The translations under genes and the position numbers were made by a program. DNA of 64,000 bases from a virus. Its lineage: Duplodnaviria > Caudoviricetes. Numbering within the stretch: the first letter of the stretch is position 1; the number at the start of each line of letters is the position of its first letter. The stretch covers positions 24,461 through 88,460 of the IMG/VR virus record IMGVR_UViG_3300005805_000060; one strand, written 5' to 3'. This document shows positions 1-64,000 of the stretch, one piece after another. The notes beneath the pieces were generated by a model. That model searched no databases, had not been told where the DNA came from, and saw nothing but the letters and a program-made list of their open reading frames with translations.

Positions 1-155
1 CCTAGTAGGCCCACAAAACAATGAGATTCACGATAATCACTATTTTGCGCCCAGGAGCAGTGCGCATCAAACTCTTTTGCAGCAAGCACAGGATCCAACA
101 GCTCGTCGCCATAGATCCAGCTATCGCCAAACGCCACGATAGAGTTGAATTTCAT
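1..155 (-). CDS. Partial ORF running off the window edge, SGNH/GDSL-like N-terminus
   Basis: Not in the ORF track. Manual translation from ATG at 155 gives MKFNSIVAFGDSWIYGDELLDPV..., with an FGDS motif. The ATG overlaps the upstream stop (ATGA at 152-155). Confidence 0.6.
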   Translation of the reverse strand, partial: MKFNSIVAFGDSWIYGDELLDPVLAAKEFDAHCSWAQNSDYRESHCFVGLL

Positions 156-1225
156 CGGTATTGAAGGTCAGTTATGGCACCAGTGGTGATCAGAACCGTG
201 GCACGCTGGCTGCTCTGCTCTTGTATGGGTGTGTATCCTGATCCACCTGATGTAAGAGTGATAGTGCCAATACTACCATCTAGGCCCACTGTGGCCACTG
301 CTTTGGCACCGGCACCATTGCCTAGTATCTGTATACGGGGTGGCGCTATGTACCCTGAGCCTCGGTTGTTGATTGCGATGCCGGTGACCACTCCTTCAGG
401 CGACACCTGGGCAGTGGCTGATGCCCCATAGCCCTGGCTGCTGTTGAAACAGGCTCGCAACAGGGGATAGAACCCCACCACATTGAAATACTGTGTGCTG
501 GTTTCATCCAAGAAATTCCAGTTTTGTGTGACATCGTACCATACCGACTGATAGTCCTGAGCTGCCTGAAATTTCACGGTACCGGTATAGTGATCCATGT
601 CCATCTTGATGGTGGTGAGATTCTGTTGACTCGAATCGATATTGCTGCTGTAGAATTCGGTCATTTGAATCGCGTTCTGGGGCTGTGGATCGAGCGCCCA
701 ATCAGGCCAGTTGGTGGGACCTGAGGCCATCTGTTTGCCTTTGCCGTACACTGTGGGTATGGTCAAGGGAAAACTGGGCACGAACTCAGGCAAAACTGAA
801 TCAACAATGTTACAGTCGGCGCGAGCTTGGCTGTTGGCGTCTACCAGCACGGCCTGCACATAGTTTCCGGCTGCTCTTTGTATGCTGTAACTTGCAGGCT
901 GAGCCACCCAAGACCAAGTTTCTTCAGCTGAAATCACAGCCTTGGCTCGACCCACCGATGCTGCCAGGATCTCCATGGGCTTTTCGATCAGCAAGCGATC
1001 ACCGTTCTGGCTGAGCAAGCGGAACACGAATGAACTGCCCGTGATGTTGACTGGCTTTTGGTCTTGATTTATGAACTCAAACAAGAGCACATTGTCCACG
1101 CCCTTGTTAATGGTTAGACTTTTGGCATACACTAGGCTATACCTCATGTTGAAGTATCCACCGCTGGTATCTACAAGTAAAACTCGAGTAATATTTTGGT
1201 ATATATACGCAGTCGTCGAATACAT
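152..1225 (-). CDS. Probable virion structural protein
   Basis: 357 aa with Gly-rich GSGY beta-repeats near the C-terminus (RGSGYIAPP, GGSGYT). TAAATA and GAGG lie upstream. Confidence 0.5.
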   Translation of the reverse strand: MYSTTAYIYQNITRVLLVDTSGGYFNMRYSLVYAKSLTINKGVDNVLLFEFINQDQKPVNITGSSFVFRLLSQNGDRLLIEKPMEILAASVGRAKAVISAEETWSWVAQPASYSIQRAAGNYVQAVLVDANSQARADCNIVDSVLPEFVPSFPLTIPTVYGKGKQMASGPTNWPDWALDPQPQNAIQMTEFYSSNIDSSQQNLTTIKMDMDHYTGTVKFQAAQDYQSVWYDVTQNWNFLDETSTQYFNVVGFYPLLRACFNSSQGYGASATAQVSPEGVVTGIAINNRGSGYIAPPRIQILGNGAGAKAVATVGLDGSIGTITLTSGGSGYTPIQEQSSQRATVLITTGAITDLQYR

Positions 1226-1245
1226 AGGAACCTCAATATATATTT

Positions 1246-1623
1246 ATGGGCAATACCTTGTTTGCTAAATTAGCTGAAAAATATCCTTTTATCAGCCTCT
1301 GCGTCTATGCTGATGCCGAGTATGTGGGAGTGATCCAGAACAGGGATGATGCCGTGACCACCATCTATGATTTTGGTGTCATACAGCAACAAGTGGACAA
1401 GATACGGTATCTTGAACTGTCTGCAGTGTGGTGGTGGGAGAGCAATCGTAGCATACCCATCAATATCTTTCTGCGCAGCGAGTGGGAGCCTTTCCGCTAC
1501 ACTCTGCGCACTTTCAGCAACAAAGATCTAGAAATACTACACGGGCCGGTATGTAGTCTCATGGACATTGTGCGCAAAAAGTCAAAGCGCAAGTCGATCA
1601 CGCTGGTTCGACGCATTGACTAG
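1246..1623 (+). CDS. Hypothetical protein
   Basis: 125-aa ORF filling the gap, divergent from 152..1225, with natural protein composition. Confidence 0.7.
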   Translation: MGNTLFAKLAEKYPFISLCVYADAEYVGVIQNRDDAVTTIYDFGVIQQQVDKIRYLELSAVWWWESNRSIPINIFLRSEWEPFRYTLRTFSNKDLEILHGPVCSLMDIVRKKSKRKSITLVRRID

Positions 1624-2176
1624 ACAGTATGTTCATATGTAGTGCAACTAATGCCGCATAAGAAATTGAGTGGCTACGCTTGAACACATATCCGCGGCTG
1701 TCATCGCCGTCCCACACTGACGCAAACACTTCAGACCAGGGTCTGCCCTGTAAGTGAGCCTTGCCAGGGCGAATCACGGATATGAATGCAGCCATCCTGG
1801 GTATACTGTCGGGTCGCATACGAGTCAGGAGATCGGTATAGTTGCCCACGTGTACCAGTTGTTGTGCCCAGTCTGGATCGTTCCACAACCGGGTCCAGTC
1901 TGGCTGTTGCTGCATCAGCTGTTGATAATGCTCAGGATCGCGGATCGACTGATAAACTGTCATGTTTAGGATGTCAATCTTGAAATATCCCCTTTGTTCG
2001 GCTGTTTCATGATCTATAGCTGCACATCCCAGGAGTGGGTCCCGGGGTATGTCAGTGACATACACACCAGAATTGTGTCGACGATCGCCCTTCTGGCGGG
2101 CCGGAACATGATCAATCAGGCTCAATAGCCGTGTTCGATCAGGTACGTCGATATCGATGTCTGCACTTTTCACCAT
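1598..2176 (-). CDS. Miniature DNA polymerase III alpha (DnaE)-like catalytic core
   Basis: DnaE motifs in the correct order: ADIDID, HNSGVYV, GYFKIDIL, IRPG, GYVFKRSHSISYA. Only 192 aa. Confidence 0.75.
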   Translation of the reverse strand: MVKSADIDIDVPDRTRLLSLIDHVPARQKGDRRHNSGVYVTDIPRDPLLGCAAIDHETAEQRGYFKIDILNMTVYQSIRDPEHYQQLMQQQPDWTRLWNDPDWAQQLVHVGNYTDLLTRMRPDSIPRMAAFISVIRPGKAHLQGRPWSEVFASVWDGDDSRGYVFKRSHSISYAALVALHMNILSSQCVEPA

Positions 2177-2844
2177 CCGGCCCTTTTTAAGGTGTCTTTT
2201 ACAAACTCTTGATCAGCGAGATAATCTCGAAAACGTTTCTGCCAGGCATCGGCATCAATCCAGGGCCAGATCATGGTGATTTGATCTGGCTGTAAACGAC
2301 TCAGCAAGGCCTGTCCTGATTCAGAATTGTAAATCACCCAGGCACTGAGACGACCTGTAGTGACAGCATGACAAATAGAGTTGGTGCCGCCATAACGCAG
2401 ACAATCATGTGGAGGTGCAGCATTGTTTTCAGCCCAGTCTAGACTCCACTCGATGGCCCGGGTCAAGGCATCATCGGCTCGTTCTCGCTTGACGTAGTCC
2501 AGCAGAAACTCCTCATACTGGCGGTCCGACGCCCAGAGATCAATCTTGCGATTGTTTCGAAGCAGCCATTCCAGAAACTGTGTGGGATTGATCACTCGAG
2601 TGGTTACACAATACCTGCCCCACTTCACAAATGCACGGTAGTAGGGGCTGTCGCAAAAATCTTCGAACGTGCGGGTGCGCGCCGACCCTTGCGTGATCTC
2701 GTAGAAGCGTACATATGCCTGCAGACCCAGCTGCACACCGCGCTCACTGCGATCCAGTCTACGGCGCTTGGGCTCACACATGTGCACTGCGATGGTACTC
2801 TCGCGACGGAACTGGCGTTGACAAAATTCACACTGATATGTCAC
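2170..2844 (-). CDS. Hypothetical protein with N-terminal zinc finger
   Basis: N-terminal YQCEFCQRQFRRESTIAVHMC (C2H2/C2HC-like). Overlaps both neighbours. Confidence 0.6.
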   Translation of the reverse strand: MTYQCEFCQRQFRRESTIAVHMCEPKRRRLDRSERGVQLGLQAYVRFYEITQGSARTRTFEDFCDSPYYRAFVKWGRYCVTTRVINPTQFLEWLLRNNRKIDLWASDRQYEEFLLDYVKRERADDALTRAIEWSLDWAENNAAPPHDCLRYGGTNSICHAVTTGRLSAWVIYNSESGQALLSRLQPDQITMIWPWIDADAWQKRFRDYLADQEFVKDTLKRAGW

Positions 2845-3284
2845 CGTTGCCCCAGGTGCTCTACATGCTCGTCGATGTCTTTCTGCGTGGTGATAGCCAC
2901 CAACACATCTAGTTCAGGATCATCTAGATTGGGAAACAGCTCACTCAACTGTTTACGTATCTTGCTGTCGCCTCCGGCTTTTTTCTTGAGAGCGATCCAG
3001 GAGTGTTTGAGTGCTCCCATGTCTGGGCTCACTGTGGTGGCCAATAGCCATTGCAGCTTCTTGTGCCGAGCAGTATTCACAGCAAAGAACCTGTGATTCA
3101 GTCGTTTGTTGGTGCTGAGAAGATAATATTCCTGCAGGTCTGCGTTGCCTTCCACTGTGCTGCCCCATCGTATCATGAGATAGGGGCTGAACTTCTTCTG
3201 CTGGTCGGGTTCCAGTTGATCATAGAAGTCGCGGTTCTTGCGATCAAACTGCCGCATTTCGTTCTGTATGCTGAGTGGATCCAT
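2841..3284 (-). CDS. Probable clamp-loader small subunit (T4 gp62-like)
   Basis: 147 aa with KKFSPYLMIRW and a helical pattern resembling gp62-like proteins, in a replication gene context. Confidence 0.5.
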   Translation of the reverse strand: MDPLSIQNEMRQFDRKNRDFYDQLEPDQQKKFSPYLMIRWGSTVEGNADLQEYYLLSTNKRLNHRFFAVNTARHKKLQWLLATTVSPDMGALKHSWIALKKKAGGDSKIRKQLSELFPNLDDPELDVLVAITTQKDIDEHVEHLGQR

Positions 3285-3285
3285 G

Positions 3286-3786
3286 TTACCAGGCCTTGTT
3301 GTAATCGATCACTTCGCAGTTTCTCGAAATGTCCTTGACAAAGTACACACATTGTGGCACCGATTCATCTTCAATGGGCACTGCCAGCATCTGCCCGTTC
3401 TTGAGTTTGGGTGAGTACCATGTAACTTCGTGGTACACATCTAAGATCTCAATCTCAGGAAAACTGGGCCGAAAGTCTGTGAGCGGGTTGAACTGGAATG
3501 CCCGGAATCCGCGATCATTGATTGATGTCAAGGGCAGCACTTCAAGGTCTCCAATGTCAGGTTCTCCGATCAAGATTTGCCAGTCCATGGGCATCTTGAC
3601 AGTGTGTTCGCCAATCCTTAGTACCAGAGCCGGTGCAGTAAAACTCTCCAGGAAGATCAGGGGTATGTAGTGATAGTCAGGATTGGCGGGATCAGAGTTG
3701 TCTAGAATAGCAAATCTTAGATCGTCTATCTCGTCTGGCAGCGTGTCGAGCTCGTAGGGTTCATTATCCAAGGTCAGTATTTTCAT
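3286..3786 (-). CDS. Hypothetical protein, possibly an inactive Hint-like fold
   Basis: 166-aa ORF with its own sigma70-type promoter. The beta-strand pattern is discussed in findings. Confidence 0.6.
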   Translation of the reverse strand: MKILTLDNEPYELDTLPDEIDDLRFAILDNSDPANPDYHYIPLIFLESFTAPALVLRIGEHTVKMPMDWQILIGEPDIGDLEVLPLTSINDRGFRAFQFNPLTDFRPSFPEIEILDVYHEVTWYSPKLKNGQMLAVPIEDESVPQCVYFVKDISRNCEVIDYNKAW

Positions 3787-3792
3787 CTTGTT

Positions 3793-3821
3793 ACTATAGA
3801 GTAGATAAGGTAAAAAGTCAA
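3793..3821 (-). promoter_or_regulatory. Sigma70-type promoter, probably leaderless
   Basis: TTGACT-N17-TATAGT, ending 6 nt before the ATG at 3786. Confidence 0.7.
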
Positions 3822-4666
3822 GTAGTCATCCAGTCTAGCCGTTCGTGTGTAAACGGATAGTGTGCGTCTTTGTAATAGGCCTTGCGCTTGGTCAAGTGAC
3901 GTTTGGCAAATTTACAGGTGCTGGTCACATCCCAGATCTGCACATAATCTTTGTCTTCAGCTTTGCGAATGCCACGACCGATGCTCTGAATAACACGCAC
4001 AAAGCTCTTGCCAGGCTCCACCAGCACAAGATTAAAAATACGGGGAATGTTAATGCCCACTGCTGCAACACCGTAGGTGGCCACAATGATCTTGTCTGTC
4101 GCTTCCGCCACTTGGTCATAGTGATCCTGCCTTTCTAGAGACTTGGTAGCGCCGGATATGAATACTGCTCGGTCGCCCAGGCGCTCTACCAAGGCCTGTC
4201 CCGCAGCCACACGATCTACCAAGACCAGGGTATTGCCGGTCTCGTTCACGCGCTGTATCAGCTGAGCCATGGTGTCCAGTCTACCAGATTCTTCCAAGAG
4301 GTATTTAAGCTCACTTTGATAGTTCGAGAATTCTACTGGATCTACCAGCTGTACCACGTTCACGTGACACTGAGCCAAAACTCCCCGATCTTGCAGTTCG
4401 GCAGCGGCCAGGCGATGTATCACGGGGCCCAGGCTCACATGTATGGCCTGGAACTCAAAATCTTCCTTGGGTATGGTACCAGTGAGCCCCCAGCGAACAG
4501 GCACTTGCGACATCACTCCCGTGAGCAGAGTCTTGAGAGCATCGGCTTTGGCCATGTGACAATTGGATACTACTGCACCATTGACAACGTAATTGTGATC
4601 CTCTGCCACATGCAGATTGAACACCTCAATTGGTTTTTCAATCTCGGTTCTTTTTACCAGCTTCAT
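3818..4666 (-). CDS. uvsW: UvsW helicase part 3: IntC-2 (35 aa) plus helicase C-terminal extein
   Basis: MKLVKR...HNYVVNGAVVSN|CHMAK is followed by SF2 motifs GLTGT, ATYGVAAVGINIP and QSIGRGIR. Confidence 0.93.
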   Translation of the reverse strand: MKLVKRTEIEKPIEVFNLHVAEDHNYVVNGAVVSNCHMAKADALKTLLTGVMSQVPVRWGLTGTIPKEDFEFQAIHVSLGPVIHRLAAAELQDRGVLAQCHVNVVQLVDPVEFSNYQSELKYLLEESGRLDTMAQLIQRVNETGNTLVLVDRVAAGQALVERLGDRAVFISGATKSLERQDHYDQVAEATDKIIVATYGVAAVGINIPRIFNLVLVEPGKSFVRVIQSIGRGIRKAEDKDYVQIWDVTSTCKFAKRHLTKRKAYYKDAHYPFTHERLDWMTT

Positions 4667-5865
4667 ATATTTTCCTTATTTTGCGAGCAGTGCTAGCATC
4701 AAATCTGGTATAATCACAAGGCTCCGGATGATTACATAACCAGGTCTGATCAACCAAATTGAGTTGAAATCCGTTTAGCTGGGACCAGTCCCTCAATGCT
4801 TTTATTTTGGCATCAAATTTTGAACCACAGCATAATTCCTTGGGCTTTATCTCTGCTACCGTTTTGTTTTCATAGTCAACAAAGTCTACAATATAAACCT
4901 TGTTGGCTCCTTCAAATTGATATTCAATCCTGAGTTTTTCATAACACGCTGTTGGTACGTGATATTGATACAGTGTCTCCCAACTTGATCTATATCTAAT
5001 TCCATCCAATGTAGATTGCCAGTGTGTATTTCTGTTATTGGAATTTGGAGTGAATGTTCCCTCAAGTATTCGGGATTGCATGAGCCGTGATCGGTACTTT
5101 TTGTCTTTGTCTGACATAGATTTGCCGTACATTCCATTGCCTGCTCCTGAGTTTTTTCTGGCAATCGCATCTTTCACCGACTGTGGTCGAGGGCCAAGAG
5201 ATCCAATGGCCTGACCTTGGGTGCCTGCGTTCCATGATCGGCCGGTGTTGAGATTTTTTCTAATTTTTGAACCATGCTTAATCTGGCACACTCGCCCCCC
5301 AGCTGCTGATAGTAATGATTTGATTTCTTTCTCAGTACAAGTGCCGGCCAATAATGAATCTATGTTAGATACCCATTGATGAGTTCTTGAATTCATAACA
5401 CGTTTTTTGAACTTAGTAAAATCATTGCCCGATAACCTGTGTCCGGTAGATAAGACAAGAAACCCAAGACCAAACTCTATTACCCTTGTTACCTGTCCAA
5501 ATTCTAATAGACGACTGTTCAAACGTTCAATCCATTGCGCATAACTGATTTTCATAAATACCTCTGCTTTAGTCAAGCGTATTTATGATTTCGTGCTGAT
5601 CTGTGAGTTCGTCGGCACGGCACCATCCCAGATTAGTAAAAAATTTGTGGTTTCCGGTTACTTCAACTTGCATACCATTATCAAATTCTAACCGATACAT
5701 TCTTTCTGTCAGCGACGTGGTCAAGTTACAATGCTGTTTGACTATCACATCTTCCTTAAACTTTTTGGTTTTTTCGCAGTAATTGATTACGCGGTTACCG
5801 GCCTGCAGATCACGGATTGGTACATACCCGTCAGGAGTCAGCACCGGAGTATCACCCGCAAAACA
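4562..5865 (-). mobile_element. Split-intein/endonuclease cassette in UvsW Walker B (DE|CH)
   Basis: IntN CFAGDT...VTGNH (5865-5572, 98 aa), then an endonuclease ORF, then IntC ending SN (4666-4562). AT-richer than its flanks. Confidence 0.9.
4638..5555 (-). CDS. Free-standing homing endonuclease, PD-(D/E)XK TnsA-N-like with NUMOD3-like basic segment
   Basis: YRSSWE...YEKLRIEY...YIVDF...AEIKP, plus NSGAGNGMYGKSMS. The likely start is ATG 5555, after a GAGG SD. Confidence 0.8.
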   Translation of the reverse strand: MKISYAQWIERLNSRLLEFGQVTRVIEFGLGFLVLSTGHRLSGNDFTKFKKRVMNSRTHQWVSNIDSLLAGTCTEKEIKSLLSAAGGRVCQIKHGSKIRKNLNTGRSWNAGTQGQAIGSLGPRPQSVKDAIARKNSGAGNGMYGKSMSDKDKKYRSRLMQSRILEGTFTPNSNNRNTHWQSTLDGIRYRSSWETLYQYHVPTACYEKLRIEYQFEGANKVYIVDFVDYENKTVAEIKPKELCCGSKFDAKIKALRDWSQLNGFQLNLVDQTWLCNHPEPCDYTRFDASTARKIRKIYEAGKKNRD

Positions 5866-6549
5866 TTCATCAACTATGACGCAGACCACATCTTTCAGGA
5901 ATTCCTGGATGGTGCAATCGGCATCTCCATCGCGGCCGGCCTTGAGCAGCACATTGAGACTCTGCCAGGTACAAATGGTGTGTTGGCATCCCCACTCCTT
6001 GCGATCTCCAAAATACACGCCCACATCTAGACCCATGTTCACATAGTCTCGTTCGGTCTGAGTGACCAGACTCTTGTTGGGTACAATCACGATGCTTCGC
6101 CCATACGGTGTCACACGATCACTCAAGGCCGCAGTCATGATGGTGTTGTGGTGGATCAACCCATTGGCATCTACGTACAAGTGAGGGGCATCAATGGCTA
6201 TATCAAAACAGTCTTGATTATCCATGTGAGATATCTCTGTTACTGTTATTTTACCATTGAGGTGATCAACTGTTGATCCAACAGATAAATCTCCTGCAAA
6301 AATATCCCTGCCGTATTGTTGGAGGATATGTTGTTTTGCGACACGTATGGAATAATCGGTGTCAAAAGTCAGATTAACCATTGGTAAATCAAACTTTTTT
6401 ATAAGATGACTTACCTTTGCTTCCTTGTTTGGTGTTGGGACGGAGATTGCTAGCTCGCCAATATCTAATTCAACATTGTCTGACAGATCAGTTGATTTAA
6501 ATTCTTCAACGTATGCTGCAAGTTTACCAATCGATAATTTTACTTTCAT
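5569..6549 (-). CDS. uvsW: UvsW helicase part 2: IntC-1 (135 aa), 93-aa extein, IntN-2 (98 aa)
   Basis: ...LIHHN|TIMTAAL...IVPNKSLVTQ...VIVDE|CFAGDT.... The ATG at 6549 overlaps the upstream stop (ATGA). Confidence 0.93.
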   Translation of the reverse strand: MKVKLSIGKLAAYVEEFKSTDLSDNVELDIGELAISVPTPNKEAKVSHLIKKFDLPMVNLTFDTDYSIRVAKQHILQQYGRDIFAGDLSVGSTVDHLNGKITVTEISHMDNQDCFDIAIDAPHLYVDANGLIHHNTIMTAALSDRVTPYGRSIVIVPNKSLVTQTERDYVNMGLDVGVYFGDRKEWGCQHTICTWQSLNVLLKAGRDGDADCTIQEFLKDVVCVIVDECFAGDTPVLTPDGYVPIRDLQAGNRVINYCEKTKKFKEDVIVKQHCNLTTSLTERMYRLEFDNGMQVEVTGNHKFFTNLGWCRADELTDQHEIINTLD

Positions 6550-7647
6550 TTGATAAAATCCTTGCATTGTTTCACAGTGTTTTCGGGATCCAGAGTATAT
6601 TCGTGTTCCCAGATCACCAACACTTGATACCCGTTGTCTTGCAAATCTTTGACTTTTTTGGCATCATGATCCCAGATGTCGGCCACTGTCTTTTTCCTCA
6701 CCTGGTGTGATCCAGCATAAAATTTTGGGTTTCCGTGCCAGTAGTCGCCATAGTATTCTATGATCTTTTTACCATATAAAAAGTCAACACGGTGTACTTT
6801 TTTCTTTCCTCGAACGGTTTTTTCATTGGGGCCATAATAGCCAACTCCTAGATTTTCAAATAGTTCAAGGGATCTTTTGCTGCGATTAGCCACCATTCTC
6901 TTGTTACCATCTGAATTTAGCCATCGCTCGATTCGTTGATTGAATAGGTCTTCACCAGCGGCCCCATATTTTCTTTTATAAAACTCAATCCCATTGGTGG
7001 TTTGGATCTCTCTCACTTTGTTCGCGGCCTCCTCCGGTGTATGACCTTGCCTAATCCAATACTCGTGAGATCTAGCGGAGAATCCCCGAGAACCTTTCTT
7101 TGATGCCGGGGATCTAGACGATCTCTCTCGTTGAACCATCAAGACTTTTTCTAAAGCCTGAGTCTCAGAAAACCCTTGGTTGGTCCAAAAGTTGATCGTG
7201 TTCGGAAACCCTTTGCTCTTTTCTTGATTGGCCAACATCATTGCCAACTGAGTCTGGCTGGCAGTAAACATGCACTCTAGTTTACTTGCTTTCATCAGGT
7301 TAGTACCATCTTTAGAACATTTACACATGAGTCGAGCCAAGAAATTTCCGCGCCATATTCCAAGAGACAATTTGGTTCCGCACTTGTAACAGGTGCGGGT
7401 GCCTATTTCTAATCCTGATCTTATGAAATGTCGACTGGCATAAACTGGTGCATCCACAAAGTCGATTAGATTCCATTTGTTGATGTTGTTTAGAGTGCAT
7501 AATCGCAACCAACTTTTTTTAGCAAACTTGGTTGTTATTTCTTGTAACGTCATTACCCTGCTCCTGTTGTAATTTATTTATGATAAATTTACCAAAAGAA
7601 GAGTTTTCGTCAATCTCTAGACACAACTCAGTATCCCCTGCTAGGCA
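6145..7647 (-). mobile_element. Atypically split intein/endonuclease cassette in UvsW Walker A (GK|T)
   Basis: IntN CLAGDT... (42 aa, 7647-7522), then an endonuclease ORF, then IntC ending HHN (6549-6145). AT-richer than its flanks. Confidence 0.9.
6546..7553 (-). CDS. Free-standing homing endonuclease, Vsr/DUF559-like PD-(D/E)XK
   Basis: C-terminal VDFLYGKKIIEYYGDYWH...D..K...GYQVLVIWEHE. Internal repeats FWTNQGFSETQA and YWIRQGHTPEEA. AGGAG SD. Confidence 0.8.
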   Translation of the reverse strand: MTLQEITTKFAKKSWLRLCTLNNINKWNLIDFVDAPVYASRHFIRSGLEIGTRTCYKCGTKLSLGIWRGNFLARLMCKCSKDGTNLMKASKLECMFTASQTQLAMMLANQEKSKGFPNTINFWTNQGFSETQALEKVLMVQRERSSRSPASKKGSRGFSARSHEYWIRQGHTPEEAANKVREIQTTNGIEFYKRKYGAAGEDLFNQRIERWLNSDGNKRMVANRSKRSLELFENLGVGYYGPNEKTVRGKKKVHRVDFLYGKKIIEYYGDYWHGNPKFYAGSHQVRKKTVADIWDHDAKKVKDLQDNGYQVLVIWEHEYTLDPENTVKQCKDFIK

Positions 7648-8091
7648 CTTGCCCGCGCCGGTGGCAATCTCCTGAAGACTCTGTAGATTGGTCAAGAAGT
7701 TGTTGATGACCACAACTTGATAGTCGCGCAGCATTATGGGCTCGCCGGCCTGGGGATGTCCTTGGGGCCATACCCGATCTGCAAAGCTGCCTTCATGCAC
7801 TGGTTCTAGGGCAATGCGTGAGCTGTAGGTACGCTGATCATCAAGATCAATGTCGTAGTCAAATTCCTCTAGCACAGGCAATATTTCTGGCAAGAGATTG
7901 GTGTAACTGCTACCGCCCAACTGAAAAAAGCTCACACATCCATCCCAACGTCCTAGACGCACTGCTGGCAGATAGCGGGCATATGGCACCTGATACTTGA
8001 ACTTCTTTACCAGAGCTCGACGAGCATCAAGGTCGAGTCCTTCAATCTTGCAGTTGACTTCGTCACGAATTACTATAGTGGCTTTTTTCAT
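7519..8091 (-). CDS. uvsW: UvsW helicase part 1: N-extein (148 aa) plus IntN-1
   Basis: GRWDG, LRDYQ (Q motif) and ATGAGK, followed by CLAGDT and a stop. Confidence 0.93.
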   Translation of the reverse strand: MKKATIVIRDEVNCKIEGLDLDARRALVKKFKYQVPYARYLPAVRLGRWDGCVSFFQLGGSSYTNLLPEILPVLEEFDYDIDLDDQRTYSSRIALEPVHEGSFADRVWPQGHPQAGEPIMLRDYQVVVINNFLTNLQSLQEIATGAGKCLAGDTELCLEIDENSSFGKFIINKLQQEQGNDVTRNNNQVC

Positions 8092-8960
8092 TGTATGGTC
8101 ACAGTTTTAACCCATTGGTTTGCGGTAATACTTTGTATTATACTAGAGTTATCGCTGCAATCCGAAATCAATTCAGCCACTTTGTACTGCATTGGTTGTG
8201 CTTGCCAGCACCGGGGACTAAGCACTCCGCAAGATTGAAAAAAAGCTTGTCGACTATGCCAATACTCCTCTATCTTTTCCTGTTGGTGCTGTAGATATTC
8301 AGGTGTATCATTATAGAAACTGATTACAAAATCTGCACTGTAGTGGGAAAATGGTAGAAACATGTCTTGCCCAGCATACTGGTCTTGGTCCTTGGCCAGT
8401 TCCCAAAGTGTTTTACCAATCTCGCAGTAATTGAGATAGACTGATCCAAACTGTCGCCCTACTTCTCCCCAACGCTGGCATAGTTCGGGATCTAGAGTTT
8501 CGGTCTTGGGCATGCCCCACCAAGTGCATACCATCCGAGGACGAGACAAAGCTAGACTTTCACAACGATGCACCAGCACGTTGAGTCGTGCTAGTGCCTG
8601 CTGTACTTGGGGAGTTGCAAGATTCCACCACGCAGTATTCTGACTGTTCAGTTGTCCGTGGTAGGTTTCAAATATCCAATGCAGGTAGTTAAGCAGGTCC
8701 TGATCAAACTGATCAAGGACTGGGCGCTCAATTATGTGCTGATACGAGTTGATTGTGTCAACACAGAGTCTTAGCTCATGTAAAGCAGACTCCCGTTGAC
8801 TCTCTCGGCTACCAAACCCATAAAACCGCTGAGGGTCATCCAAGGGCCAGGAGTGCCGCAGACGCATGCGATCAAGCCATAGTTGGGCCACCGGAGTTGA
8901 CAGTACCCGGAAACGCAATTCTAGATCGCGATCTTTACCTAGCTCAAGTACCAGATCCAT
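8088..8960 (-). CDS. Hypothetical protein, paralog of 22310..23215
   Basis: The two share DQxxLNxLH, NxxxHRxE and YxxxGK motifs. Start is 8960 or 8981. Confidence 0.65.
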   Translation of the reverse strand: MDLVLELGKDRDLELRFRVLSTPVAQLWLDRMRLRHSWPLDDPQRFYGFGSRESQRESALHELRLCVDTINSYQHIIERPVLDQFDQDLLNYLHWIFETYHGQLNSQNTAWWNLATPQVQQALARLNVLVHRCESLALSRPRMVCTWWGMPKTETLDPELCQRWGEVGRQFGSVYLNYCEIGKTLWELAKDQDQYAGQDMFLPFSHYSADFVISFYNDTPEYLQHQQEKIEEYWHSRQAFFQSCGVLSPRCWQAQPMQYKVAELISDCSDNSSIIQSITANQWVKTVTIQ

Positions 8961-8987
8961 CAAGTATATATGCCACTGCAAACGGCC

Positions 8988-9020
8988 AAAAAAAGAGGCA
9001 CCCCAAGGTGCCTCTAAAAA
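8988..9020. terminator. Intrinsic terminator, possibly bidirectional
   Basis: 9-bp stem AGAGGCACC/GGTGCCTCT with a 4-nt loop and A7 and A5 runs on either side, downstream of the ATPase gene. Confidence 0.8.
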
Positions 9021-9062
9021 TCCAGATCGCCTAGGAGCTAGACTCGGCGATCCGGTGTCAAC

Positions 9063-10085
9063 TTAGTCCCCGCTACGCATACATGTAGTTTCTGCCATGC
9101 GCTGCCAGCTGTTGGGGAAGCTCTTGACCAGATCCGCAATCTTGATCGCCATGCGCAGGCTCATCTCACGCAGACGTGTCTGGTTGGTGTTCATGAACTC
9201 AATGATCGATTCCTGGGTCTCGGTGCTGAAGTCGTAGTCCGCAAACAGAACACCATCCGACGCGATCTGCCGGATACGCAGGATCTTGTCGCGCATGGTG
9301 TCCAGCGTGAGGTCCAGATAGTGACAACGTGATTGCAGTGCGTCCAGGTGATCCTTGAGCTTCTGGCTCTTCATCCGGTCAAACTTGAGGTTCGTGATAA
9401 AGATCACCGAGCCACGAAACTCAAACGCCTCCGGAATGCCCTCGTTGCGCAGCACCCGGCTCTCACTCAGCCAAGAAATACGACGCTTCTTGCCCGAGTC
9501 CAAGGCACCCTTGAGCAGGTTCAGTGCAACGTCGTCCATGAGAATCGAGTCGCAGTCGTCGAACACGATCAGGCAGTTGGAGTCCGAGTATTTGTACAGG
9601 GTCTGGTACAGACCAATCGGGGTAGCTGACCCCTTGACCACTTCGGCACGCAGACGCGTGCCCGAGATCTTGTCGAACAGCGTGGCCTTCTCGACCTCTT
9701 GCTCGACACCAAAGCTCTTGCCCACACCGGGCGGGCCCGACACGATCATGGCGCGGATGTCGCCGCTCACGCAGGCCTTGGTCATGTCCGTCAGGATCTC
9801 GAACCGCTCACGAATCCGGCTCATGGCCTCTTCGTCAGTTTCGATCGTTGCCGGCACTGCGGCACTCACAGTGGGACGGCTCTCACCGTTGCCGATCACC
9901 TGGATGTCTTCGATGCTGTCAACTACCACGCGGATCTCGTCCGCAAAGCCCGGGAATTGCCCTTCGTTTTTTACCGTCACGAAATTGCCTTTCTTGCCCG
10001 TCGTGAAGTCCTTGACCAGGGTAAAGGACACGTTCTGCACAGGCTGTTTGCGATAGCTGCCGTTCTTGATCACAACTTGGGTCAT
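9063..10085 (-). CDS. AAA+ family P-loop ATPase
   Basis: Walker A GPPGVGKS, Walker B IVFDDCD, sensor IFITN, and ALQSR arginine finger. Confidence 0.85.
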   Translation of the reverse strand: MTQVVIKNGSYRKQPVQNVSFTLVKDFTTGKKGNFVTVKNEGQFPGFADEIRVVVDSIEDIQVIGNGESRPTVSAAVPATIETDEEAMSRIRERFEILTDMTKACVSGDIRAMIVSGPPGVGKSFGVEQEVEKATLFDKISGTRLRAEVVKGSATPIGLYQTLYKYSDSNCLIVFDDCDSILMDDVALNLLKGALDSGKKRRISWLSESRVLRNEGIPEAFEFRGSVIFITNLKFDRMKSQKLKDHLDALQSRCHYLDLTLDTMRDKILRIRQIASDGVLFADYDFSTETQESIIEFMNTNQTRLREMSLRMAIKIADLVKSFPNSWQRMAETTCMRSGD

Positions 10086-10118
10086 TTGCTAGCTCCTGTG
10101 TTTTTAGTTTATGTGTCT

Positions 10119-10147
10119 ATTGTACTAGAACAGGAATTACTGGTCAA
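10119..10147 (-). promoter_or_regulatory. Sigma70-type early promoter
   Basis: GG-TTGACC-N17-TACAAT, with an AGGAG SD downstream. Confidence 0.75.
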
Positions 10148-10418
10148 CCGTGATCTGCACGGGCACAGTGAGATGCCGTGCAGCTGGGCAGCCCTGCACG
10201 AGCACAAAATTGGCTCTGAGTTCCGCTGCATGTTTGCGGATAACCCGCTCGACCAGCTCAGAAGCATGTTCGTGCTTGATGTCGCAGATATCGCTAGAGG
10301 TCAGGGCAGTGTTGCTGAGTGCCAGGGTGTTGTGCATGTCGTACGAGAACTTCACGCGCAGCATCTTGAGACGGGGATTTACCACAATCTTGGCAACCAC
10401 GGGCTTGACTGCTTGCAT
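10137..10418 (-). CDS. Small hypothetical protein
   Basis: 93 aa, AGGAG SD, own promoter. Confidence 0.6.
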   Translation of the reverse strand: MQAVKPVVAKIVVNPRLKMLRVKFSYDMHNTLALSNTALTSSDICDIKHEHASELVERVIRKHAAELRANFVLVQGCPAARHLTVPVQITVDQ

Positions 10419-10446
10419 GTCTGCTCCTGCTTGTTAGTATGCAGCT

Positions 10447-10475
10447 ATTATGCCTGAAATATAGTTTCTGGTCAA
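10447..10475 (-). promoter_or_regulatory. Sigma70-type early promoter
   Basis: GG-TTGACC-N17-CATAAT. Confidence 0.7.
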
Positions 10476-10499
10476 CCAAGCTTGCTGGAAAAATTTCCA

Positions 10500-10543
10500 G
10501 CAAAATCAATGACTTACGTGTCCTGCTAAGTCATTGATTTTGC
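10500..10543. repeat. Perfect 17-bp inverted repeat made of two IHF-consensus sites
   Basis: GCAAAATCAATGACTTA-N10-TAAGTCATTGATTTTGC. Each arm contains AATCAATGACTTA, matching WATCAANNNNTTR. Confidence 0.85.
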
Positions 10544-10547
10544 AGAG

Positions 10548-10757
10548 TTATTTGTTGCCTGGTTCTTTCTGGAACTCAAGGCGCGTCTTTTGGATCTGGA
10601 ACATGACTACCCCAATTACCAATGCCATACATCCGGCAAAAATATACACAGGATCAATGTCTGTGACTTGTCCTAAAAAGTGCACGGCCGCTACAAAACA
10701 CCCAACGTAACCAAAAAACAGCAGAGTGTGCCCTAGTGCAAGCAGATTGGATTTCAT
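10548..10757 (-). CDS. Small membrane protein
   Basis: 69 aa with two hydrophobic segments. Confidence 0.6.
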   Translation of the reverse strand: MKSNLLALGHTLLFFGYVGCFVAAVHFLGQVTDIDPVYIFAGCMALVIGVVMFQIQKTRLEFQKEPGNK

Positions 10758-10854
10758 ACTGAGGTCCTTTCAAGGTAGAAGTTATATCTGCTGGATTGCT
10801 CCAGCAGTTTACTGTAAAGCGAGTGTAACAAAAAACTAGATTGCTGTCAACCGG

Positions 10855-11658
10855 CTAACGCCACAGGGTCTGTACCAGGGGGTCAGTGATCTCGTGTGGT
10901 TTGGGCTGGCCGTGGAACACCAAGACACTGACCCCGGGCTGTATTTGGGTGCCTGTGCCAGGTGAACGATACTGTCGAGAGCAAAAGTCCATGCCACCGT
11001 CTCTGGCTGACCATCGCCAGCTTTGAGCATGGTGGTCGGGGAAAAACCTCTTGAGGTCAGGATCCAGTGCGTCTTGCAGAAAGTCTTGGTCGCCGTGATA
11101 TCGCTGTTGCGCCAAGGCCGGAGTGACGCGCATGAACCGATCCCAGACTGGGGCATGCAATCCAGTGTTCCACCACATCATGCTGCTGTTCATACGATTG
11201 AAACTGCTGCGTTGTAGGTATCGGAAGTCTCTCAGGGCCCAGAATCGTTGAGTAACATGCTCTAATACCCAGTCCAGGCTGTTGCAGATTACCACATCTA
11301 GATCTAGATACAAGAGATCGCCAGCAAAATGTTCGGGGTTGAACATCTGCATCTTGTACCACCAGCTTTTTTTAGGACCTGAGATGCCAGGCCATTCTTC
11401 TAGACAGTGTTTCACATAGTCTGGTGGCACTGAACGGTCATGCTCGGTCCACACATGCATGGTCACAGGCACTGTGAAATTGCGTGTGACCATGTTGCGC
11501 AGGCGCTCCACATAGATCCAGTCATAGACATTGCCGTGTATCACACAGCCCACATCTATACAATCTCTGCCTGGCAGAGAGATCTGTTGTTTTTGTCTAC
11601 GCCGCAGAGCCTTGGCGGCACGGATCTGTTGCTTGGTCAGAGAGGTGGATTGTGTCAT
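10855..11658 (-). CDS. GT-A fold glycosyltransferase
   Basis: WWYKMQMF, LYLDLDVV (DxD), NSSMM, GDQD, and C-terminal FHGQPKP. Confidence 0.8.
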   Translation of the reverse strand: MTQSTSLTKQQIRAAKALRRRQKQQISLPGRDCIDVGCVIHGNVYDWIYVERLRNMVTRNFTVPVTMHVWTEHDRSVPPDYVKHCLEEWPGISGPKKSWWYKMQMFNPEHFAGDLLYLDLDVVICNSLDWVLEHVTQRFWALRDFRYLQRSSFNRMNSSMMWWNTGLHAPVWDRFMRVTPALAQQRYHGDQDFLQDALDPDLKRFFPDHHAQSWRWSARDGGMDFCSRQYRSPGTGTQIQPGVSVLVFHGQPKPHEITDPLVQTLWR

Positions 11659-11705
11659 GATCTAAGAAATCATATTTACTCGAAACATAGCCTATAAATA
11701 TTTCT

Positions 11706-12485
11706 ATGAAAACTATAGTTCTTGTCACTGGCGGGTACGATCCGTTACATTCTGGACACATTGCATATTTTCAAGCTGCAAGTGAGCTGGGAGATCATTT
11801 GGTAGTAGGACTCAATTCAGACGAGTGGTTGGCCCGCAAAAAAGGTCGTGCGTTTATGCCACTAAGCGAGCGTCTGAATGTGGTCAAGAATTTACGCATG
11901 GTAGATGAGACCATTACCTATGATGACCGAGATGGTCACAGTATTGAAGCCATACGCAAGGTGCGTGCACAGTATCCAGACTGTCGCATCGTTTTTGCCA
12001 ATGGCGGCGACCGCACTCAACAAAACATACCTGAAATGGATTGTGGTATCGAGAATCTAGAATTTCAATTCGGGGTAGGCGGTTCGAACAAGGCCAATTC
12101 CAGCAGCTGGATTCTAGAAGAGTGGAAAGCGCCCAAGACTCCCAGGGACTGGGGATATTATCGCGTGCTGCACGAGGCGCCTGGGTGCAAGGTCAAAGAA
12201 CTCACCGTAAGTCCCGGCTCAAGTCTCAGCATGCAACGCCACCGCGACCGAGCTGAGTTTTGGTTAGTAGGAGAGGGAACAGCCACAGTATACACTATTG
12301 ATTCCAGTACCGATGTTCAACTGAATGGAGTTTTTCGACGCCATGATTTCTTACATATTGCACCCAATGAATGGCACCAACTGGTCAATGAAGAATCAGA
12401 TCCTCTCAAGATTGTAGAAATACAATACGGAGACCGCTGCGAAGAAGAAGATATTGAAAGGGATCAACAGGCGCGTTGGGCATGA
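11706..12485 (+). CDS. Cytidylyltransferase fused to a cupin (mannose-6-phosphate isomerase C-terminal type)
   Basis: TGGYDPLHSGH (HxGH) and FANGGDR, followed by PWG-like DWGYY, SLSMQRH, EFW and IVEIQYG. Confidence 0.85.
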   Translation: MKTIVLVTGGYDPLHSGHIAYFQAASELGDHLVVGLNSDEWLARKKGRAFMPLSERLNVVKNLRMVDETITYDDRDGHSIEAIRKVRAQYPDCRIVFANGGDRTQQNIPEMDCGIENLEFQFGVGGSNKANSSSWILEEWKAPKTPRDWGYYRVLHEAPGCKVKELTVSPGSSLSMQRHRDRAEFWLVGEGTATVYTIDSSTDVQLNGVFRRHDFLHIAPNEWHQLVNEESDPLKIVEIQYGDRCEEEDIERDQQARWA

Positions 12486-13162
12486 ACCAAATCATTCCCG
12501 TCTACATTGGATACGACCCTCGTGAAGCCGTGGTATTCCACACCTGTGCCAACAGTATCATACGGCACAGCACTAGACCAGTAGCTATCATACCCTTGGC
12601 TTTGAACCTCTTGCCCGGCTATCAAGAAACTCATCAAGACGGCAGCAATCAGTTTATCTATAGTCGATTCTTGGTACCCTGGCTTGAGCGGTTCTTGGGC
12701 TGGGCCATCTACATCGACGGAGATATGGTAGTGCAGTCTGATATTTCTGAGCTATGGGATCTACGCGATCATTCCAAAGATGTCATGGTAGTCAAACACG
12801 ATTACCAGACCCGACGCCAAGAAAAATACCTAGGAAATACCAATCAAAACTATCCACGCAAAAACTGGAGCTCTGTGATCTTGTGGAACTGTGCTACTTT
12901 CCCCACTCGAGTGCTCACGCCAGAATTTGTGAGCAAGGCATCAGGTGAGTATCTGCATCGGTTCAAATGGTTGTCAGATGATCGTATAGGCGAGTTACCG
13001 TCTGAATGGAACTGGTTGCCCGACGAATACGGTGCCAACCCCAACGCTAAACTGTTGCACTGGACCCTAGGTGCCCCTTGTTTCAATGAGTTTAGTGACA
13101 CTGAACAGGCCGAAGTGTGGTTTAACGAACATAGTCTCATGCAGCACTGCGAACAAAAATAA
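12482..13162 (+). CDS. GT-A glycosyltransferase (GT8-like)
   Basis: IGYDPRE, YIDGDM, RKNWSSVILWN, LLHWTLGAP. Confidence 0.8.
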   Translation: MNQIIPVYIGYDPREAVVFHTCANSIIRHSTRPVAIIPLALNLLPGYQETHQDGSNQFIYSRFLVPWLERFLGWAIYIDGDMVVQSDISELWDLRDHSKDVMVVKHDYQTRRQEKYLGNTNQNYPRKNWSSVILWNCATFPTRVLTPEFVSKASGEYLHRFKWLSDDRIGELPSEWNWLPDEYGANPNAKLLHWTLGAPCFNEFSDTEQAEVWFNEHSLMQHCEQK

Positions 13163-13163
13163 C

Positions 13164-13967
13164 ATGTCATCTTGGGTGTTTCTCAGCAAGCATGGTCAGG
13201 ATCAGTACATCAACATGATGGCCCAAGGTGCTGGTGCAGTAATAACCAACACCGAGAATTTTGATTTTGATGCCAGCGATCAACCCATTGTGCTACGAGG
13301 TATACTCAAGCACCGTATCATGAAACAATGTCAGGCCCGGGGTCGTACATTCTTTTACATGGATACTGGCTACTTTGGTAATACAGTGAGCAGTCAAAAT
13401 CCACATGGTTGGAAATTATGGCATCGTATTGTGCCCAATGATCTACAGCACAGCGCGATACGTGCAAGACCGGCAGATAGAATACAACACTTTGGAATTT
13501 CAATTCCCAAACAACGACAAGGCAGTCGTATTGTGTTGGCAGCACCTGACGACAAACCTTGCAAGTTCTATGGTATCAATCGAGAGCAGTGGTTGTCCGA
13601 AACCATAGCGGCCATAAAGTCCAAGACTGATCGACCTGTAATAGTTCGTGAGCGAGTGCGCAGTAGACAGCGGCGTATGATTCAAGATCCCCTGAGTCGT
13701 GTGTTGACCCAAGACGTACATGCCTTGGTCACGTTTAACAGTGCTGCGGCTATTGAATCTATCTTGACAGGAGTACCAGCCTTTGTACTAGCACCAACTC
13801 ATGCTGCCCAACCTGTGGCCAATCGAGACCTAAATCAAATAGACAATCCTTTTTGGCCTGATTCAGATCTCATACACGCATGGCTGTGTCATCTCAGCTA
13901 TGGTCAGTTTCATGTGCGTGAATTACAAAACGGAACAGCATACAACATGTTGTTACAAGATCAATGA
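13164..13967 (+). CDS. Capsule-synthesis (KpsC/KpsS-like) GT-B glycosyltransferase
   Basis: FFYMDTGY, VIVRER, VTFNSAAAIESILTGVP. Confidence 0.6.
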   Translation: MSSWVFLSKHGQDQYINMMAQGAGAVITNTENFDFDASDQPIVLRGILKHRIMKQCQARGRTFFYMDTGYFGNTVSSQNPHGWKLWHRIVPNDLQHSAIRARPADRIQHFGISIPKQRQGSRIVLAAPDDKPCKFYGINREQWLSETIAAIKSKTDRPVIVRERVRSRQRRMIQDPLSRVLTQDVHALVTFNSAAAIESILTGVPAFVLAPTHAAQPVANRDLNQIDNPFWPDSDLIHAWLCHLSYGQFHVRELQNGTAYNMLLQDQ

Positions 13968-14956
13968 AAATACTTACTTGTCTTTATAGTGCTAGCAATG
14001 TACATGAATCCATGATCTTGCGAGGCATGCACGAAGGTGCGAGAATCTATTTTAATCAGCTGCTAGGAAATCCCACCGACAAAGAATTGTACAAGAAACA
14101 TTCAATTGATCTCAGCCTTCACTATGACATTGATGTACCCAAGTGTGATGTGGCTATACAATTCGGATCGGTCAAGCCACGAGAAACTGAGTACCATGTG
14201 TGCCGACAAAATATTCAAAAGGCTGCTCAACAGATTGTGTACGTAGAAACACCGTTTTTAGGACGTGTGATCCGATCTGACGGAGAACACGCATGGTACC
14301 GAGTGGGGTTGAACGGATTTCTAAACGGCCAGGATGCTTTTGATTTAGAGATAGACCATCATCACTGCAACTCAGTATTGAAGTATTTGGGCCTAACATC
14401 GTGGCCGGGGTGGCGTGATCCCAGTCAAGGTAATATATTATTGATGACTCAGTTACCTGGAGATGCCAGTGTGCGTGCCATGGACATGGCACAATGGACT
14501 CTGTACTGCATTAGCCGTATTCGGCAACTGACTGATCGTGCCATTCGGGTAAGACTGCATCCTGCACTCAGTGCCAAGGGGCGGCAAGAGTTTCTACGAG
14601 ATCTTGCACCTATATTGATAGAAAACCACAGCAATGTTACATGGTCGTCAGGGCTGGATCAGACTCTCAACGCCGCTCTATCCGATTGTGGAGTCTGTGT
14701 AACCTACAGCAGCGGTAGTGCAATTGATGCTATAGTTCGAGGTATTCCCACTATTGCCATGGACGAAGCCAGCATGGCTTTTCCTGTGAGCAGTCACTTT
14801 GTTGAAGATGTTATTGATCCCAAGTTGGCAACCCGCAGCGAAGTAGAGCAGTGGATACAGATGCTGGCCAACAATCAATTCAATGAACAGCAAATACGAT
14901 CAGGACAAGTGTGGAGTCGTTTCTGGGACAGGATACAACATCAATGCCAACAGTGA
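13964..14956 (+). CDS. Capsule-synthesis (KpsC/KpsS-like) GT-B glycosyltransferase
   Basis: VYVETPF, QLPGDAS, VRLHP, VTYSSGSAIDAIVRGIP. Confidence 0.6.
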   Translation: MKILTCLYSASNVHESMILRGMHEGARIYFNQLLGNPTDKELYKKHSIDLSLHYDIDVPKCDVAIQFGSVKPRETEYHVCRQNIQKAAQQIVYVETPFLGRVIRSDGEHAWYRVGLNGFLNGQDAFDLEIDHHHCNSVLKYLGLTSWPGWRDPSQGNILLMTQLPGDASVRAMDMAQWTLYCISRIRQLTDRAIRVRLHPALSAKGRQEFLRDLAPILIENHSNVTWSSGLDQTLNAALSDCGVCVTYSSGSAIDAIVRGIPTIAMDEASMAFPVSSHFVEDVIDPKLATRSEVEQWIQMLANNQFNEQQIRSGQVWSRFWDRIQHQCQQ

Positions 14957-15894
14957 TAGGTTTTCTAGCTACCTTGCCCCAGAGTTTGGTAGCCAGACCC
15001 AGCAAAGATCCAGACAAGTACGCTACCATACCACGGTTTATTGAGGGTGTGATTGCCGCCGGAGATTCAGGCATGGTAAGCCAGCACATGCAGTGGCAAC
15101 CGTGTGATGTTGCTGTGATACTGGGTTGGGCACATCTAGGCAACAAAAAAACATCACATCTGTTGCTGCGAGATGAGATAGTGCGCAAGCAAAAAGAAAC
15201 CGGCTGCCGAGTCGTAATTGCAGACAGCAATCTTTTCCTTTACCGAGATACCACTAATCCTCATTATTATCTGCGCTTCAGCTACGACCATGTGTTTCCA
15301 GGTCTGGGAGAATACTGCGACAATCAATCCAATTCTCTGCGCTGGAAACAGATACAGGGCGATATGGCAGTGGACTTGAAGCCCTGGCGCACTCGTGGGC
15401 ATCATGTGCTATTGTGTTTGCAGCGAGATGGTGGTTGGAGCATGAACAATTACCGAGTGCCCGATTGGGCTTTCAATACCATACAGGTACTGAGACAGTC
15501 GACCAAGAGACCCATCGTGCTGAGACCACATCCGGGAGACAAGAGAGCACCTGAATATGTCAGGGCCGTGCTTGGCCTCTGCCGGAGGGCCGGTCTTGTT
15601 GGAATTTCTGTGAGCACACATCGAGATCTCACAGATGACTTGAGAGATTGCTGGGCCATGGTCAATCACAATTCAAGCCCTGCTGTGGCAGCAGTGATCG
15701 AAGGTATACCCACATTTGTCACTGATCCTGTACACAGCCAAGCAAAAGACGTGACCAACCACGATCTCACTCAAATTGAGTCGCCTAGATTGTTTGAAAG
15801 ACAGCTTTGGGTGGAGCGTATCAGCCAATTCCATTGGAGCCATCGAGATCTACAACAAGGGCACTGCTGGCGTCACATGCGACAATATCTATAA
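14944..15894 (+). CDS. Capsule-synthesis (KpsC/KpsS-like) GT-B glycosyltransferase
   Basis: LQRDGGWS, VLRPHP, VNHNSSPAVAAVIEGIP. Confidence 0.6.
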   Translation: MPTVIGFLATLPQSLVARPSKDPDKYATIPRFIEGVIAAGDSGMVSQHMQWQPCDVAVILGWAHLGNKKTSHLLLRDEIVRKQKETGCRVVIADSNLFLYRDTTNPHYYLRFSYDHVFPGLGEYCDNQSNSLRWKQIQGDMAVDLKPWRTRGHHVLLCLQRDGGWSMNNYRVPDWAFNTIQVLRQSTKRPIVLRPHPGDKRAPEYVRAVLGLCRRAGLVGISVSTHRDLTDDLRDCWAMVNHNSSPAVAAVIEGIPTFVTDPVHSQAKDVTNHDLTQIESPRLFERQLWVERISQFHWSHRDLQQGHCWRHMRQYL

Positions 15895-16602
15895 AGTCTG
15901 GTAAATGTTGTCCAAACGAGTGCTCCAGTAGGCATGTTGCTCCACTACAGGTCGTACCTGATCTTGAATGTTTGGCAGGTGTTCGTTGCCCAGTACCGGC
16001 AGATGTGCCAGAGATTGCACACTGCGGGCATCATAAAAAAACACATTCACACAGCTGGAATCAAATCCAAAATAGGTATAACCCTGTGCTTGCCAAAACT
16101 CTCGATATTTGGCCAAACTCACACCGTGAAAATGTTGTTTGTTGTAGATTCCCTTGCCGCGTTGTTGTGTCCAGGGAAAACTGGCCACTGCTGTGTCGCC
16201 AAATCTATGGTTGAACTCCAGGCACACAGTACGTGGTCGATATCCCCGTGCCATGATCCAAGCAACCACTTCAAAATCAAAACTGTCAATATCTAGGCTG
16301 AAGAAATCTAGATCCTGTGGCACACCTGCTAGAGCCTGGTCTAGACTGTCTGGAGTGATAAACAAGGAGCGGAATTCTACCCCACTGGGTAGGCTTATCC
16401 GAGATTGATGCCCGCCATCTACGGCCACCCCTTGCCAGCCCTGTTCAATTAGATTGCGAGTCATGTTCTGAGTGCCATCGCCCCAGCCTATCTCTAGAAA
16501 ATAGCGATTGGGTACCTGGATTGCCGTTGTCATGGCTTGAATGATACCATCCTCGCCGTGTTGGCTGTAGTACCTGTCTTCGTAAGGCAGTTTATAACTC
16601 AC
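15889..16602 (-). CDS. FkbM-like SAM-dependent methyltransferase
   Basis: YSQHGEDGI, FLEIGWGDG, FSLDIDSFD. Paralog of 33276..33905. Confidence 0.7.
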   Translation of the reverse strand: MSYKLPYEDRYYSQHGEDGIIQAMTTAIQVPNRYFLEIGWGDGTQNMTRNLIEQGWQGVAVDGGHQSRISLPSGVEFRSLFITPDSLDQALAGVPQDLDFFSLDIDSFDFEVVAWIMARGYRPRTVCLEFNHRFGDTAVASFPWTQQRGKGIYNKQHFHGVSLAKYREFWQAQGYTYFGFDSSCVNVFFYDARSVQSLAHLPVLGNEHLPNIQDQVRPVVEQHAYWSTRLDNIYQTL

Positions 16603-17329
16603 TGGCCACCTGTAGTTTGGTCTTTTGTCCCTTGTGGTGATAGAAGTATGGCCACAATACCGTGGCCTTGATAGGTGTACGACGATTTCGATCTAGGTGT
16701 AGATTGTTAACGCGAGCACCATGCTGTTGGGCGTATCTCACGCATTCGGCCATGACCCATGTGTCATGGCATTTGATGTATCTCGAGCTGTCTCCAATCT
16801 CGCGTGTTTCGTAGATTTCGATATATCTCTCACGGAAACGATCTGCAAACGGGTGTTGTCGTTGCCAGGCATAAATGCAAGTCTCGGCGTTGTCCAACAC
16901 TATTTCCTGGCCCTGGTCGGTCAAGCGTGTGGCACGGGCATACATGTAGGTCAATACAGCATCACTGGGAGTGATACTGGCCAAGAAGTCGTGAGTCACT
17001 GGTTGCTTGGTTTCAGTGTCGGCGTCTAGATAGAACAACCAGTCATGATCTAGAGTTTCCATGGCCCGTATCCAGGCATAGGCCTTGTAGGCAAATTTGC
17101 GTGTGTAGTGTTGCCCACGCCAGTCTAGATAGGCTTGCAATCGATCGCCCACAGCTTCATAGAGATCAATGCTGCGTATGTTCGGTGCTTGGATTGGAAG
17201 ATCAAATCCCTCGGTATACACATAGAGCACACAATCTCGTGGCCAATACCGCACATAGGTTTCCAACATACGATGACCAATAAGGTCATAGTAGTCACGA
17301 TTCATGGTGGTAACTGCTGCTGTGCTCAT
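16592..17329 (-). CDS. GT-A glycosyltransferase
   Basis: KFAYKAYAW and FYLDAD (DxD). Paralog of 17862..18683. Confidence 0.7.
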   Translation of the reverse strand: MSTAAVTTMNRDYYDLIGHRMLETYVRYWPRDCVLYVYTEGFDLPIQAPNIRSIDLYEAVGDRLQAYLDWRGQHYTRKFAYKAYAWIRAMETLDHDWLFYLDADTETKQPVTHDFLASITPSDAVLTYMYARATRLTDQGQEIVLDNAETCIYAWQRQHPFADRFRERYIEIYETREIGDSSRYIKCHDTWVMAECVRYAQQHGARVNNLHLDRNRRTPIKATVLWPYFYHHKGQKTKLQVASEL

Positions 17330-17865
17330 TGATTGATCCAGATGGCCTGCCAGCGTTTGGCTCCACGATGCACAGTGATTTCTTGACTAATACCAGCCTT
17401 TTCTAGAGCCTCTTGCACACTGAGCATGTCATAATCATCAAAAACCACAATGCCACTGTCACGAACCATGCTAAAATCATGTAACACAGTTTCTGTGCTG
17501 TGTCCACCATCAATATAGGCCAGATCAGCCCGTATGGGAGTCAAAAAGCTGTCAGTGGTAAACCCACGTGTGAGGTTCCATCGAAACTGAGGATTTTCTC
17601 GAGCCACTCGCCGAAACTTGCGTTGAGCCTTGTCATAGTTGCCCACGCCCTTGCCGTTGATCTCGGCCTGGTGAGTGCTTTCGTTGGCCATGTCAAACAG
17701 ATCAAAGCCATGATATTCCACATCTGAGTGGTACTGTAATGCTTCGTTCACCATGTAGTAGCCGCTACGACCGCTGTGTGTGCCGGTTTCCGCAATCACA
17801 CGTGGACGATACTGGTGTATCAAAGGACCCAGGGTTTCTACAAAAATGTAATTTTTCTTTTTCAT
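17326..17865 (-). CDS. Class I SAM-dependent methyltransferase (Methyltransf_24-like)
   Basis: AETGTHSG, GFDLF, AYIDGGHS, VVFDDY. The true start is the ATG at 17865, which overlaps the upstream stop. Confidence 0.75.
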   Translation of the reverse strand: MKKKNYIFVETLGPLIHQYRPRVIAETGTHSGRSGYYMVNEALQYHSDVEYHGFDLFDMANESTHQAEINGKGVGNYDKAQRKFRRVARENPQFRWNLTRGFTTDSFLTPIRADLAYIDGGHSTETVLHDFSMVRDSGIVVFDDYDMLSVQEALEKAGISQEITVHRGAKRWQAIWINQ

Positions 17866-18683
17866 GTCATGTTCCAGTATTGATGTTGTGTAGCAACCAC
17901 AAGATCTCGAGCTTTGCTCCGACCCAGGTCCTTGCGAGCACCTTTGAGATGATCTAGATAATTGCCCCAGGCTGTGTTGATCAAGGGATGCCCCTCGCCT
18001 TTTACAATGCCTGCACTCCAGTTCCATTGACGCCACGTGGGACAACGAGCGTGAATTTGGCTTCGTACTTGATCAAACACCCAACAATCATTCCATTCGG
18101 CCATGTCAAATATGGTACCTTGATCGTAGGCTGCTTGAAACTCTCGCACAAACTGCCGAGTGATTGTATCTCGTAAATTTAGAGCATAAAGTCCGCACTC
18201 AGTAAACTTGTGCTCACGCCCTAGAAAAGCCACCCCGGTGTCACTGGGTATCTGTTGCTCCACAAACTCCTGAGTGATAGCACTGTGACACACCATGTCA
18301 GCATCCATCCAGTACTGGCGATCTGCCATGGTGTTTTGAGCATGATAGCATACTGCATAAACTTTGTGACTGAATCGTATGGCGTCCCAACGAAATCCCA
18401 GCCCTGGTGCCTTGCCTTTACGATCCACAGGTTCAGTGGCCACTAGTCCGCGGGCACGAGGATCTGATCCCCATCGCTGTTTGAACTGTACCAGGGCCGG
18501 AATTTCACCGTGTAGGTCATGCACATGCAAATTGGGAGCCTGTTGAGTCACTGTGCAATCTTCTGCATACACATGTAGCTGTATGGTCTGTGGCCAGTTT
18601 TTGAGAAAAGTGTCTATCATGCGACTGGCGTACTTGGTATACCCGGCGCCATGAAAAGTGGTTACTACGTCGATTGAACTCAT
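17862..18683 (-). CDS. GT-A glycosyltransferase
   Basis: RFSHKVYA, YWMDAD (DxD), DHLKG. TAAATA lies 5 nt before the ATG. Confidence 0.75.
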   Translation of the reverse strand: MSSIDVVTTFHGAGYTKYASRMIDTFLKNWPQTIQLHVYAEDCTVTQQAPNLHVHDLHGEIPALVQFKQRWGSDPRARGLVATEPVDRKGKAPGLGFRWDAIRFSHKVYAVCYHAQNTMADRQYWMDADMVCHSAITQEFVEQQIPSDTGVAFLGREHKFTECGLYALNLRDTITRQFVREFQAAYDQGTIFDMAEWNDCWVFDQVRSQIHARCPTWRQWNWSAGIVKGEGHPLINTAWGNYLDHLKGARKDLGRSKARDLVVATQHQYWNMT

Positions 18684-18698
18684 AACTATATTTACTTT

Positions 18699-19544
18699 AT
18701 GCGTTTTGGTCTATTTGATAAACAAGCAGCCGGAAACAGTGGCCCAGTCTGGCAGGCCATTAGACAGGGACTAGATCAGCTGGGGATGGCCCATGCCAGC
18801 CAAGATCTTGATGCCGATGTAGCTGTGATTTGGAGTGTGCTCTGGGCCGGGAGAATGCGAGCCAATCTTGATGTGTGGTCTCGATTTCGTCAAAGTAGAC
18901 GACCGGTCATAGTGGCCGAAGTGGGAGCACTTGATCGAGGGCGTACCTGGAAACTGGGCATCAACGGCACCGGTACTGATGCAATCTGGGGACAAGGTAT
19001 TGATCCCAACCGATCTAGACAACTGGGCATAGAGACAGCGGACTGGAGACACCAAGGGCGTGACATTGTGATTTGTTTGCAGAGATCAGACAGCTATCAG
19101 TGGCACAATCAACCGCCTGTGCATCAGTGGTTGGATCAAACCATACACCGTGTGCGCGAACACAGCACTAGACCCATTGTTGTGAGGTGTCATCCTCGAC
19201 AACGGGTCAAGCTACCACGCGATGTGGCTGAAAGCGTGTGTCATCCTGTAGCCAATACCTATGACGGATTTGACTTTGATCAGATTCTTCTCAACGCCTG
19301 GGCTGTGATCAACTGGAATTCAGGGCCAGGTGTACAGGCTGTGTTACAGGGAGTTCCTGCGTTCGTAGGCAGCAGCAGTCTAGCAGCACCCGTGGCCAAT
19401 CTAGATCTTGCCCAGATAGAAACCCCAGCAAGACCTGACCGATCTCAGTGGTTGATAGACCTATGTCACACCGAGTGGACTTGCTCTGAAATTGCCACGG
19501 GCTACCCCCTGCAAAGGTTGATTAGATCATTTGAGTCGATCTAG
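18699..19544 (+). CDS. Capsule-synthesis (KpsC/KpsS-like) GT-B glycosyltransferase
   Basis: LQRSDS, VVRCHP, INWNSGPGVQAVLQGVP. Confidence 0.6.
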   Translation: MRFGLFDKQAAGNSGPVWQAIRQGLDQLGMAHASQDLDADVAVIWSVLWAGRMRANLDVWSRFRQSRRPVIVAEVGALDRGRTWKLGINGTGTDAIWGQGIDPNRSRQLGIETADWRHQGRDIVICLQRSDSYQWHNQPPVHQWLDQTIHRVREHSTRPIVVRCHPRQRVKLPRDVAESVCHPVANTYDGFDFDQILLNAWAVINWNSGPGVQAVLQGVPAFVGSSSLAAPVANLDLAQIETPARPDRSQWLIDLCHTEWTCSEIATGYPLQRLIRSFESI

Positions 19545-20495
19545 ATCAGCATCTACCATGTCGCAAATCATCTGTTCAAATGTCACGCGAGGTTCCCAGC
19601 CCAGTACAGTTCGAGCACGGCTGTAGTCACCACAAAGACTGTGCAGTTCTGCTGGGCGCTTGAATCTGGGATCTGATGTCACATACTGACTCCAGTGCGG
19701 TAAGCCCACGTGTCGGAACGCCACATCTAGCAGTTCGCGGATGCTGTGCTGTGTGCCTGTGGCTATCACGAAGTCGTCGGCCTGAGGTTGTTGCAGCATC
19801 ATCCACATGGCTTCTACAAAGTCACCGGCAAATCCCCAGTCTCGGCTAGATTCAAGATTGCCCAGACTGAGGCCGTTGGCCAGGCCCAGTTTGATACGAG
19901 CCACTGCATCGGTGATCTTGCGAGTGACAAATTCTCGACCGCGCAAGGGACTTTCGTGATTGAACAAGATGCCCGAGCAGGCATAGAGTCCATAGCTCTC
20001 ACGGAAGTTGCGAGTCATCCAGTGGCTGTAGAGTTTGCTTACACCGTATGGGCTACGCGGATGAAACGGGGTCAATTCATTCTGTTGTCCACCGGTGCTG
20101 TTGCCAAACATCTCGGAAGTGGATGCCTGATAGAAGCGCGACTCAGCCGAGTGCTGGCGTATGGCATTGAGTATGTTGAGTGGGCCCATGCAGTTCACTT
20201 CGGTAGTGAGCTTGTTGAGATCCCAGCTGATGCCCACGAAGCTCTGCGCGGCCAGGTTATATACTTCGTTCGGACGAAGACTGCGCATGAGATGATTCAT
20301 GCAGCCATCATCGGTTATGTCTCCGGTGATCAGTTCTACATCATGTTCAATCCCCAACCATTCTAGATTGCCTAGATTGGGGTTGCTGTAACGTTTGACC
20401 AGACCATAAACACGATAATCTTTTTCCAAGAGAAACCGAGCAAGATAAGGTGCATCTTGCCCGGTCATGCCTGTAACAAAAGCTGTGCGTTTCAT
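19527..20495 (-). CDS. gmd: GDP-mannose 4,6-dehydratase
   Basis: FVTGMTGQD, YNLAAQSFV, QASTSEMFG, SPYGVSK (YxxxK), LFNHESPLRG, RDWG. Confidence 0.95.
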   Translation of the reverse strand: MKRTAFVTGMTGQDAPYLARFLLEKDYRVYGLVKRYSNPNLGNLEWLGIEHDVELITGDITDDGCMNHLMRSLRPNEVYNLAAQSFVGISWDLNKLTTEVNCMGPLNILNAIRQHSAESRFYQASTSEMFGNSTGGQQNELTPFHPRSPYGVSKLYSHWMTRNFRESYGLYACSGILFNHESPLRGREFVTRKITDAVARIKLGLANGLSLGNLESSRDWGFAGDFVEAMWMMLQQPQADDFVIATGTQHSIRELLDVAFRHVGLPHWSQYVTSDPRFKRPAELHSLCGDYSRARTVLGWEPRVTFEQMICDMVDADLDRLK

Positions 20496-20528
20496 AACAT
20501 CTCCTCAGAAGTATGTATGCTGTATCTG

Positions 20529-20981
20529 TTAGAGATTGTAATCTTCCATGCCAGCCACTTTGAGGCGTATGAGATGCCCCATCATGAAGTTTTTGCTTTC
20601 CAGTGCTTTCATGATACCCAACCAGCGATTTCGCAACAAAGCCACTTCATTTATAATGGTTTCGTGATCCACTACCTCATCCTCTCCATCCACATACTTC
20701 TCAGCATCCCTACTGCTGAGCATGCGTGCATATCCTTCCAGATACTTCTTGAAGTGTCGGCGGCGTATCTTTCTCAGCTGGATATTGAGATAATTGAGCA
20801 CCGCTTCAATCTCTTGTAGCTGATTGAAGCGCCGCTCGGTCACCCCCGGCAGTTCCTTGATATTGGTCTCTACATGCCCCGAGATACGACATTCGGTCTT
20901 GGCATGTTCTAGTTCGACTTCGTAGTGGGAGATGAAGTCGGGAATTGCGCCCAGATCAGCTACCACACGGCTATACCACAT
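20529..20981 (-). CDS. uvsY: Recombination mediator UvsY-like
   Basis: Coiled-coil 150-aa protein with KKYLEGY...RDAEKYVDGE, located downstream of uvsX. Confidence 0.75.
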   Translation of the reverse strand: MWYSRVVADLGAIPDFISHYEVELEHAKTECRISGHVETNIKELPGVTERRFNQLQEIEAVLNYLNIQLRKIRRRHFKKYLEGYARMLSSRDAEKYVDGEDEVVDHETIINEVALLRNRWLGIMKALESKNFMMGHLIRLKVAGMEDYNL

Positions 20982-20983
20982 GG

Positions 20984-21238
20984 TCAGTTCCAGTCTGAAT
21001 CAGAATCGTCCTCTTCAACATATTCTTCATCGTCGTCATCCCCGCGATCGTTATCAAGGTAACCTTGCAAGGCTCGTTTTAGATCTGCATCACCGGCAAA
21101 GGCTGATAACATAATATCAGGATCTGAATCATGATCGATCATGACTGCCACCACTGTCTCGGCAGCGTCAGCTCTGTCTGTGGGATTGACGTAGCGTTTG
21201 ATCTCTCGCCAGATGTCAGCAACTGTGTGTTCGGTCAT
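20984..21238 (-). CDS. Small acidic hypothetical protein
   Basis: 84 aa, between uvsX and uvsY. Confidence 0.7.
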   Translation of the reverse strand: MTEHTVADIWREIKRYVNPTDRADAAETVVAVMIDHDSDPDIMLSAFAGDADLKRALQGYLDNDRGDDDDEEYVEEDDSDSDWN

Positions 21239-22299
21239 TCATTTTCCTCTTCAAACTGAGTATCCGTACTTACCTCAGACTTGATATTTTGGAAGTCGGC
21301 CATGAGGCGGTCCAGGCAACCTTCTTCGTTGGCTTCCCAGGCTCTGCGGAACTGTTTGATCTGTGATCCGTCGCTGCCCGTAAACAGCAGTCGGTTGCCG
21401 TCCTTTTTCAGTAGGCCCTTCTTCTCTGCCATGTCCACTAGGCCCGAGTAGGGGTTCATACCAGTCTCATAGGGAATCTTGACCTGTACGCTTTCAAAAG
21501 GCTTGGCATAGCGTGTTTTCATGACCTTACAGGCAGCGCGGATACCCATGACATCAGAGATCTTGTTACCATTTTCATCTTCTTTGAGTTTGAGTTTTTT
21601 CATGGCTACCACAATACTGGATGCATAGATGAAGCCTTGACCGCCTGAAATTTTGTCGTCGGGATCAAACATGTCCTGGCTGGCATAGGTATGATTGGTA
21701 CAGACCATGCCCACGTTGTAGCTGCCAAACATGTTTACACAATTGCGCACTAGGGCAGTGAGGGCCTTGGGTTTGCGGCCCAGGTCACCTTTCATGTCCC
21801 CGGCTTCAAACTGGTTGATATCAGTGGGTGTGAGCAACATGCCCAAGCTGTCGATCACGAACAAGACCTTGGGGCGCTCGCCGTCGGCCAAGGTCTTGTA
21901 GTCGGACATAAAGGTAGAAATGGTCTTGGCCACATCGTCGATCATGGCCATGCTGAGCTTGAGCAGCTTGTTTTCGCTGGTGTCCACACCCAGTGCAGTC
22001 AACCAGGCTTCGTCCAGGGCGTTCTCAGAATCAACCAGCACAACAAAGATGCCCTGTTCCTGGGCGTTTTTGATGATGTTGCCTGAACAAAAGTAGCTCT
22101 TGCCCGCACCCGACTCACCGGCAAACACAGTGACCTTGCCCAGGGGCACTCCACGATGGAAGTCGCCTGAGATCAAGTAGTTCAGGGTGTAGTTGCCAGT
22201 TGAGATCCAGTCTGTGGGATCGTTGAAACCGATGCTTAGTCCATCGATTGATTTGGTAATTTCTTTTCTAAACCGAGAAACATCAAAAGGTTTGGCCAT
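21235..22299 (-). CDS. uvsX: RecA-like recombinase UvsX
   Basis: ISTG, FAGESGAGKS (Walker A), VDSENALD, VIDSLG, TNH, SGG, KTRY. Confidence 0.93.
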   Translation of the reverse strand: MAKPFDVSRFRKEITKSIDGLSIGFNDPTDWISTGNYTLNYLISGDFHRGVPLGKVTVFAGESGAGKSYFCSGNIIKNAQEQGIFVVLVDSENALDEAWLTALGVDTSENKLLKLSMAMIDDVAKTISTFMSDYKTLADGERPKVLFVIDSLGMLLTPTDINQFEAGDMKGDLGRKPKALTALVRNCVNMFGSYNVGMVCTNHTYASQDMFDPDDKISGGQGFIYASSIVVAMKKLKLKEDENGNKISDVMGIRAACKVMKTRYAKPFESVQVKIPYETGMNPYSGLVDMAEKKGLLKKDGNRLLFTGSDGSQIKQFRRAWEANEEGCLDRLMADFQNIKSEVSTDTQFEEENE

Positions 22300-22309
22300 A
22301 ATTTTTCCT

Positions 22310-23215
22310 CTACTGAATTAGAAGTTGCACTGCGTTACCTGCTTTAGAATTATTGTATAGCATGGTTCTATAATACTTGAGATTTGCTTCAAGATCTACG
22401 ATATTGGCAATGGGCAATTGAGTGGTCACTGGCCTGATCTGCTTGTCCTCACACCACTGCAAAAATTCTTTGCTGAATTCTATGGTCTGAGGCCGATCCA
22501 GATTGAGCTGGAAAGCAAACTCCAACTGTTCATAGTTATAGTGATCCTCACAGTCAAGGTTGGTATCCCAATGCTGCCACTTGTTGTAATACTGTCGCCC
22601 CACGTAGGTATATGAAAACCCCAAGTTGACTCGGCTGTTGTTGCTGTGCATCTCGTCCAGGAAAGGATTATCAATCACTTGCCATTTTAGATCAGATTTG
22701 AATTCTGTGTCGTCGCGGAAAGTTCCTTCCAGGCGGTGGATACCCATGTTCACTTCCTCATAAGGGAAGATGTATCCTATCTTGATCATGGCCTCGGCCA
22801 GTGGTATGACACGTATGTCATCGGGATAGAGATCATGCAGTTTCCACCCCAGCTGTGAGATCGCGTGATCTGTGCAAAATCGAAGTTGATCTATAGAAAC
22901 TGCGCGTTTCTGCGACAACACCCAGTTGGCATGCATGCTGTTTAGTTTTTTTTGATCGAGATACTCCAGCAAGTCGTTGCATTGATCAAACCTTACACCA
23001 CAGAGGTTGTACATCACAGAATTCGTTGTGCAAAGAGAATTGTGTAATTGGCTTGTCAACCTATCCACAGAGGATGCCACACGACCGTGATCGCTGAATC
23101 GATTGGTCTGCAAATGATTGGCCTGTTGAACAAAGTATTCAATCAGCTGATGATTATAAACGACCTCAAAATCTATCGAGTCGTTTGAATTTTGCCAGGT
23201 CAGAGTTAGTTTCAT
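22310..23215 (-). CDS. Hypothetical protein, paralog of 8088..8960
   Basis: DQKKLNSMH, NMGIHRLE, YTYVGRQY. Confidence 0.65.
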   Translation of the reverse strand: MKLTLTWQNSNDSIDFEVVYNHQLIEYFVQQANHLQTNRFSDHGRVASSVDRLTSQLHNSLCTTNSVMYNLCGVRFDQCNDLLEYLDQKKLNSMHANWVLSQKRAVSIDQLRFCTDHAISQLGWKLHDLYPDDIRVIPLAEAMIKIGYIFPYEEVNMGIHRLEGTFRDDTEFKSDLKWQVIDNPFLDEMHSNNSRVNLGFSYTYVGRQYYNKWQHWDTNLDCEDHYNYEQLEFAFQLNLDRPQTIEFSKEFLQWCEDKQIRPVTTQLPIANIVDLEANLKYYRTMLYNNSKAGNAVQLLIQ

Positions 23216-23261
23216 GATAAGTGGGGACGGGCTAAATCAACCCGCCCCCGACCATACTTGA

Positions 23262-24260
23262 TTACTGCTTCTGCTGCCGTGACCGAATCATGGCCAGGAT
23301 GTCCTGAGCGCTTTGACCACCAGTCGAGGCGGGTTTTTTCACAGGCTCGGCAGCAATCACAGGCTCATCGACATCAAGAACCGCATCCTCTACGTCGGGA
23401 CTGGATGCTGCCTTGGATTTGATCATGGCAGGCTCGATAGTTCCAGAGTCTTGATCACTTCCGGAACTACCGGGAGCTGCTACACCAGCCGGACGATAAT
23501 ACTGACCCCAACGTTCAGTGTCGTAGGGCTTGCCGTCTACACTGGCTTCGAACATCTCCTTGATCACTCGCAATTCCACTTCAGTGGGCTTCTTGGGAAG
23601 GAATGTGCTGAGATCAAACAAACCATGCTTTTCAATGGCCGCTTGCTCCTCGGCTGTGAGAGCAGATTCCTTGCGGCTCCACTTGCTGGTGTTGTAGTCA
23701 GCGAATCCACCCTTCATGGTCTTGGCGATCGTGAAGTCCAGACCGCGCATGATATCAGTGGGCAGCTCTTCCAGCTCGGGATCCATCAGGGCGCCCTTGA
23801 TGATCTGGAAAATCTGTGGTCCAATGATAAAGCGTCGGATGGGATTTTCTGGAGTCTTGTCTTCGTTGAGAGGGTCTTTGCGTACAAAGCCCTGGAAGAT
23901 ATAGCTGCGTTTCTTCCAGTATTTGCGACCCATGTCTTCCAGATTCTTGTCCTTGAACCAGGTACGCACTTCTGCCAGGATCGGACAAGCATCGCCCCAC
24001 ATTTCCACGCAGGGCACTTGTACCATGACCTGTTTGCTTTCAGCTTCGCCCTTGACGCCTGCGAAGGGCAAACGAATCATGGCGCGTTCTGCCCAGAAAA
24101 ATGTGTTCTTGCTGTTGCCGTCGGGTAGAAAGCGCAATGTAGATGACTGGCCTTCTTCCATGTTCCAGTGTGCGTAGATTGAATTGTCGCCACCGGCACT
24201 GTTACCACCTTTTGTTTCTGCTGCCTGAAGTCTTGCTCGGATTTCTGCTAGGGATGCCAT
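23262..24260 (-). CDS. Single-stranded DNA-binding protein (T4 gp32-like)
   Basis: LRFLPDG, CVEMWGDACPI, YWKKRSY, GLDF, ADYNTSKW, and an acidic tail ending ILAMIRSRQ. AAGGAG SD. Confidence 0.88.
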   Translation of the reverse strand: MASLAEIRARLQAAETKGGNSAGGDNSIYAHWNMEEGQSSTLRFLPDGNSKNTFFWAERAMIRLPFAGVKGEAESKQVMVQVPCVEMWGDACPILAEVRTWFKDKNLEDMGRKYWKKRSYIFQGFVRKDPLNEDKTPENPIRRFIIGPQIFQIIKGALMDPELEELPTDIMRGLDFTIAKTMKGGFADYNTSKWSRKESALTAEEQAAIEKHGLFDLSTFLPKKPTEVELRVIKEMFEASVDGKPYDTERWGQYYRPAGVAAPGSSGSDQDSGTIEPAMIKSKAASSPDVEDAVLDVDEPVIAAEPVKKPASTGGQSAQDILAMIRSRQQKQ

Positions 24261-24280
24261 AGTTGTTTTCTCCTTTGAAA

Positions 24281-24327
24281 GTTGCCTATGTTTGTTGCCT
24301 ATCTAAACGGATTTAGACGTTGCCTGT
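24281..24327 (-). promoter_or_regulatory. gp32 mRNA leader with three AGGCAAC repeats and a hairpin
   Basis: GTTGCCT on the plus strand at 24281, 24294 and 24319, with hairpin TCTAAA-CGGA-TTTAGA at 24302-24317. Confidence 0.6.
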
Positions 24328-24357
24328 GACACAAAAACAAAGGCGCATCACTGTTAC

Positions 24358-24386
24358 AGTATATGCGCCTTGCGTTGCAGTGTCAA
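24358..24386 (-). promoter_or_regulatory. Sigma70-type promoter for gp32, overlapped by a dyad
   Basis: TTGACA-N17-TATACT. The dyad is AAGGCGCAT (24340-24348) / ATGCGCCTT (24363-24371). Confidence 0.75.
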
Positions 24387-24397
24387 TGTTATTTAGT

Positions 24398-26104
24398 CTA
24401 GTTTGACAAAGCCAGTCGTTTTATTTTTGCCAGATCTTCCATGAAGCTGTCTGTTACTGCGCCGCGGTGGTCCATGGCATCAGTTGAGTCCTCGTTGGGG
24501 GCTTCAAAAGTGGCCAGATTGTCACCTTCGGACATGTCATTGTCTTGCTGCGGAAACCATCGAGAAATATCAGGGTCAGAATCATCCACTGCTACCAACC
24601 GGTATGGAGCAATATACCAGCCGCGGCCGTCCTGGTCCTCAATTCGCACTCGACGGTCTTCGGGATCACCCCTCATCACAAATATCTCGCCACGGTCGCC
24701 ATCTTCCTTGTCGCGGACATATGCACCACTGTAAAGGTCTGATTCATCCTCGTTGTACTCGTCATCGTAATCATTTTCTGCCACCTGTTTGGTATCCTGC
24801 TGTCCTGGCGCCGGCTGTTGTGTGGAATCCAATGGCAAAATCTGTTCAGGTTGTTCAGGTTGTGCGGGTTGTGCGGGTTGTGCTGGCTGTTCAGACAAGT
24901 CAATACCCAATTCGCTAGCGCGACCTCGGATAACATCTCGGGCATCGGCATCGGGATCTCGGTCGGCCAATGCAGACAGGCGATCAAACAGTTCATCATC
25001 GCCAAACAGATCATAAAGTTGTTCAGTGGCGTTGGTGGCATCTGGACCCACGGGCAGTTCTTGACTCATGAGTTCTTCGAGTTTTTTCTTGTTTTCGGGC
25101 GTGTCCGGAATAGACCAAGTTCCCTCGGCCAAGTCATTGATCCAACTCTCAAAAATTTCAGCTTCTTTCATGTTGGTTCCTTGTATGCGAGCCAGGAGAG
25201 GAAGTGCTTCTTCGATTCGTTGATCTAGAGATTGCTCCACAAACAAGGTCTTGAGATCTTCTACCAGGGCATCACTCTGAGCCGATTCATCAGCAGTCCA
25301 GGTTTCAAAATAGGCATGATATCCTCGAGCATGAGCCAGTGCTCGCAGATTCTCTCGGAGATTTTGATAGTATACATCGGCACTATTGACCACTTCTTGA
25401 GTGATTCCCTCTAGAACACGACCTTGGCTGGCTCTGCGGAAACGACTCAGTAGCTTGGCTTCTTGTATTAGGTTGGCAATATGCGAACCTCGGATGTCAT
25501 AAGGACGACCACCTTGGCGCACATGTTCCAGCATAGCTCGGCCGCCTGCAAGACTCACGAAAGGCAAACGGAAACGTTCCTGATCCGCAGTTTCGATAAA
25601 CAAAGCCGCAACGTGCCGATGTCGAGCATCGCCTTCGCCTAGAGGTCGACTGTGTCGTATCATGAGTCGGGCTTCAGTGGGCTTGCCCATGTAACTGACC
25701 TGGCGTGTACCGTAATAACTTTCAAACAGTCCCTCTCGGATGGCTGCCATGCCTGCCATGGTGTGCCTGAGTTGATTGATGTTGCGTGGACTGAACGTAT
25801 GGAAATCGTGTCGTGTAGAGAACTGTTTAAGTTGTTGCAGGAATCTGAACCACTCGTCTTTGTCCTGTTCCTCCATGCCTTTACCAAGATTGTCACCAAA
25901 GAAAAGCATGAGTTCACGATCATCAGTTATCACAGCTACCGCGGTACCATAATTGGTACCTGAACTGCTGACCCAGTCAAAGCTCATGACTCGTGCCTCA
26001 GCAGGTTGACTGGGTTTGCCCTGTTGATCAGTAGTTTCGGGGTCAAACCCTCGGGTAACCAGGAGATCGTAAAGATTTTGCGGTATATTTTGTTCTTTGG
26101 CCAT
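24398..26104 (-). CDS. Probable internal head/virion protein
   Basis: 568 aa, acidic, with a QPA/QPE repeat and many [ILVM]xE motifs. Ends LAKIKRLA. TAAATA lies 7 nt before the ATG. Confidence 0.5.
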   Translation of the reverse strand: MAKEQNIPQNLYDLLVTRGFDPETTDQQGKPSQPAEARVMSFDWVSSSGTNYGTAVAVITDDRELMLFFGDNLGKGMEEQDKDEWFRFLQQLKQFSTRHDFHTFSPRNINQLRHTMAGMAAIREGLFESYYGTRQVSYMGKPTEARLMIRHSRPLGEGDARHRHVAALFIETADQERFRLPFVSLAGGRAMLEHVRQGGRPYDIRGSHIANLIQEAKLLSRFRRASQGRVLEGITQEVVNSADVYYQNLRENLRALAHARGYHAYFETWTADESAQSDALVEDLKTLFVEQSLDQRIEEALPLLARIQGTNMKEAEIFESWINDLAEGTWSIPDTPENKKKLEELMSQELPVGPDATNATEQLYDLFGDDELFDRLSALADRDPDADARDVIRGRASELGIDLSEQPAQPAQPAQPEQPEQILPLDSTQQPAPGQQDTKQVAENDYDDEYNEDESDLYSGAYVRDKEDGDRGEIFVMRGDPEDRRVRIEDQDGRGWYIAPYRLVAVDDSDPDISRWFPQQDNDMSEGDNLATFEAPNEDSTDAMDHRGAVTDSFMEDLAKIKRLALSN

Positions 26105-26114
26105 AGTTTTCTAT

Positions 26115-28542
<2,428 letters not shown>

Positions 28543-29071
28543 ATAGAGCAAGGATATACTCATACCCCGGCCTGTGGTCTCTGTTGTGGTCTGGCTCACT
28601 ATGCGGCTACCGTTATCAAATTCCAGGCTGCCCTTGTTGTAACTGGTGGCGCCGGCCCGGATATGATCGGGACAAAACTCATAGGCATAGCGTATGCGTT
28701 GCATGATTTCTTGGGCACCGGTATACTTGTGCGCGGCGATCAAGATGGTGCTGTCAGGCACAAACATGGCATACCAGAGCAGGTAACCTGCAGCTGATGT
28801 TGACTTACCACTCTGTCTGGGCATGAGACTGATGCTGTAGCGATAGCCGTGATAGGTATTGATCAGACGTTTTTGGTATTCATATGGGTGATACAGCATG
28901 CGGCCACGTGTGGGATGCTGTATCATGAAAAAATTGTCCATGAAGTACATGGGACCTGTCACGGGGTCCGCACACTTTATGAACTCCTCTACCTCTTGAT
29001 CAGTGAAGTGTTCTCGTCGATGCGGACTTTTGACTAGAGCTGTTTCTAATTGATTGCGGACCATGCAGTAT

Positions 29072-30166
29072 TTACATCACTTTGCCCTGATACCACAACA
29101 GGTTGTTTTGAAGTCGAGCATCATCGGGATGAAACTCCAGGGCCCGAGCACCCAGTTCCAAGGACTTTTCGCGCAGGCCTAGATACCAGGCAGCCATGGC
29201 CCCAAGATCGTAAGGTTCATGCCCCCAACAATCCGCATCATTGATATAAGTGGTACCGCGTACAGTGATCTCCAGCAGCTTGGATATGGCATAGTACACC
29301 GTGGTCCAGTCTCTCACATTGCGATAGGTGCGTGCCATGTCCAACCAGGGTTCTCGAGTCCAAGGACATTCTTGTGCAGCTTTTTGTGCCCAGACTTGTG
29401 CTTCATCATTGTTGCCCAGCGACGAATAACAACGAGAGATGAAACGCATGCTGGCGCATCTTTCCTCGCGCCACCAACAGCTGGGCAACTCAAGATGACG
29501 CTTGAGTTCGTCGATTGATTCTTGATAACGGCGTTGGAACATGAGTTCGCGACCATAGTAGTGACTCATACGGTCGTTGCTGGGATCTTCTTTCACGGCC
29601 TTGGCCAAGAGTCCCATGTACTGGCCACGACTCTTGGTAGGATCGGCCCTGTGATGCAATATAATTTCAGGTACTACCACTCGTCGTTCTTCACGGTTTT
29701 CCCAAAGGTACAGGGTTTCGTGGCAAGGGTGGTGCCAGATGTAACCACGACGATGATGCATTTTGTCGGCAAAAAATCGAGTACCTGGAACAGTGTCGGT
29801 GCTCCAGTTCCAGATATAATCGTAGGAAATTCGATCTATGTTACCGTCATGCTCGGCCCAGACTCGCTGTAGGGCTTCAGACCAGCCTGGTTGTAGGTAC
29901 TCGTCAAGGTCAATGCTGAGACAGAAATCAATATCGTCGGGAACTAGATTTAGAGCGGTGTTACGAGGAGCATCAAATCTCCAGGGTCGTTGCGTGATAT
30001 GGTACACCTGTGCACCCAGTTGTTCCAGGCGTTCAACAGTACCGTCGGTGCTGCCAGTATCACAGACCAAGACCAAATCTGCACCTTGACAGTGTTCCAT
30101 GAACCGATCCACATGCTTGATCTCGTTCAAGGCTATGGTATAGACACAGGTACGGGCGGGTTTCAT
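29072..30166 (-). CDS. GT2 glycosyltransferase with C-terminal TPRs
   Basis: IALNE, DTGSTDGT, WRFD..RN, IDLDE, HETL, followed by helical TPR-like repeats. Confidence 0.8.
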   Translation of the reverse strand: MKPARTCVYTIALNEIKHVDRFMEHCQGADLVLVCDTGSTDGTVERLEQLGAQVYHITQRPWRFDAPRNTALNLVPDDIDFCLSIDLDEYLQPGWSEALQRVWAEHDGNIDRISYDYIWNWSTDTVPGTRFFADKMHHRRGYIWHHPCHETLYLWENREERRVVVPEIILHHRADPTKSRGQYMGLLAKAVKEDPSNDRMSHYYGRELMFQRRYQESIDELKRHLELPSCWWREERCASMRFISRCYSSLGNNDEAQVWAQKAAQECPWTREPWLDMARTYRNVRDWTTVYYAISKLLEITVRGTTYINDADCWGHEPYDLGAMAAWYLGLREKSLELGARALEFHPDDARLQNNLLWYQGKVM

Positions 30167-33100
30167 AGTCGGATATTCTTTACAGTGAAGTTTTGATTAT
30201 GAGGACGTGGGCAGTTTTCGCAGAATTTCAGTCCACGTCGTCCACTTCGGCGCTGTAGTTGGTGCATGATTTTCTGATGCTGAGCACCAAACCACAAATC
30301 ATACAGGCAAGAATCTTGCACACGACCAAGATTGTAGTTGCCCACCATGTCATCACAACACAGTGTCACTTCGCCTCGATGATTGATTATGAACCGATCC
30401 AGCGGTTCGTTACAGGTCATGTCCTGTTTTTCAGCCAAGATATCTGTGATGTTTTTCATTGGACCATAATGTGTAAGTCCATGCAGGCTGTTTCCAAATC
30501 GAGCTTCGGTCTCATGGAACCAACTACGGATCTGGTCCTGTCGATGTTTGCGAGCAGGTTCATCAGCATAGATGCTGAAAAAGATCCAAGTCATCTTGCC
30601 ATCCAAGCGACGTGCCAGTTCCTCAGTCATAAAATCGCCGTTGCTGTGCATGAAGATAGCACGGAAAGGATACTGTGCTGCTAAGTCTACGATTTCCGGC
30701 AGGCGCGGATCCATGGTAGGCTCGTTGTAGAAACTCAAGCATAGCTCCTTGCGGAATCCCATGCTACGGGCATCATCAAATATCTGTTTGATAGTGTCCA
30801 TGGGCAACAGATTATCCTCAAACCAAGGCGCCATGCTCTCTCGATCAGGATTGCTGTTACGGATACAAGTTCCACAGGTGCGATTGCAGTTGGAACTGGT
30901 CTCTATGCTTAGGACTTCAGGCAACGGAATTGGACAGGATTCTTCGTAGTAGGCAAGGTTGTATTCCAAACGTTCATCATTGGGATTTTTTTCTATAGCT
31001 TGACGGCCCAGGGCCAATGCCTGATCATAAAATTTTAGGTGATAGGCTGATTGAGCTGCTGCGTCATAGAGTGCATGTCCCCATGCTGCGGGATCATAGG
31101 TGAAACCGTCTCTGGGTGTGGTTATTTTCAGTCCTTGCTGTGCCAGAAAATAGCAACGTTCCCAGTCTTGTCGTGCGTAGTAATAGAGAGCCCAGGCATG
31201 ATATGTTTCACGCTCACTGCTGTGATTGGTCGAAATCTGATACCAATGATTGGCTTCCGACAAATCTGCCGCAGCTTCGTAGGCCTGTGCCAAGCTACGC
31301 GCCACATAGCTTTTGACTATTTCACCTTCGTCGCAGACTTCGTAGGCCTTTTTTCTTTGTTCAATACATTCACTGAGTTGGTTTTGTGCTGCCAGTTCGT
31401 TGCTGTAGAACTGGTAGGTTCGCCAGTGCCGATCGCCCTCCTTGATCTTTTGCTCCAGGAGATTGACATAGCTACTGCGACTCTTGTCAAGATCTTGATA
31501 TTCGTCAAGATAGAACTCCGGCATCCAGATCGCGTGCTCGGGCACTTCCCAGCGTAGAGTCTCGTGTACTGCACCAGTCCAGGTACAGCCATGGCGTGCA
31601 TGTACCTTGCTATGCCACTGCCAGGCGCGGCCGTTGTTGCGATATCTATGATTGGCCACAGTGGTACCAGCTTCCCAACACTGCTCAATTTGCTGGCGCC
31701 ATCCCGGTAAGAGACGCTCATCTAGATCTTGCCAGATGCAGACATCAATATCCGGGGGCAAGAGATTGAGACTGGTTTCACGAGCCACATCAAATCGCCA
31801 GGGCAGTACAGATATTGGTATCATGTTGACTCCACACTGCACCAGTTTTTCTCGTGTGCCATCTGTACTACCAGTGTCACATACCAGACGATAATCGGCT
31901 TCACTGTTACTGGCGGCCCAGTCCGCTACATTCTCACTTTCATTCTTGCAGATAGTGTAAATGGCTATGCGTAATCGAGCAAACTCGGCACGAAACTGCT
32001 CATCTCGACTGAGCAGATAAACCCCAATCTCCTCATCAATATGGCCAGACACAATGTCACGGCCAAATGTGGCTCGTACTTCTTGATCACTCCAGTCATC
32101 TTTGACATGACGCTCGTAAGGGTTGCCTTCGAATTCATTCTGGGGCATGCGCACTACAGGAATACTGATGATCATGCACTGGTGGTGAGTCAGAACCGAA
32201 TTGACCAAATCCTGCGCTTCAGATTGAGTCATGTGTTCTAGGATGTCACCGGCAAACACCATGTCATACCACTTCGGCAAGTTGCCATAATCGACTTCGC
32301 GTGCATCACTGGAGAATATCTCGTTGTATTTTTGTGTCAGCTGATATCGTTCAATATAAGGAGTCCAGACTTCTATAGCGTCCCAATTGGCCGCGGGAAA
32401 CAACCCACCAAAATAGTTGTAATAAGTTCCTGCGCCTGCTCCAATATCCAGCACATGACGAACCTGTATACGGTCCGCTATACGTCGACACTGCTGCTGT
32501 ATCCATGTTTTGCCACGTTCGCTACTGGTTGGCATAATGATCCTTGATCGATAAGGCCTGCATATTTCAGCAAGATTACTGTTAGATTTATCAAGATTTT
32601 CAGGAGTTGCTGCAGAAAGATAATCACGCCAGATGGTTTCCCATAAGTGCATGGTGTAACTGTTCTGCAACTGATCTAGATCTTGACGATTGTTCTCAAG
32701 AACCCAGGTCTCTTGAAAGTCAAAGGGCATGAAACTGCTACGTGGTTCCAGCCGCACATCTGGCCAATCGTGACTGCTGTAAATCTCATGGGGCAGACAA
32801 ACACCGTGCCAGGCCCAGGGACGATCCTGCAGATTGCGTCCAGTTTCCTCTAACCACTGGGAGACAAACGGATGTCCAGGGCGGGTCAGAATCACAGCGT
32901 TGGTTATGCTGGTACCATCACGGTTCTCCACGCCCAATACACAGGATTCGTTCCAGAGATCACCAAAACTCTTGAGGCTGATCACATCAATGTCTAGATA
33001 AGCACCGCCCTGCTCTTGCAAGATTTGCAGACGCAGCACATCGGCCTTGTACTGATAACTGTCAAGCGGAACTCCGACAAATTCTTGAGGAGGATCTACA

Positions 33101-33297
33101 TGTACCAGTTCCACTTGCGTGGCTATTTCATCCCACCAATCGTTGTTGACTGGTGCCTGAGAATAGTAGAGGCGCACCGGAACCTGATGCACCTTAAGGG
33201 CTGATTTTACTGCCAGGTAATGTATGTACTGAAATTCAGTAAAGCCAAAAAAGATAAAATGTATGACTCGAGGTATCATACCTGTTGCGCCCACCAC
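30163..33297 (-). CDS. Multi-enzyme fusion: GT32-like, methyltransferase, GT2-TPR, radical SAM/SPASM
   Basis: KADVLRL..GGAYLDID; LDIGAGAG..GDILEH; DTGSTDGT..QDLDE..VHETL; CNRTCGTC; CCDD..CENC. Confidence 0.85.
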   Translation of the reverse strand: MVGATGMIPRVIHFIFFGFTEFQYIHYLAVKSALKVHQVPVRLYYSQAPVNNDWWDEIATQVELVHVDPPQEFVGVPLDSYQYKADVLRLQILQEQGGAYLDIDVISLKSFGDLWNESCVLGVENRDGTSITNAVILTRPGHPFVSQWLEETGRNLQDRPWAWHGVCLPHEIYSSHDWPDVRLEPRSSFMPFDFQETWVLENNRQDLDQLQNSYTMHLWETIWRDYLSAATPENLDKSNSNLAEICRPYRSRIIMPTSSERGKTWIQQQCRRIADRIQVRHVLDIGAGAGTYYNYFGGLFPAANWDAIEVWTPYIERYQLTQKYNEIFSSDAREVDYGNLPKWYDMVFAGDILEHMTQSEAQDLVNSVLTHHQCMIISIPVVRMPQNEFEGNPYERHVKDDWSDQEVRATFGRDIVSGHIDEEIGVYLLSRDEQFRAEFARLRIAIYTICKNESENVADWAASNSEADYRLVCDTGSTDGTREKLVQCGVNMIPISVLPWRFDVARETSLNLLPPDIDVCIWQDLDERLLPGWRQQIEQCWEAGTTVANHRYRNNGRAWQWHSKVHARHGCTWTGAVHETLRWEVPEHAIWMPEFYLDEYQDLDKSRSSYVNLLEQKIKEGDRHWRTYQFYSNELAAQNQLSECIEQRKKAYEVCDEGEIVKSYVARSLAQAYEAAADLSEANHWYQISTNHSSERETYHAWALYYYARQDWERCYFLAQQGLKITTPRDGFTYDPAAWGHALYDAAAQSAYHLKFYDQALALGRQAIEKNPNDERLEYNLAYYEESCPIPLPEVLSIETSSNCNRTCGTCIRNSNPDRESMAPWFEDNLLPMDTIKQIFDDARSMGFRKELCLSFYNEPTMDPRLPEIVDLAAQYPFRAIFMHSNGDFMTEELARRLDGKMTWIFFSIYADEPARKHRQDQIRSWFHETEARFGNSLHGLTHYGPMKNITDILAEKQDMTCNEPLDRFIINHRGEVTLCCDDMVGNYNLGRVQDSCLYDLWFGAQHQKIMHQLQRRSGRRGLKFCENCPRPHNQNFTVKNIRL

Positions 33298-33905
33298 AAT
33301 GGTCGCCAGGCTTCGTCCACTGACAGTACTGGCAATGTGTTGATGTCTGATCGCACATAGAAGGCATTGACTCCGCGGCTCTCACAATAGACCAGATCAT
33401 ATCCCAATCGTGTGGCCTGTTGAGTGAGACTCAACAGGCTGGCACCAAACTGTTTTTGCCAAGGCTGCCAGCAGTAGTTGTCATTACGAGGCATGACATA
33501 TTCATCACTGGCAGCAAAACTGCCGTTGTATTCCATGACACACACACGAGGTCGAAACGCAGCACCAATCGCTTCACGTAGATGCCAGTCATTACCGTCC
33601 ACGTCCACACTGAGCACATCAAACTGAGTTGGCACGCCCAGCGCACGGAACTGGCTTACTATGTTGTCTACCGTCAGTATCTGTCGAGAAAACTCACAAC
33701 GGTGAGGACGATATTGCAATTCCTCAAAATCAAACCAGTACACAAGCCAACCAAGATCGGCCAAGAGCCTGGTGTTGTTTTCTAGGCCGTTGCCGGCTCC
33801 AAATTCCACAGCAGTACGATATTCGGTGCCTATCTGTCCCAATATATAGGCAAGGATACCATCCTCACCGTTTTGGCTGTATATCTTGGCTTCGTGTTCT
33901 CTCAT
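33276..33905 (-). CDS. FkbM-like methyltransferase
   Basis: YSQNGEDGI, VEFGAGNG, LSVDVDGND. Confidence 0.7.
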   Translation of the reverse strand: MREHEAKIYSQNGEDGILAYILGQIGTEYRTAVEFGAGNGLENNTRLLADLGWLVYWFDFEELQYRPHRCEFSRQILTVDNIVSQFRALGVPTQFDVLSVDVDGNDWHLREAIGAAFRPRVCVMEYNGSFAASDEYVMPRNDNYCWQPWQKQFGASLLSLTQQATRLGYDLVYCESRGVNAFYVRSDINTLPVLSVDEAWRPLWWAQQV

Positions 33906-34011
33906 GTGGCTACCTGGGTATCATGCTAATAGTGTTGCAAGCATGATGTTATTTACACACCCTGATGCTGCCAGGAAACGAAACCGTGCCTAGCCCAACT
34001 CAACCAATTTT

Positions 34012-34512
34012 TTATTTTCTCACTTCCTTGGTTGTATCAGGCCACCATTCGGGATCTGGATCTAATCGATTTTTATACAGTTGTTTGATGCGACGTTCGT
34101 ATTCGTCCTTGCTACCTTCCACGCGGCCCGATACCACGTCCAACACATAGTTCAAGGTCACTGCATTGGCACTGAGAGTGGCGCAACGTGCGGTCACTTC
34201 ATTTTTCAACAGATCCAACAGGATGCTTTCTGATGATTCTGCCAGGACTCTCACAAACTTCTTGGGCACATGCAGATCTATGGTGCTGTACACAAAATCA
34301 TAGTGTGGAGCCGGACAGCAGTGCAAGATGTACTCGTCCATGACTTCAATGCGCTTGAAGCCGTCCCGATCGTACCAAACCGCACGCTCTGCTGTGAGCT
34401 CGGCGGGGGCACCTAGTTTTTTGGTCAGTTGTCGAACAAAATCTCTGGGTTCATGGTTGTTCCACTGTGCCAGTAGATTTTGGCTTTCAAGCAAGATGTC
34501 ATGTATCAGCAT
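34012..34512 (-). CDS. Hypothetical protein with a capsid-targeting-like N-terminus
   Basis: The likely start is MLIHDILLES (ATG 34512), with TAAATA 5 nt upstream. Confidence 0.6.
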   Translation of the reverse strand: MLIHDILLESQNLLAQWNNHEPRDFVRQLTKKLGAPAELTAERAVWYDRDGFKRIEVMDEYILHCCPAPHYDFVYSTIDLHVPKKFVRVLAESSESILLDLLKNEVTARCATLSANAVTLNYVLDVVSGRVEGSKDEYERRIKQLYKNRLDPDPEWWPDTTKEVRK

Positions 34513-35134
34513 GGGTGTATTTATGTTCAATCCAAAAGCCCAGTCGGTCGCCGGCTGGACTGTCATACCATGTGGTGAATGGAGGCTGTGGCCCAGCGGC
34601 ATCACACCATACAGGGTAGATCACATCACTGTCATGATTGCAAAAATCGTCGTTGTAGCGCAGATGCAGTTCGATCACGGTGGATCCTATGTATTCCACA
34701 TTGAGCCATTGTGTGGTCACTGCCAACTCACGCACAAATTCAGGCAAGGGATAAGACTCAAAAATACGTTGCCAGCGACTAAACCTGTCCAGTCTAGTGG
34801 CATCATCTCGGAAGCCTTCCACGGCCAGAATCTGAACACCATAGTTGTAGTCCACACTCACATGACGGCCTTGCAAAATTTCACTCCAGAAAAACCCATC
34901 AGGCACAGCATCAGGATTGGCCACACGCAGGTGTTGTAGGCTGGCACCACGGCCCATCATTCGGATGTTGGTTATGGGTCGCACTATGTAGGTGTCATCT
35001 CGAGGCACTGGAACTCCAGCCGGTCCAGCGACCATGCCCTGCTTGCGGGCCACAATCAGTTTGTCGTAGATCCAGAGCCAGTCAGTGGGACACTTGGACC
35101 ATACGTCCAAATCGCTGATGAATTGGGCAGACAT
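34499..35134 (-). CDS. ATP-grasp-like protein
   Basis: YDKL, AGPAG, IVRPITNI.MG.G, GRHVSVDY, NVEYIG..IELHLR.N.D. Confidence 0.55.
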   Translation of the reverse strand: MSAQFISDLDVWSKCPTDWLWIYDKLIVARKQGMVAGPAGVPVPRDDTYIVRPITNIRMMGRGASLQHLRVANPDAVPDGFFWSEILQGRHVSVDYNYGVQILAVEGFRDDATRLDRFSRWQRIFESYPLPEFVRELAVTTQWLNVEYIGSTVIELHLRYNDDFCNHDSDVIYPVWCDAAGPQPPFTTWYDSPAGDRLGFWIEHKYTHADT

Positions 35135-35180
35135 GTGTGACTGTATTTACATGGTCACCAGGTACACAACAGGTTTTGTA

Positions 35181-35813
35181 TTAAACCTGCACGACCGTGA
35201 CTATGACCGAGGGTACCAGAGGACCAGGGCCTTCACTGGGCAGTGCTACAATGTCAATTCCGGCAAAACTGCTCCACCAAGCCAACTTCACATGGTCACC
35301 GGCTTGCAAGGGCTCAACATAGTTCCAACCAACAATCACTTTGGTATTGTTGCCCGTAAACGTCACAGCACCACCGGAGTCAGGCACCGTGACACCATTT
35401 TTTTCCAGCCATACTTCCATGTTGTGTGTGCCACCGCCCACTTGTATGAATTGTGTGCTGAATTGGATATCATAAACACCGGTAAAATCCACAGTGATCT
35501 CGTCACTATTGACAATGCTCACATGATTATTGCTGGAGGTCGTGTTCAACTGCATGTAGTTGACGTTGCCGGTGTCGTTGTTTTGATTGGTAGTGTCGTA
35601 GAATGAACCATAAAATTTTGTTGCATTAGCATTGGCCAAGAGAACAAGATCACCGTTGTTGTCGCCCACAAAAAGATTAAGTGCATTTTGTTCTACTACC
35701 AATTCAGCAGGTCTGGCATTGCCATCATATTGGACCACAGTGACCTGTGCGTTGTCCTTCATGGCCGCGCGACTGATACCGGTGATATCCGAGTAAGGCG
35801 GCGGGATGGCCAT
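35181..35813 (-). CDS. Probable virion protein with a C1q/BclA-like beta-sandwich C-terminus
   Basis: FYGSFYDTT...TGVYDIQFS..WL.KNG..V....L.AGD.V. Confidence 0.5.
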   Translation of the reverse strand: MAIPPPYSDITGISRAAMKDNAQVTVVQYDGNARPAELVVEQNALNLFVGDNNGDLVLLANANATKFYGSFYDTTNQNNDTGNVNYMQLNTTSSNNHVSIVNSDEITVDFTGVYDIQFSTQFIQVGGGTHNMEVWLEKNGVTVPDSGGAVTFTGNNTKVIVGWNYVEPLQAGDHVKLAWWSSFAGIDIVALPSEGPGPLVPSVIVTVVQV

Positions 35814-36202
35814 TATCTAGGATACCCCGAAAATGGTTTTATGGGGCTGGTCTTGTTCACTGTGTTCATTTCCTCGCTGCGCATGTCCCCATGATTGAGG
35901 TCACGATATTCAGCACCCGCGGCTCGATAGGCCAACTTGAGCATGTCCTGTTCTTCCTGGGTATAGGGGTGTGCAGTTTTTCCCTTTCCTACCCAACTGG
36001 TTTGATCCATTTCCGGCGGTGTCTTACCATCGGTAGCTGCCACTGCCATCATCACGCGATTCAGAGTGTAATCAGAATTCCAATTGGACGTGCCGCCGGC
36101 ATCACGACCAGTGTCACTGAAAACATTGAGTCCCCGTGTGGCCATCTGACGGCGTGCGCCTAATACGCCACGGTCTTCCTTGATAAAGTCACGGGCTCTC
36201 AT
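35813..36202 (-). CDS. Hypothetical protein (late cluster)
   Basis: 129 aa starting MRARDFIKE. Confidence 0.65.
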   Translation of the reverse strand: MRARDFIKEDRGVLGARRQMATRGLNVFSDTGRDAGGTSNWNSDYTLNRVMMAVAATDGKTPPEMDQTSWVGKGKTAHPYTQEEQDMLKLAYRAAGAEYRDLNHGDMRSEEMNTVNKTSPIKPFSGYPR

Positions 36203-36210
36203 GTTGGGTA

Positions 36211-36498
36211 TCAGCTGCCTGCGCCAATTACACCAGCAGTGGCCGAGCTTGCTGTGCCCAATTCAAGAGCCGTCACGTTGGCAGTGGTTTCAATGGTAAC
36301 ATGGTTTCCTGCACCAGAATAAAGATCATAACTGCCAGCAGGATAACCAATGGGTTGACTGTATAGGTTACCCACGGCATTGGCCGAGCCAAGTGCCACT
36401 GCATAGACCTGATAGGTAAAAGGGCCATCACAATTGACTCGCAATTTATCAGTATAAACTGTGGCATTGGCCAAGGTGTAATATACGTTTGCAGCCAT
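36211..36498 (-). CDS. Small probable virion protein
   Basis: 95 aa, beta-rich, tightly packed in the late operon. Confidence 0.6.
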   Translation of the reverse strand: MAANVYYTLANATVYTDKLRVNCDGPFTYQVYAVALGSANAVGNLYSQPIGYPAGSYDLYSGAGNHVTIETTANVTALELGTASSATAGVIGAGS

Positions 36499-36674
36499 TA
36501 TGTTTGATCCTTGTTGTTGGGTCCGCGATAGGGTTGATACAATCGCCTGGTTTGATCTAATACCCCAGGAATATCTACCGCTGCGGTTCGCGGAGTAGGT
36601 TGCACCGGCACTGTGCGATGTAGATCCTTCGGCGGTTGATTGTGTATGTTAGAGTATATTTTGTCCACTGACAT
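36498..36674 (-). CDS. Small hypothetical protein
   Basis: Fills the gap. The ATG directly follows the upstream stop. Confidence 0.5.
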   Translation of the reverse strand: MSVDKIYSNIHNQPPKDLHRTVPVQPTPRTAAVDIPGVLDQTRRLYQPYRGPNNKDQT

Positions 36675-36676
36675 GA

Positions 36677-37672
36677 TTACCAGGCCCTGCATGACCAATA
36701 GCGGGCTTTATGTCTCGGTCCTGGGTTTGCACAATTATGCCGAGCTCGAAAATTTTTTCTTCTCTTGGGATTTGACTTCTTGATTTTCATGGTCTTGTCA
36801 CCAAAGTTAACCTTGACCACATTGCCCTTGGGTCCTCGCACATAGACCTTGCTCTTTTTGACATCACCTTGCATGGGTTTGCCCAAGGGTACTTCACGAC
36901 CTTGATACTTGGCTTCGTCCATCATGGGTTCGTCGTCGTACTGTTCAGCGTCCAGTTGATTGGCATAGTCATGGTCGTTGTCTTCTTCATGGTCGCGCAT
37001 GTCCAGGAACAGCTCGCTGATGGCTTCAATTTTGTCTGAATCAATTCCTTCGCGTTGCAGGAACTTGTCCACCATGGCCAGGAACATGTCGTCGTCAATA
37101 TCACGCGGGATGTTGTGACGTTCCTGGAACTCGTAGTAGAGATCGTTGACCCAGTTCTTGGCGGCACCTTCTTGTACTGCGGGCATGGCTGCTGGTGGCA
37201 TACCAGCCAACTCTTGTAGGCGTCGTAGGTCATCCAAGCCTTCCGCCATGCCTTGCTTTTTCAATTCAATGCTGGTTATATTCTTTAGTCCTTGCTGTTT
37301 GGCTAATTCTCTAGCATGGCCTAGACTCTTGGCTGTAATAGTGCTTCCGAGCCGTTCAGAACCATCAGTGTCTTGAATATACACTTTGTATTCCTGCTGT
37401 TTTTTACCCTCCGCCATGCCTTCCTCAAACTCTTCGGCACTGGGCGGGCTGATCTCACGGCGATAGGGATCTGCTGTTTCCAGCATGCCGTAGCTTTCCA
37501 AGATCCGCATCATGTGTTCATCAGCTGCCAAGACCACACTGTCTTCTGTGACATCTACGATGTGACTTTCTACCAGGCATTCCTCACGGATGTTGATGGC
37601 AAAGTCGTCGCCCACAGCCGGGCTGTTGACCCAGGCTGCGCTTTCTTGCATGTAGTCTTGTAGTTGTTTCAT
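36677..37672 (-). CDS. Probable internal head protein, modular
   Basis: Starts MKQLQDYMQES, has repeated xxE sites, and ends in a basic KVNFGD...RARHNC...ARYWSC domain. Confidence 0.6.
   Translation of the reverse strand: MKQLQDYMQESAAWVNSPAVGDDFAINIREECLVESHIVDVTEDSVVLAADEHMMRILESYGMLETADPYRREISPPSAEEFEEGMAEGKKQQEYKVYIQDTDGSERLGSTITAKSLGHARELAKQQGLKNITSIELKKQGMAEGLDDLRRLQELAGMPPAAMPAVQEGAAKNWVNDLYYEFQERHNIPRDIDDDMFLAMVDKFLQREGIDSDKIEAISELFLDMRDHEEDNDHDYANQLDAEQYDDEPMMDEAKYQGREVPLGKPMQGDVKKSKVYVRGPKGNVVKVNFGDKTMKIKKSNPKRRKNFRARHNCANPGPRHKARYWSCRAW
37239..37422 (-). repeat. 16-bp direct repeats (GMAEG codons) flanking a 56-codon AT-rich insert
   Basis: Plus strand CCTTCCGCCATGCCTT at 37239-37254 and CCCTCCGCCATGCCTT at 37407-37422: one mismatch, 168 bp apart, in frame. 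Confidence 0.85.
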
Positions 37673-37675
37673 GAG

Positions 37676-40441
37676 TTAGGCCTTGTATTGCTGCCAGAGT
37701 CGACGCATGTTCAAGATGCTCTCTTCCACTTTCTCGTCGTCCTTGTCGTCGGCTGCTTTTTTCATAGGCTCTGTCTTGTCGCCGTCCTTGTCAATGTCTA
37801 GAAAGTCAGGCTTGGCTTCCTGGATGCCGGCCAGGCTCTGCATGCGTTGGATACTTTCGTATGCGCTGTCTTCGCCAGAGTGGCTGGTTTCGTGCAGAGA
37901 ATCGTGTGCTGCTTGATGTACTATGTCGCTGTTCTCTTGCTCAAATTCAGCCAACTCGTCATCAGACAAGGGAGTACCATCAGTATACTCGGCTCGGGAT
38001 AGGTATGCATCTACCAGGTCAGGATAGTCCCGGGTGTCAACTCCGTCCACTTCCAAGGATGTTACATCAACCATCTTGCCACGGAACGGAATCCCGTCCT
38101 GATCATCTTCGGATACACGCACCGCTGTTACAGGCACTGTGGTCTGTCCTGCACCGGCCACATCAGTCTTGGGCTTGTTGAGTCCACCCGAGTATTGCAG
38201 CGCATCATCTGACTGTGCAGTATTGGTAGGCCAGTCAGGTTGATTTTCATCTACCATTTTGGAGTGCATGCAAGGTGTAGTTCCGCAACCACAGTCGCTA
38301 CCCTGGCTGTCGCCACCAATACCGGCATTGCGTAGCAGTTCCTTGAGACGTCCAGCATCTTCATCTGTGGCAGTCACAGTGACTGAATCGCCACCTTCGG
38401 TGCTGCTGTTGATGTTCACGCTCATGCTTTCTGAGATCATCTGTTCCAGTTCACGGTTCAGGCTGTCGTAGATACCTCTACCAAACTGCATGCCACCCTT
38501 CTTGGGTGCCGCAGCCGGCGCAGTAGCGACCGAACCTGACGTGGTAGTTTCTTCCACGTCCTCGGCACCTTTCTTTTTCTTGGGCAGGCCTTTTTCCTTG
38601 GTGGTTGCGAACTTGTGCAATTCACCCTTGCTCATCTTGGCCATCTCTCGTGATGCACCGCGCAGTTCTGACTTGGGCAGATCACCTTTTTTGGCTGCGT
38701 ATGCAATACCTGCTGCTGCACGCTGAGACTTGCTGACTGCTTTTTCAGCCACTGGCTCTACGCTGTCTTTCTGTGCCTTCATGTAGTCACGGGCAGTGTC
38801 AAGATAGTCCACGGCCATGGTGATCTTTTTCTGTACCCACTCAGGCAAGTTCTCGTCAGCATCAAGAATACTACGAAGTTCAGCCGCAGCCTCTTTGGCA
38901 GTGCTCAGCTGATCGTGCGCCATGTCGCCTTCTTGATCGTATTCACCTTGATCTACAGGATCGATGTCAGTTTCAGCAATGGCACCTTTTTTCAACAGTT
39001 TGCTCGTGAAGCCGGGGCCCTTGGCGCCAATGCTACGACCAGTGCCTTTGGGTCGACCACGCTTGCGCGGTGCGTCTGTGGCTGACTTGGTCTTGCTGCG
39101 GGGTGAGTCCTCATCATCCTCGTCGTCAGTTTCTTGGCGTGCGCCGCCATAGGCACGACCTGCCACAAAGCGAGTTGATGCCTTCTGTTCTTCTTCGCCG
39201 CGCTCACGACGTTCGGCTTCTCGGCGATCGCGCAGGTCATCGATCTTGCCTTCTTCCATTTCTTTCTTGGCTAGATTTTTACCGGCTCCAACTCTAGTAA
39301 CTTTGTTATCAAAATTTGGGTCCATTTGTCTATGAGATGGTTGCTGTTCAACGCCGCCCGGCAATGAATCTGTTCTTGTAGGCACAACACCACCGCCACC
39401 GCGAGTGGGTTTTGCCGATTGAGAACCAAATTTGTCATATTTTGAAGCTGTAGCAGATTGCCGTTGATCCGCTCTATTTTTCCTCACTGTGGCAGCAAGC
39501 TCATCACGTTCCCCTTGATTTGCCGGCGGACGATATCCTCGATTTCCAACAGTTTGTACACGAAGTGCTTCTTCCATGTTGCCTTCGTTGGCTGAATGAT
39601 GTTTTTTGGCCTGGCGGGCAGCCTGTTTCATGGGTTCGGTCTTGTTGCCGTCCCGGTCTAGGTCGATGTAATCAGGTTTGGCCGCTTTCGCCGCGCCGAT
39701 CCGGCCCTCACTGATAGAATCCAGTTGATCTAACATAGTTCGCATGTTGCGATTTTCGTACATAGCATCCTCGCTTAAAATTTTATCAATAATCTTTTTG
39801 CCACCATACAGCAATGCAACAACGATACCAATTGGTAAAGCATATTTGACTGCCATTCCTGCCAGGGCCATAAGAGTGTTGCTATCAACAGTATCGCCTA
39901 TTTTATCTGCCAGTGCAGCTGAGGCTCCCCTGACATCGTTGTAGACTTCTCCCACGCCTCCAGACACCGAGCTGGCTAGATCGGTCAAGGCACTGTATAC
40001 ACCAACACCTGCACCAATTGGCAATGCATTCTTGGCTGCAATCTCTGCTCCCTGCCTGGCCACTTGCCCGGCGCCCTTTGCAGCTACTCCCGCTCCCTGT
40101 CTCGCAACAGGTGCAGCAGCACGACCTGCGCGACTCAGGGCCGGACCTATCCTTGACAACAACGGAATCAACGCACGAGCGCCAGCTGCCAAGGCCAGGG
40201 GTGCAATTTCATTGACCATGGTATCTTCGGTCGTCTCGTCTGGGCCGCCCAGCTTGCGCCCCAGAGGCGCACCTATCGCACCACCCACGGTGGCACCAAC
40301 AGGTCCGCCCATAGCAGCACCAGCCAATGCGCCACCAACTCCTCCTGCAATTTCTCCCTTGATACCTTCAGTGATCTGTTTTTTAGATTTGGCGTTTTCT
40401 AGGTCGGCCAATCGCTTGTTTAAGTCGTAAAAGAAAGTCAT
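37676..40441 (-). CDS. Large modular probable internal head (ejected) protein
   Basis: 921 aa from ATG 40441 (GAGGA SD). More than 12 [ILVM]xE motifs, two DxDxDG repeats, and a glycine-zipper segment. Confidence 0.6.
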   Translation of the reverse strand: MTFFYDLNKRLADLENAKSKKQITEGIKGEIAGGVGGALAGAAMGGPVGATVGGAIGAPLGRKLGGPDETTEDTMVNEIAPLALAAGARALIPLLSRIGPALSRAGRAAAPVARQGAGVAAKGAGQVARQGAEIAAKNALPIGAGVGVYSALTDLASSVSGGVGEVYNDVRGASAALADKIGDTVDSNTLMALAGMAVKYALPIGIVVALLYGGKKIIDKILSEDAMYENRNMRTMLDQLDSISEGRIGAAKAAKPDYIDLDRDGNKTEPMKQAARQAKKHHSANEGNMEEALRVQTVGNRGYRPPANQGERDELAATVRKNRADQRQSATASKYDKFGSQSAKPTRGGGGVVPTRTDSLPGGVEQQPSHRQMDPNFDNKVTRVGAGKNLAKKEMEEGKIDDLRDRREAERRERGEEEQKASTRFVAGRAYGGARQETDDEDDEDSPRSKTKSATDAPRKRGRPKGTGRSIGAKGPGFTSKLLKKGAIAETDIDPVDQGEYDQEGDMAHDQLSTAKEAAAELRSILDADENLPEWVQKKITMAVDYLDTARDYMKAQKDSVEPVAEKAVSKSQRAAAGIAYAAKKGDLPKSELRGASREMAKMSKGELHKFATTKEKGLPKKKKGAEDVEETTTSGSVATAPAAAPKKGGMQFGRGIYDSLNRELEQMISESMSVNINSSTEGGDSVTVTATDEDAGRLKELLRNAGIGGDSQGSDCGCGTTPCMHSKMVDENQPDWPTNTAQSDDALQYSGGLNKPKTDVAGAGQTTVPVTAVRVSEDDQDGIPFRGKMVDVTSLEVDGVDTRDYPDLVDAYLSRAEYTDGTPLSDDELAEFEQENSDIVHQAAHDSLHETSHSGEDSAYESIQRMQSLAGIQEAKPDFLDIDKDGDKTEPMKKAADDKDDEKVEESILNMRRLWQQYKA
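39250..39577 (-). repeat. 10-bp direct repeats (ATGGAAGAAG, MEE) flanking a 106-codon AT-richer insert
   Basis: Plus strand CTTCTTCCAT at 39250-39259 and 39568-39577, 318 bp apart, in frame. Confidence 0.7.
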
Positions 40442-40445
40442 TGTG

Positions 40446-41054
40446 TTATCCTCTAGGCTGTGCGCTGGTAGCCGGTTTGGGCGGACGTTTGACCCTGCTG
40501 AAGGGACTGGTAGTGCCTTGAGGCAGATCATTGGTAGTTTTGGCAGCAGGAGTTTTGCCCCCGGCCACTGTGAAATCTGAACGATACTGATTCTTCAAGA
40601 CCACATGATCGTGTGCTTCGGCTCCGTGGTCTTTCTTGAGAGCATTTTGCTCGGAAGAGTTGGCAGGGTAGTCAGTATCCTTGAGTAGATCTTTGTTTTG
40701 ATCTTCAATCTTTTCGTACTCATCCACCATGCTATCATTGTAGTCACGTGTGTTCATGACCACGCGATTGGGATCAAACCCCAGGATCTGCATGATCTGC
40801 TTGATCTGTGGTTCAATTGCCGGATAGCGAAAGCTGACATCAAACATGCTCATGCTTTCGTTCTTAAAATTGGGGAAATCTGTGGGTATGGCCTGTATAG
40901 GCGTGGTCTTGATGTCGCCCAAGCGAACAGGATCAAATTGATCCAGTCTCTGCTTGAGTTGGCGTACCAGGTCCTCTGGCACTTTGCCGCACATTTTGAT
41001 GCGGTAATCGTATGTGCGCTCACTTTCTGCTAGATACTTTGCAAATGGTTTCAT
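40446..41054 (-). CDS. Hypothetical protein with a capsid-targeting-like N-terminus
   Basis: Starts MKPFAKYLAES, with TAAATA upstream. Confidence 0.65.
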   Translation of the reverse strand: MKPFAKYLAESERTYDYRIKMCGKVPEDLVRQLKQRLDQFDPVRLGDIKTTPIQAIPTDFPNFKNESMSMFDVSFRYPAIEPQIKQIMQILGFDPNRVVMNTRDYNDSMVDEYEKIEDQNKDLLKDTDYPANSSEQNALKKDHGAEAHDHVVLKNQYRSDFTVAGGKTPAAKTTNDLPQGTTSPFSRVKRPPKPATSAQPRG

Positions 41055-41075
41055 ATTGGATATCCTGTTGTATAT

Positions 41076-41564
41076 TTATGCGTCTCGAGGTTTTTGGCCA
41101 TTGGTGGCGATGATTCTCTCCAACAGTTCGTTGCGACTGAGTACCATGCCAGTGCCCTGTTGCATAACAGGAGAGGGGTCGGGCTGCTGCTGATCCAAGC
41201 GAGCCTTCTTCAACTGGAGATCTATCATCTTGAGCTTCTTGTCCAACTTGGCTGTTTTGGCTGTTATGGCATGACCCAGCATGGAGGACGCCACATTAAA
41301 TATCTCGCTGGAAAATCGCGGCTCCACGTTCATGCCCAATGTCATGAGTTCGTTGTAGCTGTGTTTGGCTAGATTGGCCAACTCATCCATTTCAACGTCA
41401 GACGCTTCAAGCCCGCGTACACCAGGTAAAGCAGCGTCAATCTTGTCTATGGCCGAATCAATGTTGGTTATGACTTCGGGGTCAGGCGTCATTTCTGGTT
41501 CGGAGTACAATGACGCCTGCCCCGAGGGCGGAAGATCAAACAAGGATTCGAGTTTCTTGGTCAT
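41076..41564 (-). CDS. Possible terminase small subunit (T4 gp16-like)
   Basis: 162 aa, helical, EPRFSSEIFNVASSML...KKLK...LSRNELL, resembling the gp16 PRAYEV and STAEL regions. Confidence 0.45.
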   Translation of the reverse strand: MTKKLESLFDLPPSGQASLYSEPEMTPDPEVITNIDSAIDKIDAALPGVRGLEASDVEMDELANLAKHSYNELMTLGMNVEPRFSSEIFNVASSMLGHAITAKTAKLDKKLKMIDLQLKKARLDQQQPDPSPVMQQGTGMVLSRNELLERIIATNGQKPRDA

Positions 41565-41578
41565 GCCATATTTATGGA

Positions 41579-42010
41579 CTATGGACTACCGTTCTTGAAC
41601 ATCTGGACTTCGGTAAGAACCCTGAATACCAGTCCGTTGCGGCGAGCCCACTTGGTGGCCGCATCCCATTTGGCATGATTGACTGCTACTGTGGCTCGAT
41701 CTCGCACACTCATACGTCCTTCGATCACGCTCTGTTTTTTGGGCTTGATCTCGATTAACTCGGCGCGCACAGTGTTGTCACGGGTCCGATAAGTGATCAA
41801 GAAATCTGGCACATACACAGTCATTTTGCCAGTCAAGGGATTGCGATAGGGAATGGTCACACATTCGCTGGCCCACTGTAGCACATGTTCGTTGCTGTCG
41901 CAGAATTGCATAAAGGCCCATTCCCATCCTGATCGATAGGTGGGGAGGCTTTTGCCCACGTATTTGTCAGGATTGGTAATCTGAAATTTGCCCTGGGCCC
42001 ACCGGCTCAT
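41579..42010 (-). CDS. Head completion nuclease (T4 gp4-like)
   Basis: G.F...NPDKY.G..YRS.WE..FM..CD..V..WASE..Y.PDF..IEIKP..N.AKW.AA. Confidence 0.85.
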   Translation of the reverse strand: MSRWAQGKFQITNPDKYVGKSLPTYRSGWEWAFMQFCDSNEHVLQWASECVTIPYRNPLTGKMTVYVPDFLITYRTRDNTVRAELIEIKPKKQSVIEGRMSVRDRATVAVNHAKWDAATKWARRNGLVFRVLTEVQMFKNGSP

Positions 42011-42366
42011 TGTATTATGTTACGGGCCGCGTAGAAGTTTGCCTGAACCGGAACTCCCACTCCCAAGAGCGCGGCTCGATCTCGTACTAGATTGAGGTAG
42101 TAGGCCAAATTGGCCGTAAGATTGATGCCAGTGGTGCCCTGGAATCCTTGCAATAGAGTCAGTGCTGGTATCTTGGTTTCTTCAGCCACGCGGAACAGAC
42201 TCACGGTCAGATTACCCGCGGCCACTCGGCTTTTCATGTTGGCCACAAAGAACGAGTTAACAAGATCATATTCATTGGCCGGTATGTTGGCCTCATACTC
42301 ATAGAATCGATCAAACACTCGCACCGTGAGATCTTGGTTATAGTTGGTTTCGTTTATGGAGCTCAT
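42007..42366 (-). CDS. Hypothetical virion morphogenesis protein
   Basis: 119 aa, overlapping both neighbours in the structural operon. Confidence 0.65.
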   Translation of the reverse strand: MSSINETNYNQDLTVRVFDRFYEYEANIPANEYDLVNSFFVANMKSRVAAGNLTVSLFRVAEETKIPALTLLQGFQGTTGINLTANLAYYLNLVRDRAALLGVGVPVQANFYAARNIIQ

Positions 42367-43514
42367 GTTGTAGAAGGACTTCGTGGGGTGGGAAAGAACA
42401 CACCTGTGGGCTTGGTCATGATATTGCGCACTGCCTGGCTATTTGCCCCGGCCACTATGGTATTACGGCCTAGAGCCACGGCTTCACTAATTGCAGTGCT
42501 CTTGATGTTGGCGTTCTTGAATGTGTTGTAGGTTCTACCGGCAGTTTGTACAGCCCCAATCAAACCGCCCACTGTGCCACTCTGAAGATCGTTCAAGATG
42601 CCCTCGCCGGCATCCAAGAGACCACCTTGACCAAATATGGTCTGATTGGCACCTGGCCGAGCGATAGGGCTGAGACGAGTATCATAGTGCGAGGGATTTG
42701 CAAATCCTTGAACATTGGAGTCAGGACGTTGACGTCCAATTGCACCTGAATAGTATTTCACAGTCTCGTACATCACAGTCATGGTATGCTGCATGATGCC
42801 ACTACCTTGACTGTAATCATAGGTGTCATGATTCCAGCTCTGGATTATAGGATTGATCAAGACATATTCTGCAAACTTGCGCTGATCCATGCCATAGATC
42901 CTGACATCACGGAAGAAAGGTGGCTTGCCTGTGGGACCACAATAGCCATCGTTCCAGGTTTCACCAATATAGCCCCAATCTTTTACCAAGAGAGAATCAT
43001 TATAAATGTCTCGGGCATTATACCCAAATCCTGCAGTGCGATTGGCACTGGCACCTACCGACCCATTTGAATTGTTGGGATCTAGATAGCGTTGTGTGGG
43101 ATCCTTGTAGTAATAGGAGAAGTAATAGTACCAGAGACGTCGGGCATTGTCACCGCCGTCATCATGAAAGGTCACTGTGACTGGTTGATAATCAACTCGA
43201 GTTTGTACCACTCGTTTGCGGTTGTACTGGTTGAGAGTTTCGGCCTGTACTGTGTATTTGGGGAGATCCACTGACTTGACCAAAAGACTGAGTTTTTGTA
43301 CTTCGTCGTTGCTGAATACTCCACGGAGATAAGGTATCTCCTGGGTGTTGATCGTGAAGCTCACATGGTAGAGAAACTTGTATCGAGGCTTGAGCTCGTA
43401 ACTGTTGGTGGTAAAGGTACGGCTTGCGTGAGTGTAATCACGCAAGGTTTCCGTACCAGTAAAACCTTTCAGTATCTGATCGCCGATACCAAACGGACCG
43501 CCGCCATTGGCCAA
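42363..43514 (-). CDS. Tail tube-like / baseplate-tube initiator protein
   Basis: VKSVDLPKY...NQYNRKR...YQPVTVTFHDD, a tube-like pattern, adjacent to the tube gene. Confidence 0.6.
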   Translation of the reverse strand: MANGGGPFGIGDQILKGFTGTETLRDYTHASRTFTTNSYELKPRYKFLYHVSFTINTQEIPYLRGVFSNDEVQKLSLLVKSVDLPKYTVQAETLNQYNRKRVVQTRVDYQPVTVTFHDDGGDNARRLWYYYFSYYYKDPTQRYLDPNNSNGSVGASANRTAGFGYNARDIYNDSLLVKDWGYIGETWNDGYCGPTGKPPFFRDVRIYGMDQRKFAEYVLINPIIQSWNHDTYDYSQGSGIMQHTMTVMYETVKYYSGAIGRQRPDSNVQGFANPSHYDTRLSPIARPGANQTIFGQGGLLDAGEGILNDLQSGTVGGLIGAVQTAGRTYNTFKNANIKSTAISEAVALGRNTIVAGANSQAVRNIMTKPTGVFFPTPRSPSTT

Positions 43515-43532
43515 GATCTACTCCCGGGTTGC

Positions 43533-44168
43533 TTAGATAGCGCCCTGACCAGCACCAGTTACCACGTCGCCTATGGTACGGCCAATTACCGTACCAACAC
43601 CAGTACCGTTAGGTGTCTGATTGGCGTTGTCGTAAGCAATAGCCAGGGTCACTGTGACCGGTTGGCTGTCAGCGTAACTGAGCTGATTGTAGTTTGCACT
43701 CTTGAGATAGCAACCATACAATTCCCAGGTTTCTAGTACCACAGGCTCTGAGGCACCGTTACCGCCGTCTAGCACCTCAACCTTGGTCAGAAACTTGTAA
43801 TCAATGCCCGAAGCAGCGGATGCCATTTCCAGGAAGTCCATTTGCTTCTGTAATTGTTCGCCTACCAGCCTTGACACTTGCCCAGAAGCATCGTCACGCA
43901 GTTCGCAGTTGACATCTGCCCAGGAGTGTTTACCAGCTAGCTTGAGAGTGCTGTTGTAGATTGGCAGCGTAATTTCTTCAAAGCTGAGATTTGGACGGTC
44001 AAAAGTCATGACCTGCTTGGTCAGCTCTGTGGTGGGTTTTGATATGCCAAAGTTTTCAAACATCACGCGGAAGCGATACTTGAGTTTGGGCATCAACAGG
44101 CCCTGAGTTGAAGAGCTCTGATCGCTCGCCAAGGGCACTGTCATTCGTTGTAGTGAGCTAACTGCCAT
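43533..44168 (-). CDS. Tail tube protein (T4 gp19-like)
   Basis: PKLKYRFRV, AGKHSW, WELYGC, L.YA....VT..YD, directly downstream of the sheath gene. Confidence 0.85.
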   Translation of the reverse strand: MAVSSLQRMTVPLASDQSSSTQGLLMPKLKYRFRVMFENFGISKPTTELTKQVMTFDRPNLSFEEITLPIYNSTLKLAGKHSWADVNCELRDDASGQVSRLVGEQLQKQMDFLEMASAASGIDYKFLTKVEVLDGGNGASEPVVLETWELYGCYLKSANYNQLSYADSQPVTVTLAIAYDNANQTPNGTGVGTVIGRTIGDVVTGAGQGAI

Positions 44169-44202
44169 TTGTGATCTCCTATATGTTTATTTACCAAGGA
44201 TC

Positions 44203-44224
44203 ATGGCCAAACTAATTTGGCCAT
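44203..44224. terminator. Hairpin between the sheath and tube genes
   Basis: 9-bp stem ATGGCCAAA/TTTGGCCAT. There is no U-run on the coding strand, so it may be a stability element instead. Confidence 0.4.
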
Positions 44225-44230
44225 TTTCCA

Positions 44231-47200
44231 TTAGCCCGCTGCTCCAGAGATTTCACCAGTGTTCTTGATACGCAGCGGAATGTAGATAAACTCCACTGCC
44301 TTGACTGGTTCTATGGCAATATCAACCCACAATTCGTTACGGTCGATACGTGCTGGCGTGTTGTTGCTGAGATCACAAATCACCAGGTAGTCATAGATAG
44401 CACGCTTGGCGATCAAGTCGATCATCAAACTGTTCACAGTGTTGGTGATCTCGTTGCGAGTGATCTGATCGTTGGGTTCAAACAGGTATAGCTTGCCGAT
44501 TTCTTCTAGACGTCCACGAAGGTATGCTACCAGTCGTGCCACATTGATACGATCCAATGCAGAGGTAGTCGTGGTCGAAGTTTTGTTACCAAAGTTTGTG
44601 ATGCCTACACCTGGAATGAACGTGATTGGATTGACATTACGCTCGTAAAGTATGTCACGCACGGACTGACTGGTGCTGATCTGCACAAACTCGCCAGTGG
44701 CTGCGTTGATATACCCGATCGCTGTGGCATTGTCTACCACGCCACGTCGTGTACCCGCAGGTGCCAACCAGGGATAACTGACAGCATCACTGCGCAGAAT
44801 CGTGCGAACCATCATGTGGCTAGGCGGTGCTACCACACTGTTGCCCGACAGGTCTGTGGTCTGGCAGCTGGGATAGAACGTGGCCATGTAGTTACTGGTA
44901 GCAACTAGACCATCTTCGGTAGCCAGCCCTAGACCATTATTGTTAGTAGCCCAGGTAGTGAGACTGTTGCCATCAGGCCCCAATCGCATGGGAGTATCGC
45001 CTACAATAAACAGAGTATTATTGCGCTCGTTGCTGAGAGCGATCATGTTGGGCTCCAGTTCAGGATAGGCCGGGCAAGAGATAATATTGAACTGATTCTG
45101 TTCCTCTCGAGCAGCCTCGCTGGTGTCAATTCCGGCCTTGAGAGCCTCAACTACCATCTGACGCTGGGCCAGTCGGCCTCCCCACATGGCTCCGTTGTCA
45201 CGATTGCCTGACGCCGACAACCAAGTGCTGGTCACTGTAATTATTTCCCAAAACAATGGGTCCACACCTGGAGTCTGATTGGTATTACCGTTGCTCATCG
45301 AAATATAGTTGGCACCGTTGTAGTTTACATAATCACCAACACGATAGACAGTGCTCGATGACCAGGCATCTGATGGATACGTTGAGGCGTTAAAATAATC
45401 GCTCTGGAAGGCCTTGACGTTGTATCCCGACCGTCGAGTATTGAACAACAACATGCCCTGAGGATATAAACCAGGATTGGGAGCGTCTAGATCTAGGTAG
45501 TTACTGGTCAGGAGGTTTAATATAGAAGGTATAGCACCAGACACTGGATCGGTAGTACCATTTGTGGCCCAACGTGCATCCGCAAATAGCACTCCATTTT
45601 CAGTGGCTTGATCTGTGGTATCTATCGCTATCCACTGATCCTGGCCATCCGCGGCATCCCATCGATACAGCTTGGGATAGTTTTCAAGATCGCTGGTATC
45701 TACCCAAAGATCGCCATAGACCAAGGGACTTTCAGCATCATCGTTCTGAGTCAAAGGTGCAGTAGGTGCACAGATTGGGCCCAAGGCATTGGTCGCTGTG
45801 AGGTTGTAACCGCGCACGTCATTAGCAACGTTTTGATAACCCTGCCATCGTCCGTTGTCCTGGATCATGATGTCCACCTCAGTAGCGGTGCTGTAGTACC
45901 ACAGGGTGCCGTTGGCGGGATCTTGATCAGGTGCCGTGCTGCTAGCTACGTAATTGAACAGCGGAGTAGACACTAGGTTGGACAACACCAGTCGACCCGG
46001 AACTGACAGAGCCTGTCTGACCTTGGGAGTGGATGTAGTAAATCCTGCTGTGGTTATTGGAGAACCACTTTGAGGATCTATGGTGATCAAACCACCGGCA
46101 CTGTGTGTGAATACTATGTTACCTGCGCTGTTGACTGCTGCACTCACAAAAGGCACGTTGGCTGCACTCACTGCTGCCAGGAAATCAGCCACAGTACCAG
46201 TTCCACCTATAGTCGCAGTGGCCGAAATTACTTGAGTCGTGCCCGGCTGTGACCCACGTATAACAAACGAATTGCCGGGCGTAAATGCAGTACCTGTAGG
46301 AGTGGTAGTACCAGTCACTATGGTCTGACCAAACGTGAATTGTTCAAAAATCTCAAACGCCATGCACTGCAAAGGCGTGGTCTGGTAAAAGTTTGCCAAG
46401 GGGTTCACATATGTGGTACCTGCAGGAATGTTGCGGCCACCATTGACCGGATCAAGCGCAAAGACTGCATCTACACCAGAAAAATAAGCTGGCGTGTTTT
46501 GCAACACCCACTCATCTGTTGTGACACTGTATTGCTTGAGTTTGATGTTCAACCCGTTGTTTACTGTGCTGACATTGTTCCAGACTGATCCAGTGGGATG
46601 TGGAGTGACATCAGTTGCTCTCCAACGTGGTGACTGGTAGCTGTAGCCGGGAAAATAAGTAGGTGCCAGATATGCGCCCGACGTGATGCCCAGAGCTGCC
46701 AGCAGAGCAGCACCGTTATTGGGGCCTGGATCAATTGAAATCACACCGCCGGATCCTGATGACCCGTCATTGGTAGCGGTACTGTCGGCAAACAACTGAA
46801 GCTTGCCTCCACTGACCGAAGCGGTCACGCCTGTGATAGCTGCATTATTAATGGCTGTCGCAAACCCCGATACATTGAGTCCAGTGCCGCCGGCGCCTAC
46901 TGTGACTAGGGTGTCGTTGATGTAAAGATTGTATCCATTGGTCAAGCTGCTGGGAGTGGCCGATCCAGTTATGGTAGGCCAGCTGTTTTTCCAGTCATCA
47001 TCGCCTACTAGGACCCAGGTGTTGTTGAAATTCTTGTAGTAACCATATATGGGTACGCTGAGAGCAGTGACCGCGTAGTCACCAATGCTGCCATAGGAAG
47101 CAATGGGAGTATAATCTCCAGCAGCAGCATCAACCACAAACTGGCTGTCAGTGATAACCAAGGGTGTCTTGACCGTGAACGTGTTTGTGCTCTGGTTCCA

Positions 47201-47644
47201 TTCCTGGATACCCCAGACTGTGGAGGTCACATCCAACCAGTAGGTACCGTTGTTGGCATCGCCGGTGGGGCGAGTCAGAGTGGCAGTGAGCCCTGTGAGA
47301 TTGATATTGGCTCGCTGTATGTAGCAACGGTTGGTCACACCCAGGGCGCTATAGGCAGCAAGAAGACCGTATTCATTGAGCTCGTACCCATTGATGGGAG
47401 TGCCATTAGTGGTGTTATAGAAGAAAGGTACACCAAAAGTGGCTACTAAATCACGTTGACTAGTGATTAAATAGGTCTTGTTGGCATTGGCTGCGGTGGT
47501 GCCGGCAGCCACGGTGACACCGTCACCGGAAACTTTGTTTTGTGCAGTGGCAATGAGGAAGTAAGGAACCGTGTTGACGGCCGAGGGAATGTATTGGCTC
47601 TCGTCAATTACAGTTACTTCTACTCCAGGTGATATTAGTGCCAT
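44231..47644 (-). CDS. Contractile tail sheath protein (T4 gp18-like)
   Basis: SPGVEVTVIDES, WLAPAG.RRG, NPI.F.PG.G..FG.KT, DRINVARL, PVKAVEFI. 1137 aa with a large insertion. Confidence 0.93.
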   Translation of the reverse strand: MALISPGVEVTVIDESQYIPSAVNTVPYFLIATAQNKVSGDGVTVAAGTTAANANKTYLITSQRDLVATFGVPFFYNTTNGTPINGYELNEYGLLAAYSALGVTNRCYIQRANINLTGLTATLTRPTGDANNGTYWLDVTSTVWGIQEWNQSTNTFTVKTPLVITDSQFVVDAAAGDYTPIASYGSIGDYAVTALSVPIYGYYKNFNNTWVLVGDDDWKNSWPTITGSATPSSLTNGYNLYINDTLVTVGAGGTGLNVSGFATAINNAAITGVTASVSGGKLQLFADSTATNDGSSGSGGVISIDPGPNNGAALLAALGITSGAYLAPTYFPGYSYQSPRWRATDVTPHPTGSVWNNVSTVNNGLNIKLKQYSVTTDEWVLQNTPAYFSGVDAVFALDPVNGGRNIPAGTTYVNPLANFYQTTPLQCMAFEIFEQFTFGQTIVTGTTTPTGTAFTPGNSFVIRGSQPGTTQVISATATIGGTGTVADFLAAVSAANVPFVSAAVNSAGNIVFTHSAGGLITIDPQSGSPITTAGFTTSTPKVRQALSVPGRLVLSNLVSTPLFNYVASSTAPDQDPANGTLWYYSTATEVDIMIQDNGRWQGYQNVANDVRGYNLTATNALGPICAPTAPLTQNDDAESPLVYGDLWVDTSDLENYPKLYRWDAADGQDQWIAIDTTDQATENGVLFADARWATNGTTDPVSGAIPSILNLLTSNYLDLDAPNPGLYPQGMLLFNTRRSGYNVKAFQSDYFNASTYPSDAWSSSTVYRVGDYVNYNGANYISMSNGNTNQTPGVDPLFWEIITVTSTWLSASGNRDNGAMWGGRLAQRQMVVEALKAGIDTSEAAREEQNQFNIISCPAYPELEPNMIALSNERNNTLFIVGDTPMRLGPDGNSLTTWATNNNGLGLATEDGLVATSNYMATFYPSCQTTDLSGNSVVAPPSHMMVRTILRSDAVSYPWLAPAGTRRGVVDNATAIGYINAATGEFVQISTSQSVRDILYERNVNPITFIPGVGITNFGNKTSTTTTSALDRINVARLVAYLRGRLEEIGKLYLFEPNDQITRNEITNTVNSLMIDLIAKRAIYDYLVICDLSNNTPARIDRNELWVDIAIEPVKAVEFIYIPLRIKNTGEISGAAG

Positions 47645-47745
47645 TTTGGGGTTCCTTTGAAAAAGTAGTACAGATATTTATTGGAACCTGCAAAAAACAG
47701 CCTGATAGAACGCCCTTTGCCAAAGGTTCAAGCGTAAATAGCGGT

Positions 47746-48093
47746 ATGAGCCGACCTATTTGTCAAGCCTGTCAACAGAGACCCTGTGCTATAAACTACC
47801 ATCGAGACGGCCAGGTGCACTATCGCAAGCGTTGTGAAAATTGCCAACGTAGAAATCGAGCCATGAAGCCGCACCAACCTCGTTGGGCAACAGCAGGATA
47901 CCGTAAAAAGATGTCGTGTGATCTCTGTGGGTTCCGAGCACGAGTCAGTGCCCAGATCATGGTCTATCACATAGACGGCAGACTCGCAAATTGCGAGCCC
48001 AAGAATCTACGCAGTGTGTGTCAAAACTGCGCGATTGAAGTGGCTAGGGGAGATCTTCCTTGGAAGAACGAAGGCCTTGAACCAGATCGTTGA
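47746..48093 (+). CDS. HNH endonuclease with zinc ribbons
   Basis: CQAC, CENC, CDLC...HIDG..NC..NL..VCQNC. TAAATA lies 5 nt before the ATG at 47746. Confidence 0.75.
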   Translation: MSRPICQACQQRPCAINYHRDGQVHYRKRCENCQRRNRAMKPHQPRWATAGYRKKMSCDLCGFRARVSAQIMVYHIDGRLANCEPKNLRSVCQNCAIEVARGDLPWKNEGLEPDR

Positions 48094-48673
48094 CTGCTAC
48101 ATAAAGCTCGTCAAGAGTACCGTTGTTGAAAATCATACGGTCAAACCCAGTAGAGACCCAACTCCACTCGCTGATGTGTACTTGAGGATAGAGCTCAGGC
48201 ATGACATCAGGATTGGCTGCTGCAACAGCCCACCACTCAGGCATGTCCCCCCGTGTTACACATATCACACTGCCGCCGGCAGCACGTATGGCTTGTATTT
48301 CGTTGGGGAAACGGCAGTCTGATATCATCACATCATCAGATTTTTGTCGTAGTTTGTTTTCTAGACTTGCCACCCAAATGTCCTCGTGAAACCCGTGACG
48401 CAGAACTTCAGTTCCCCAATTCTGTAGTACCCAACGAGGAGTAAGACTGAGAATTTGCAAACGATGAGACCACCAAGGGTCTATCTGTTCACGCCATTCT
48501 CTGCTGCTGCGAGTACGGCCTTCCAGCATGTCTCGATCCCAGCCAAACACTGCACTCACAGCATCTTTGAGACTGGCAGCAAAACTGTCACGACGAAACT
48601 GATGAATATTGACCAGATAGTCCGCTATGGTATCTTTGCCCGATCCAATCAGGCCACAAACTCCAACAATCAT
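48044..48673 (-). CDS. Deoxynucleoside monophosphate kinase (T4 gp1-like)
   Basis: GLIGSGKDT, FAASLKD, PRWVLQ.WGTEV.R, ISDCRFPNE, HISE. Confidence 0.9.
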   Translation of the reverse strand: MIVGVCGLIGSGKDTIADYLVNIHQFRRDSFAASLKDAVSAVFGWDRDMLEGRTRSSREWREQIDPWWSHRLQILSLTPRWVLQNWGTEVLRHGFHEDIWVASLENKLRQKSDDVMISDCRFPNEIQAIRAAGGSVICVTRGDMPEWWAVAAANPDVMPELYPQVHISEWSWVSTGFDRMIFNNGTLDELYVAVNDLVQGLRSSKEDLP

Positions 48674-49191
48674 CGCAATTCCTTTATCTTGAAGTATTCC
48701 ATGATATCCCAGACCAGAGCAATTTGACAGCAGCAATCTTCTAGAGCATTGTGTGTGGCCGGATAGCGAGCAAGATTGGGTGCCAATCCAAACAGGGTGC
48801 GACTGTCACGCACCGAAAAATATTTCCAAGGCAAGGCCATGTTGAGGCTCTTGTAGGCATGCTCAAGGATATTCATGTCATAAGTGGGCCCTTGAGCCCA
48901 CACGCGTCGCGAGTGCCAGATCATTTTTGTTAGGCCTTCAAGACAGGTGCGAAGCGGTAGACGATCCTGTTCATGGAACGCTTCTTCACGTGCTGCTGCT
49001 GGCTGGGTGGCCCACCATTCCACAGTGCCCTGCTCAATTCTGCGATCAGCCTGACTTTCCATATCCACACGCACGTAGAACTGGCGCCCTAGACAATCAC
49101 GCACTAGCGGATCAAATTCCACTGCGGCAATGGTCAGGATAGTGGCATCTGGCCCTGTGGCCAGTCCTTCAATATCGATCATGTAGTCCAT
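48670..49191 (-). CDS. DEDDh 3'-5' exonuclease
   Basis: MIDIEGL, WAQG..YD..IL, RDSRT, HNALEDC. Confidence 0.85.
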   Translation of the reverse strand: MDYMIDIEGLATGPDATILTIAAVEFDPLVRDCLGRQFYVRVDMESQADRRIEQGTVEWWATQPAAAREEAFHEQDRLPLRTCLEGLTKMIWHSRRVWAQGPTYDMNILEHAYKSLNMALPWKYFSVRDSRTLFGLAPNLARYPATHNALEDCCCQIALVWDIMEYFKIKELR

Positions 49192-49196
49192 TCAAG

Positions 49197-49225
49197 ATTA
49201 TAGCACGGACTGACTAGAAAATCAA
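49197..49225 (-). promoter_or_regulatory. Sigma70-type promoter, probably leaderless
   Basis: TTGATT-N17-TATAAT, 5 nt before the ATG at 49191. Confidence 0.7.
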
Positions 49226-49234
49226 GCTGATTGC

Positions 49235-50005
49235 TTATCCAATAACCCAAGTAAGAGGGGCGCTGGCGTCCACATAGTTCTTGAGTTGCTCGATCAGAGC
49301 ATCCATTTGAGTCTGCGCTTCGCTCTTCATGGCAGTGCCGTTGAGGCTACCACCGCCCTGGGGACCAGCTATGGTTGCAAATTTCTCGCGAGCTTCGCCT
49401 ATGATCATCTTGCAGTTAGCCACCATGTAATCGCGTATCCACTGAGATATCTGCATGTCTGAAAGGAGATTGACCTCAGGTTTGAGGTTGTAGGTCCATA
49501 GCAGCACCGCCTCGTTAGAGCTCTTGGGATCGCGCACCAGTTGCAGCTTCTTGGTCACGGGATTGAAGGTGTAGTTCATGTAGGCACCAAACATGCGACC
49601 GGCCAGTTCCACATATTGGCTGTAGAAGTCGTAAGTGGCAAGTCCACCAGCCACGTTGAAGTTCATGAGGTACACATTCAAGCTGGCCTGGGCAAACGGG
49701 TCAAAATTGCTGGCGAAAGGACCAGTAGAATCACCAAATGTACGACGAAATATCTGGCGCACACTCATGACCTCTTGCGGTAGCTGATAGATGTTTTCGT
49801 CCTTGATCAGGTACATGAAACTGTAGCTTTCCTCGTAGGCATTCTGGGCACGTTGCCGATATGTGCCCAGAGTCTTTTGATAAGCAGCCTCGTAGTGCGC
49901 AGGGTCCAGTTCTAGATCAATGATCTCATCGCCCAACTGAAGTCGCACATAATCCACGAGACTCTGTTTGAGGGTAGCTAAAGTGTCTTGTTGCTGCTCG
50001 GCCAT
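49235..50005 (-). CDS. Neck protein (T4 gp13-like)
   Basis: LG...ID.ELD..HY, IG..R.KF..I.GP.GG..LNG. Confidence 0.8.
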   Translation of the reverse strand: MAEQQQDTLATLKQSLVDYVRLQLGDEIIDLELDPAHYEAAYQKTLGTYRQRAQNAYEESYSFMYLIKDENIYQLPQEVMSVRQIFRRTFGDSTGPFASNFDPFAQASLNVYLMNFNVAGGLATYDFYSQYVELAGRMFGAYMNYTFNPVTKKLQLVRDPKSSNEAVLLWTYNLKPEVNLLSDMQISQWIRDYMVANCKMIIGEAREKFATIAGPQGGGSLNGTAMKSEAQTQMDALIEQLKNYVDASAPLTWVIG

Positions 50006-50049
50006 TTGGGGGCTCCTTGCTGATATTTAGCTCAGAGCCCCACCAGGCA

Positions 50050-51213
50050 CTACCGCACCTTGAGCAGGACCATGTGCTCATTGCCACGTCCGTTGAACTT
50101 GGTCTCGGTACTACGAATGTCCTTGAACAGCTTGCGAGCTGCCGGGGCACCTGCACTCATGATCGCTTTGATCTGCTCCTTGGGCTTACGCAGAGTCTTG
50201 CGCACGCTCTTGTTGGGATCAAACCCAATCAAGGCACTGCCCTTGACCGTGAACGACCCTGACAGATCCTCGTGCACTACGTAGATCAGCTTGCGTTGCT
50301 TGCTATCGTAGAGCCAGGCTTCTTGAGCATCTACCAGCTGAGTAACAGGCACAGATTTCAGACCCAGTTCTGTGAACTCACGCAGGAACTTGAAGCGCAC
50401 CGTGAGCTTTTCGGGGCTTACAGGCTTTTTCTTGCGCGGCTTGCGCTCCACTTTCTTGACCTGCACATAACTGGCACAGTCTGCAACCACCTGCTCAGCG
50501 AACTTGAGCATGTTGCGCAGCTGAATCTTGTTGCGATGACTGTAGCCTTCGACCAAGTCGGGATCTTTGCCCTTGGTGGCCTGATTCAGCTCGTCAGACA
50601 CACGGCGCCAGTGCTCACTGATGTCACTGACCATCTGGGGAGCCACGTTGAACGTGCGCAACACATCGATGGGCTTGAACCCCACAATCGAACGCCCACC
50701 AGCAGCCAGCATGTCGTCAAACATGCCTTCAATCTCGCCGCCGGCTTCTTTGATCTTTTCCCGCAGGCGGTCCTGGATCGTGACTTTAGGTACTTCTGAT
50801 TTTTTGGGCTCAATGGCAACATCGTCCGCAGGGTCAACCGGCGTCTGAGTCAGGTACTGTTGAATACGATCAGCCATGTATTGCTTTTCTCGGTCGTTCA
50901 AGACCCAGCCCACTTCGGTCATGCGAGCCAGCCAGCCCGGGGTGGTAACAAACGCCCGATCCGGGCACTGCGCCACGCGCCGGCAATCTGTGGACGGAAA
51001 GCCAGTGCGACTCATCCAGCTGATGGTAAACTGTTTGGCTTCCTTGTTGTCGCAGAAATAGTTGTACCAAGCAAAGGCCCGAGTCTGCGCCATGAGTCGT
51101 GCTTCAGGCACAGGCATTTGGCTCCAGGTGGGTTCGTTGCCTAGATACTTGGTGTCCGGATTGCGCAATGCCAAGGGTTTGACCACATTGATTTCTGCCG
51201 ATTTGCGTTTCAT
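50050..51213 (-). CDS. Hypothetical protein under an early promoter
   Basis: 387 aa, strong GC3 bias, AGGAG SD, ending LNGR-like FNGRGNEHMVLLK. Confidence 0.75.
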   Translation of the reverse strand: MKRKSAEINVVKPLALRNPDTKYLGNEPTWSQMPVPEARLMAQTRAFAWYNYFCDNKEAKQFTISWMSRTGFPSTDCRRVAQCPDRAFVTTPGWLARMTEVGWVLNDREKQYMADRIQQYLTQTPVDPADDVAIEPKKSEVPKVTIQDRLREKIKEAGGEIEGMFDDMLAAGGRSIVGFKPIDVLRTFNVAPQMVSDISEHWRRVSDELNQATKGKDPDLVEGYSHRNKIQLRNMLKFAEQVVADCASYVQVKKVERKPRKKKPVSPEKLTVRFKFLREFTELGLKSVPVTQLVDAQEAWLYDSKQRKLIYVVHEDLSGSFTVKGSALIGFDPNKSVRKTLRKPKEQIKAIMSAGAPAARKLFKDIRSTETKFNGRGNEHMVLLKVR

Positions 51214-51482
51214 TCAGGCTCCTTAAGCAACAGGGCTAGTATAACATGACCTTCAAAATTGGTCAAGGCTTCCCGTATCTGCACAATCAGCTGCTCAAAC
51301 CGTGGAGACACAAAATTACGCCGACGGCAAACCACACGTTCCTGATCTGCCAGGCGCAGGAGATCTTCCACAGCTCGAGCCATGCGGATACAGTCCATTC
51401 GCATCCGGCGCGGCACACGGTTTATCTTGATTGAGGCAGTGTAAAATCGAGCATTGAGCTCGTCCCACTCTTCTAGCTTCAT
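51210..51482 (-). CDS. Small hypothetical protein
   Basis: The likely start is ATG 51482 (MKLEEW), 6 nt after a TATAAT. Confidence 0.6.
   Translation of the reverse strand: MKLEEWDELNARFYTASIKINRVPRRMRMDCIRMARAVEDLLRLADQERVVCRRRNFVSPRFEQLIVQIREALTNFEGHVILALLLKEPE
51238..51266 (-). promoter_or_regulatory. Sigma70-type early promoter
   Basis: TTGACC-N17-TATACT. Confidence 0.7.
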
Positions 51483-51488
51483 TTCACT

Positions 51489-51517
51489 ATTATATAGCAT
51501 CAAAATTTTCTAGTCAA
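51489..51517 (-). promoter_or_regulatory. Sigma70-type promoter, probably leaderless
   Basis: GG-TTGACT-N17-TATAAT. Confidence 0.75.
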
Positions 51518-51538
51518 CCGGCCCATAAATACTGCACT

Positions 51539-52912
51539 ATGCCCAGACTTTCGCTATATAGACCTAATCGCACCCGTGATTACCAGTATCTAGACCGCAT
51601 CATCAGTGAGAGGTACACCGTTGGTGGACTAGATGTATATTGCCACAAGTATCTAGGTCCCCAAACCGGGGGCGAGGACTCGGCCTTGAGCGGTAATGCT
51701 GATGCCACACAACCTGTGTACGAAACACAAAGTCCCTTGAACATCCAGGATCTGCTGCTGCTGGAAAATCGAGATCGTGTGTACGACCAAGACATCTATG
51801 TCATGCGCGGAGTCTACAATCAGCAAGACATTGACTTTGATCTCACGCAGTTTGGTCTATTTCTCAACAATGATACCCTGTTCATCACGTTTCACTTCAA
51901 TAACATGATTGACACATTTGGTCGCAAGCTCATGAGCGGTGACGTGCTAGAAATGCCCAATCTCCGAGACTACTATCCGCTCAACTCTGCCACTCCCGAA
52001 GCCTTGCCCAAGTATTACGTGATCCAAGATGCCAACTATGCCAGTGAGGGATTCAGCCAGACATGGTTACCCCATGTTTGGCGTGTGAAAGCTACACCAT
52101 TAACAAACGCCCAGGAATACAAGGACATACTCAAGAAGCCCATGGTCAACAGCACTATCTGGGACGCAGACAACTACTATCCCCAGGGCAGTGTGGTAAA
52201 CTACAACAATGTCTACTATCGGACTGTCAAAAACACCCCGGCAGATATTGACATTACCAATACTGAATACTGGACAGAATACACGCCGGGTACACAAAAC
52301 GAACTCATGACTACCCGAATCAAGGATCAAGAGATCAACAATGCCATACTCACGCAAGCCGATATAGAAGTACCGGCTTCGGGATATGACGTACAGAACT
52401 ACTACATCACAACCACACTAGAGAATGGCCGGCCGGCCAACCCTGATACATTAACCGCAGATTCAGCTACCACAGTAGACGGAACACAGGGCGGCATGAA
52501 CGTCACACCCCGGTCTGATGGATACACCGTGGGGTATCTTACCGGGGACGGTGTTCCGCCCAACGGGTTGCCCTGCGGAGTAGGTACCACGTTTCCGCTG
52601 GGATCAGTACCTGGAGATTTTTTTCTGCGATTGGATTATTTTCCCAATCGCCTGTTCCGTTTCAATGGTACTCGATGGATCCGTGTTGAGGACAAGGTAC
52701 AAACCAATCTCAACAACGGCAGCACCAATGACACCTTGCGCAGCACGTTTGTGAACAATACCTATACCACACCCACTACAGACCAGGGCAATATACCCAG
52801 TCGCCAGAGTCTCAGTGATGTTCTCCGACCGCGTGCCGACAATGGCAGTGAAGGTGGTTTCTTTCCAGCCAAGCCCTATCCCAACACTCAACCAGGCAGG
52901 AAATCAAGTTAA
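51539..52912 (+). CDS. Neck/head-closure protein (T4 gp14-like)
   Basis: DLLLLENRDR.YD, DL.QFG, GD..E.P, F...W...W. TAAATA lies 7 nt before the ATG. Confidence 0.7.
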   Translation: MPRLSLYRPNRTRDYQYLDRIISERYTVGGLDVYCHKYLGPQTGGEDSALSGNADATQPVYETQSPLNIQDLLLLENRDRVYDQDIYVMRGVYNQQDIDFDLTQFGLFLNNDTLFITFHFNNMIDTFGRKLMSGDVLEMPNLRDYYPLNSATPEALPKYYVIQDANYASEGFSQTWLPHVWRVKATPLTNAQEYKDILKKPMVNSTIWDADNYYPQGSVVNYNNVYYRTVKNTPADIDITNTEYWTEYTPGTQNELMTTRIKDQEINNAILTQADIEVPASGYDVQNYYITTTLENGRPANPDTLTADSATTVDGTQGGMNVTPRSDGYTVGYLTGDGVPPNGLPCGVGTTFPLGSVPGDFFLRLDYFPNRLFRFNGTRWIRVEDKVQTNLNNGSTNDTLRSTFVNNTYTTPTTDQGNIPSRQSLSDVLRPRADNGSEGGFFPAKPYPNTQPGRKSS

Positions 52913-52914
52913 TC

Positions 52915-52947
52915 ATGACACAGCAATTTTTTTATGATGAGTCATAA
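52915..52947 (+). pseudogene. Orphaned original 5' end of gp15 (MTQQFFYDES*)
   Basis: Matches IQSFFYDD at the start of the gp15 body after the endonuclease gene. Its stop is the TAA of a TAAATA element. Confidence 0.75.
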
Positions 52948-52955
52948 ATAAACAC

Positions 52956-53480
52956 ATGCATATATACAGAATTACTAATATCGTCAATAACAAAATGTAC
53001 ATTGGACAAACCATACAAAAAAATCCTAAGATGCGTTGGTATGATCATTGTGCTAGAACTAGAAATGGACAACACAATCATCTATACAATAGTATGAGAT
53101 TGTACGGCGTTGATAAGTTTGTTTGGGAAGTAATTGATTCGGCCACTAGTCTCGATGAATTGAATACTAAAGAACAATATTGGCTAGATGAGTATAGAAA
53201 AACTACCGAAGTTTATAATCTCAGAGAAGCCGGAAATAATAAAACTCATAGCGAGCAGTCTAAAGAAAAAATGAAAGAGTCTCAGAGACAGGCCCATGCT
53301 CGTAGACGAGCCAAAGGTACTGATACCTGGGTCCGTCGAGATGGCGGTGCTATGAAGGGGAAATCACACCCTAAAAAAGGTAAACCAAGTAAAAAATGGA
53401 GCGACGAAGCTAAAGCTCGATTATCATTGATTGTTAAAGAACGCGAAGCAAGAAAAAAACTTGCCGCCAGGGAGAATTAA
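52956..53480 (+). CDS. GIY-YIG homing endonuclease with NUMOD3-like tail
   Basis: HIYRITNIVNNKMYIGQT, R..H, E..W, YN, HSEQSKEKMKES. AT-rich. Confidence 0.9.
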   Translation: MHIYRITNIVNNKMYIGQTIQKNPKMRWYDHCARTRNGQHNHLYNSMRLYGVDKFVWEVIDSATSLDELNTKEQYWLDEYRKTTEVYNLREAGNNKTHSEQSKEKMKESQRQAHARRRAKGTDTWVRRDGGAMKGKSHPKKGKPSKKWSDEAKARLSLIVKEREARKKLAAREN

Positions 53481-53481
53481 A

Positions 53482-54891
53482 ATTCAAAGTTTTTTTTACG
53501 ACGATCAAATACGCCGTTTCCTCCTGCAATTCACCCGCGTTATTTCAGGATTCCAGGTTGAATACGGTCGAGACAGTGCAGACCCCAGCCGGATGGCCCT
53601 GTTGCGGGTTCCTGTACGCTATGGCGATGCTACTCGTAACGCCCAGACCATCATACAGGAAAACTCGGCCAACAACCTGCCCAGTACACCCTTGATGACA
53701 TTCTACATCAATGCTCTAGATTATGATCGTCCACGCATGCAAGAGCCTTACCATGTGAACAAGGTGTCTGTGCGACAGCGCACCTATGATTCTGCTACTG
53801 AAACCTATGAGACCACACAGGGCAATGCGTTTACAGTAGAACGTTTGATGCCGGTGCCTTACAAGTTAGGCATCACACTGGATATTTGGACGTCAAACAC
53901 CAATCAGAAATTTCAGCTGTTAGAGCAGATGCTGACTCTATTCAATCCCAGTCTGGAAGTACAGAGCACGGACAATTTTTTAGACTGGACCAGCCTCTCT
54001 GTGATCGAACTCGAAAGCACTCAGTGGACCAGTCGAACCATACCGCAAGGTACAGAAAATCCCATTGACATATCCACTCTAAGATTCAGTTTACCCATTT
54101 GGATATCTAGTCCAGCCAAGGTCAAAAAACTTGGAGTGGTAGAGCGCGTGATCATGAGCATGTACGATGCTCAAGGTGACTACAACGAAGCTATTAGCAA
54201 TAATGATCTCTTGTTGGGCACCCGTGTCATGATCACGCCTTGGAACTACAAACTACTAGTGATTGAAAACTGCATACAGATACTGTATGATCCTGCAATC
54301 ATACCCAACAGCGATCTAACCAACCTTGCACCTAACGAACTTGTGGCCGATAGTCCCTTGCTATGGCCCGCTGTGATTGGCGCCTATGGCACGCTGCGGC
54401 CAGGCATCAGCCAAATACGGCTTAACTGGCCAGTTGATGACCCCGACAATCAGATCGTGGGTACTATTGTGATTGATCCCAATGATAATCGCCTGGTAAT
54501 CTATAATGTGGATCCCGACACGGCCCCACAAAACACTCTACCAGCCATAAATGCCATTATTGATCCGTTAATCAGTGCTCCTGGCAATGGATTACCCCAA
54601 CCGGTCACAGGAGTCAGATATCTCCTAACCGAAAGCACTGGTAGCTGGGCCAACTCCTACAACCCCGAGGCCTGGCTGGGCAATCTAGATCAACCTTTGG
54701 TAGCACAGGCCAATGACATAATCGAGTGGGACGGTGTTCGATGGCGGGTAACATTTGTAGCAGCCGATGAAATCAGTACTCAATACGTGACCAACATAAC
54801 TACTGGTACACAGTATGAATGGACAGGTGAAATGTGGATGAAAAGTTACCAAGGGGTGTATCCCGGCGGCACGTGGAATCTAGTGTTGTAA
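53482..54891 (+). CDS. Tail terminator / sheath stabiliser (T4 gp15-like)
   Basis: FFYDDQIRRF, RVPVRYG, LPSTP, PVPY.L..LDIWT, LEQ.L.LFNP. Start uncertain: ATT 53482 with a GGAGA SD, or TTG 53431. Confidence 0.8.
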   Translation: MQSFFYDDQIRRFLLQFTRVISGFQVEYGRDSADPSRMALLRVPVRYGDATRNAQTIIQENSANNLPSTPLMTFYINALDYDRPRMQEPYHVNKVSVRQRTYDSATETYETTQGNAFTVERLMPVPYKLGITLDIWTSNTNQKFQLLEQMLTLFNPSLEVQSTDNFLDWTSLSVIELESTQWTSRTIPQGTENPIDISTLRFSLPIWISSPAKVKKLGVVERVIMSMYDAQGDYNEAISNNDLLLGTRVMITPWNYKLLVIENCIQILYDPAIIPNSDLTNLAPNELVADSPLLWPAVIGAYGTLRPGISQIRLNWPVDDPDNQIVGTIVIDPNDNRLVIYNVDPDTAPQNTLPAINAIIDPLISAPGNGLPQPVTGVRYLLTESTGSWANSYNPEAWLGNLDQPLVAQANDIIEWDGVRWRVTFVAADEISTQYVTNITTGTQYEWTGEMWMKSYQGVYPGGTWNLVL

Positions 54892-55301
54892 GAGCTGTGG
54901 GAGTGTGGTTCCGAGCACAGAGCACGAAACGATACCTTTATCTCATGCGCAACGACCACAAACACCCACAGGTATGGGGATTGCCTGGTGGCAAGATCGA
55001 AGAGGGCGAGACACTACTGGGCGGCATAGAACGAGAGTGCGTAGAGGAACTGGGGTTCATGCCCGAGTACATCCGATTGATGCCGCTTGATCGTTTCACT
55101 TCTGCGGATCAGATGTTTGAATACAATACCTGGATTTGTGTTGTGGCCGCTGAATTCCAACCAACACTAAATCACGAACATCTAGGCTATGCCTGGATTG
55201 ACAGCAACACATGGCCTAGACCCATGCATCCTGGCCTCTGGAGCGCAGTAAACTTTGAAGCCGTACAACAGAAGCTCAAGCTGATCGAAATTGGCACCTA
55301 G
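54834..55301 (+). CDS. Nudix hydrolase
   Basis: Nudix box GGKIEEGETLLGGIERECVEELG. Start uncertain. Confidence 0.85.
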   Translation: MDEKLPRGVSRRHVESSVVRAVGVWFRAQSTKRYLYLMRNDHKHPQVWGLPGGKIEEGETLLGGIERECVEELGFMPEYIRLMPLDRFTSADQMFEYNTWICVVAAEFQPTLNHEHLGYAWIDSNTWPRPMHPGLWSAVNFEAVQQKLKLIEIGT

Positions 55302-57145
55302 TCAAAAAAGAACATGTGCCACAGTCGACTGTTTTCAGGGGTAAATCCAAAATAGCCACCTGACGCATGTAGGTAGCCTGCATTGAAGATCACCAGACGA
55401 TTGTACACGTTCCCAAACTGATCTACCATGTCAAAGGGATAACGATCAAAGTTTCTGCTACCTTCCTTGAAGCATTGCCCTATGTCAGGATGACTGATGT
55501 GTCGAATGTCGCTGTTTTTCAAAGCATAGGTATTGGTGCCTGAGTTCCAGGGCGCATCAGGCGTGAGATAGATCATGCCGGCCCAGGCCTGATGATCGCA
55601 GTGGTAGACCAAGGGTTCACCGGCACGGGCATGTTGAAACCGCCCATTCATGCCATGTTCCTGCCAGCGTGTGATGGGTCTGCCCATGATCTCTTCAAAG
55701 CGTTCCTTGAGGCCATCAAACAAGAACTGCCGCTCAGTGCGGCTGCCGATGTAGCCCTTCTCACCGTCGTGATTGATCTGGTACTCCTGCTGTAACGCAA
55801 AGTCTCTGACCCAGTCTGGATCCTGATAAAAATTATCCACGATCCAGACACCCGGCCGGGCATTGGTACTGAACATTGTGTGATTGGAGTTTTTTAACGA
55901 AACTACAGGAACAGAAGATGCTGGCACCTGAGGAAATAGATATCTATCAGCAGAACGCACTTGATCTGAGCTGACACGTAGATTGTCTCGTGTCTGCTGA
56001 GTAACTAGTTCGGGGTGCACCCACCAATCTTCATAGCTGTGTGTTTCGTCAAACGCAATATCTCCGGCCACTAACTCATAGCCCTGCTTGCGTAGATATT
56101 CACGACTGCGATCTCTAACTACGGGATCTACATAGTAATCATGCTCAAACGTGATTGCGGCAAACCTACGAGTGCTCCAAGGTATAGCAGTCAAGATACG
56201 ATAGCTGTTTTCGGCAGGATCACAGTCAATCTGCAGGTATCCAAGATCTTGTGGTGCACCGTGTTGTTGCAACACTGCTTCATAATCTGTAGTGGTAGCA
56301 TCTTGACACAACACTGGATTGCGTCTCTGCCGGGCAAAATCTGCGGCCTTGTTTGAGTCAATCTCTAGGCTCACACCATTCCATCCAAATTTAGTTTCTA
56401 GCAAGGCTGTGTTGTTGTGATAGAATGGTTCCGCGCTGCCCACTTCAAGATACCATTGATCTCGCTGACCTTGGTTAGCTGCCAGCACAAACAGATCCTG
56501 CATGCTCTGACTGTAATTTTGGTGTATCTCCTGCAGACCCAAAAATGAACATCGTATACTTGATGCCTGAGCAGGATTATAGGGCAGAGTCAGCTTGGGC
56601 CAACCACATATCTGAAGATTACGGTCGCAAGCATCGCGGTGAATAGAATCAAGAGGCCAACTGTAACGCAGGTCAAACATGATACGGCGACTTTTTTCGC
56701 ATTCTCCTACCCACCAGGCGCATACTCCTTGCTCAAATCTTATACCGTATTCACCAGGATATTCCACATTTGTGGTCAGGGGCTCATGATCCCAACGACA
56801 CATACGCAGAGCCATGGAACTCACTGTCCATCCTTCGTGATATTCTTGGCGTTTCTCGTGTGCACGAGCCAATAGATAATAGGCCTCAGGGCGATCTATC
56901 AACAGAGTCATGGCCTTTTGCAATAACACACGCTGAGTGTCATCTCGAGTGGTCTGTCTTCCAAAGCACAGTGCCATCCTCAGCAGAGCTTCATACTGAA
57001 ATTTTGGATCTTGTGCTCGTTCGGCCGTGCGCAGATAAAAACTAATGGCAGCACCGGTCTGACCTATGTTCTCGTATTCAAGGCCGAGATTAAAATTTAT
57101 TACCGGATCTTCAGGATTGTTAATGTAGGGTAGTAAGTGATTCAT
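55298..57145 (-). CDS. Fusion: TPR, FkbM-like methyltransferase, 2OG-Fe(II) oxygenase-like domain
   Basis: TPR helices; YSQSMQDLFV..LEVGSA..LQIDCD; VDNFY.DPD..HCD..YL.P..NRLVIF..H. The start at 57145 overlaps the upstream stop. Confidence 0.75.
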   Translation of the reverse strand: MNHLLPYINNPEDPVINFNLGLEYENIGQTGAAISFYLRTAERAQDPKFQYEALLRMALCFGRQTTRDDTQRVLLQKAMTLLIDRPEAYYLLARAHEKRQEYHEGWTVSSMALRMCRWDHEPLTTNVEYPGEYGIRFEQGVCAWWVGECEKSRRIMFDLRYSWPLDSIHRDACDRNLQICGWPKLTLPYNPAQASSIRCSFLGLQEIHQNYSQSMQDLFVLAANQGQRDQWYLEVGSAEPFYHNNTALLETKFGWNGVSLEIDSNKAADFARQRRNPVLCQDATTTDYEAVLQQHGAPQDLGYLQIDCDPAENSYRILTAIPWSTRRFAAITFEHDYYVDPVVRDRSREYLRKQGYELVAGDIAFDETHSYEDWWVHPELVTQQTRDNLRVSSDQVRSADRYLFPQVPASSVPVVSLKNSNHTMFSTNARPGVWIVDNFYQDPDWVRDFALQQEYQINHDGEKGYIGSRTERQFLFDGLKERFEEIMGRPITRWQEHGMNGRFQHARAGEPLVYHCDHQAWAGMIYLTPDAPWNSGTNTYALKNSDIRHISHPDIGQCFKEGSRNFDRYPFDMVDQFGNVYNRLVIFNAGYLHASGGYFGFTPENSRLWHMFFFD

Positions 57146-59739
57146 CGCGGGAAAAACTTCATGGGTTTGGGTGCAGGATGAGCGGCATTTTCGCACTTGG
57201 TGCATATATCGTAACAGCTTTCAGCTTCGGGAATCACATCTTCGTAGCTCTGGCGATCTAGGTTCCCTATGATATTGTCTAGTCCGTAGTCCATGCAACA
57301 CAAGCTCACGTCACCGTTGGGCATGAGCACATTGTGATAGAGATTTTCAATACACCCACAAGTTCTAGGACCATCGTTATGCCGCACCTGATGCCAGCGA
57401 TTGGTCAAGGGCTGTAAGTCAGGCTTGAGCAGTGCTTCTCTGCTGAGATTGCCGGATCGATCCCACATTTGACTGGCCATGATGTGATCAGGAAAACAGT
57501 GGTTGACTGCAGGATGTATGTCAGCGCCCATGCTCATGACCTGGAAGTTTTGTATGTGCTGACGATTGTCACGAATCCATTCACAGAGCTCAACATAGCC
57601 CGGAGTTATGGGATGTCGAGCCAGTAACTCACTGTCAGGCAGGTGCAGAGTAAATCCACCATTGGGGTTGCCTGCAAATGGTATGTGAGCCATGGCCTTG
57701 ATATCCGCCACACTCATGCCTATGCCTGTGGTGAACACACTGATGGGATGACCCTGTTGGTATGCATAGAGCACCATATCGGTACAATGCTTGTTCATCC
57801 AGGGTTCCACAAATCCTGAAAAAGTAATGCGCACCTCTTGTGGAACTTTGTCAATCCAGCGTTGAAAATCTTCCAGCTTCATGATGCGCTGACCTTGATA
57901 ACTGCTGGTCAACACACGCTGAGGGCAAAACACACAGTCAACCACACAGCCTTTTTGGGGTACTGTGGTGGTCACTTCCAGCGTAGGTGCTGGATGATGC
58001 TGCCACTTTTTCTTTTGCTGTAGTGGCACCCGGTTGTCAATCCAGATGTTGACTGTATCATAGTAATTAATAAACCAGTCGCTCCAGAGATTGGGGTTGA
58101 TATCAACATAGTCGAGACTCTGCACCTGATGAGATGTCATCTGGCGTAGATATGTGTCTCGGAATCTACGAAATTTTGCCTTGAGCTCAGGGGTGTTGAG
58201 ATGAAATTTGCCTGCAATCTTGCGAACATTTTTTATGATCCAATCAAAATTGTCATCGTTGAAAATATCGTATTCGGCCCCTTCGCAGGCTATCTTAAGG
58301 AAATCTATGTGATCCAGTTTGAACTGTGCAATTAAACTCTGGAACGATATCGTGGGCATTAGGTTGGCATCTGATCCGTTGCTGATGTCCGACGTAGTGG
58401 GGTCAAACAGGCCTGTCACCCGGTACTCGCCTGTGGCAGGTGCCAGTGCCCGATTGATCAATGTGCAAGGTACCGACAACTTTTGAGCATTGTCGGCCAG
58501 AGTACGGAACAACGAAGGTTCTGGTTCAACACAGTACACATGTCCCGGATCACGGTCTGCTATCTTCCACAAGAATGGACCCACGCTAGCGCCCACGTCA
58601 ACCACGATATCATTGGCATCTACTGAAAAGATCATTTGATAAACATCGTGCTCAAACACCTCATCTTCCACCTGATTCAAGAACCAAGAATTGCCTTTGA
58701 TGTCGCCCCAGTCTAGTCCCAGGTGAGATTGGTTCTTGCCCCATAACAGTTGATCCAGCAGAGATCTTGGCATCTTGAGTATGAATGCTGCATTGTCTTG
58801 GTAACCAAAACTGATCAAGAGATCTTGATTGTGCCAGGCAGCGCCACAACAAAATTCAATGTCGGCTCCCATGAACGAAAAACTGTCAGTGACTCGAATC
58901 AGTTTCCAGTCTCGAGTCCAAACCACAAACCTATGCCGATATGTGGCATCTTTTTGTCCGTGTTCGCTCTTGAACAAACACACCTCATGTGTGATTGCCA
59001 AGTAGTAATCACCATAGGGTATGACCTGACTGCCGCCACGCAGGTCCGGTAGTCCGCGTGTGCCTGGCGACTGGTCTAGAAACACAGTTTGGGTTTGCCC
59101 ACTTTTGGGATCATACTTGACCACTTCAGTGGGGTTGGTCCATTTTACATAGTGGTAGGGTTGATCCAAGACTGGCATCCAATTTTTTTCGCAATAACTA
59201 GTGTTATCGCCTGTGGATGGAATACGCTCTCGTCGAGATTCACGCACACTGTCCTGATCACGCGACAGAGTTGAAAGCTCCATACGCCCTTCTCCGGTGG
59301 TTGTGGTATCACGTCGAACTCCGCTTAGATACAGAGTGTCATCCCACCGGAACAACCGCGCATCCTCTAGGCCCACAAATTCCCACACAGGATCTTGATC
59401 AAACTGAGCAGTGTCTACTAGATCAATTTTTGTGATAGATAAATCATGGTCTAGGTAGGCCAAATAGTTCCAAGTTCTCAGGTGCTGATCATTTTCGGGA
59501 TGCAAATATTGCAAAGGACCGTATCGATGTTGAAACCGTTTGTTTTCACTGTGATACAAGGTATAGTTTACATGGCGGATGTTACACAGCAACTGACCTC
59601 CATCGACATAAACCGATGGATTCATGATACCAGTTCCATTGGTAATTGTGGAATCCAGGATCAAAGGATGAATAGATCCACCCTGAGTCAGACAACTACG
59701 TACCAGACCAAACTGGCTAATATTTTGATTCACAGTCAT
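57142..59739 (-). CDS. Fusion: glycosidase-like beta-propeller, FkbM methyltransferase, radical SAM/SPASM
   Basis: MNPSV..GLEDARL..EKNWMP..LRGGS; VDVGASVG..FLKIACEG; GCVVDCVFC..EPW..CCMD..CTKC. Confidence 0.8.
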   Translation of the reverse strand: MTVNQNISQFGLVRSCLTQGGSIHPLILDSTITNGTGIMNPSVYVDGGQLLCNIRHVNYTLYHSENKRFQHRYGPLQYLHPENDQHLRTWNYLAYLDHDLSITKIDLVDTAQFDQDPVWEFVGLEDARLFRWDDTLYLSGVRRDTTTTGEGRMELSTLSRDQDSVRESRRERIPSTGDNTSYCEKNWMPVLDQPYHYVKWTNPTEVVKYDPKSGQTQTVFLDQSPGTRGLPDLRGGSQVIPYGDYYLAITHEVCLFKSEHGQKDATYRHRFVVWTRDWKLIRVTDSFSFMGADIEFCCGAAWHNQDLLISFGYQDNAAFILKMPRSLLDQLLWGKNQSHLGLDWGDIKGNSWFLNQVEDEVFEHDVYQMIFSVDANDIVVDVGASVGPFLWKIADRDPGHVYCVEPEPSLFRTLADNAQKLSVPCTLINRALAPATGEYRVTGLFDPTTSDISNGSDANLMPTISFQSLIAQFKLDHIDFLKIACEGAEYDIFNDDNFDWIIKNVRKIAGKFHLNTPELKAKFRRFRDTYLRQMTSHQVQSLDYVDINPNLWSDWFINYYDTVNIWIDNRVPLQQKKKWQHHPAPTLEVTTTVPQKGCVVDCVFCPQRVLTSSYQGQRIMKLEDFQRWIDKVPQEVRITFSGFVEPWMNKHCTDMVLYAYQQGHPISVFTTGIGMSVADIKAMAHIPFAGNPNGGFTLHLPDSELLARHPITPGYVELCEWIRDNRQHIQNFQVMSMGADIHPAVNHCFPDHIMASQMWDRSGNLSREALLKPDLQPLTNRWHQVRHNDGPRTCGCIENLYHNVLMPNGDVSLCCMDYGLDNIIGNLDRQSYEDVIPEAESCYDICTKCENAAHPAPKPMKFFPR

Positions 59740-59888
59740 GATCTAGTGTTTATGCTCAGAGACCAGGGCCATGACAAAATCTCAGTGCTTACCGGAGGCG
59801 TGCCATCTGTCACAACCTCGGCATGTGGAGAATTGTTCTTGTTCAGAAGATTCCAGACTGAATATTTTTCAGTTTACATACAGGTGTA

Positions 59889-60587
59889 TTAGTCTGTTAA
59901 ATCGTCGTTTTTAGTGGTTCTTCGTCCTTCTGTGGGTCTGACACAAATAGTTGTGTTACTATCTTTGTCATAAGCTATACAACCAGCATGGCTAATATTA
60001 TACAGGTCTGCTGATATCATTTCATCGAGAGATGCGTAGATGCCCATTTTCAAGATATTTGCCAGCATGTTTTTTGCTACTATTGGATCAATTGCATATG
60101 CATGGGCACGACAGATGAAGTGTTTGTTTGGACCGTCAGAAGCATGCAGAGGTACCTGCATTATTGGCCAATTACGCTCTGCCCACTCAACCGAACCTAG
60201 AAATAATATTGTGTTAAATCCTGGAAAATGCGTGAGATTTGTTAACATCACTGCATCATGCTCTAGAATAACAATAGGCTTGTCAATCCTGGCACAATGT
60301 AGCCAAAGGCTTATGTGGCTCAAAGCACATGCAACTTCGGCCTTGGTCAAGTAGTTGTCCATGATCTTCACAATACTCATGAACGAGCAGTTGTGTACAT
60401 GATCTGGTGTCTTTATAGATTCTGGGTTGGTGCCGTCGAACGCATCCCAGATCTTATAAGGCATGCCCGCTCTCCGACAAGATTCCACACATCTTCGCGA
60501 ATATGACTCAGAAATCTCATTATTTTTAATTGTGATAATGTAAGCTGAGTCTATTTTTGTGTCGTAGGACCTGAACAGTGTCTTCAT
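59889..60587 (-). CDS. GT25-like glycosyltransferase
   Basis: AFDG, EVACALSH..LW, ILEHDA, AHAY.I.P..A. The ATG at 60587 overlaps the upstream stop. Confidence 0.75.
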   Translation of the reverse strand: MKTLFRSYDTKIDSAYIITIKNNEISESYSRRCVESCRRAGMPYKIWDAFDGTNPESIKTPDHVHNCSFMSIVKIMDNYLTKAEVACALSHISLWLHCARIDKPIVILEHDAVMLTNLTHFPGFNTILFLGSVEWAERNWPIMQVPLHASDGPNKHFICRAHAYAIDPIVAKNMLANILKMGIYASLDEMISADLYNISHAGCIAYDKDSNTTICVRPTEGRRTTKNDDLTD

Positions 60588-61897
60588 ACTGCAACATGCC
60601 ATGTGGTATTATTTACATTGATTTTAGTGCCAAATTTCTCATCAACTGCTCTTTTGACATTGGGCCATGAGTTGCTGTAATCATCACCTGCGATCAAGCC
60701 ACCCTTCTTGACTTTTGGCAACCAGGCATCGATATCAGACACGACAGACTCATAATCATGCGATCCATCAATCATGACAAAATCAATGCTTGCATCTTTG
60801 AACTTTGCACTTGCTTCAACACTTGTCATTCGGACGGGCTCAACAATGTCATCAACACCACACATTTTTATGTTATCAATGAATTCATCAAACAGTGATG
60901 TGGGCATAGTTGCAATTAGGTCTTTGTGTAATTGCTCATTGGACCCCTCAAATGTGTCCACGGCATATACTTTGATTTTTTTCTTGCTTTGTTTGATCAG
61001 GGAACCAAGGCAACTTGTACTCTTGCCTCTCCAAGCACCAATCTCAACAATGGTGGAATTGTCTGACAGATTTGCGACAACATGCGAGTATAGATTACCA
61101 TAGTCGAACCATCCCTGAATCAACTCCCATTCGGAAATTCTGTTCCACAAATCAACCCATGATGAATGTGTTGTGTTGATTGAAACAGGTGCAGAATACC
61201 CCACATGGTATGCAATGCTTGGGATGGGACTAAAAGCACGAATAGTTGTATCTTGGTTTTCCAAAGAGTAATACAGCTTGTTGATTGTGTCATCTTCTAA
61301 AACCCTGGGGTATTTGGTGGCTAAATTTTCAAAATGAATCCAGTTGTGCTTGACTGTTGAATAGTGTGTCAGCATGGTGTTGGCAGTCTTGTTAACAGAG
61401 CGCCAATATCGAATACCATCATGATACAAAGTGGTACAAGCTTCCTGACCTTCCGCATAGCGCAGAGAACAGTCATAAGGATAGATAACTATTCCAGTGT
61501 TATATCTCTTCATGAAATAGAGATAAGCACCGATCATGTGATCTATTGCATTTTCCTCATGGAGATAGTCATCCTCAACCACATATACCAGTCCATCTGA
61601 GTTTGCTGCCAATTTGAACTGCTCAAGTGCTGAGTGATTGGGTCCTCGCTCGGGCAAATTAACAACATTGCAAGTTATACCTTTTGTTGCAAGGTCAATA
61701 AAATTAATAAATCTTGCATCACTATTATCATCCAGTATTGTTAACGTGATCTGGTGATTGGAAGATTTTATAGCTGATATCAGTGACAACAGGCATTTTT
61801 TAATTAGAACCTCCCTGTTGTCACCACATATTCTTTTACGATCACTGGGTGTCAACAAGGAGTTACTGCACGTTCTCAGTATTATGTCAAGATGCAT
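60584..61897 (-). CDS. GT2-like glycosyltransferase fused to a class I methyltransferase
   Basis: VYVVEDDYLH; VEIGAWRGKS, VDTF, MIDGSHDY, GDDY. Confidence 0.8.
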   Translation of the reverse strand: MHLDIILRTCSNSLLTPSDRKRICGDNREVLIKKCLLSLISAIKSSNHQITLTILDDNSDARFINFIDLATKGITCNVVNLPERGPNHSALEQFKLAANSDGLVYVVEDDYLHEENAIDHMIGAYLYFMKRYNTGIVIYPYDCSLRYAEGQEACTTLYHDGIRYWRSVNKTANTMLTHYSTVKHNWIHFENLATKYPRVLEDDTINKLYYSLENQDTTIRAFSPIPSIAYHVGYSAPVSINTTHSSWVDLWNRISEWELIQGWFDYGNLYSHVVANLSDNSTIVEIGAWRGKSTSCLGSLIKQSKKKIKVYAVDTFEGSNEQLHKDLIATMPTSLFDEFIDNIKMCGVDDIVEPVRMTSVEASAKFKDASIDFVMIDGSHDYESVVSDIDAWLPKVKKGGLIAGDDYSNSWPNVKRAVDEKFGTKINVNNTTWHVAV

Positions 61898-63614
61898 TTT
61901 GTCTCGCTTTCACAGCTTCCCGGAAATCATCAATTGTGTACCTGCCCGGCTTGTGAACTTCTATGAGCATCTTTGTGCTTTCAGCAACATTGTTCAGAGT
62001 ATTGAAAGCAAAGTCTAGTTCGTCTTTGGTAATCTCGCCCTTGGATATTTTGTCCTTGAACATGTGAGTAAAGTCATACTTTATGTCACAAATCTCAATA
62101 TCAATGTTGGTGTCAAACGCAAGGGATGAGTGTGACAATCCCTGTTCTATCGTCCACATAATATGCTTTTTGTTGAACATCTCCAGCATCTGTGGTGTGA
62201 TTGCTCGGACATGTGTGGGATCATTCAGAGCATTGTCTGAACGCCAGTGTGGTGTTTGCACTTCCCAGACAGCACCGTTGCGACTGACTCTGTAAAGCTC
62301 CTTGATGATGGCTAGAAACTTGCTTGGAGTTTCACCTAGATGTTCCAGTATGTCCTTCATCACAATGTGACTGAACTCGTTGTCCTTCCAGGGCCAGGGC
62401 GTTTGCTCAAGATCAACAACCTGATCTGCGTTGACATGCAGAGACTTGTCTACGTTGATGTAATCTTTGAGCTTCTCTGCACCTGATCCCAGATTCAGTC
62501 TCTTGATTTCATAATCATGATTGGGATGCTCAATTTTTGGCAATTCAAACTTTGTCGCAAAGTCTGTGTATAGTCTCTGGAACGTCTTGTTCCACTTCTC
62601 ATACTCTTCCTGGCGATATAGTTTTACACATGGATACCAGGGTGATGTGGTGGACTCGGGAGCGCCAAGAACCCAGGTGTGATAAGGCAGGATCGGAGGT
62701 AAAATCCATGTCTCTTTTCCCAGGGCAGCAGCAATATGAGCAATGCTAGTGCATGATGTAATCACCAAATCCAGATGCATGATAGCTGCAACAGTATCTT
62801 CCCAGCCCAACAGCCATTTCTGAATGTCGATTACATTATCTGGCAGCGGCTCAAGATTGTTGTCGCGTTGCAGTGAGTAAAGTTGAACATCATCATACTT
62901 TGCCAGTGCAAACATGAACTCCACAGGAAAACGACGAAATTGTTGATGTTCAAATTTGGGGTTACCTGCCCAGCGAATGCCCACTCGCTTCTTTTCAGAT
63001 GTGATGATGCCAGACCAAATCTGCATGGACATTTCGTTAGCAGAAAGATATGGCTTGTTGGGAAGGTCCTCATATGTGTGTCCTGCAACCCATCCTGCAC
63101 TGAATCCTGGAATCCAGAAGTCATGCGGCACGGTACCAGCCTCGTCTCGCTGAATAACAATGTCAACTCCAGGAACTCTCTTGAACAGTGACTTGAACTC
63201 AGGTGAACAAGCCACGATTACAGTCTTGGCGCCGAGATTTTTGTAGCTCTGGGCAAATCTTACGTGGATCGCCTCGTCTCCAAAGCCACCCTCCAGTGAT
63301 AGAATGATCGACTTGCCTTTTATTTCGTGTACTTCAGGGTTGTACATGGGAGCAGTGGTGGCAAGAGGTTGCCCACCATATACACCGATGTGGCGTCCAC
63401 CTTCAAGCAGCTTGCATCCGGTCTGTAGATCGCCATTCTGTAGAAAAAACCAGGCGCGGTTGAAATTGTGTCTAAGCCACATGTCTGGATTGGGCTTGCC
63501 GGAGGGATCTAGAATTCCGTCTGGCCCCATGGACTCTAGCGTGTTAGAAATCTCAGATGCCTGATCAAATTCACCACGAAGCATATGAGCGAGTTGCTTG
63601 TCGATTAGATGCAT
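61887..63614 (-). CDS. Fusion: TPR-like, GT9-like GT-B, methyltransferase
   Basis: EGGFGD.IH.VRF, VGI.WAGNP, YSLQ, DLVITSCT..AH.AAALG; LNLGSG, DILEH. GGAG SD before the ATG at 63614. Confidence 0.8.
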   Translation of the reverse strand: MHLIDKQLAHMLRGEFDQASEISNTLESMGPDGILDPSGKPNPDMWLRHNFNRAWFFLQNGDLQTGCKLLEGGRHIGVYGGQPLATTAPMYNPEVHEIKGKSIILSLEGGFGDEAIHVRFAQSYKNLGAKTVIVACSPEFKSLFKRVPGVDIVIQRDEAGTVPHDFWIPGFSAGWVAGHTYEDLPNKPYLSANEMSMQIWSGIITSEKKRVGIRWAGNPKFEHQQFRRFPVEFMFALAKYDDVQLYSLQRDNNLEPLPDNVIDIQKWLLGWEDTVAAIMHLDLVITSCTSIAHIAAALGKETWILPPILPYHTWVLGAPESTTSPWYPCVKLYRQEEYEKWNKTFQRLYTDFATKFELPKIEHPNHDYEIKRLNLGSGAEKLKDYINVDKSLHVNADQVVDLEQTPWPWKDNEFSHIVMKDILEHLGETPSKFLAIIKELYRVSRNGAVWEVQTPHWRSDNALNDPTHVRAITPQMLEMFNKKHIMWTIEQGLSHSSLAFDTNIDIEICDIKYDFTHMFKDKISKGEITKDELDFAFNTLNNVAESTKMLIEVHKPGRYTIDDFREAVKARQNAS

Positions 63615-63652
63615 TGCGAACTCCAAATTAATTAATTATATAGTATGATTAT

Positions 63653-64000
63653 TTAGGAGTCAACCAGGTTGATGGCCATGGTGTGAGTACCGCCAGCACT
63701 CACTGATGTCCAGCTGCTGGTACCCACCTGAACCGGACTTGATCTCGTGGTGAGGTTATTTTGACCCAGTTGACCACTGGTACCCAAGCCCCAGGCCCAT
63801 AGGGTATTATTAGACCTGATGGCCATGGTGTGAGTGACACCAGCACTCACTGATGTCCAGCTGCTGGTACCCACCTGAACCGGACTTGATCTCGTGGTGA
63901 TGTTATTTTGACCCAGTTGACCACTGGTATTCGATCCCCAGGCCCATAGGGTATTATCAGACCTGATGGCCATGGTGTGAGTACCGCCAGCACTCACTGA
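63653..64000 (-). CDS. RCC1-repeat protein, C-terminal part only
   Basis: 49-aa repeats SAGxTHTMAI..NTLWAWG...GQLG...RSSPVQV. The gene starts outside the window. Confidence 0.9.
   Translation of the reverse strand, partial: SVSAGGTHTMAIRSDNTLWAWGSNTSGQLGQNNITTRSSPVQVGTSSWTSVSAGVTHTMAIRSNNTLWAWGLGTSGQLGQNNLTTRSSPVQVGTSSWTSVSAGGTHTMAINLVDS
63671..64000. repeat. 147-bp near-identical tandem repeats
   Basis: GATGGCCATGGTGTGAGT recurs at 63671, 63818 and 63965. Confidence 0.92.

Follow-up and report, generated by a model that had tools for sequence, protein, structure and literature searches.

A UvsW-like phage helicase gene fractured at two sites by split inteins and free-standing endonuclease genes, with a predicted product of two trans-splicing events

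Fractured genes, in which a split intein is combined with a free-standing endonuclease ORF, were described by Dassa et al. (2009) for gp41-1, NrdJ-1, IMPDH-1, NrdA-2, TerL and others, a list from which uvsW is absent (PMC2677866). [quoted passage not shown] In protein engineering, the use of two orthogonal split inteins to join three segments is well established (e.g. PMC7090010, PMC12707363). The present locus lies in a 64,000-nt stretch of a tailed-phage sequence (the window; positions 24,461 to 88,460 of IMG/VR record IMGVR_UViG_3300005805_000060), and we consider it highly probable that it represents a twice-invaded UvsW-like gene whose three polypeptides are joined by two trans-splicing reactions into a scarless 488-aa helicase.

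Five minus-strand genes and the identity of the helicase

We found the gene order p1/e1/p2/e2/p3 at 3818-8091 of the window, all on the minus strand, where a sequence-only reading of the same DNA had put them (Table 1). The extein lengths given in that reading, 148+93+247 = 488 aa (54.9 kDa), also held; two other lengths need correction, to 135 aa (not 141) for IntC-1 and to 305 aa (not 312) for e2. The p2 ORF is open from 6567, and its real start was placed at ATG 6549 by homology and by the ATGA overlap that the p2 start forms with the e1 stop; the e2 ORF is open from 5576, with its real start at ATG 5555. The first 4 nt of p1 are shared with the 3′ end of the gene upstream, the ATG of e1 lies within the IntN-1 tail with AGGAG just 5′ of it, a gap of 13 nt separates the p2 stop from the e2 start, and the last 29 nt of e2 are shared with the start of p3.

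Table 1. Features of the twice-fractured locus (positions in the window).
Feature	Position	Strand	Length	Description
p1	7519..8091	-	190 aa, 21.5 kDa	UvsW-like N-extein + IntN-1
p1 N-extein	7648-8091	-	148 aa	C-terminal end ATGAGK (Walker A GAGK)
IntN-1	7522-7647	-	42 aa	Begins CLAGDTEL; Cys1 = C149
Candidate e1 late promoter, CATAAATA	7575..7582	-		21 nt 5′ of e1 ATG, in IntN-1 coding sequence; weaker evidence
e1	6546..7553	-	335 aa	Vsr-like, putative free-standing homing endonuclease
p2	5569..6549	-	326 aa from ATG 6549, 36.7 kDa	IntC-1 + middle extein + IntN-2
IntC-1	6145-6549	-	135 aa	Terminal HHN
Middle extein	5866-6144	-	93 aa	Thr+1 to VDE
IntN-2	5572-5865	-	98 aa	Begins CFAGDT (Cys1); block B TGNH
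e2 control region	5540..5590	-		Late-promoter-like CATAAATA + hairpin over e2 start
e2	4638..5555	-	305 aa from ATG 5555	NUMOD3 + TnsA-like PD-(D/E)xK, putative free-standing endonuclease
p3	3818..4666	-	282 aa, 31.7 kDa	IntC-2 + helicase C-extein
IntC-2	4562-4666	-	35 aa	Terminal VVSN
p3 C-extein	3821-4561	-	247 aa	Begins CHMAK (Cys+1-His of DECH); Helicase_C domain

Joining of the exteins at the predicted junctions, ATGAGK/TIMTAAL and VIVDE/CHMAK, would restore GAGKT and DECH as proposed from the sequence, and the joined exteins are colinear, without a gap at either junction, with UvsW-like helicases of jumbo phages that are intact and 494-508 aa long (those of phages Phosso, Vibrio 2.275.O and 121Q were aligned). 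The best PDB match of the C-extein is T4 UvsW (2OCA, E 1e-16), and p1 matches PHROG DNA-helicase families; the N-extein alone has no Pfam match and no PDB match. Intact orthologs are annotated as UvsW-like and adjoin UvsY and RecA-like genes, and UvsW-like is the safe name for this helicase. A megablast search of the locus against deposited phages gave no match.

Two unlike split inteins and their endonuclease genes

[quoted passage not shown] Intein 1, at the Walker A site (GAGK/T), has the Cys1, block B His, terminal His-Asn, Thr+1 and, as modelled for a contiguous relative, the HINT fold of a class 1 intein. C149 is invariant in an alignment of eight p1 pieces, and H139, H140, N141 and T142 (HHN/T) are invariant in 33 homologous middle pieces; block B reads AxxH, with Ala replacing Thr in all members and likewise in VidaL. 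The profile matches include the VidaL, gp41-1, DnaB, DnaX and NrdJ-1 inteins, and the IntC-1 profile matches VidaL, an atypically split intein, with an E of 3e-11. A contiguous relative of intein 1 was modelled with the HINT fold (pLDDT 92.8; TM 0.73 to the RadA intein and 0.82 to VidaL), making VidaL the nearest solved structure both by profile and by fold, and the sole low-confidence loop of this model, residues 31-40, falls exactly at the split point of the window. Like the characterised atypically split inteins (AceL-TerL, GOS-TerL, VidaL, PolB16 OarG; Thiel 2014, PMC10189870, PDB 6VGV), intein 1 has its split close to the N-terminus, with an IntN of 42 aa (conserved core approximately 25-30 aa) compared with 15-25 aa in that set; in loci L021, L022 and L025 IntN-1 has 25-29 aa. 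Unlike that set, it lies in a UvsW-like Walker A loop with a Vsr-like endonuclease gene, and its nucleophiles are Cys1 and Thr+1. In locus L023, we noted, the contiguous intein still contains the opening 15 codons of e1, read in another frame.

Intein 2, at the motif II site (DE/CH), shows the class 1 features Cys1, TxxH (T-G-N-H), terminal Asn and Cys+1, and its IntN scores 42.7 bits with Pfam Intein_splicing (PF14890), above the cut-off of 35.8. D233, E234, C235, N306 and H307 are invariant in the same 33 middle pieces, as are the terminal Asn of IntC-2 and Cys+1 in 24 relatives. The residue before the terminal Asn is Ser, not His; relatives have S, A or K at this position, and Salmonella phage S16 and Proteus phage PM2, both viable cultured phages, have His.

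The assignment of e1 as Vsr-like was borne out by a profile of eight homologs, which matches Vsr (1VSR, 1CW0, 1ODG; E 0.003) and I-Bth0305I (3R3P; E 0.03); by E-value (0.003) the link to Vsr is weak. The protein comprises a Cys-rich N-terminal part, helical repeat modules and a C-terminal Vsr-fold nuclease, has the invariant residues D257, E266, H273 and D297, and gives a weak Pfam match to MTES_1575/DUF559. For e2 the TnsA-like assignment likewise stood, with family matches to TnsA-like and NUMOD3 models (PF08722 in 12 of 14 members, best E 6e-9; NUMOD3 in eight of 14), the window's own e2 being under the PF08722 cut-off (17.5 vs 26.5 bits). The best fold match of its AF2 model (pLDDT 81) is TnsA (top Foldseek matches 1t0f and 1f1z, probability 0.99 and 0.94), at a low TM of 0.28-0.32. 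Residues E193, D224 and E235 are invariant in the e2 family and K237 among its 12 environmental members, and e2 also matches phrog_22417 and phrog_15427. Single-sequence PDB searches with e1 and e2 returned nothing useful, and nothing was found with the e2 profile against PDB sequences. Both e1 and e2 are probably homing endonucleases with DNA-cleaving activity.

The start of e2 lies in a predicted hairpin (-12.2 kcal/mol, z -3.2; equalled by one of 200 shuffles) in which CATAAATA (5580-5587) pairs with GTATTTATG, the latter holding the start codon, and which also contains the AGAGG ribosome-binding site. The motif (C/T)ATAAATA occurs 5′ of the e2 ATG in 12 of 12 environmental relatives, 24 nt off in nine of them, and motifs of the CATAAATA type are enriched in the window (9 observed vs 1.7 expected), always 4-24 nt 5′ of a long ORF. 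A role as late promoter, and late expression of e2, may be suggested from these features. The corresponding candidate upstream of e1 is unsupported in relatives, which have AATAAATA there, and the e1 region contains no significant hairpin (z -0.97).

Alleles in related loci and a proposed route to the intact helicase

A search with a single-protein query returned four related loci, and an alignment query was needed to recover the rest. The same five-gene layout was found in contigs from three JGI samples, further double-split loci are L011, L017 and L021, and at least 35 clusters (90% identity) contain a full-length IntC-extein-IntN middle piece. The sequence-only reading had proposed a survey for intact, singly and doubly fractured alleles, and all of these were found: the sites are empty, carry a contiguous mini-intein, or are split with an endonuclease gene, and site 2 also occurs split without one. 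An extein tree built from 82 loci requires at least nine state changes at site 1 and at least 12 at site 2. One fully supported clade of near-identical helicases comprises alleles that are double, double without e2, fractured at site 1 only, and empty, and the cassettes are therefore mobile. The exteins have a GC content of 0.515, the inteins one of 0.396 and the endonuclease genes one of 0.40-0.42, which counts for a foreign origin of the inteins and endonuclease genes. Omega was taken where dS was unsaturated, the dS between window and relatives being mostly saturated and closer pairs among relatives informative; in such comparisons the values of 0.06-0.08 for IntN-2, 0.06 for IntC-2, 0.17 for IntN-1, 0.17 for e1 and 0.18 for e2 point to purifying selection on the intein halves and on the endonucleases.

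We propose that inteins invaded a UvsW-like SF2 helicase gene, belonging to a jumbo-type phage from the environment, at two catalytic-motif sites, with insertion 1 between the Lys and Thr of Walker A and insertion 2 between the Glu and Cys of motif II. Because each intein coding sequence is broken by a free-standing endonuclease gene, the helicase would be translated as three polypeptides, with translation of each following helicase piece starting from the 3′ end of the endonuclease gene before it. IntN-1, a strand and a helix, would dock onto the nearly complete IntC-1, and IntN-2 (98 aa) would pair with IntC-2 (35 aa); each rebuilt HINT domain would then splice by the class 1 route, in which Cys1 undergoes an acyl shift, Thr+1 or Cys+1 attacks and the terminal Asn cyclises, yielding a scarless 54.9-kDa helicase with GAGKT and DECH restored. 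The unlike split geometries would make the two pairs structurally non-interchangeable, and presumably orthogonal, and would also keep the middle piece from cyclising. An order of the two reactions, which the sequence-only reading had called sequential, found no support, as nothing places one before the other. The endonucleases e1 and e2 would act as mobility engines, e2 under late-promoter and hairpin control of its own.

Instead of being spliced, the pieces might assemble non-covalently, with the intein halves serving as docking clasps and no peptide bonds being formed, as is documented for the endonuclease-fractured Aeh1 NrdA 'genes in pieces' (PMC3045599; discussed in PMC2677866). The lack of a penultimate His in intein 2 would suit such an assembly, but the nucleophiles and terminal Asn of both inteins, needless for a clasp, are invariant among relatives just 35-76% identical, and both breaks fall inside Walker A or motif II, positions at which an unbroken peptide chain matters most, making assembly without splicing unlikely. 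UvsW is not essential in T4, so a broken helicase might be tolerated for some time, and with 60 of the 82 relatives intein-free the locus could be read as a dead or dying helicase in which selfish elements pile up in a dispensable gene. Against this, all five ORFs are intact, the exteins are conserved (86% identical to one intein-free relative, with an omega of 0.01-0.05 in close pairs), and the double state recurs in lineages diverged to 50% identity; decay of the gene is thus very unlikely.

The source record is a metagenome-derived viral contig, approximately 25% complete, in which the intervening ORFs could have been misjoined to the helicase pieces. The same order and overlaps (ATGA, and the p3 start in the e2 end) are nevertheless present in independent assemblies of several projects, and the site-2 fracture also stands in the finished genomes of S16 and PM2, so that an assembly chimera is effectively refuted and its probability negligible. 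Under the preferred reading of a twice-invaded, trans-spliced helicase, selfish intein/endonuclease cassettes can fracture an essential-motif enzyme twice while the gene stays under selection, and its retention would imply efficient and mutually orthogonal natural trans-splicing. The two split inteins, one of the atypical and one of the classical kind, have co-evolved within one cell and, with the TerL intein as a third, would form a ready candidate set for three-segment protein ligation.

Comparison with described fractured genes

In the open literature, as far as it is searchable, no account of a gene fractured twice in nature came up, and the novelty assumed in the sequence-only reading stands to that extent; it is narrowed by the finding that the arrangement is common in metagenomes and that site 2 alone is fractured in S16 and PM2. 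We lean slightly towards regarding this as the first natural protein known to be made from three separate translation products by two orthogonal trans-splicings, with relatives in which the full life cycle of a fractured gene can be followed at each of the two sites independently. Such a cycle might lead from an empty site to a contiguous mini-intein, to an intein split by an endonuclease gene, to loss of the endonuclease, and possibly to re-fusion (cf. L023), and the set of alleles would offer direct comparative evidence for steps of the gene-breaking model of Dassa et al.

The locus is an extension of what Dassa et al. (2009) described for fractured genes, not a new principle. As in that study, the host is a phage replication/repair gene, one endonuclease (e1) is Vsr-like, the 3′ end of the endonuclease gene overlaps the downstream start, and a hairpin with a putative late promoter covers an endonuclease start (e2); split alleles without a HEG exist, as for gp41-7. 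It differs in having two fractures in one gene, with a middle piece existing only between two intein halves, and in having coding overlaps in place of spacers of 27-51 nt. Since e2 is TnsA-like, and not GIY-YIG or Vsr-like, site 2 departs from the endonuclease families reported there, and a TnsA-like nuclease would be added to the endonuclease types of fractured genes.

The nearest relatives in cultured phages are uvsW of S16 (gp114/gp114.1/gp115) and of PM2, in which the same DE/CH site is interrupted, an e2-type endonuclease homolog lies between the halves, and the homologs of IntN-2 and IntC-2 are 51-54% identical. They differ in their single fracture, in an endonuclease annotated as hypothetical protein, in having no (C/T)ATAAATA 5′ of e2, and in the penultimate His of the intein. 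The present reading would account for mis-annotated triplets of 'DNA helicase / hypothetical protein / DNA helicase' in cultured phages such as these two. The dnaE of Trichodesmium erythraeum contains two cis inteins and one split intein and so, as here, several inteins in one host protein; in the UvsW-like helicase both inteins are naturally split, so that three natural polypeptides are needed.

A helicase gene in three pieces

The window is the final 64 kb of an 88,460-bp IMG/VR viral record with an estimated completeness of 25%. Between positions 3818 and 8091 of its minus strand we found five tightly packed ORFs: three helicase pieces (p1, p2 and p3) alternating with two free-standing endonuclease genes (e1 and e2). 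Intein 1 (halves IntN-1 and IntC-1) interrupts the helicase at GAGK|T (site 1) and intein 2 (IntN-2 and IntC-2) at DE|CH (site 2). The best intact relatives of the helicase are in jumbo phages, namely Sinorhizobium phage Phosso, Agrobacterium phage Atu_ph07, Vibrio phage 2.275.O and the E. coli 121Q group. The three exteins sum to 488 aa (54.9 kDa) and, when joined, align gap-free at both junctions with the intact 494–508-aa helicases of Phosso, Vibrio 2.275.O and 121Q, restoring GAGKT (motif I) and DECH (motif II), as the sequence-only reading had proposed. T4 UvsW (2OCA) is the top solved relative of the C-extein (E 1e-16); as the N-extein had no match of its own in Pfam and PDB searches, "UvsW-like" is the safe name.

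Features of the fractured loci and motif copies (window positions unless another record is named)
Feature	Position	Strand	Description
p1	7519-8091	-	190 aa: helicase 148 aa to ATGAGK, then 42-aa CLAGDTELCLEIDENSSFGKFIINKLQQEQGNDVTRNNNQVC
e1	6546-7553	-	335 aa; ATG at 7553
p2	start ATG 6549	-	135-aa IntC to HHN; 93-aa extein TIMTAAL to VIVDE; 98-aa IntN from CFAGDTPVL
e2	ATG 5555	-	305 aa
p3	3818-4666	-	282 aa: 35-aa IntC to VVSN, then 247 aa from CHMAK
TerL N piece	28423-29064	-	ends SLLY|CLDGETTT, short IntN
TerL endonuclease	27461-28426	-	321 aa, Vsr-like "SAWHANP" motif
TerL C piece	26115-27533	-	IntC ending ITKN|CDEFAFV
CATAAATA copies	1241, 5580, 7575, 34518, 41073, 41569	-	motif search
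CATAAATA copies	51524, 52943	+	motif search
L015	NC_020416 104626-107352		Salmonella phage S16 uvsW locus
L016			Proteus phage PM2 uvsW locus

The genes are closely interlocked. The end of the upstream gene and p1 overlap by 4 nt, and the e1 start codon, preceded by AGGAG, sits within the tail of IntN-1. The e1 stop and p2 start share an ATGA overlap (6546–6549) that is also seen in homologs, so p2 is 326 rather than 332 aa. The e2 ATG lies 13 nt past the p2 stop with AGAGG in front, and the p3 ATG lies 29 nt within the end of e2. The exteins have a GC content of 0.515, the intein parts 0.396, e1 0.42 and e2 0.40; the lower values are consistent with inserted foreign DNA.

The best reading of these sequences is that two independent class-1 trans-splicing reactions would make the helicase: p1 and p2 would pair via IntN-1/IntC-1 and p2 and p3 via IntN-2/IntC-2, and each rebuilt HINT domain would cut itself out and leave a peptide bond. 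The reactions had been described as sequential, but no evidence sets their order. IntN-1 is the first strand-helix unit only and IntC-2 the final 35 residues only; a non-cognate IntN-1/IntC-2 pair would therefore be short of most of the fold, and the two pairs are predicted from split geometry to be orthogonal. By the same argument p2, which shares its IntC-extein-IntN order with engineered cyclisation constructs, should not cyclise.

Two split geometries and two endonuclease types

Intein 2 is split classically at the endonuclease-insertion position (98 + 35 aa). IntN-2 scores above the Pfam Intein_splicing cut-off, and in a profile of 33 middle pieces this region matches the DnaX, DnaB, gp41-1 and NrdJ-1 inteins. 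Cys1, T/S-x-N-H and N|C are invariant in homologs; before the terminal Asn, environmental phages have Ser, Ala or Lys, and S16 and PM2 have His.

Intein 1 is broken after the strand-helix unit. In the same profile of middle pieces IntC-1 matches the atypically split VidaL intein (E 3e-11) and, more weakly, CatC; Cys1, the block B His and HHN|T are invariant in homologs, and block B is always AxxH, as in VidaL. The IntN-1 of three same-split relatives (L021, L022 and L025) is just 25–29 aa, which places the conserved core at ~25–30 aa, and the remainder of the window's 42 aa is the stretch that e1 overlaps. A contiguous mini-intein form of 164–171 aa occurs in P0002, P0013, P0019, L014, L023 and L037. 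That of locus L023 is predicted to be a HINT domain (pLDDT 92.8, pTM 0.86; TM 0.73 to the RadA intein and 0.82 to VidaL), and the sole low-confidence block of the model, residues 31–40, is exactly the break position of the window's intein 1. In another frame the linker DNA of this intein (positions 1690–1740 of L023) encodes MMLQEIIKNYPSESW, the conserved e1 N-terminus (MMLQEI..KKxSW; first 15 residues of e1). The 5′ end of e1 may have been built on intein sequence; alternatively, L023 may derive from a fractured allele by precise deletion, re-fused and carrying a relic of the deleted endonuclease.

When e1 was combined with seven homologs, the resulting profile matched Vsr of E. coli (1VSR, 1CW0, 1ODG; E 0.003) and I-Bth0305I, a homing endonuclease (3R3P; E 0.03); the matching part is the C-terminal 80 residues, in which D257, E266, H273 and D297 are invariant. 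Among 14 members of the e2 family, 12 match the Pfam TnsA-like endonuclease N-terminal domain (best E 6e-9) and eight match NUMOD3, and e2 carries a PD-(D/E)xK-type motif (E193, D224, E235, K237). The three top Foldseek matches of its AF2 model (pLDDT 81) are all TnsA (prob 0.94–0.99), with low TM scores because the C-terminal domain alone aligns. The window's own e2 scores below the Pfam cut-off, so its TnsA-like assignment rests on the family. Both endonuclease types named from the sequence were thereby recovered, e1 by profile and e2 by family Pfam matches and AF2/Foldseek.

Allele states and mobility among relatives

A p2 search of environmental proteins returned many matches. Of the best 120 clusters, 35 span 97% of p2 and represent the same IntC-extein-IntN piece (323–340 aa, identity down to 50%); others are ~338-aa proteins of exteins 1 and 2 plus IntN-2 (site 2 only), ~473-aa proteins of IntC-1 plus exteins 2 and 3 (site 1 only), and 502–510-aa proteins with extein 1, contiguous intein 1, extein 2 and IntN-2. 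States were assigned with tblastn at 82 complete loci from gene contexts and an IMG/VR scan; the loci are the best 80 of at least 596 matches, and the state frequencies are not population estimates. Sixty loci are intein-free, 11 are split at site 2 only, two at site 1 only and five at both (the window, L008, L011, L017 and L021), with one locus each for contiguous intein 1 plus split intein 2, split intein 1 plus contiguous intein 2, contiguous intein 1 only and contiguous intein 2 only. The survey suggested earlier thus found intact, singly and doubly fractured alleles. An assembly chimera is ruled out by the same five-gene layout in three different JGI samples.

In the cultured T4-like phages S16 and PM2, a split intein breaks uvsW at DE|CH; the e2 homolog is annotated as "hypothetical protein" and the two uvsW halves as separate DNA helicases. 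PHROGs 16259, 22417 and 9690 correspond to these pieces. At L011, L017, L026 and L032 e2 has been lost save its last 20–90 codons, which survive because they hold the ribosome-binding site and start of p3. At L012 a 340-aa gene (3982–5004) overlaps the start of a site-2-only helicase by 4 nt and showed no e1 likeness by tblastn.

On a tree of joined exteins (FastTree only, some long branches unreliable), intein 1 presence requires at least nine state changes and intein 2 at least 12. The window and two intein-free alleles (86% identity) form a trio with 99% support, and a clade with 100% support, made up of near-identical helicases, holds the doubly fractured L008, L017 (double split without e2), L013 (site 1 only) and L051 (empty). 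The exteins of L008 and L013 are 96–99% identical, against 68% for IntN-1, 59% for e1 and 71% for IntC-1, whereas the site-1 cassettes of L008 and L017 are nearly identical (dS 0.03–0.05) and their exteins have dS of 0.15–0.54. These comparisons indicate that the cassettes and the host gene have separate histories. Where dS is unsaturated, omega is well under 1 for intein parts and endonucleases (IntN-2 0.06–0.08, IntC-2 0.06, IntN-1 0.17, e1 0.17, e2 0.18).

Late-promoter motif and comparison with known fractured genes

The window contains nine copies of CATAAATA against 1.7 expected (~five-fold enriched; 0/100 shuffles reach nine). Eight of these and both TATAAATA copies lie 4–24 nt 5′ of a same-strand ORF of at least 160 aa, and the ninth is the sequence round the e2 start as read on the opposite strand. 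This placement fits a T4-type late promoter, and CATAAATA is a likely -10 element of late promoters in this phage group, with C at the first position where T4 has T. The copy 24 nt 5′ of the e2 ATG pairs with GTATTTATG, the segment containing this start codon, and the ribosome-binding site, too, lies within the resulting hairpin (-12.2 kcal/mol, z -3.2); the motif precedes e2 at 12/12 environmental loci examined, at 24 nt in nine. A promoter for e1 is not claimed: only in the window does CATAAATA lie 21 nt 5′ of e1, its place being taken by AATAAATA in relatives, and folding of the e1 upstream region gave no significant hairpin.

The large terminase (TerL) is also fractured at ORF level (26115–29064, minus strand), with TATAAATA 4 nt upstream of its endonuclease ATG; added to the helicase's two, this gives the phage three split-intein pairs.

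The promoter-in-hairpin of e2 is shared with fractured-gene endonucleases and Aeh1 mobE (Dassa et al., 2009; PMC2677866), and e1 belongs to the Vsr-like family, which was first recognised in such genes (PMC2677866; PMC3239194). The genes listed by Dassa et al. are gp41, IMPDH, DnaE, NrdA, NrdJ, ligase and terminase; UvsW is absent and none is fractured twice. In the open-access literature we found no paper combining UvsW with a split intein, and papers on UvsW with intein, jumbo phage with split intein or "two split inteins" described single cases or engineered systems; within that literature the novelty first proposed from the sequence holds. The doubly fractured gene is real and well supported: its fractured-gene kind was known already, and what is new is a gene fractured twice, whose two inteins differ in split geometry and whose second endonuclease is of another, TnsA-like, type.

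Follow-up and report, generated by a model that had tools for sequence, protein, structure and literature searches.

A foreign mini-domain between coding repeats in a putative cargo protein of a presumed giant T4-type phage

In a 64-kb stretch of viral DNA (hereafter the window, part of an 88-kb record), one minus-strand gene of 331 codons (36677-37672) carries two copies of AAGGCATGGCGGA[G/A]GG in the same frame, 168 nt (56 codons) apart. Why should a short coding repeat enclose a segment of a phage protein, and where did this segment come from? An earlier note had described the segment as an AT-richer insert and had proposed that the repeat is at once a recombination handle and the code for a protease site, from which small cargo domains could be cut free in the capsid. 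The full explanation that we favor, and which we consider probable, is that the gene encodes a captured-module cargo protein in which the repeated linker is both an exchange joint and a prohead-protease cut site.

The repeat, its host gene and the enclosed cassette

Two copies of the 16-mer AAGGCATGGCGGARGG, and no more, are found in the window (37239-37254 and 37407-37422, each on the minus strand), and its chance expectation is 0 (100 shuffles of the window). The count suggested by the earlier note thus ends at two copies for the record, and a relaxed linker pattern applied to the entire 88 kb likewise matches only these two. Both copies translate to GMAEG (residues 85-89 and 141-145 of the ORF), a peptide that fixes 11 of the 16 bases; the copies match at two of the four silent positions and not at the other two. 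The repeat is therefore chiefly a repeated peptide motif here and, because the copies agree at two of four silent positions, the window gene alone shows no DNA-level selection on the linker. Such constraint is visible only across many phages. The gene (P0001) is organized as follows, with arrows marking predicted cuts.

36677..37672, minus strand: host gene P0001, 331 aa (ORF, translation, homologues and alignment, 35 IMG/VR loci)
37643..37672, minus strand: CTS-like N-terminus MKQLQDYMQE↓S, residues 1-10, predicted first protease site (T4 CTS pattern)
37421..37642, minus strand: conserved acidic N-domain, residues 11-84 (family alignment)
37406..37422, minus strand: 5' linker GAA GGC ATG GCG GAG GGT, E-GMAEG, residues 84-89 (sequence)
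37253..37405, minus strand: cassette, residues 90-140, 51 aa (composition, cross-phage identity, free-standing homologues)
37238..37254, minus strand: 3' linker CAA GGC ATG GCG GAA GGC, Q-GMAEG, residues 140-145 (sequence)
36914..37237, minus strand: LDDLRRLQELAGMP helix, helical acidic domain, then the predicted site MMDE↓A, residues 146-253 (AlphaFold, family alignment)
36680..36913, minus strand: conserved basic C-domain, residues 254-331, pI 11.2, phrog_7595 (PHROG match, homologues)

In the AlphaFold model, pLDDT is 70-84 over residues 1-65 and below 50 over residues 67-89, and this tail of the N-domain is predicted to be disordered. Helices span residues 142-155 and 167-245, with pLDDT up to 95, and both linkers are low-confidence stretches between confidently modelled domains. 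No Pfam family matches P0001 at E ≤ 0.01 or its parts at E ≤ 1. The N-domain is without a Pfam or PHROG family match, and the sole PHROG match of the protein is that of the C-domain to phrog_7595, a family of unknown function.

The enclosed segment, 51 residues whose sequence matches that given in the earlier note, is indeed richer in AT, with a GC content of 39.2% vs. 51.5% for the remainder of the gene and a GC3 of 35% vs. 59%. It is basic (pI 9.4, linker remnants included) and is modelled with a pLDDT of 84.8 as a beta-beta-alpha-beta mini-domain. Its DNA is 95% identical (137/144 nt) to a cassette in an unrelated multi-module protein on another phage contig (L167). The flanks of the two genes share 24/72 and 22/75 positions, so that identity drops to about 30% exactly at the linkers, as expected of the discrete cassette that had been proposed. 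A second copy (L168; 109/143 nt identical) lies in an ORF of 905 aa with 12 modules (L006 is another multi-linker relative), and both the L167 and the L168 cassettes are bounded by G[VM]AE[DA]; the prediction that the same cassette would be found in other host proteins between such motifs is thereby borne out. In addition, ten free-standing genes of 50-87 aa match the cassette end to end. The cassette is a mobile module of foreign origin.

Between the window and L167 cassettes, dN/dS is about 0.42, from seven differences, which are too few for interpretation. The cassette belongs to no Pfam or PHROG family, and Foldseek returned no PDB structure at E ≤ 0.001. With VIA-align, the best scores were Z 6.2 (PaaB) and 5.8 (T7 Gp2), with AcrIE2, p56, and Dmd lower. 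These scores fall in the range that VIA-align itself labels a common arrangement; the fold is generic, and no function was read from it. An intein, intron or transposon was also considered and rejected: the ORF is continuous, neither endonuclease nor splicing motifs occur in the 51 residues, and no integrase is found on the record.

Exchange at the linker and conservation of its DNA

In the family of P0001, whose members are 150-757 aa long, the N- and C-terminal domains are constant and the modules between them vary; 35 IMG/VR loci share both of its ends. Among three alleles (L004, L044, and L045), the DNA on either side is 97-100% identical, vs. about 30% between the linkers, and homology breaks at GTGGCGGAAG, to the nucleotide. 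The SPPSxEEFEE site holds six or more distinct fillings in the orthologues of P0001. Modules are thus traded between genes and between phages, with breakpoints at the linker. These varied fillings, together with the presence of the cassette in other host proteins, contradict the opposite expectations, namely that all orthologues would carry the same insert and that the cassette would never appear elsewhere.

It had also been suggested that removal of the insert with one repeat would leave a seamless junction. Both halves of this junction exist in relatives, where the linker can stand immediately 5' of the xELxRIQELAG helix and FEE immediately before the linker. However, the empty allele itself was not found: the DNA pattern for FEE-G[VM]AEG followed by QELAG within 9-30 nt had no match in IMG/VR or in JGI metagenomes, and a census of SPPSxEEFEE junctions in metagenomes yielded no alleles beyond those already known and no empty site.

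P0001 fits a wider set of QGVAEG-linked modular proteins, in which unrelated modules are joined in frame by a linker with characteristic DNA. The linker peptide is (Q/E)G[V/M]AE[G/A], and its Ala is encoded by the rare codon GCG in about 90% of linkers, against a background of 7-15%. Among loci picked by N-domain similarity, the proportion is 20/24 (background 7%). For two sets of ORFs picked by other patterns, it is 61/68 and 62/70 (backgrounds 15 and 7%) when the tally is taken over the remaining linkers, which were not themselves selected by the search pattern. Of these same linkers, 43/68 and 49/70 contain the exact 12-mer GGTGTGGCGGAA. Among the matches listed, 243 of 250 canonical 16-mers are read as GVAEG in the longest of the six frames. 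Contig counts were dropped as evidence, because the synonymous GCA control 16-mer, like the canonical 16-mer and its GMAEG variant, is found on at least about 118-120 contigs.

The linkers of the window are a minor variant, GGC ATG GCG GAR GG, of a canonical form close to GGT GTG GCG GAA GG, which is found in relatives and in the other hosts of the cassette. Across phages, linker DNA is conserved beyond the needs of the peptide, silent positions included. This conservation and the position of the exchange breakpoints support the proposed role of the repeat DNA as a recombination handle. As part of the explanation that we hold to be probable as a whole, the linker would join unrelated modules in a vast population of phages from aquatic habitats, its DNA preserved almost base for base.

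Leader, protease context and recombination machinery

The T4 capsid-targeting sequence (CTS), MKTYQEFIAE (PMC8442874), relies on positions 4 and 7 for targeting and on positions 8 and 10 for processing (PMC9026906). The T4 protease gp21 cuts after the Glu of L/I-x-E, and its documented P3 residues are L and I, not V or M (PMC9026906). In T4, an Asp at CTS position 10 prevents processing. In the family of P0001, a similar start, MKxLxDYIxE↓S, has L/F at position 4 in 128/128 members, Y at 7 in 123/128, I/L at 8 in 123/128 and E at 10 in 117/128, statistics that the filter for family membership renders partly circular. The leader of P0001 (L4, Y7, M8, E10) follows the T4-type pattern, although Met at position 8 is unusual (1/128). 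The idea that Met at P3 co-varies with GMAEG linkers was rejected, since another locus (L015) has GMAEG but Leu at CTS position 8.

Before the C-domain, an invariant Glu is followed by Ala in 128/128 members, with M, L, I, or V at P3 in 92/128, and MMDE↓A is a predicted protease site of the T4 Glu-Ala type. The C-domain is widespread in marine and freshwater viruses, and in the T4-like phage C48C1 it is preceded by a CTS-like leader alone. A relative is encoded by Pelagibacter phage HTVC008M. More generally, linker-bearing ORFs have an excess of CTS-like N-termini (27/174 vs. 75/1711, p = 1.4e-7), even though these are present in only 15.5% of such ORFs as scored by regex with crude start calls.

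A gp21-type prohead protease (PF03420, Peptidase S77) is encoded by 10 of 15 related records, i.e., by all five with a family member and by five of the ten other linker-bearing records. No protease, portal or capsid gene is present on the 88-kb record, a fragment rated 25% complete, and none of the T4 type is detectable on one 343-kb record that has a canonical linker ORF. In another record (G003), which encodes a gp21-type protease (L395 6331-6954), L/V-x-E sites are found in the scaffold and in the capsid-protein propeptide of the T4-type head module. P0001 has no Pfam or PHROG match that would indicate homology to IPI, IPII, IPIII, or Alt; judged from its sequence, its likeness to these T4 internal proteins lies in mechanism and leader, not in family.

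P0001 lies amid tail, neck, and head-completion genes. CTS-like N-termini are found in three of the 169 ATG-started ORFs of the window, all within one 5-kb cluster that includes P0001. The modular protein listed below shares modules with members of the host family and has an in-frame 10-mer repeat of its own.

35813..36202, minus strand: 129-aa gene, N-terminus MRARDFIKE↓D (CTS-like pattern)
37676..40531, minus strand: modular protein, 921-951 aa (glycine-zipper segment, DUF3008)
40446..41054, minus strand: 202-aa gene, N-terminus MKPFAKYLAE↓S, phrog_14802 'virion structural protein' (CTS-like pattern, PHROG)

The L/I-x-E-like motif, the CTS-like leader, the protease in relatives and the surrounding structural genes make linker cleavage at AE↓G, packaging in the head and injection plausible. 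According to our explanation, P0001 would be a cargo protein, resembling the internal proteins, of a giant T4-type myophage that is uncultured. Its modules would follow one another as a CTS-like leader, the acidic N-domain, one imported basic mini-domain of 51 aa, the helical acidic domain and the strongly basic C-domain. The mini-domain would be an entire small phage gene, taken in frame from a phage lineage of lower GC content through homologous or microhomology recombination at (Q/E)-G-[V/M]-A-E-[G/A], probably by the UvsX-type machinery of the phage itself. This could have occurred by double crossover, or by integration of a circular cassette with one linker, leaving the linker duplicated as observed. 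The leader would direct the protein into the scaffolding core of the prohead, where a gp21-type protease would cut after Glu at YMQE↓S, at GMAE↓G (twice) and at MMDE↓A. The basic pieces (cassette and C-domain) would remain with the DNA and enter the host, and the acidic pieces would exit the capsid, as scaffold fragments do. We infer this recombination route, the packaging, cleavage and injection, and any effector role, which for the cassette would be a guess.

Another explanation is that the linker is a recombination joint and a flexible spacer in a protein that stays uncut, whether packaged or not, its likeness to a protease site being coincidental. The evidence for exchange at the linker would hold without any cleavage, G-x-A-E-G is plausible as a flexible, soluble spacer in a region where AlphaFold confidence is low, V or M at P3 departs from the documented T4 preference, and one large linker-bearing record has no detectable T4-type protease. 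A spacer, however, would not require that Glu be invariant and that the second residue ahead of it be hydrophobic. The [hydrophobic]-x-E↓small pattern is seen again in the leader and ahead of the C-domain, and at the latter site Glu is followed by Ala without exception. Linker-bearing ORFs are moreover enriched in CTS-like leaders and occur in phages with gp21-type proteases. We consider the spacer explanation unlikely.

As for the engine of exchange, the window contains one candidate.

21235..22299, minus strand: UvsX/RecA-type recombinase gene (PF00154 match at G000:45917-46675, i.e., window 21457-22215)

This recombinase is the likely driver of homology-based exchange. No integrase (PF00589) was matched on the 88-kb record, itself a fragment, and the earlier proposal of an integrase-free system agrees with this finding. 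A dedicated enzyme (a homing endonuclease, nickase or site-specific recombinase) that recognizes the linker and drives cassette movement might explain why linker DNA is conserved far past the demands of the peptide, rare codon included, and in L004, L044, and L045, three nearly identical alleles, a GIY-YIG endonuclease gene does overlap the host gene at its 3' end. This gene, however, is not adjacent to P0001 in the window and, across 3.4 Mb of loci, adjoins no further linker ORF (a weak result, from one endonuclease query). Given also that the record has no integrase and that homology alone can explain the breakpoints, such an enzyme appears highly improbable. Finally, a local accident (internal duplication, slippage or chance) around a native segment could appeal to there being two copies in the record of a 16-mer set mostly by five amino acids, but its probability is close to nil given a chance expectation of zero, a composition strongly unlike that of the gene, 95% DNA identity to a module that an unrelated gene carries in a different phage, and free-standing homologues.

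Relation to known systems and significance

The earlier note had not recognized the system as described. We found no published account of the linker system, and in the open-access literature 'GVAEG' appears in four papers, all on unrelated, non-phage subjects; close precedents nevertheless exist in T4 internal proteins and in PeSL shuffling. T4 internal proteins (IPI, IPII, IPIII, and Alt) and P0001 have a similar ten-residue leader (MKTYQEFIAE and MKQLQDYMQE) that ends in hydrophobic-x-Glu, and fusion to the T4 CTS allows any protein to be packaged and injected (PMC9026906, PMC8442874, PMC3012670). In both cases, diverse, fast-evolving cargo follows a conserved leader, some products are basic, and a gp21-type protease is present in T4 and in relatives of P0001. 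However, T4 internal proteins have one cargo and one cut, whereas the P0001 family has several unrelated modules per ORF and a repeated internal linker. Unlike anything in the T4 proteins, this linker is conserved as DNA across many phages and marks exchange points.

In the PeSL shuffling of T4-type phages, a short conserved motif that has its own primary role likewise borders small accessory genes, which can be inserted, deleted, or replaced through the homology that it provides, with no integrase involved (PMC2839356, PMC4122927). Circular cassette intermediates have been demonstrated, and the authors liken the arrangement to integrons (Arbiol et al., 2010, PMC2839356; Comeau et al., 2014, PMC4122927). 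A PeSL is an intergenic, sigma-70-like early promoter with a stem-loop, about 50 nt long, that moves whole genes (PMC2839356, PMC4122927), whereas the joints of P0001 are 15-18 nt long, peptide-coding, bound to the reading frame and located inside one continuous ORF. The linker system thus works like PeSL shuffling, yet is not a PeSL.

Polyvalent proteins are similarly multi-domain, predicted to be packaged with DNA and delivered along with it, and composed of unrelated anti-host modules that proteolysis sometimes releases (Iyer et al., 2017, PMC5512222). They are defined by at least two conflict domains with catalytic or DNA-binding functions (MPTase, ART, ParB, helicase, and others) and have embedded peptidases, none of which is found in P0001 by Pfam; nor is a universal codon-locked linker reported for them (PMC5512222). 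In the giant phages phiKZ, 201phi2-1, and SPN3US, proteases related to gp21 likewise recognize a motif of three residues and cut after its Glu, at several sites in each of many internal head proteins, but the motif is S/A/G-x-E and processing mostly strips propeptides (PMC5694885, PMC9026906). Neither a DNA-level joint shared among proteins nor cassette exchange is described for these phages. Like integron cassettes (attC and IntI), linker modules are small, promoterless, and shared among genomes, with a recurring site and an expression platform. In contrast to integrons, there is no tyrosine integrase on the record and no attC-like structure, the 16-nt coding repeat not being an imperfect palindrome, and modules are inserted in frame and expressed within a polypeptide.

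We tentatively propose, at somewhat less than an even chance, that the linker is dual-coded, its peptide a prohead-protease cut site that releases each module within the capsid, and its DNA a codon-locked homology handle by which any small gene could be placed in frame in a capsid-targeted carrier and passed among phages. The two would form an integrase-free "protein-level integron" for injected cargo, present throughout a vast population of aquatic giant phages of the T4 type. The window, with its single cassette and its variant linkers, is a modest example, but it offers an unusually clean recent transfer, with 95% cassette identity between unrelated flanks. If the linker is both cut site and handle, it would extend the concepts of T4 internal proteins and PeSLs to in-frame shuffling. 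A CTS-like leader, a linker, and a module would then form a sequence rule for injected proteins, and inter-linker modules would be a catalogue of autonomous mini-domains. The T4 CTS is already employed for packaging foreign proteins (PMC8442874), and that field would be interested in a natural counterpart that carries several cargoes and has defined release sites. For the phages themselves, the linker would be a general means of loading arbitrary small proteins into the capsid and delivering them with the DNA. Cargo could thus be traded as protein domains instead of genes, which would help to account for the diversification of early host-takeover and anti-defense factors in giant aquatic phages.

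The linker-flanked cassette of P0001 and its carrier family

P0001, a protein of 331 aa, is encoded by the minus-strand ORF at window positions 36677–37672. The window contains exactly two copies of the 16-mer AAGGCATGGCGGARGG (37407–37422 and 37239–37254), both on the coding strand; shuffled sequence would be expected to give none. The two copies are in frame at a spacing of 168 nt and encode GMAEG at residues 85–89 and 141–145; the 51 residues between them are those quoted in the earlier note. The enclosed DNA is richer in AT, with a GC content of 39.2% versus 51.5% in the remainder of the gene and a GC3 of 35% versus 59%. The observation that had been made from the sequence, of two in-frame 16-mers 168 nt apart around an AT-richer insert, was therefore right in every particular. 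The genome-wide count that it had called for gave the two copies in the window, and a relaxed linker pattern found no third anywhere in the 88,460-bp virus record that contains it. Since 11 of the 16 bases are dictated by the five amino acids and two of the four silent positions differ between the copies, the DNA repeat is, within this gene alone, mostly a repeated peptide.

A second in-frame repeat, the 10-mer ATGGAAGAAG (MEE|A and MEE|G), is located in the ORF at 37676–40531 (39250–39259 and 39568–39577, minus strand). Its copies, 318 nt apart, enclose a 106-codon segment of the neighbouring modular protein of 921–951 aa, and the window contains three matches to it versus 0.18 expected.

Relatives of P0001 were identified through its basic C-terminal domain (phrog_7595), which is present in at least about 8000 proteins and corresponds to no Pfam family:

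36680–36913, minus strand: basic C-domain, consensus ..KVYVxxPxGNVVKVxFGD..RRKSFRARHNC..ARYWSC..W

Among the matches listed, this domain occurs in pelagiphages, roseophages, Methylophilales and Flavobacterium phages, and spindle-shaped viruses of Nitrosopumilaceae. In a narrower family, with lengths of 150–757 aa, the N-terminal ~65–85 and C-terminal ~80 residues are both common to members. The shortest member (L033, 150 aa) has the N-domain fused straight to the C-domain, and in longer members the two are separated by unrelated segments, numbering from one to five or more. These proteins are positional orthologues, because their genes share one order: tube-like, gp4-like head-completion, a 202-aa gene, a DUF3008 protein (~910–950 aa) and then the host gene. 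The complete T4-like phage C48C1 encodes a form of 105 aa (MKKFKQYIDE...LTE|AEYQG), with the C-domain preceded by a leader resembling the T4 capsid-targeting sequence (CTS); this pairing of a leader with a single basic domain is the minimal form of the carrier family. The source is a T4-type myovirus, as the window has genes for sheath, tube, neck and head completion. It is also a giant phage, given that CheckV rates the record as 25% complete and related complete records measure 315–344 kb.

Transfer of the cassette and exchange at the linker

A protein-guided scan of IMG/VR located the cassette on two further contigs. In L167 it is inside a different multi-module ORF, bounded by QQ-GMAED and KKQ-GVAED, and L168 carries it as one module among about a dozen, bounded by GQ-GVAEA and KK-GVAEA. 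Cassette DNA of the window is identical to that of L167 at 137 of 144 positions, whereas the 72–75 nt past each linker match only at random level (24/72 and 22/75); identity to the L168 copy is 109/143. All three copies have a GC content of 37–39%, closer to that of the L167 and L168 host ORFs (42–45%) than to that of the window gene (51.5%), which points to import into the window phage from a lower-GC lineage. The window thus preserves a recent, cleanly bounded transfer of one identified cassette between genes.

With the cassette as query, an exhaustive HMMER run against 1.8 billion representative proteins returned 17 matches. Ten are free-standing proteins of 50–87 aa, which align to the cassette from their own second residue to near their own end, and one match lies within a larger protein of 736 aa. 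Because the free-standing homologues align over nearly their full length, the cassette is a whole small gene captured in frame. The earlier note had proposed a search for it in other host proteins and had counted absence elsewhere against its own reading; the copies in L167 and L168 and the free-standing genes contradict such an absence. AlphaFold predicts a confident beta-beta-alpha-beta mini-domain (pLDDT 84.8), and in the full-length P0001 model low-confidence stretches with the linkers lie on both sides of it. One free-standing homologue (P0124, GCA_041443025.1) is found on a 4.6-kb contig among small genes with an Acb3-family product, a weak Lar-like restriction-alleviation match and a nucleoside deoxyribosyltransferase; the Acb3-like and Lar-like neighbours are a hint, no more, of an anti-host role.

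Three near-identical marine alleles (L004, L044 and L045) differ only in the cassette: their DNA is 97–100% identical on both sides and ~30% identical between. The shared DNA stops on the 5' side at ...TTTGAAGAAG[GT/AC]GTGGCGGAAG and restarts on the 3' side at [C/G]AAGGTGTGGCGGAAGG, or in one allele at GGCATAGAGGAA (GIEES). Window included, at least six different fillings follow SPPSxEEFEE, so orthologues do not all carry the same insert, which the earlier note would have held against itself. The comparison of empty with filled sites gave different inserts but no empty allele in IMG/VR or JGI metagenomes.

No tyrosine integrase was found on the window's 88,460-bp record, and a UvsX/RecA-type recombinase is encoded there. 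The three marine alleles are accompanied by a GIY-YIG endonuclease of 231 aa, whose gene (L044 3108–3803; L045 1561–2256; L004 4214–4906) overlaps the host gene at its 3' end. Across 3.4 Mb of loci no other linker-bearing ORF has this gene as a neighbour, and in the window it is not adjacent to the host gene either. A distant homologue of this endonuclease is located at window 52956–53480. The proposal that cargo cassettes are swapped at a repeat, cut free in the capsid and injected is thus supported in part: with the L167 and L168 copies and the marine breakpoints, it is well supported, and very probable, that the cassette is mobile and is exchanged at the linker.

The codon lock

In longer relatives, unrelated segments meet at one motif, (Q/E)-G-[V/M]-A-E-[G/A], with four copies in L006, three in L005 and twelve linker-like motifs in the 905-aa L168 ORF. 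The linker DNA is nearly fixed, as [C/G]AA GGT GTG GCG GAA GG[C/T]. In loci found by N-domain similarity, where the linker played no part in selection, its Ala is GCG in 20/24 cases versus 7% of other Ala codons in the same genes, and its Val is GTG in 15/16 versus 34% elsewhere. Two further ORF sets were fetched by other patterns, with the count restricted to linkers that the search had not selected: GCG was present in 61/68 and 62/70 (background 15% and 7%), GGT in 65/68 and 64/70, and the exact 12-mer GGTGTGGCGGAA in 43/68 and 49/70. In addition, 243 of the 250 canonical 16-mers in the fetched loci are in the GVAEG frame of the longest of six frames. Contig counts were excluded as evidence because a synonymous GCA control, like the canonical 16-mer and the GMAEG variant, matched at least about 118–120 contigs. 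The window linkers are a minor variant, GGC ATG GCG GAR GG, and Met occurs in ~8% of linkers. Homogenisation by continual recombination, selection for homology or enzyme recognition would each be able to produce this lock.

Candidate protease sites, possible packaging and known systems

T4 gp21 cleaves after Glu in L/I-x-E, and T4 internal proteins carry a ten-residue CTS, MKTYQEFIAE, in which positions 4 and 7 serve targeting and positions 8 and 10 processing (PMC8442874, PMC9026906). P0001 starts with MKQLQDYMQE|S, a predicted cut site. Across 128 distinct family members the leader has L/F4 in 128, Y7 in 123, I/L8 in 123 and E10 in 117, counts that are partly circular, as a loose version of the same motif helped define the set (128/142 candidates passed). 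An invariant Glu-Ala, the bond originally identified in T4 gp22 (PMC9026906), directly precedes the C-domain, with a hydrophobic P3 in 92/128 members. By motif comparison, the linker V/M-A-E|G has the same pattern as these candidate sites, although V/M is not the P3 residue documented in T4. In P0001, Met is at P3 of all four predicted cut sites (residues 8, 86, 142 and 251; YMQE|S, GMAE|G twice and MMDE|A); Met at leader position 8 is found in 1/128 members, and the all-Met pattern fails in L015.

Only 3 of the 169 ATG-started ORFs in the window have a CTS-like start, all within 5 kb: the P0001 gene, that of the 202-aa 'virion structural protein' and one encoding 129 aa.

35813–41054, minus strand: cluster of CTS-like genes (N-termini MRARDFIKE, MKQLQDYMQE and MKPFAKYLAE) around the large modular gene

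From these leaders, the region looks like an internal-protein gene cluster beside neck and tail genes. Directly downstream is a 1044-aa ORF (30163–33297, minus strand), by eye seemingly a glycosyltransferase-like, methyltransferase-like and radical-SAM-like fusion. In the fetched loci, a CTS-like leader is four times likelier in linker-bearing ORFs (27/174) than in others (75/1711; p = 1.4e-7).

A gp21-type protease (Peptidase S77) is encoded in 5/5 tested records with a family member and in 5/10 other linker-bearing records, mostly fragments; none is on the window's record, a 25% complete fragment. The near-complete related phage G003 has a head module in T4 order (portal, acidic core protein starting MNKFEQLIE, protease, scaffold, capsid protein), with L/V-x-E sites in the capsid-protein propeptide and throughout the scaffold. 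In the L099 record (IMGVR_UViG_3300032268_000986; 342,865 bp, rated 99% complete), which carries a canonical linker ORF, Pfam profiles and G003 proteins found no T4-type protease, portal or major capsid gene; its head module is either missing from the record or too diverged. The helix after the second linker, LDDLRRLQELAGMP (P0001 residues 146–160, window 37190–37237, minus strand), resembles a related phage's scaffold C-terminus, ..VIDLKRLAGL* (L395 6964–8052), and similar motifs close many linker-bearing ORFs (..RILKLSGLAK*, ..LDRLKELSGMKK*); they may be shell- or portal-binding tags.

The closest known mechanisms are two. T4 internal proteins and Alt combine a leader, a gp21 cut and diverse injected cargo. 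T4-type phages also have PeSL cassettes, in which small genes are inserted, deleted or replaced without an integrase by way of homology in a short conserved motif that has a function of its own; circular intermediates have been shown (PMC2839356). Polyvalent proteins (PMC5512222) and the heavily processed head proteins of phiKZ-like phages (PMC5694885) are relatives in concept. Sequence comparison places the P0001 gene in none of these families. Nor does any of them use a codon-locked, in-frame peptide linker as its exchange unit, and no phage paper with the motif was found in the open-access literature. The predicted P0001 products alternate in pI (N-domain 4.1, cassette 9.4, middle 4.05, C-domain 11.2), and this alternation would fit basic pieces being kept with the DNA, as basic T4 internal proteins are. 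That the linker also serves as a protease site, with packaging and injection of what it bounds, is plausible, and we put it at slightly better than an even chance.

Follow-up and report, generated by a model that had tools for sequence, protein, structure and literature searches.

A mobile GIY-YIG endonuclease cassette that probably supplies a replacement Shine-Dalgarno sequence and AUU start for gp15 of an uncultured T4-like large phage

Introduction

How can a free-standing homing endonuclease gene interrupt the first codons of an essential phage gene with neither an intron nor an intein, and from which codon is the interrupted gene then translated? The question is raised by the gp15 locus of a Caudoviricetes virus, for which we analysed a window of 64,000 nt (IMG/VR record IMGVR_UViG_3300005805_000060, positions 24,461-88,460) together with about 400 related viral contigs; related loci are designated by L and database proteins by P, followed by a number. 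No near-identical phage genomes were found in the phage collection searched, and the nearest cultured relatives of the window phage are the PA5oct and Atu_ph07 groups, with a gp15 identity of 36%. A preliminary description of the locus reported a leftover MTQQFFYDES*, a GIY-YIG endonuclease gene and a restart at ATT 6 nt past a Shine-Dalgarno (SD) sequence, and all these statements hold (Table 1).

Table 1. Features of the gp15 locus, in coordinates of the window
Feature	Position	Strand	Evidence or remark
T4-type late-promoter-like motif CATAAATA	51524..51531	+	7 nt before ATG of upstream structural gene
Upstream virion structural gene, 457 aa	51539..52912	+	phrog_11591, E 3e-76
Mini-ORF MTQQFFYDES*, leftover of resident gp15 5' end	52915..52947	+	stop TAA 52945-52947 within cassette promoter
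Late-promoter-like motif CATAAATA of cassette	52943..52950	+	5 nt before endonuclease ATG
GIY-YIG homing endonuclease gene, free-standing, 174 aa, apparently intact	52956..53480	+	Pfam PF01541, E 1.2e-10; stop TAA at 53478-53480
TTG used by automatic gene callers (MPPGRIKIQSFFYD..)	53458..53460	+	rival start, probably not used; no SD upstream
SD GGGAGA for gp15	53470..53475	+	inside last endonuclease codons (..A R E N *)
gp15, tail sheath stabiliser / tail terminator homologue, 469 codons from the predicted AUU start	53482..54891	+	PF16724 T4-gp15_tss, E 4e-24; phrog_11196/227

Results

The upstream structural gene precedes gp15 in nearly all related loci, and in endonuclease-free relatives its stop codon abuts the gp15 ATG; in ATG-type alleles, this junction has the form TAA-N2-5-ATG, without an SD. 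In the window, gp15 is interrupted by an insert of 534 nt, of which 525 nt (98%) are ORF, with a GC content of 0.36 over the endonuclease versus ~0.48-0.52 in the flanks. The comparison with endonuclease-free relatives that the preliminary description had proposed places the endonuclease gene inside the former 5' end of gp15: the 9 codons left upstream match the N-termini of the closest of these relatives (MTQQFFYDD, MTQMFFYDE), i.e., the gp15 lineage of the window itself, and the stop-ATG junctions of the relatives are uninterrupted. Counterparts of the leftover were found in L008, the L097 group, L110, L207, L319, L322, L325, L329 and L330; in L013, L176 and L326, the leftovers are decayed and have lost their ATG. 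Judging from these comparisons, the duplication of the gp15 5' end is not due to chance, because the gp15 homologues share the N-terminal pattern M(x)Q(Q/S/M)FFYD(E/D/A)QIRRF and the same order of leftover, endonuclease and restart is found again in many independent contigs.

The endonuclease also matches PHROG homing endonucleases, and in the alignment to the I-TevI catalytic domain (1MK0/1LN0), the equivalents of Tyr, YIG, Arg27, Glu75 and Asn90 are all retained; none of these catalytic positions varies among 15 homologues. Past residue 92, Pfam gave no match to a C-terminal DNA-binding module (NUMOD, helix-turn-helix), even at E<=5, although homologues keep the basic C-terminal half; the cleavage specificity of the enzyme is putative. 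The gene is present in ~35 related loci and absent in ~250. The endonucleases of the window and of L008 are 89% identical, compared to 75% for the gp15 proteins of the two, and such presence or absence at one locus, combined with an endonuclease more similar than its flanks, is the pattern taken to indicate homing of Seg-type genes.

The ATT at 53482 lies one base past the endonuclease stop, with a 6-nt spacer from GGGAGA, and is followed by CAA AGT TTT TTT TAC GAC GAT CAA ATA CGC (IQSFFYDDQIR). As first described, there is no in-frame ATG nearby, the first one being 37 codons downstream. The ATT aligns with Met1 of homologues (MQSFFYDEQ..); in the family profile, residue 3 onward aligns to residue 3 onward of T4 gp15 (3J2M/4HUD), placing the ATT at Met1 of T4 (the profile was needed for this alignment, as a direct phmmer search of gp15 against the PDB gave no match). 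The new 5' end, consisting of the SD, ATT CAA AGT and a T-run, is of the cassette type; the window shares it with L008 and the L097 group, where identity of the gp15 bodies is only 72-75%. Cassette-like sequence reaches only the first ~18 nt of the window gp15, and the remainder is L002-like, in agreement with the claim that a replacement 5' end was supplied. The further claim that synonymous changes in it remove the cut site fails, since the restart keeps the T-run, TAYGAY and CARATA, and the differences are within ordinary allelic variation. A scan of the window for further SD+ATT starts with a long ORF found none, and AUU initiation as a general habit of the window phage was rejected on this ground.

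The combination of SD and AUU is not confined to the window insertion; it is found as a module throughout the clade, moving along with the cassette. Searching with a pattern for ATT-type 5' termini returned >119 viral contigs, nearly all with GGAG or GGGGA 6-7 nt upstream; this ATT-specific pattern supplied part of the allele sample. A search that fixed the SD but imposed no start codon gave ATT in 29/29 distinct sequences, never ATG, ATC or ATA, with neighbouring codons and spacer varying among them, although these are not 29 independent trials, the alleles sharing descent of the module. Among 58 distinct ATT alleles, GG(A/G)GA occupies positions -11 to -7 (71-93%) and A positions -3 to -1 (81-98%). 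The SD-ATT spacer is 6-7 nt in 50/71 distinct ATT alleles, and in 47 of the 71 an in-frame stop upstream is followed by no ATG, GTG or TTG before the ATT; in L013, L153, L333, L341, L342 and L343, ATT or ATA is the only start left. Most endonuclease C-termini (..KEN*, REN*, KES*, KENQN*, EASV*, ..EKTQ*) encode the gp15 SD, the exception being L081 (..GEVI*, ATG-type), with a weak GGTGA at most. The preliminary suggestion of an AUU start is thus upheld by the comparison: because the ATT is conserved, is suitably spaced from the SD and is often without an alternative, we infer that gp15 initiates at AUU 53482.

Among the closest endonuclease homologues examined, 25/26 lie directly upstream of gp15 (the exception is L344). 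Endonuclease-bearing loci have a non-AUG gp15 start (ATT, sometimes ATC or ATA) in 11/21 distinct cases, compared to ~3/76 and ~7/80 (roughly 5-10%) in two endonuclease-free samples. The remaining half or so of the endonuclease-bearing loci use ATG, usually as ATGA overlapping the endonuclease stop; therefore, the cassette can do without AUU. The ATT state shows some clustering on a tree built from 200 gp15 bodies, where it needs 27 changes versus 48-55 in shuffles, and independent pairs on this tree associate endonuclease with ATT in 5 cases and against it in 0, with 3 ties. A literature search for an endonuclease combined with an ATT start found nothing.

In several ATT alleles without an endonuclease, a scar left by deletion of the cassette is visible: L121 corresponds to L176 with the endonuclease removed, L125 retains the final 28 nt of the ORF, and the mini-ORFs MQQFHQEN* and MHIY..EASV* persist in L099/L117 and in the IIQFFYD group, respectively. 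L320/L321 carry, upstream of the endonuclease, a leftover that is itself of the SD+ATT type, i.e., an ATT allele was invaded at the same place, which contradicts both the removal of the cut site and the candidate explanation of ATT as a change conferring immunity to the endonuclease.

Many other endonuclease-free ATT alleles carry no endonuclease trace apart from the SD-ATT module, and the L083, L088 and L098 groups show only the stop of the upstream gene, SD and ATT. Such alleles would be expected if SD+AUU were an old gp15 allele type predating the endonuclease, which inserted upstream and read into the SD for its stop codon, the window having received the allele by ordinary co-conversion; AUU would then be unrelated to the endonuclease. 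The partial clustering of ATT on the gp15 tree is consistent with this account, and extension of an endonuclease ORF into pre-existing flanking sequence is common in such insertions. We nevertheless consider it unlikely. It does not predict the excess of non-AUG starts at endonuclease-bearing loci or the demonstrable deletion scars; the GGAGAA-N3-AA-ATT module follows the ends of at least 6 unrelated upstream genes, for each of which ATG-type sister alleles exist, and 27 changes is an excessive number for a trait that would arise by point mutation yet always brings the same 14-nt module. A cassette-borne SD-ATT allele is the more probable direction of evolution, a pre-existing one the less probable.

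Another possibility, which we regard as quite improbable, is that gp15 starts at TTG 53458 or TTG 53431, with 8 or 17 extra residues, the ATT being an internal isoleucine codon. The gp15 frame is indeed open from TTG 53431 through 54891, the database protein P0001 is called from TTG 53458, and a TTG is retained in L008 and the L097 group. However, neither TTG has an SD, and at the place of TTG 53431, which had been named earlier as a possible gp15 start, L008 has an in-frame stop. The TTG at 53458 is confined to one endonuclease lineage, in which it arises incidentally from the CTT GCC codons of the endonuclease, and it is absent in L013, L153, L135 and others; other endonuclease lineages have no canonical gp15 start at all. 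An internal isoleucine codon should vary among ATT, ATC and ATA, at odds with the invariant ATT of the SD-fixed search, and the position of the N-terminus is conserved back to T4 gp15. As the window itself carries both in-frame TTG codons upstream of the ATT with no stop between, an N-terminally extended gp15 (MPPGRIKIQS..) is conceivable in this particular contig; the peptides distinguishing the two starts are (f)MQSFFYDDQIR for AUU and PPGRIKIQSFFYDDQIR for TTG.

Far less credible is a joined product, either an endonuclease-gp15 fusion through a +1 frameshift at AAT-TAA or a leftover joined to the gp15 body by splicing or bypass. In prfB, an SD-like element preceding the stop codon stimulates +1 frameshifting, and the SD-like GGGAG before the endonuclease stop bears a superficial likeness to it; in the window, L008 and L013, gp15 lies in the +1 frame with respect to the endonuclease. 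Against a fusion, the endonuclease-free ATT alleles have a different upstream gene in varying frames (-14, -17, in-frame -18) and the endonuclease of the hairpin group is in frame with gp15, such that no single recoding event fits all; re-pairing of tRNA-Asn from AAU to AUU would not be possible, and a 174-aa extension is implausible on a conserved N-terminus. Splicing or bypass might be suggested by the FFYD common to leftover and restart, and the preliminary description saw no room for a group I intron. An Rfam scan of 52700-53800 at E<=10 found no group I intron core, the insert being nearly all ORF, and the leftovers without ATG in L013 and L176 exclude a usable exon 1. An intein was rejected as well, given that the endonuclease is in a different frame from gp15 and bounded by stop codons. 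In T4 gene 60, bypass takes the ribosome from a take-off codon to a matching landing codon ~50 nt further along the same mRNA, the ORF upstream being intact; here, the gap of ~530 nt is ten times as long, and the upstream mini-ORF is decayed in several cassette lineages, its ATG being lost in L013, L176 and L326, which also tells against splicing. That the insertion killed gp15 and the contig, a single metagenomic one with no canonical start at the proper position, represents a defective or transient variant is hardly tenable, considering that the same layout was found with full-length gp15 ORFs in dozens of contigs, drawn from many samples, that gp15 is highly conserved (mean column identity 80%), that the window gp15 protein cluster has 5 members and that no decay (frameshifts, stops) was seen among the 200 full-length gp15 bodies of the tree.

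The motif CATAAATA occurs 9 times in the window versus 1.66 expected, and 0/100 shuffles reach 9; the exact TATAAATA motif is not enriched in the window (2 versus 0.9 expected). Six ORFs in the window have NATAAATA 4-7 nt upstream of their ATG, the sequence described as the late promoter of T4-like cyanophages (PMC2984593), and (C/T)ATAAATA-N4-5-ATG is kept in all leftover-bearing cassettes. The motif being only 5 nt from the endonuclease ATG, a leaderless cassette transcript is suggested; a literature search for leaderless mRNA and TATAAATA found nothing. Sole reliance of gp15 on the promoter of the parasite, as proposed earlier, is not borne out: the upstream gene also has a late-promoter motif (at 51524), and a sigma-70 promoter and terminator scan gave nothing relevant above background, with no convincing terminator between the two late-promoter motifs.

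Discussion

From what was observed here, namely how the locus is built, that this layout recurs, that SD and ATT are conserved, that scars remain and that endonuclease and non-AUG start are linked, we put at about three in four the probability that, in an uncultured T4-like large phage, a mobile cassette with a replacement SD+AUU start inserted within the first dozen gp15 codons. The cassette would consist of its own T4-type late promoter, the free-standing GIY-YIG gene and a 3' end doubling as the gp15 start, i.e., a strong SD in endonuclease codons, an A-rich 6-nt spacer, AUU and the opening codons of gp15. What remains upstream of the resident gene, its ATG and initial 9 codons, would be a dead mini-ORF, and gp15 would be made by initiation at AUU 53482 and probably also by re-initiation after endonuclease termination, yielding a product of normal length that starts with fMet-Gln-Ser-Phe-Phe-Tyr. 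Spread of the cassette would occur through homing, with very short co-conversion tracts, and if the endonuclease is deleted later, the SD+AUU module would have to stay and would persist as a scar.

The cassette resembles the Seg endonucleases (SegA-G) of T4-type phages in its I-TevI-like GIY-YIG domain, its presence or absence near conserved genes and the co-conversion of flanks (PMC2988022). Host-gene signals embedded in seg and mob genes favour endonuclease retention (PMC2988022), and the likeness extends to this feature: signals of the downstream essential gene lie inside the endonuclease ORF, disfavouring its loss, these being promoters in segG, segA and segE (PMC2988022) and an SD here. 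Unlike Seg genes, the window cassette lies within the target coding sequence, carries SD, AUU and first codons, leaves a duplicated 5' leftover and has a promoter abutting the endonuclease ATG. Interruption of an essential ORF by an endonuclease gene without intron or intein is shared with the genes-in-pieces, namely mobE in Aeh1 nrdA, mobA in T4 gene 39/60 and seg in phage 25 gene 43 (PMC2988022); whereas both fragments of those genes are translated and must reassemble, the 9-codon 5' fragment of gp15 appears redundant, because the cassette re-supplies those codons, and one full-length protein would result. In the autorepression of I-TevI, the operator is a homing-site-like sequence overlapping the late promoter of the endonuclease (PMC2988022). 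Similarly, the presumed target copy, the gp15 leftover, abuts the endonuclease late-promoter motif at a fixed distance in all leftover-bearing cassettes; unlike the operator, it is explained at least as well as a remnant and left homology arm, and binding and repression are putative. Illegitimate double-strand-break repair, described for the acquisition of introns and endonucleases in T4 in work cited in PMC2988022, is only a candidate origin of the gp15 5' duplication: microhomology junctions can duplicate flanking target, and the crossovers in the window lie at the T-run on both sides.

AUU with an SD, placed a few bases past the stop of the preceding cistron, also occurs in E. coli infC (IF3) and pcnB, where the weak AUU start limits or regulates expression, according to the account of these genes in PMC3592434 (its references 5, 6). 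With an SD, an AUU start in E. coli is few-fold below the AUG level and gives about twice that when coupled to an upstream cistron (PMC3592434). gp15 differs from infC and pcnB in being a phage structural gene, with an AUU module that moves horizontally in linkage with a selfish element and with no autoregulatory logic known for its AUU. Two explanations for the retention of AUU are favoured. It may serve as a weak codon offsetting the strong SD and holding low-copy gp15 low, a reading based on the fact that ATG alleles have no SD at all, or it may be kept because gp15 expression is tied to the tail of the cassette and to termination-reinitiation. Possibly, AUU initiation is helped by a state of the infection in which leaderless late mRNAs are favoured as well.

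More tentatively, at slightly less than even odds, the selfish cassette would have rewritten the gp15 start clade-wide, from an SD-less, stop-start-coupled AUG to a strong SD with an actively maintained AUU, the scar outliving the endonuclease; AUU is read as actively maintained because single-base reversion to AUG was never seen in the SD-fixed sample. The cassette would represent a third way for a homing endonuclease to reside inside an essential ORF, besides introns or inteins and genes-in-pieces, by bringing along a spare start together with the opening codons of the gene that it interrupts, and selfish elements may thus change the expression signals of host genes lastingly, even after their own loss. 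AUU starts are otherwise described from a handful of bacterial genes; the >70 distinct gp15 alleles with a predicted AUU start, plus the ATC and ATA variants, form a large natural set and a comparative system for the stability of near-cognate starts. Gene callers mis-annotate these gp15 genes as truncated or TTG-extended (P0001, P0009, P0027, P0043, P0053 and others).

Anatomy of the locus

The window derives from an 88-kb IMG/VR record with a completeness estimate of 25%. A search of a phage collection returned no close cultured relative, and the gp15 homologue (tail sheath stabiliser/tail terminator) shares 36% identity with its counterparts in the Pseudomonas PA5oct group and in Agrobacterium Atu_ph07. 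Four plus-strand features lie within 51539-54891 (Table), and the preliminary description of this arrangement, i.e., a mini-ORF before the endonuclease, an ATT restart after its stop, and a Shine-Dalgarno sequence (SD) in its last codons, proved correct in its coordinates. The endonuclease gene is AT-rich (GC of 0.36 versus about 0.5), and all I-TevI catalytic residues are kept in the alignment. A NUDIX/MutT-like ORF (54834-55301, plus strand) comes next after gp15, overlapping its end if GTG 54834 is used; the same neighbor of gp15 is annotated in PA5oct-group phages.

Features of the gp15 locus and late-promoter-like motifs in the window
Feature	Position	Strand	Remark
Virion structural gene, 457 aa	starts 51539	+	upstream of gp15; phrog_11591
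Mini-ORF, 10 codons	ATG 52915 to TAA 52947	+	MTQQFFYDES*
GIY-YIG gene, 174 aa	52956-53480	+	stop 53478-53480
gp15 homologue	frame open from 53431, to 54891	+	Pfam PF16724; phrog_11196/227
GGGAGA	53470-53475	+	inside final endonuclease codons
ATT, putative gp15 restart	53482	+	one base past endonuclease stop
(C/T)ATAAATA	11693	+	
(C/T)ATAAATA	28408	-	terL-associated endonuclease
(C/T)ATAAATA	34525	-	
(C/T)ATAAATA	41576	-	
(C/T)ATAAATA	51524	+	upstream structural gene
(C/T)ATAAATA	52943	+	GIY-YIG endonuclease of cassette

AUU as the probable start codon of gp15

Homologues of gp15 share the start M(x)Q(Q/S/M)FFYD(E/D/A)QIRRF, and the family profile aligns residue for residue with the T4 gp15 N-terminus (GYFYNSSFRRY, PDB 3J2M/4HUD); therefore, ATT 53482 occupies the Met1 position, and the mini-ORF repeats gp15 codons 1-9. 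The pattern of ATT, two codons and FFYDxQI(R) matched more than 119 viral contigs, nearly all with GGAG or GGGGA 6-7 nt before ATT. GG(A/G)GA stands at positions -11 to -7 (71-93%) and A at -3 to -1 (81-98%) among 58 distinct sequences, with free variation at -5/-4 and in codons 2-3. When the SD and FFYD codons were fixed and the start codon was left open, 50 contigs were retrieved, and all 29 distinct sequences carried ATT. An upstream in-frame stop, with no ATG, GTG or TTG before ATT, was found in 47 of 71 distinct ATT alleles, and ATT, ATC or ATA are the sole remaining starts in six loci (L013, L153, L333, L341, L342, L343). The Met1 position, SD spacing, ATT conservation and the lack of alternatives in many alleles support the suggested AUU start, and gp15 is predicted to initiate at AUU 53482. 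As for other starts in the window, TTG 53458 lacks an SD and is confined to one endonuclease lineage, and TTG 53431 is interrupted in the related locus L008. No second SD+ATT start was found at any other gene in the window. In most loci, the endonuclease stop lies one base ahead of ATT or overlaps it (ATTAA). In E. coli, AUU with an SD works at a yield few-fold below that of AUG, and the yield rises about twofold directly after a translated cistron (PMC3592434). Eight database gp15 proteins (P0001, P0009, P0027, P0033, P0038, P0043, P0053, P0111) have truncated or TTG-extended N-termini, P0043, for instance, having its start assigned to an ATG 20 codons further downstream; these look like mis-calls due to the ATT start.

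Further non-AUG starts are ATC (L213, L310, L338), ATA (L343) and GTG (L216, L307, L263). One form is GGGAGATAATC-ATC immediately past the upstream stop; in another, ATA is the only near-cognate codon following an in-frame stop; in L216/L307, GTG is preceded by a weakened SD (GAAAGAACACAA). In the 'IIQFFYDGQIRRY' gp15 group (L092, L101, L106, L129, L152, L186, L194-L196 and others), about 23 nt separate the upstream SD (GGAGG) from ATT, a small conserved hairpin, CGGU-UUAAC-(A/G)CCG, lies between them (6-7 bp in UACGG/CCGUA variants), and the endonuclease or mini-ORF stop TAA falls within the hairpin loop, in frame with gp15. This hairpin would join SD and start, much as in T4 genes 25 and 38, whose ribosome-binding sites are split.

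Recurrence of the cassette and its link to AUU

An endonuclease or its remnant is present in four of the 80 closest gp15 loci: L008 (endonuclease 89% identical to that of the window, mini-ORF MQQFFYAEP*), L013 (54%, leftover gp15 5' end without ATG), L081 (59%, intergenic, normal gp15 ATG) and L079 (a 27-aa remnant). A search with the alignment of endonuclease homologues yielded 80 loci; among the closest 26 examined, the endonuclease lies directly upstream of gp15 in 25 (exception, L344). The cassettes fall into two classes: in one, a gp15 leftover is followed by (C/T)ATAAATA-N4-5-ATG (window, L008, L097 group, L110, L207, L319-L326, L329, L330), and in the other, the cassette replaces the gp15 ATG directly after the upstream stop (L153, L135, L126, L161, L101, L152, L312, L081). 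The final endonuclease codons encode the gp15 SD in nearly all cassettes; the ATG-type L081 has GGTGA, weak at most, in its place.

The mini-ORF MTQQ fits the window's own lineage (P0005, MTQQFFYDD; L002, MTQM), and the restart ATT CAA AGT is the same in other cassette-bearing loci, the gp15 bodies of which are just 72-75% identical. Past the T-run, the window gp15 is L002-like all along; therefore, the new 5' end arrived with the endonuclease, in a predicted co-conversion tract about 18 nt long. The proposed duplication of the gp15 N-terminus is thus supported by comparison with relatives, as a resident-lineage copy followed by a cassette-type copy.

Of 21 distinct endonuclease-bearing loci, 11 have a non-AUG gp15 start, compared to about 3/76 and about 7/80 loci in endonuclease-free samples. 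In a phylogeny of 200 gp15 bodies, excluding the N-terminus and drawn from a partly ATT-enriched sample, the ATT state required 27 changes versus 48-55 in shuffles, and independent pairs from this same enriched sample gave five associating the endonuclease with ATT, none against and three ties. These comparisons tie the AUU module to the endonuclease cassette, with which it may have arisen or which it may pre-date. Several ATT alleles that lack the endonuclease are clear scars of its deletion: L121 equals L176 without the endonuclease, L125 retains the final 28 nt of its ORF, L099/L117 have the leftover fused onto the tail of the endonuclease (MQQFHQEN*), and the IIQFFYD group carries MHIY..EASV*. 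In L320/L321, an SD+ATT allele itself forms the leftover before the endonuclease; scars are therefore re-invaded and ATT is no shield, contrary to the earlier proposal that synonymous changes remove the cut site. ATG-type alleles have no SD and adjoin the upstream stop (TAACACATG and similar). AUU might be kept because its weakness as a start codon balances the strong SD, which fits these SD-less alleles, the weakened SD with GTG in L216/L307, and the low gp15 copy number in T4.

ATG-type cassettes terminate in ..GGAGAA-N6-ATGAGT, the gp15 ATG overlapping the endonuclease stop TGA. Among L017, L058, L074 and other 'MSQ..' alleles, some endonuclease-free ones start with ATG AGT CAR after an SD or extra spacer, so these may be scars of an ATG-type cassette variant.

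Promoters

The motif CATAAATA is over-represented in the window (9 occurrences versus 1.66 expected; 9 reached in 0/100 shuffles), and NATAAATA, i.e., (C/T)ATAAATA, lies 4-7 nt ahead of ATG in six ORFs with no SD between. T4 late transcripts begin about 6 nt past the box. In T4-like cyanophages, NATAAATA is a late promoter (PMC2984593). T4-like start spacing would place the 5' end at or beside the ATG, which suggests that the six ORFs have late promoters of the T4 type, the mRNAs from which would be leaderless or nearly so. The presumed dependence of gp15 on the parasite's promoter was not supported: the upstream gene has its own motif, the scan found no convincing terminator between the 51524 and 52943 motifs, and gp15 can putatively be transcribed from both. 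The leftover beside the cassette promoter may be an operator, as in I-TevI (PMC2988022), or else a mere homology arm.

Alternative mechanisms and related elements

Bypass or splicing from the leftover is at odds with the loss of its ATG in L013, L176 and L326. A +1 frameshift fusion of endonuclease and gp15 is disfavored by the varying relative frame of the upstream ORF between contexts. A group I intron, already doubted in the preliminary description, is rejected, as the Rfam scan of the locus gave no match and the insert leaves no room. A dead gp15 gene is contradicted by its intact, conserved state in all cassette-bearing loci.

By domain and distribution, the element resembles the Seg-like free-standing GIY-YIG homing endonucleases and is classified as a putative member; it is lodged in an essential ORF in a manner unlike that of introns, inteins or genes-in-pieces. 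In the searchable literature, neither such an arrangement nor gp15 initiation at AUU turned up.

In L008 (2960-2990), the endonuclease has an 8-A run versus 7 in the window, shifting its C-terminus to ..KKTCR*; this may be a first step in endonuclease decay, with SD and ATT unaffected. Another gp15 lineage (L033, L036, L048, L050, L061) has a different insert at the same junction between the upstream gene and gp15 (distance, about 1242 nt); it is an ORF beginning MSLKELTADKHREAE.., and the gp15 ATG is retained.
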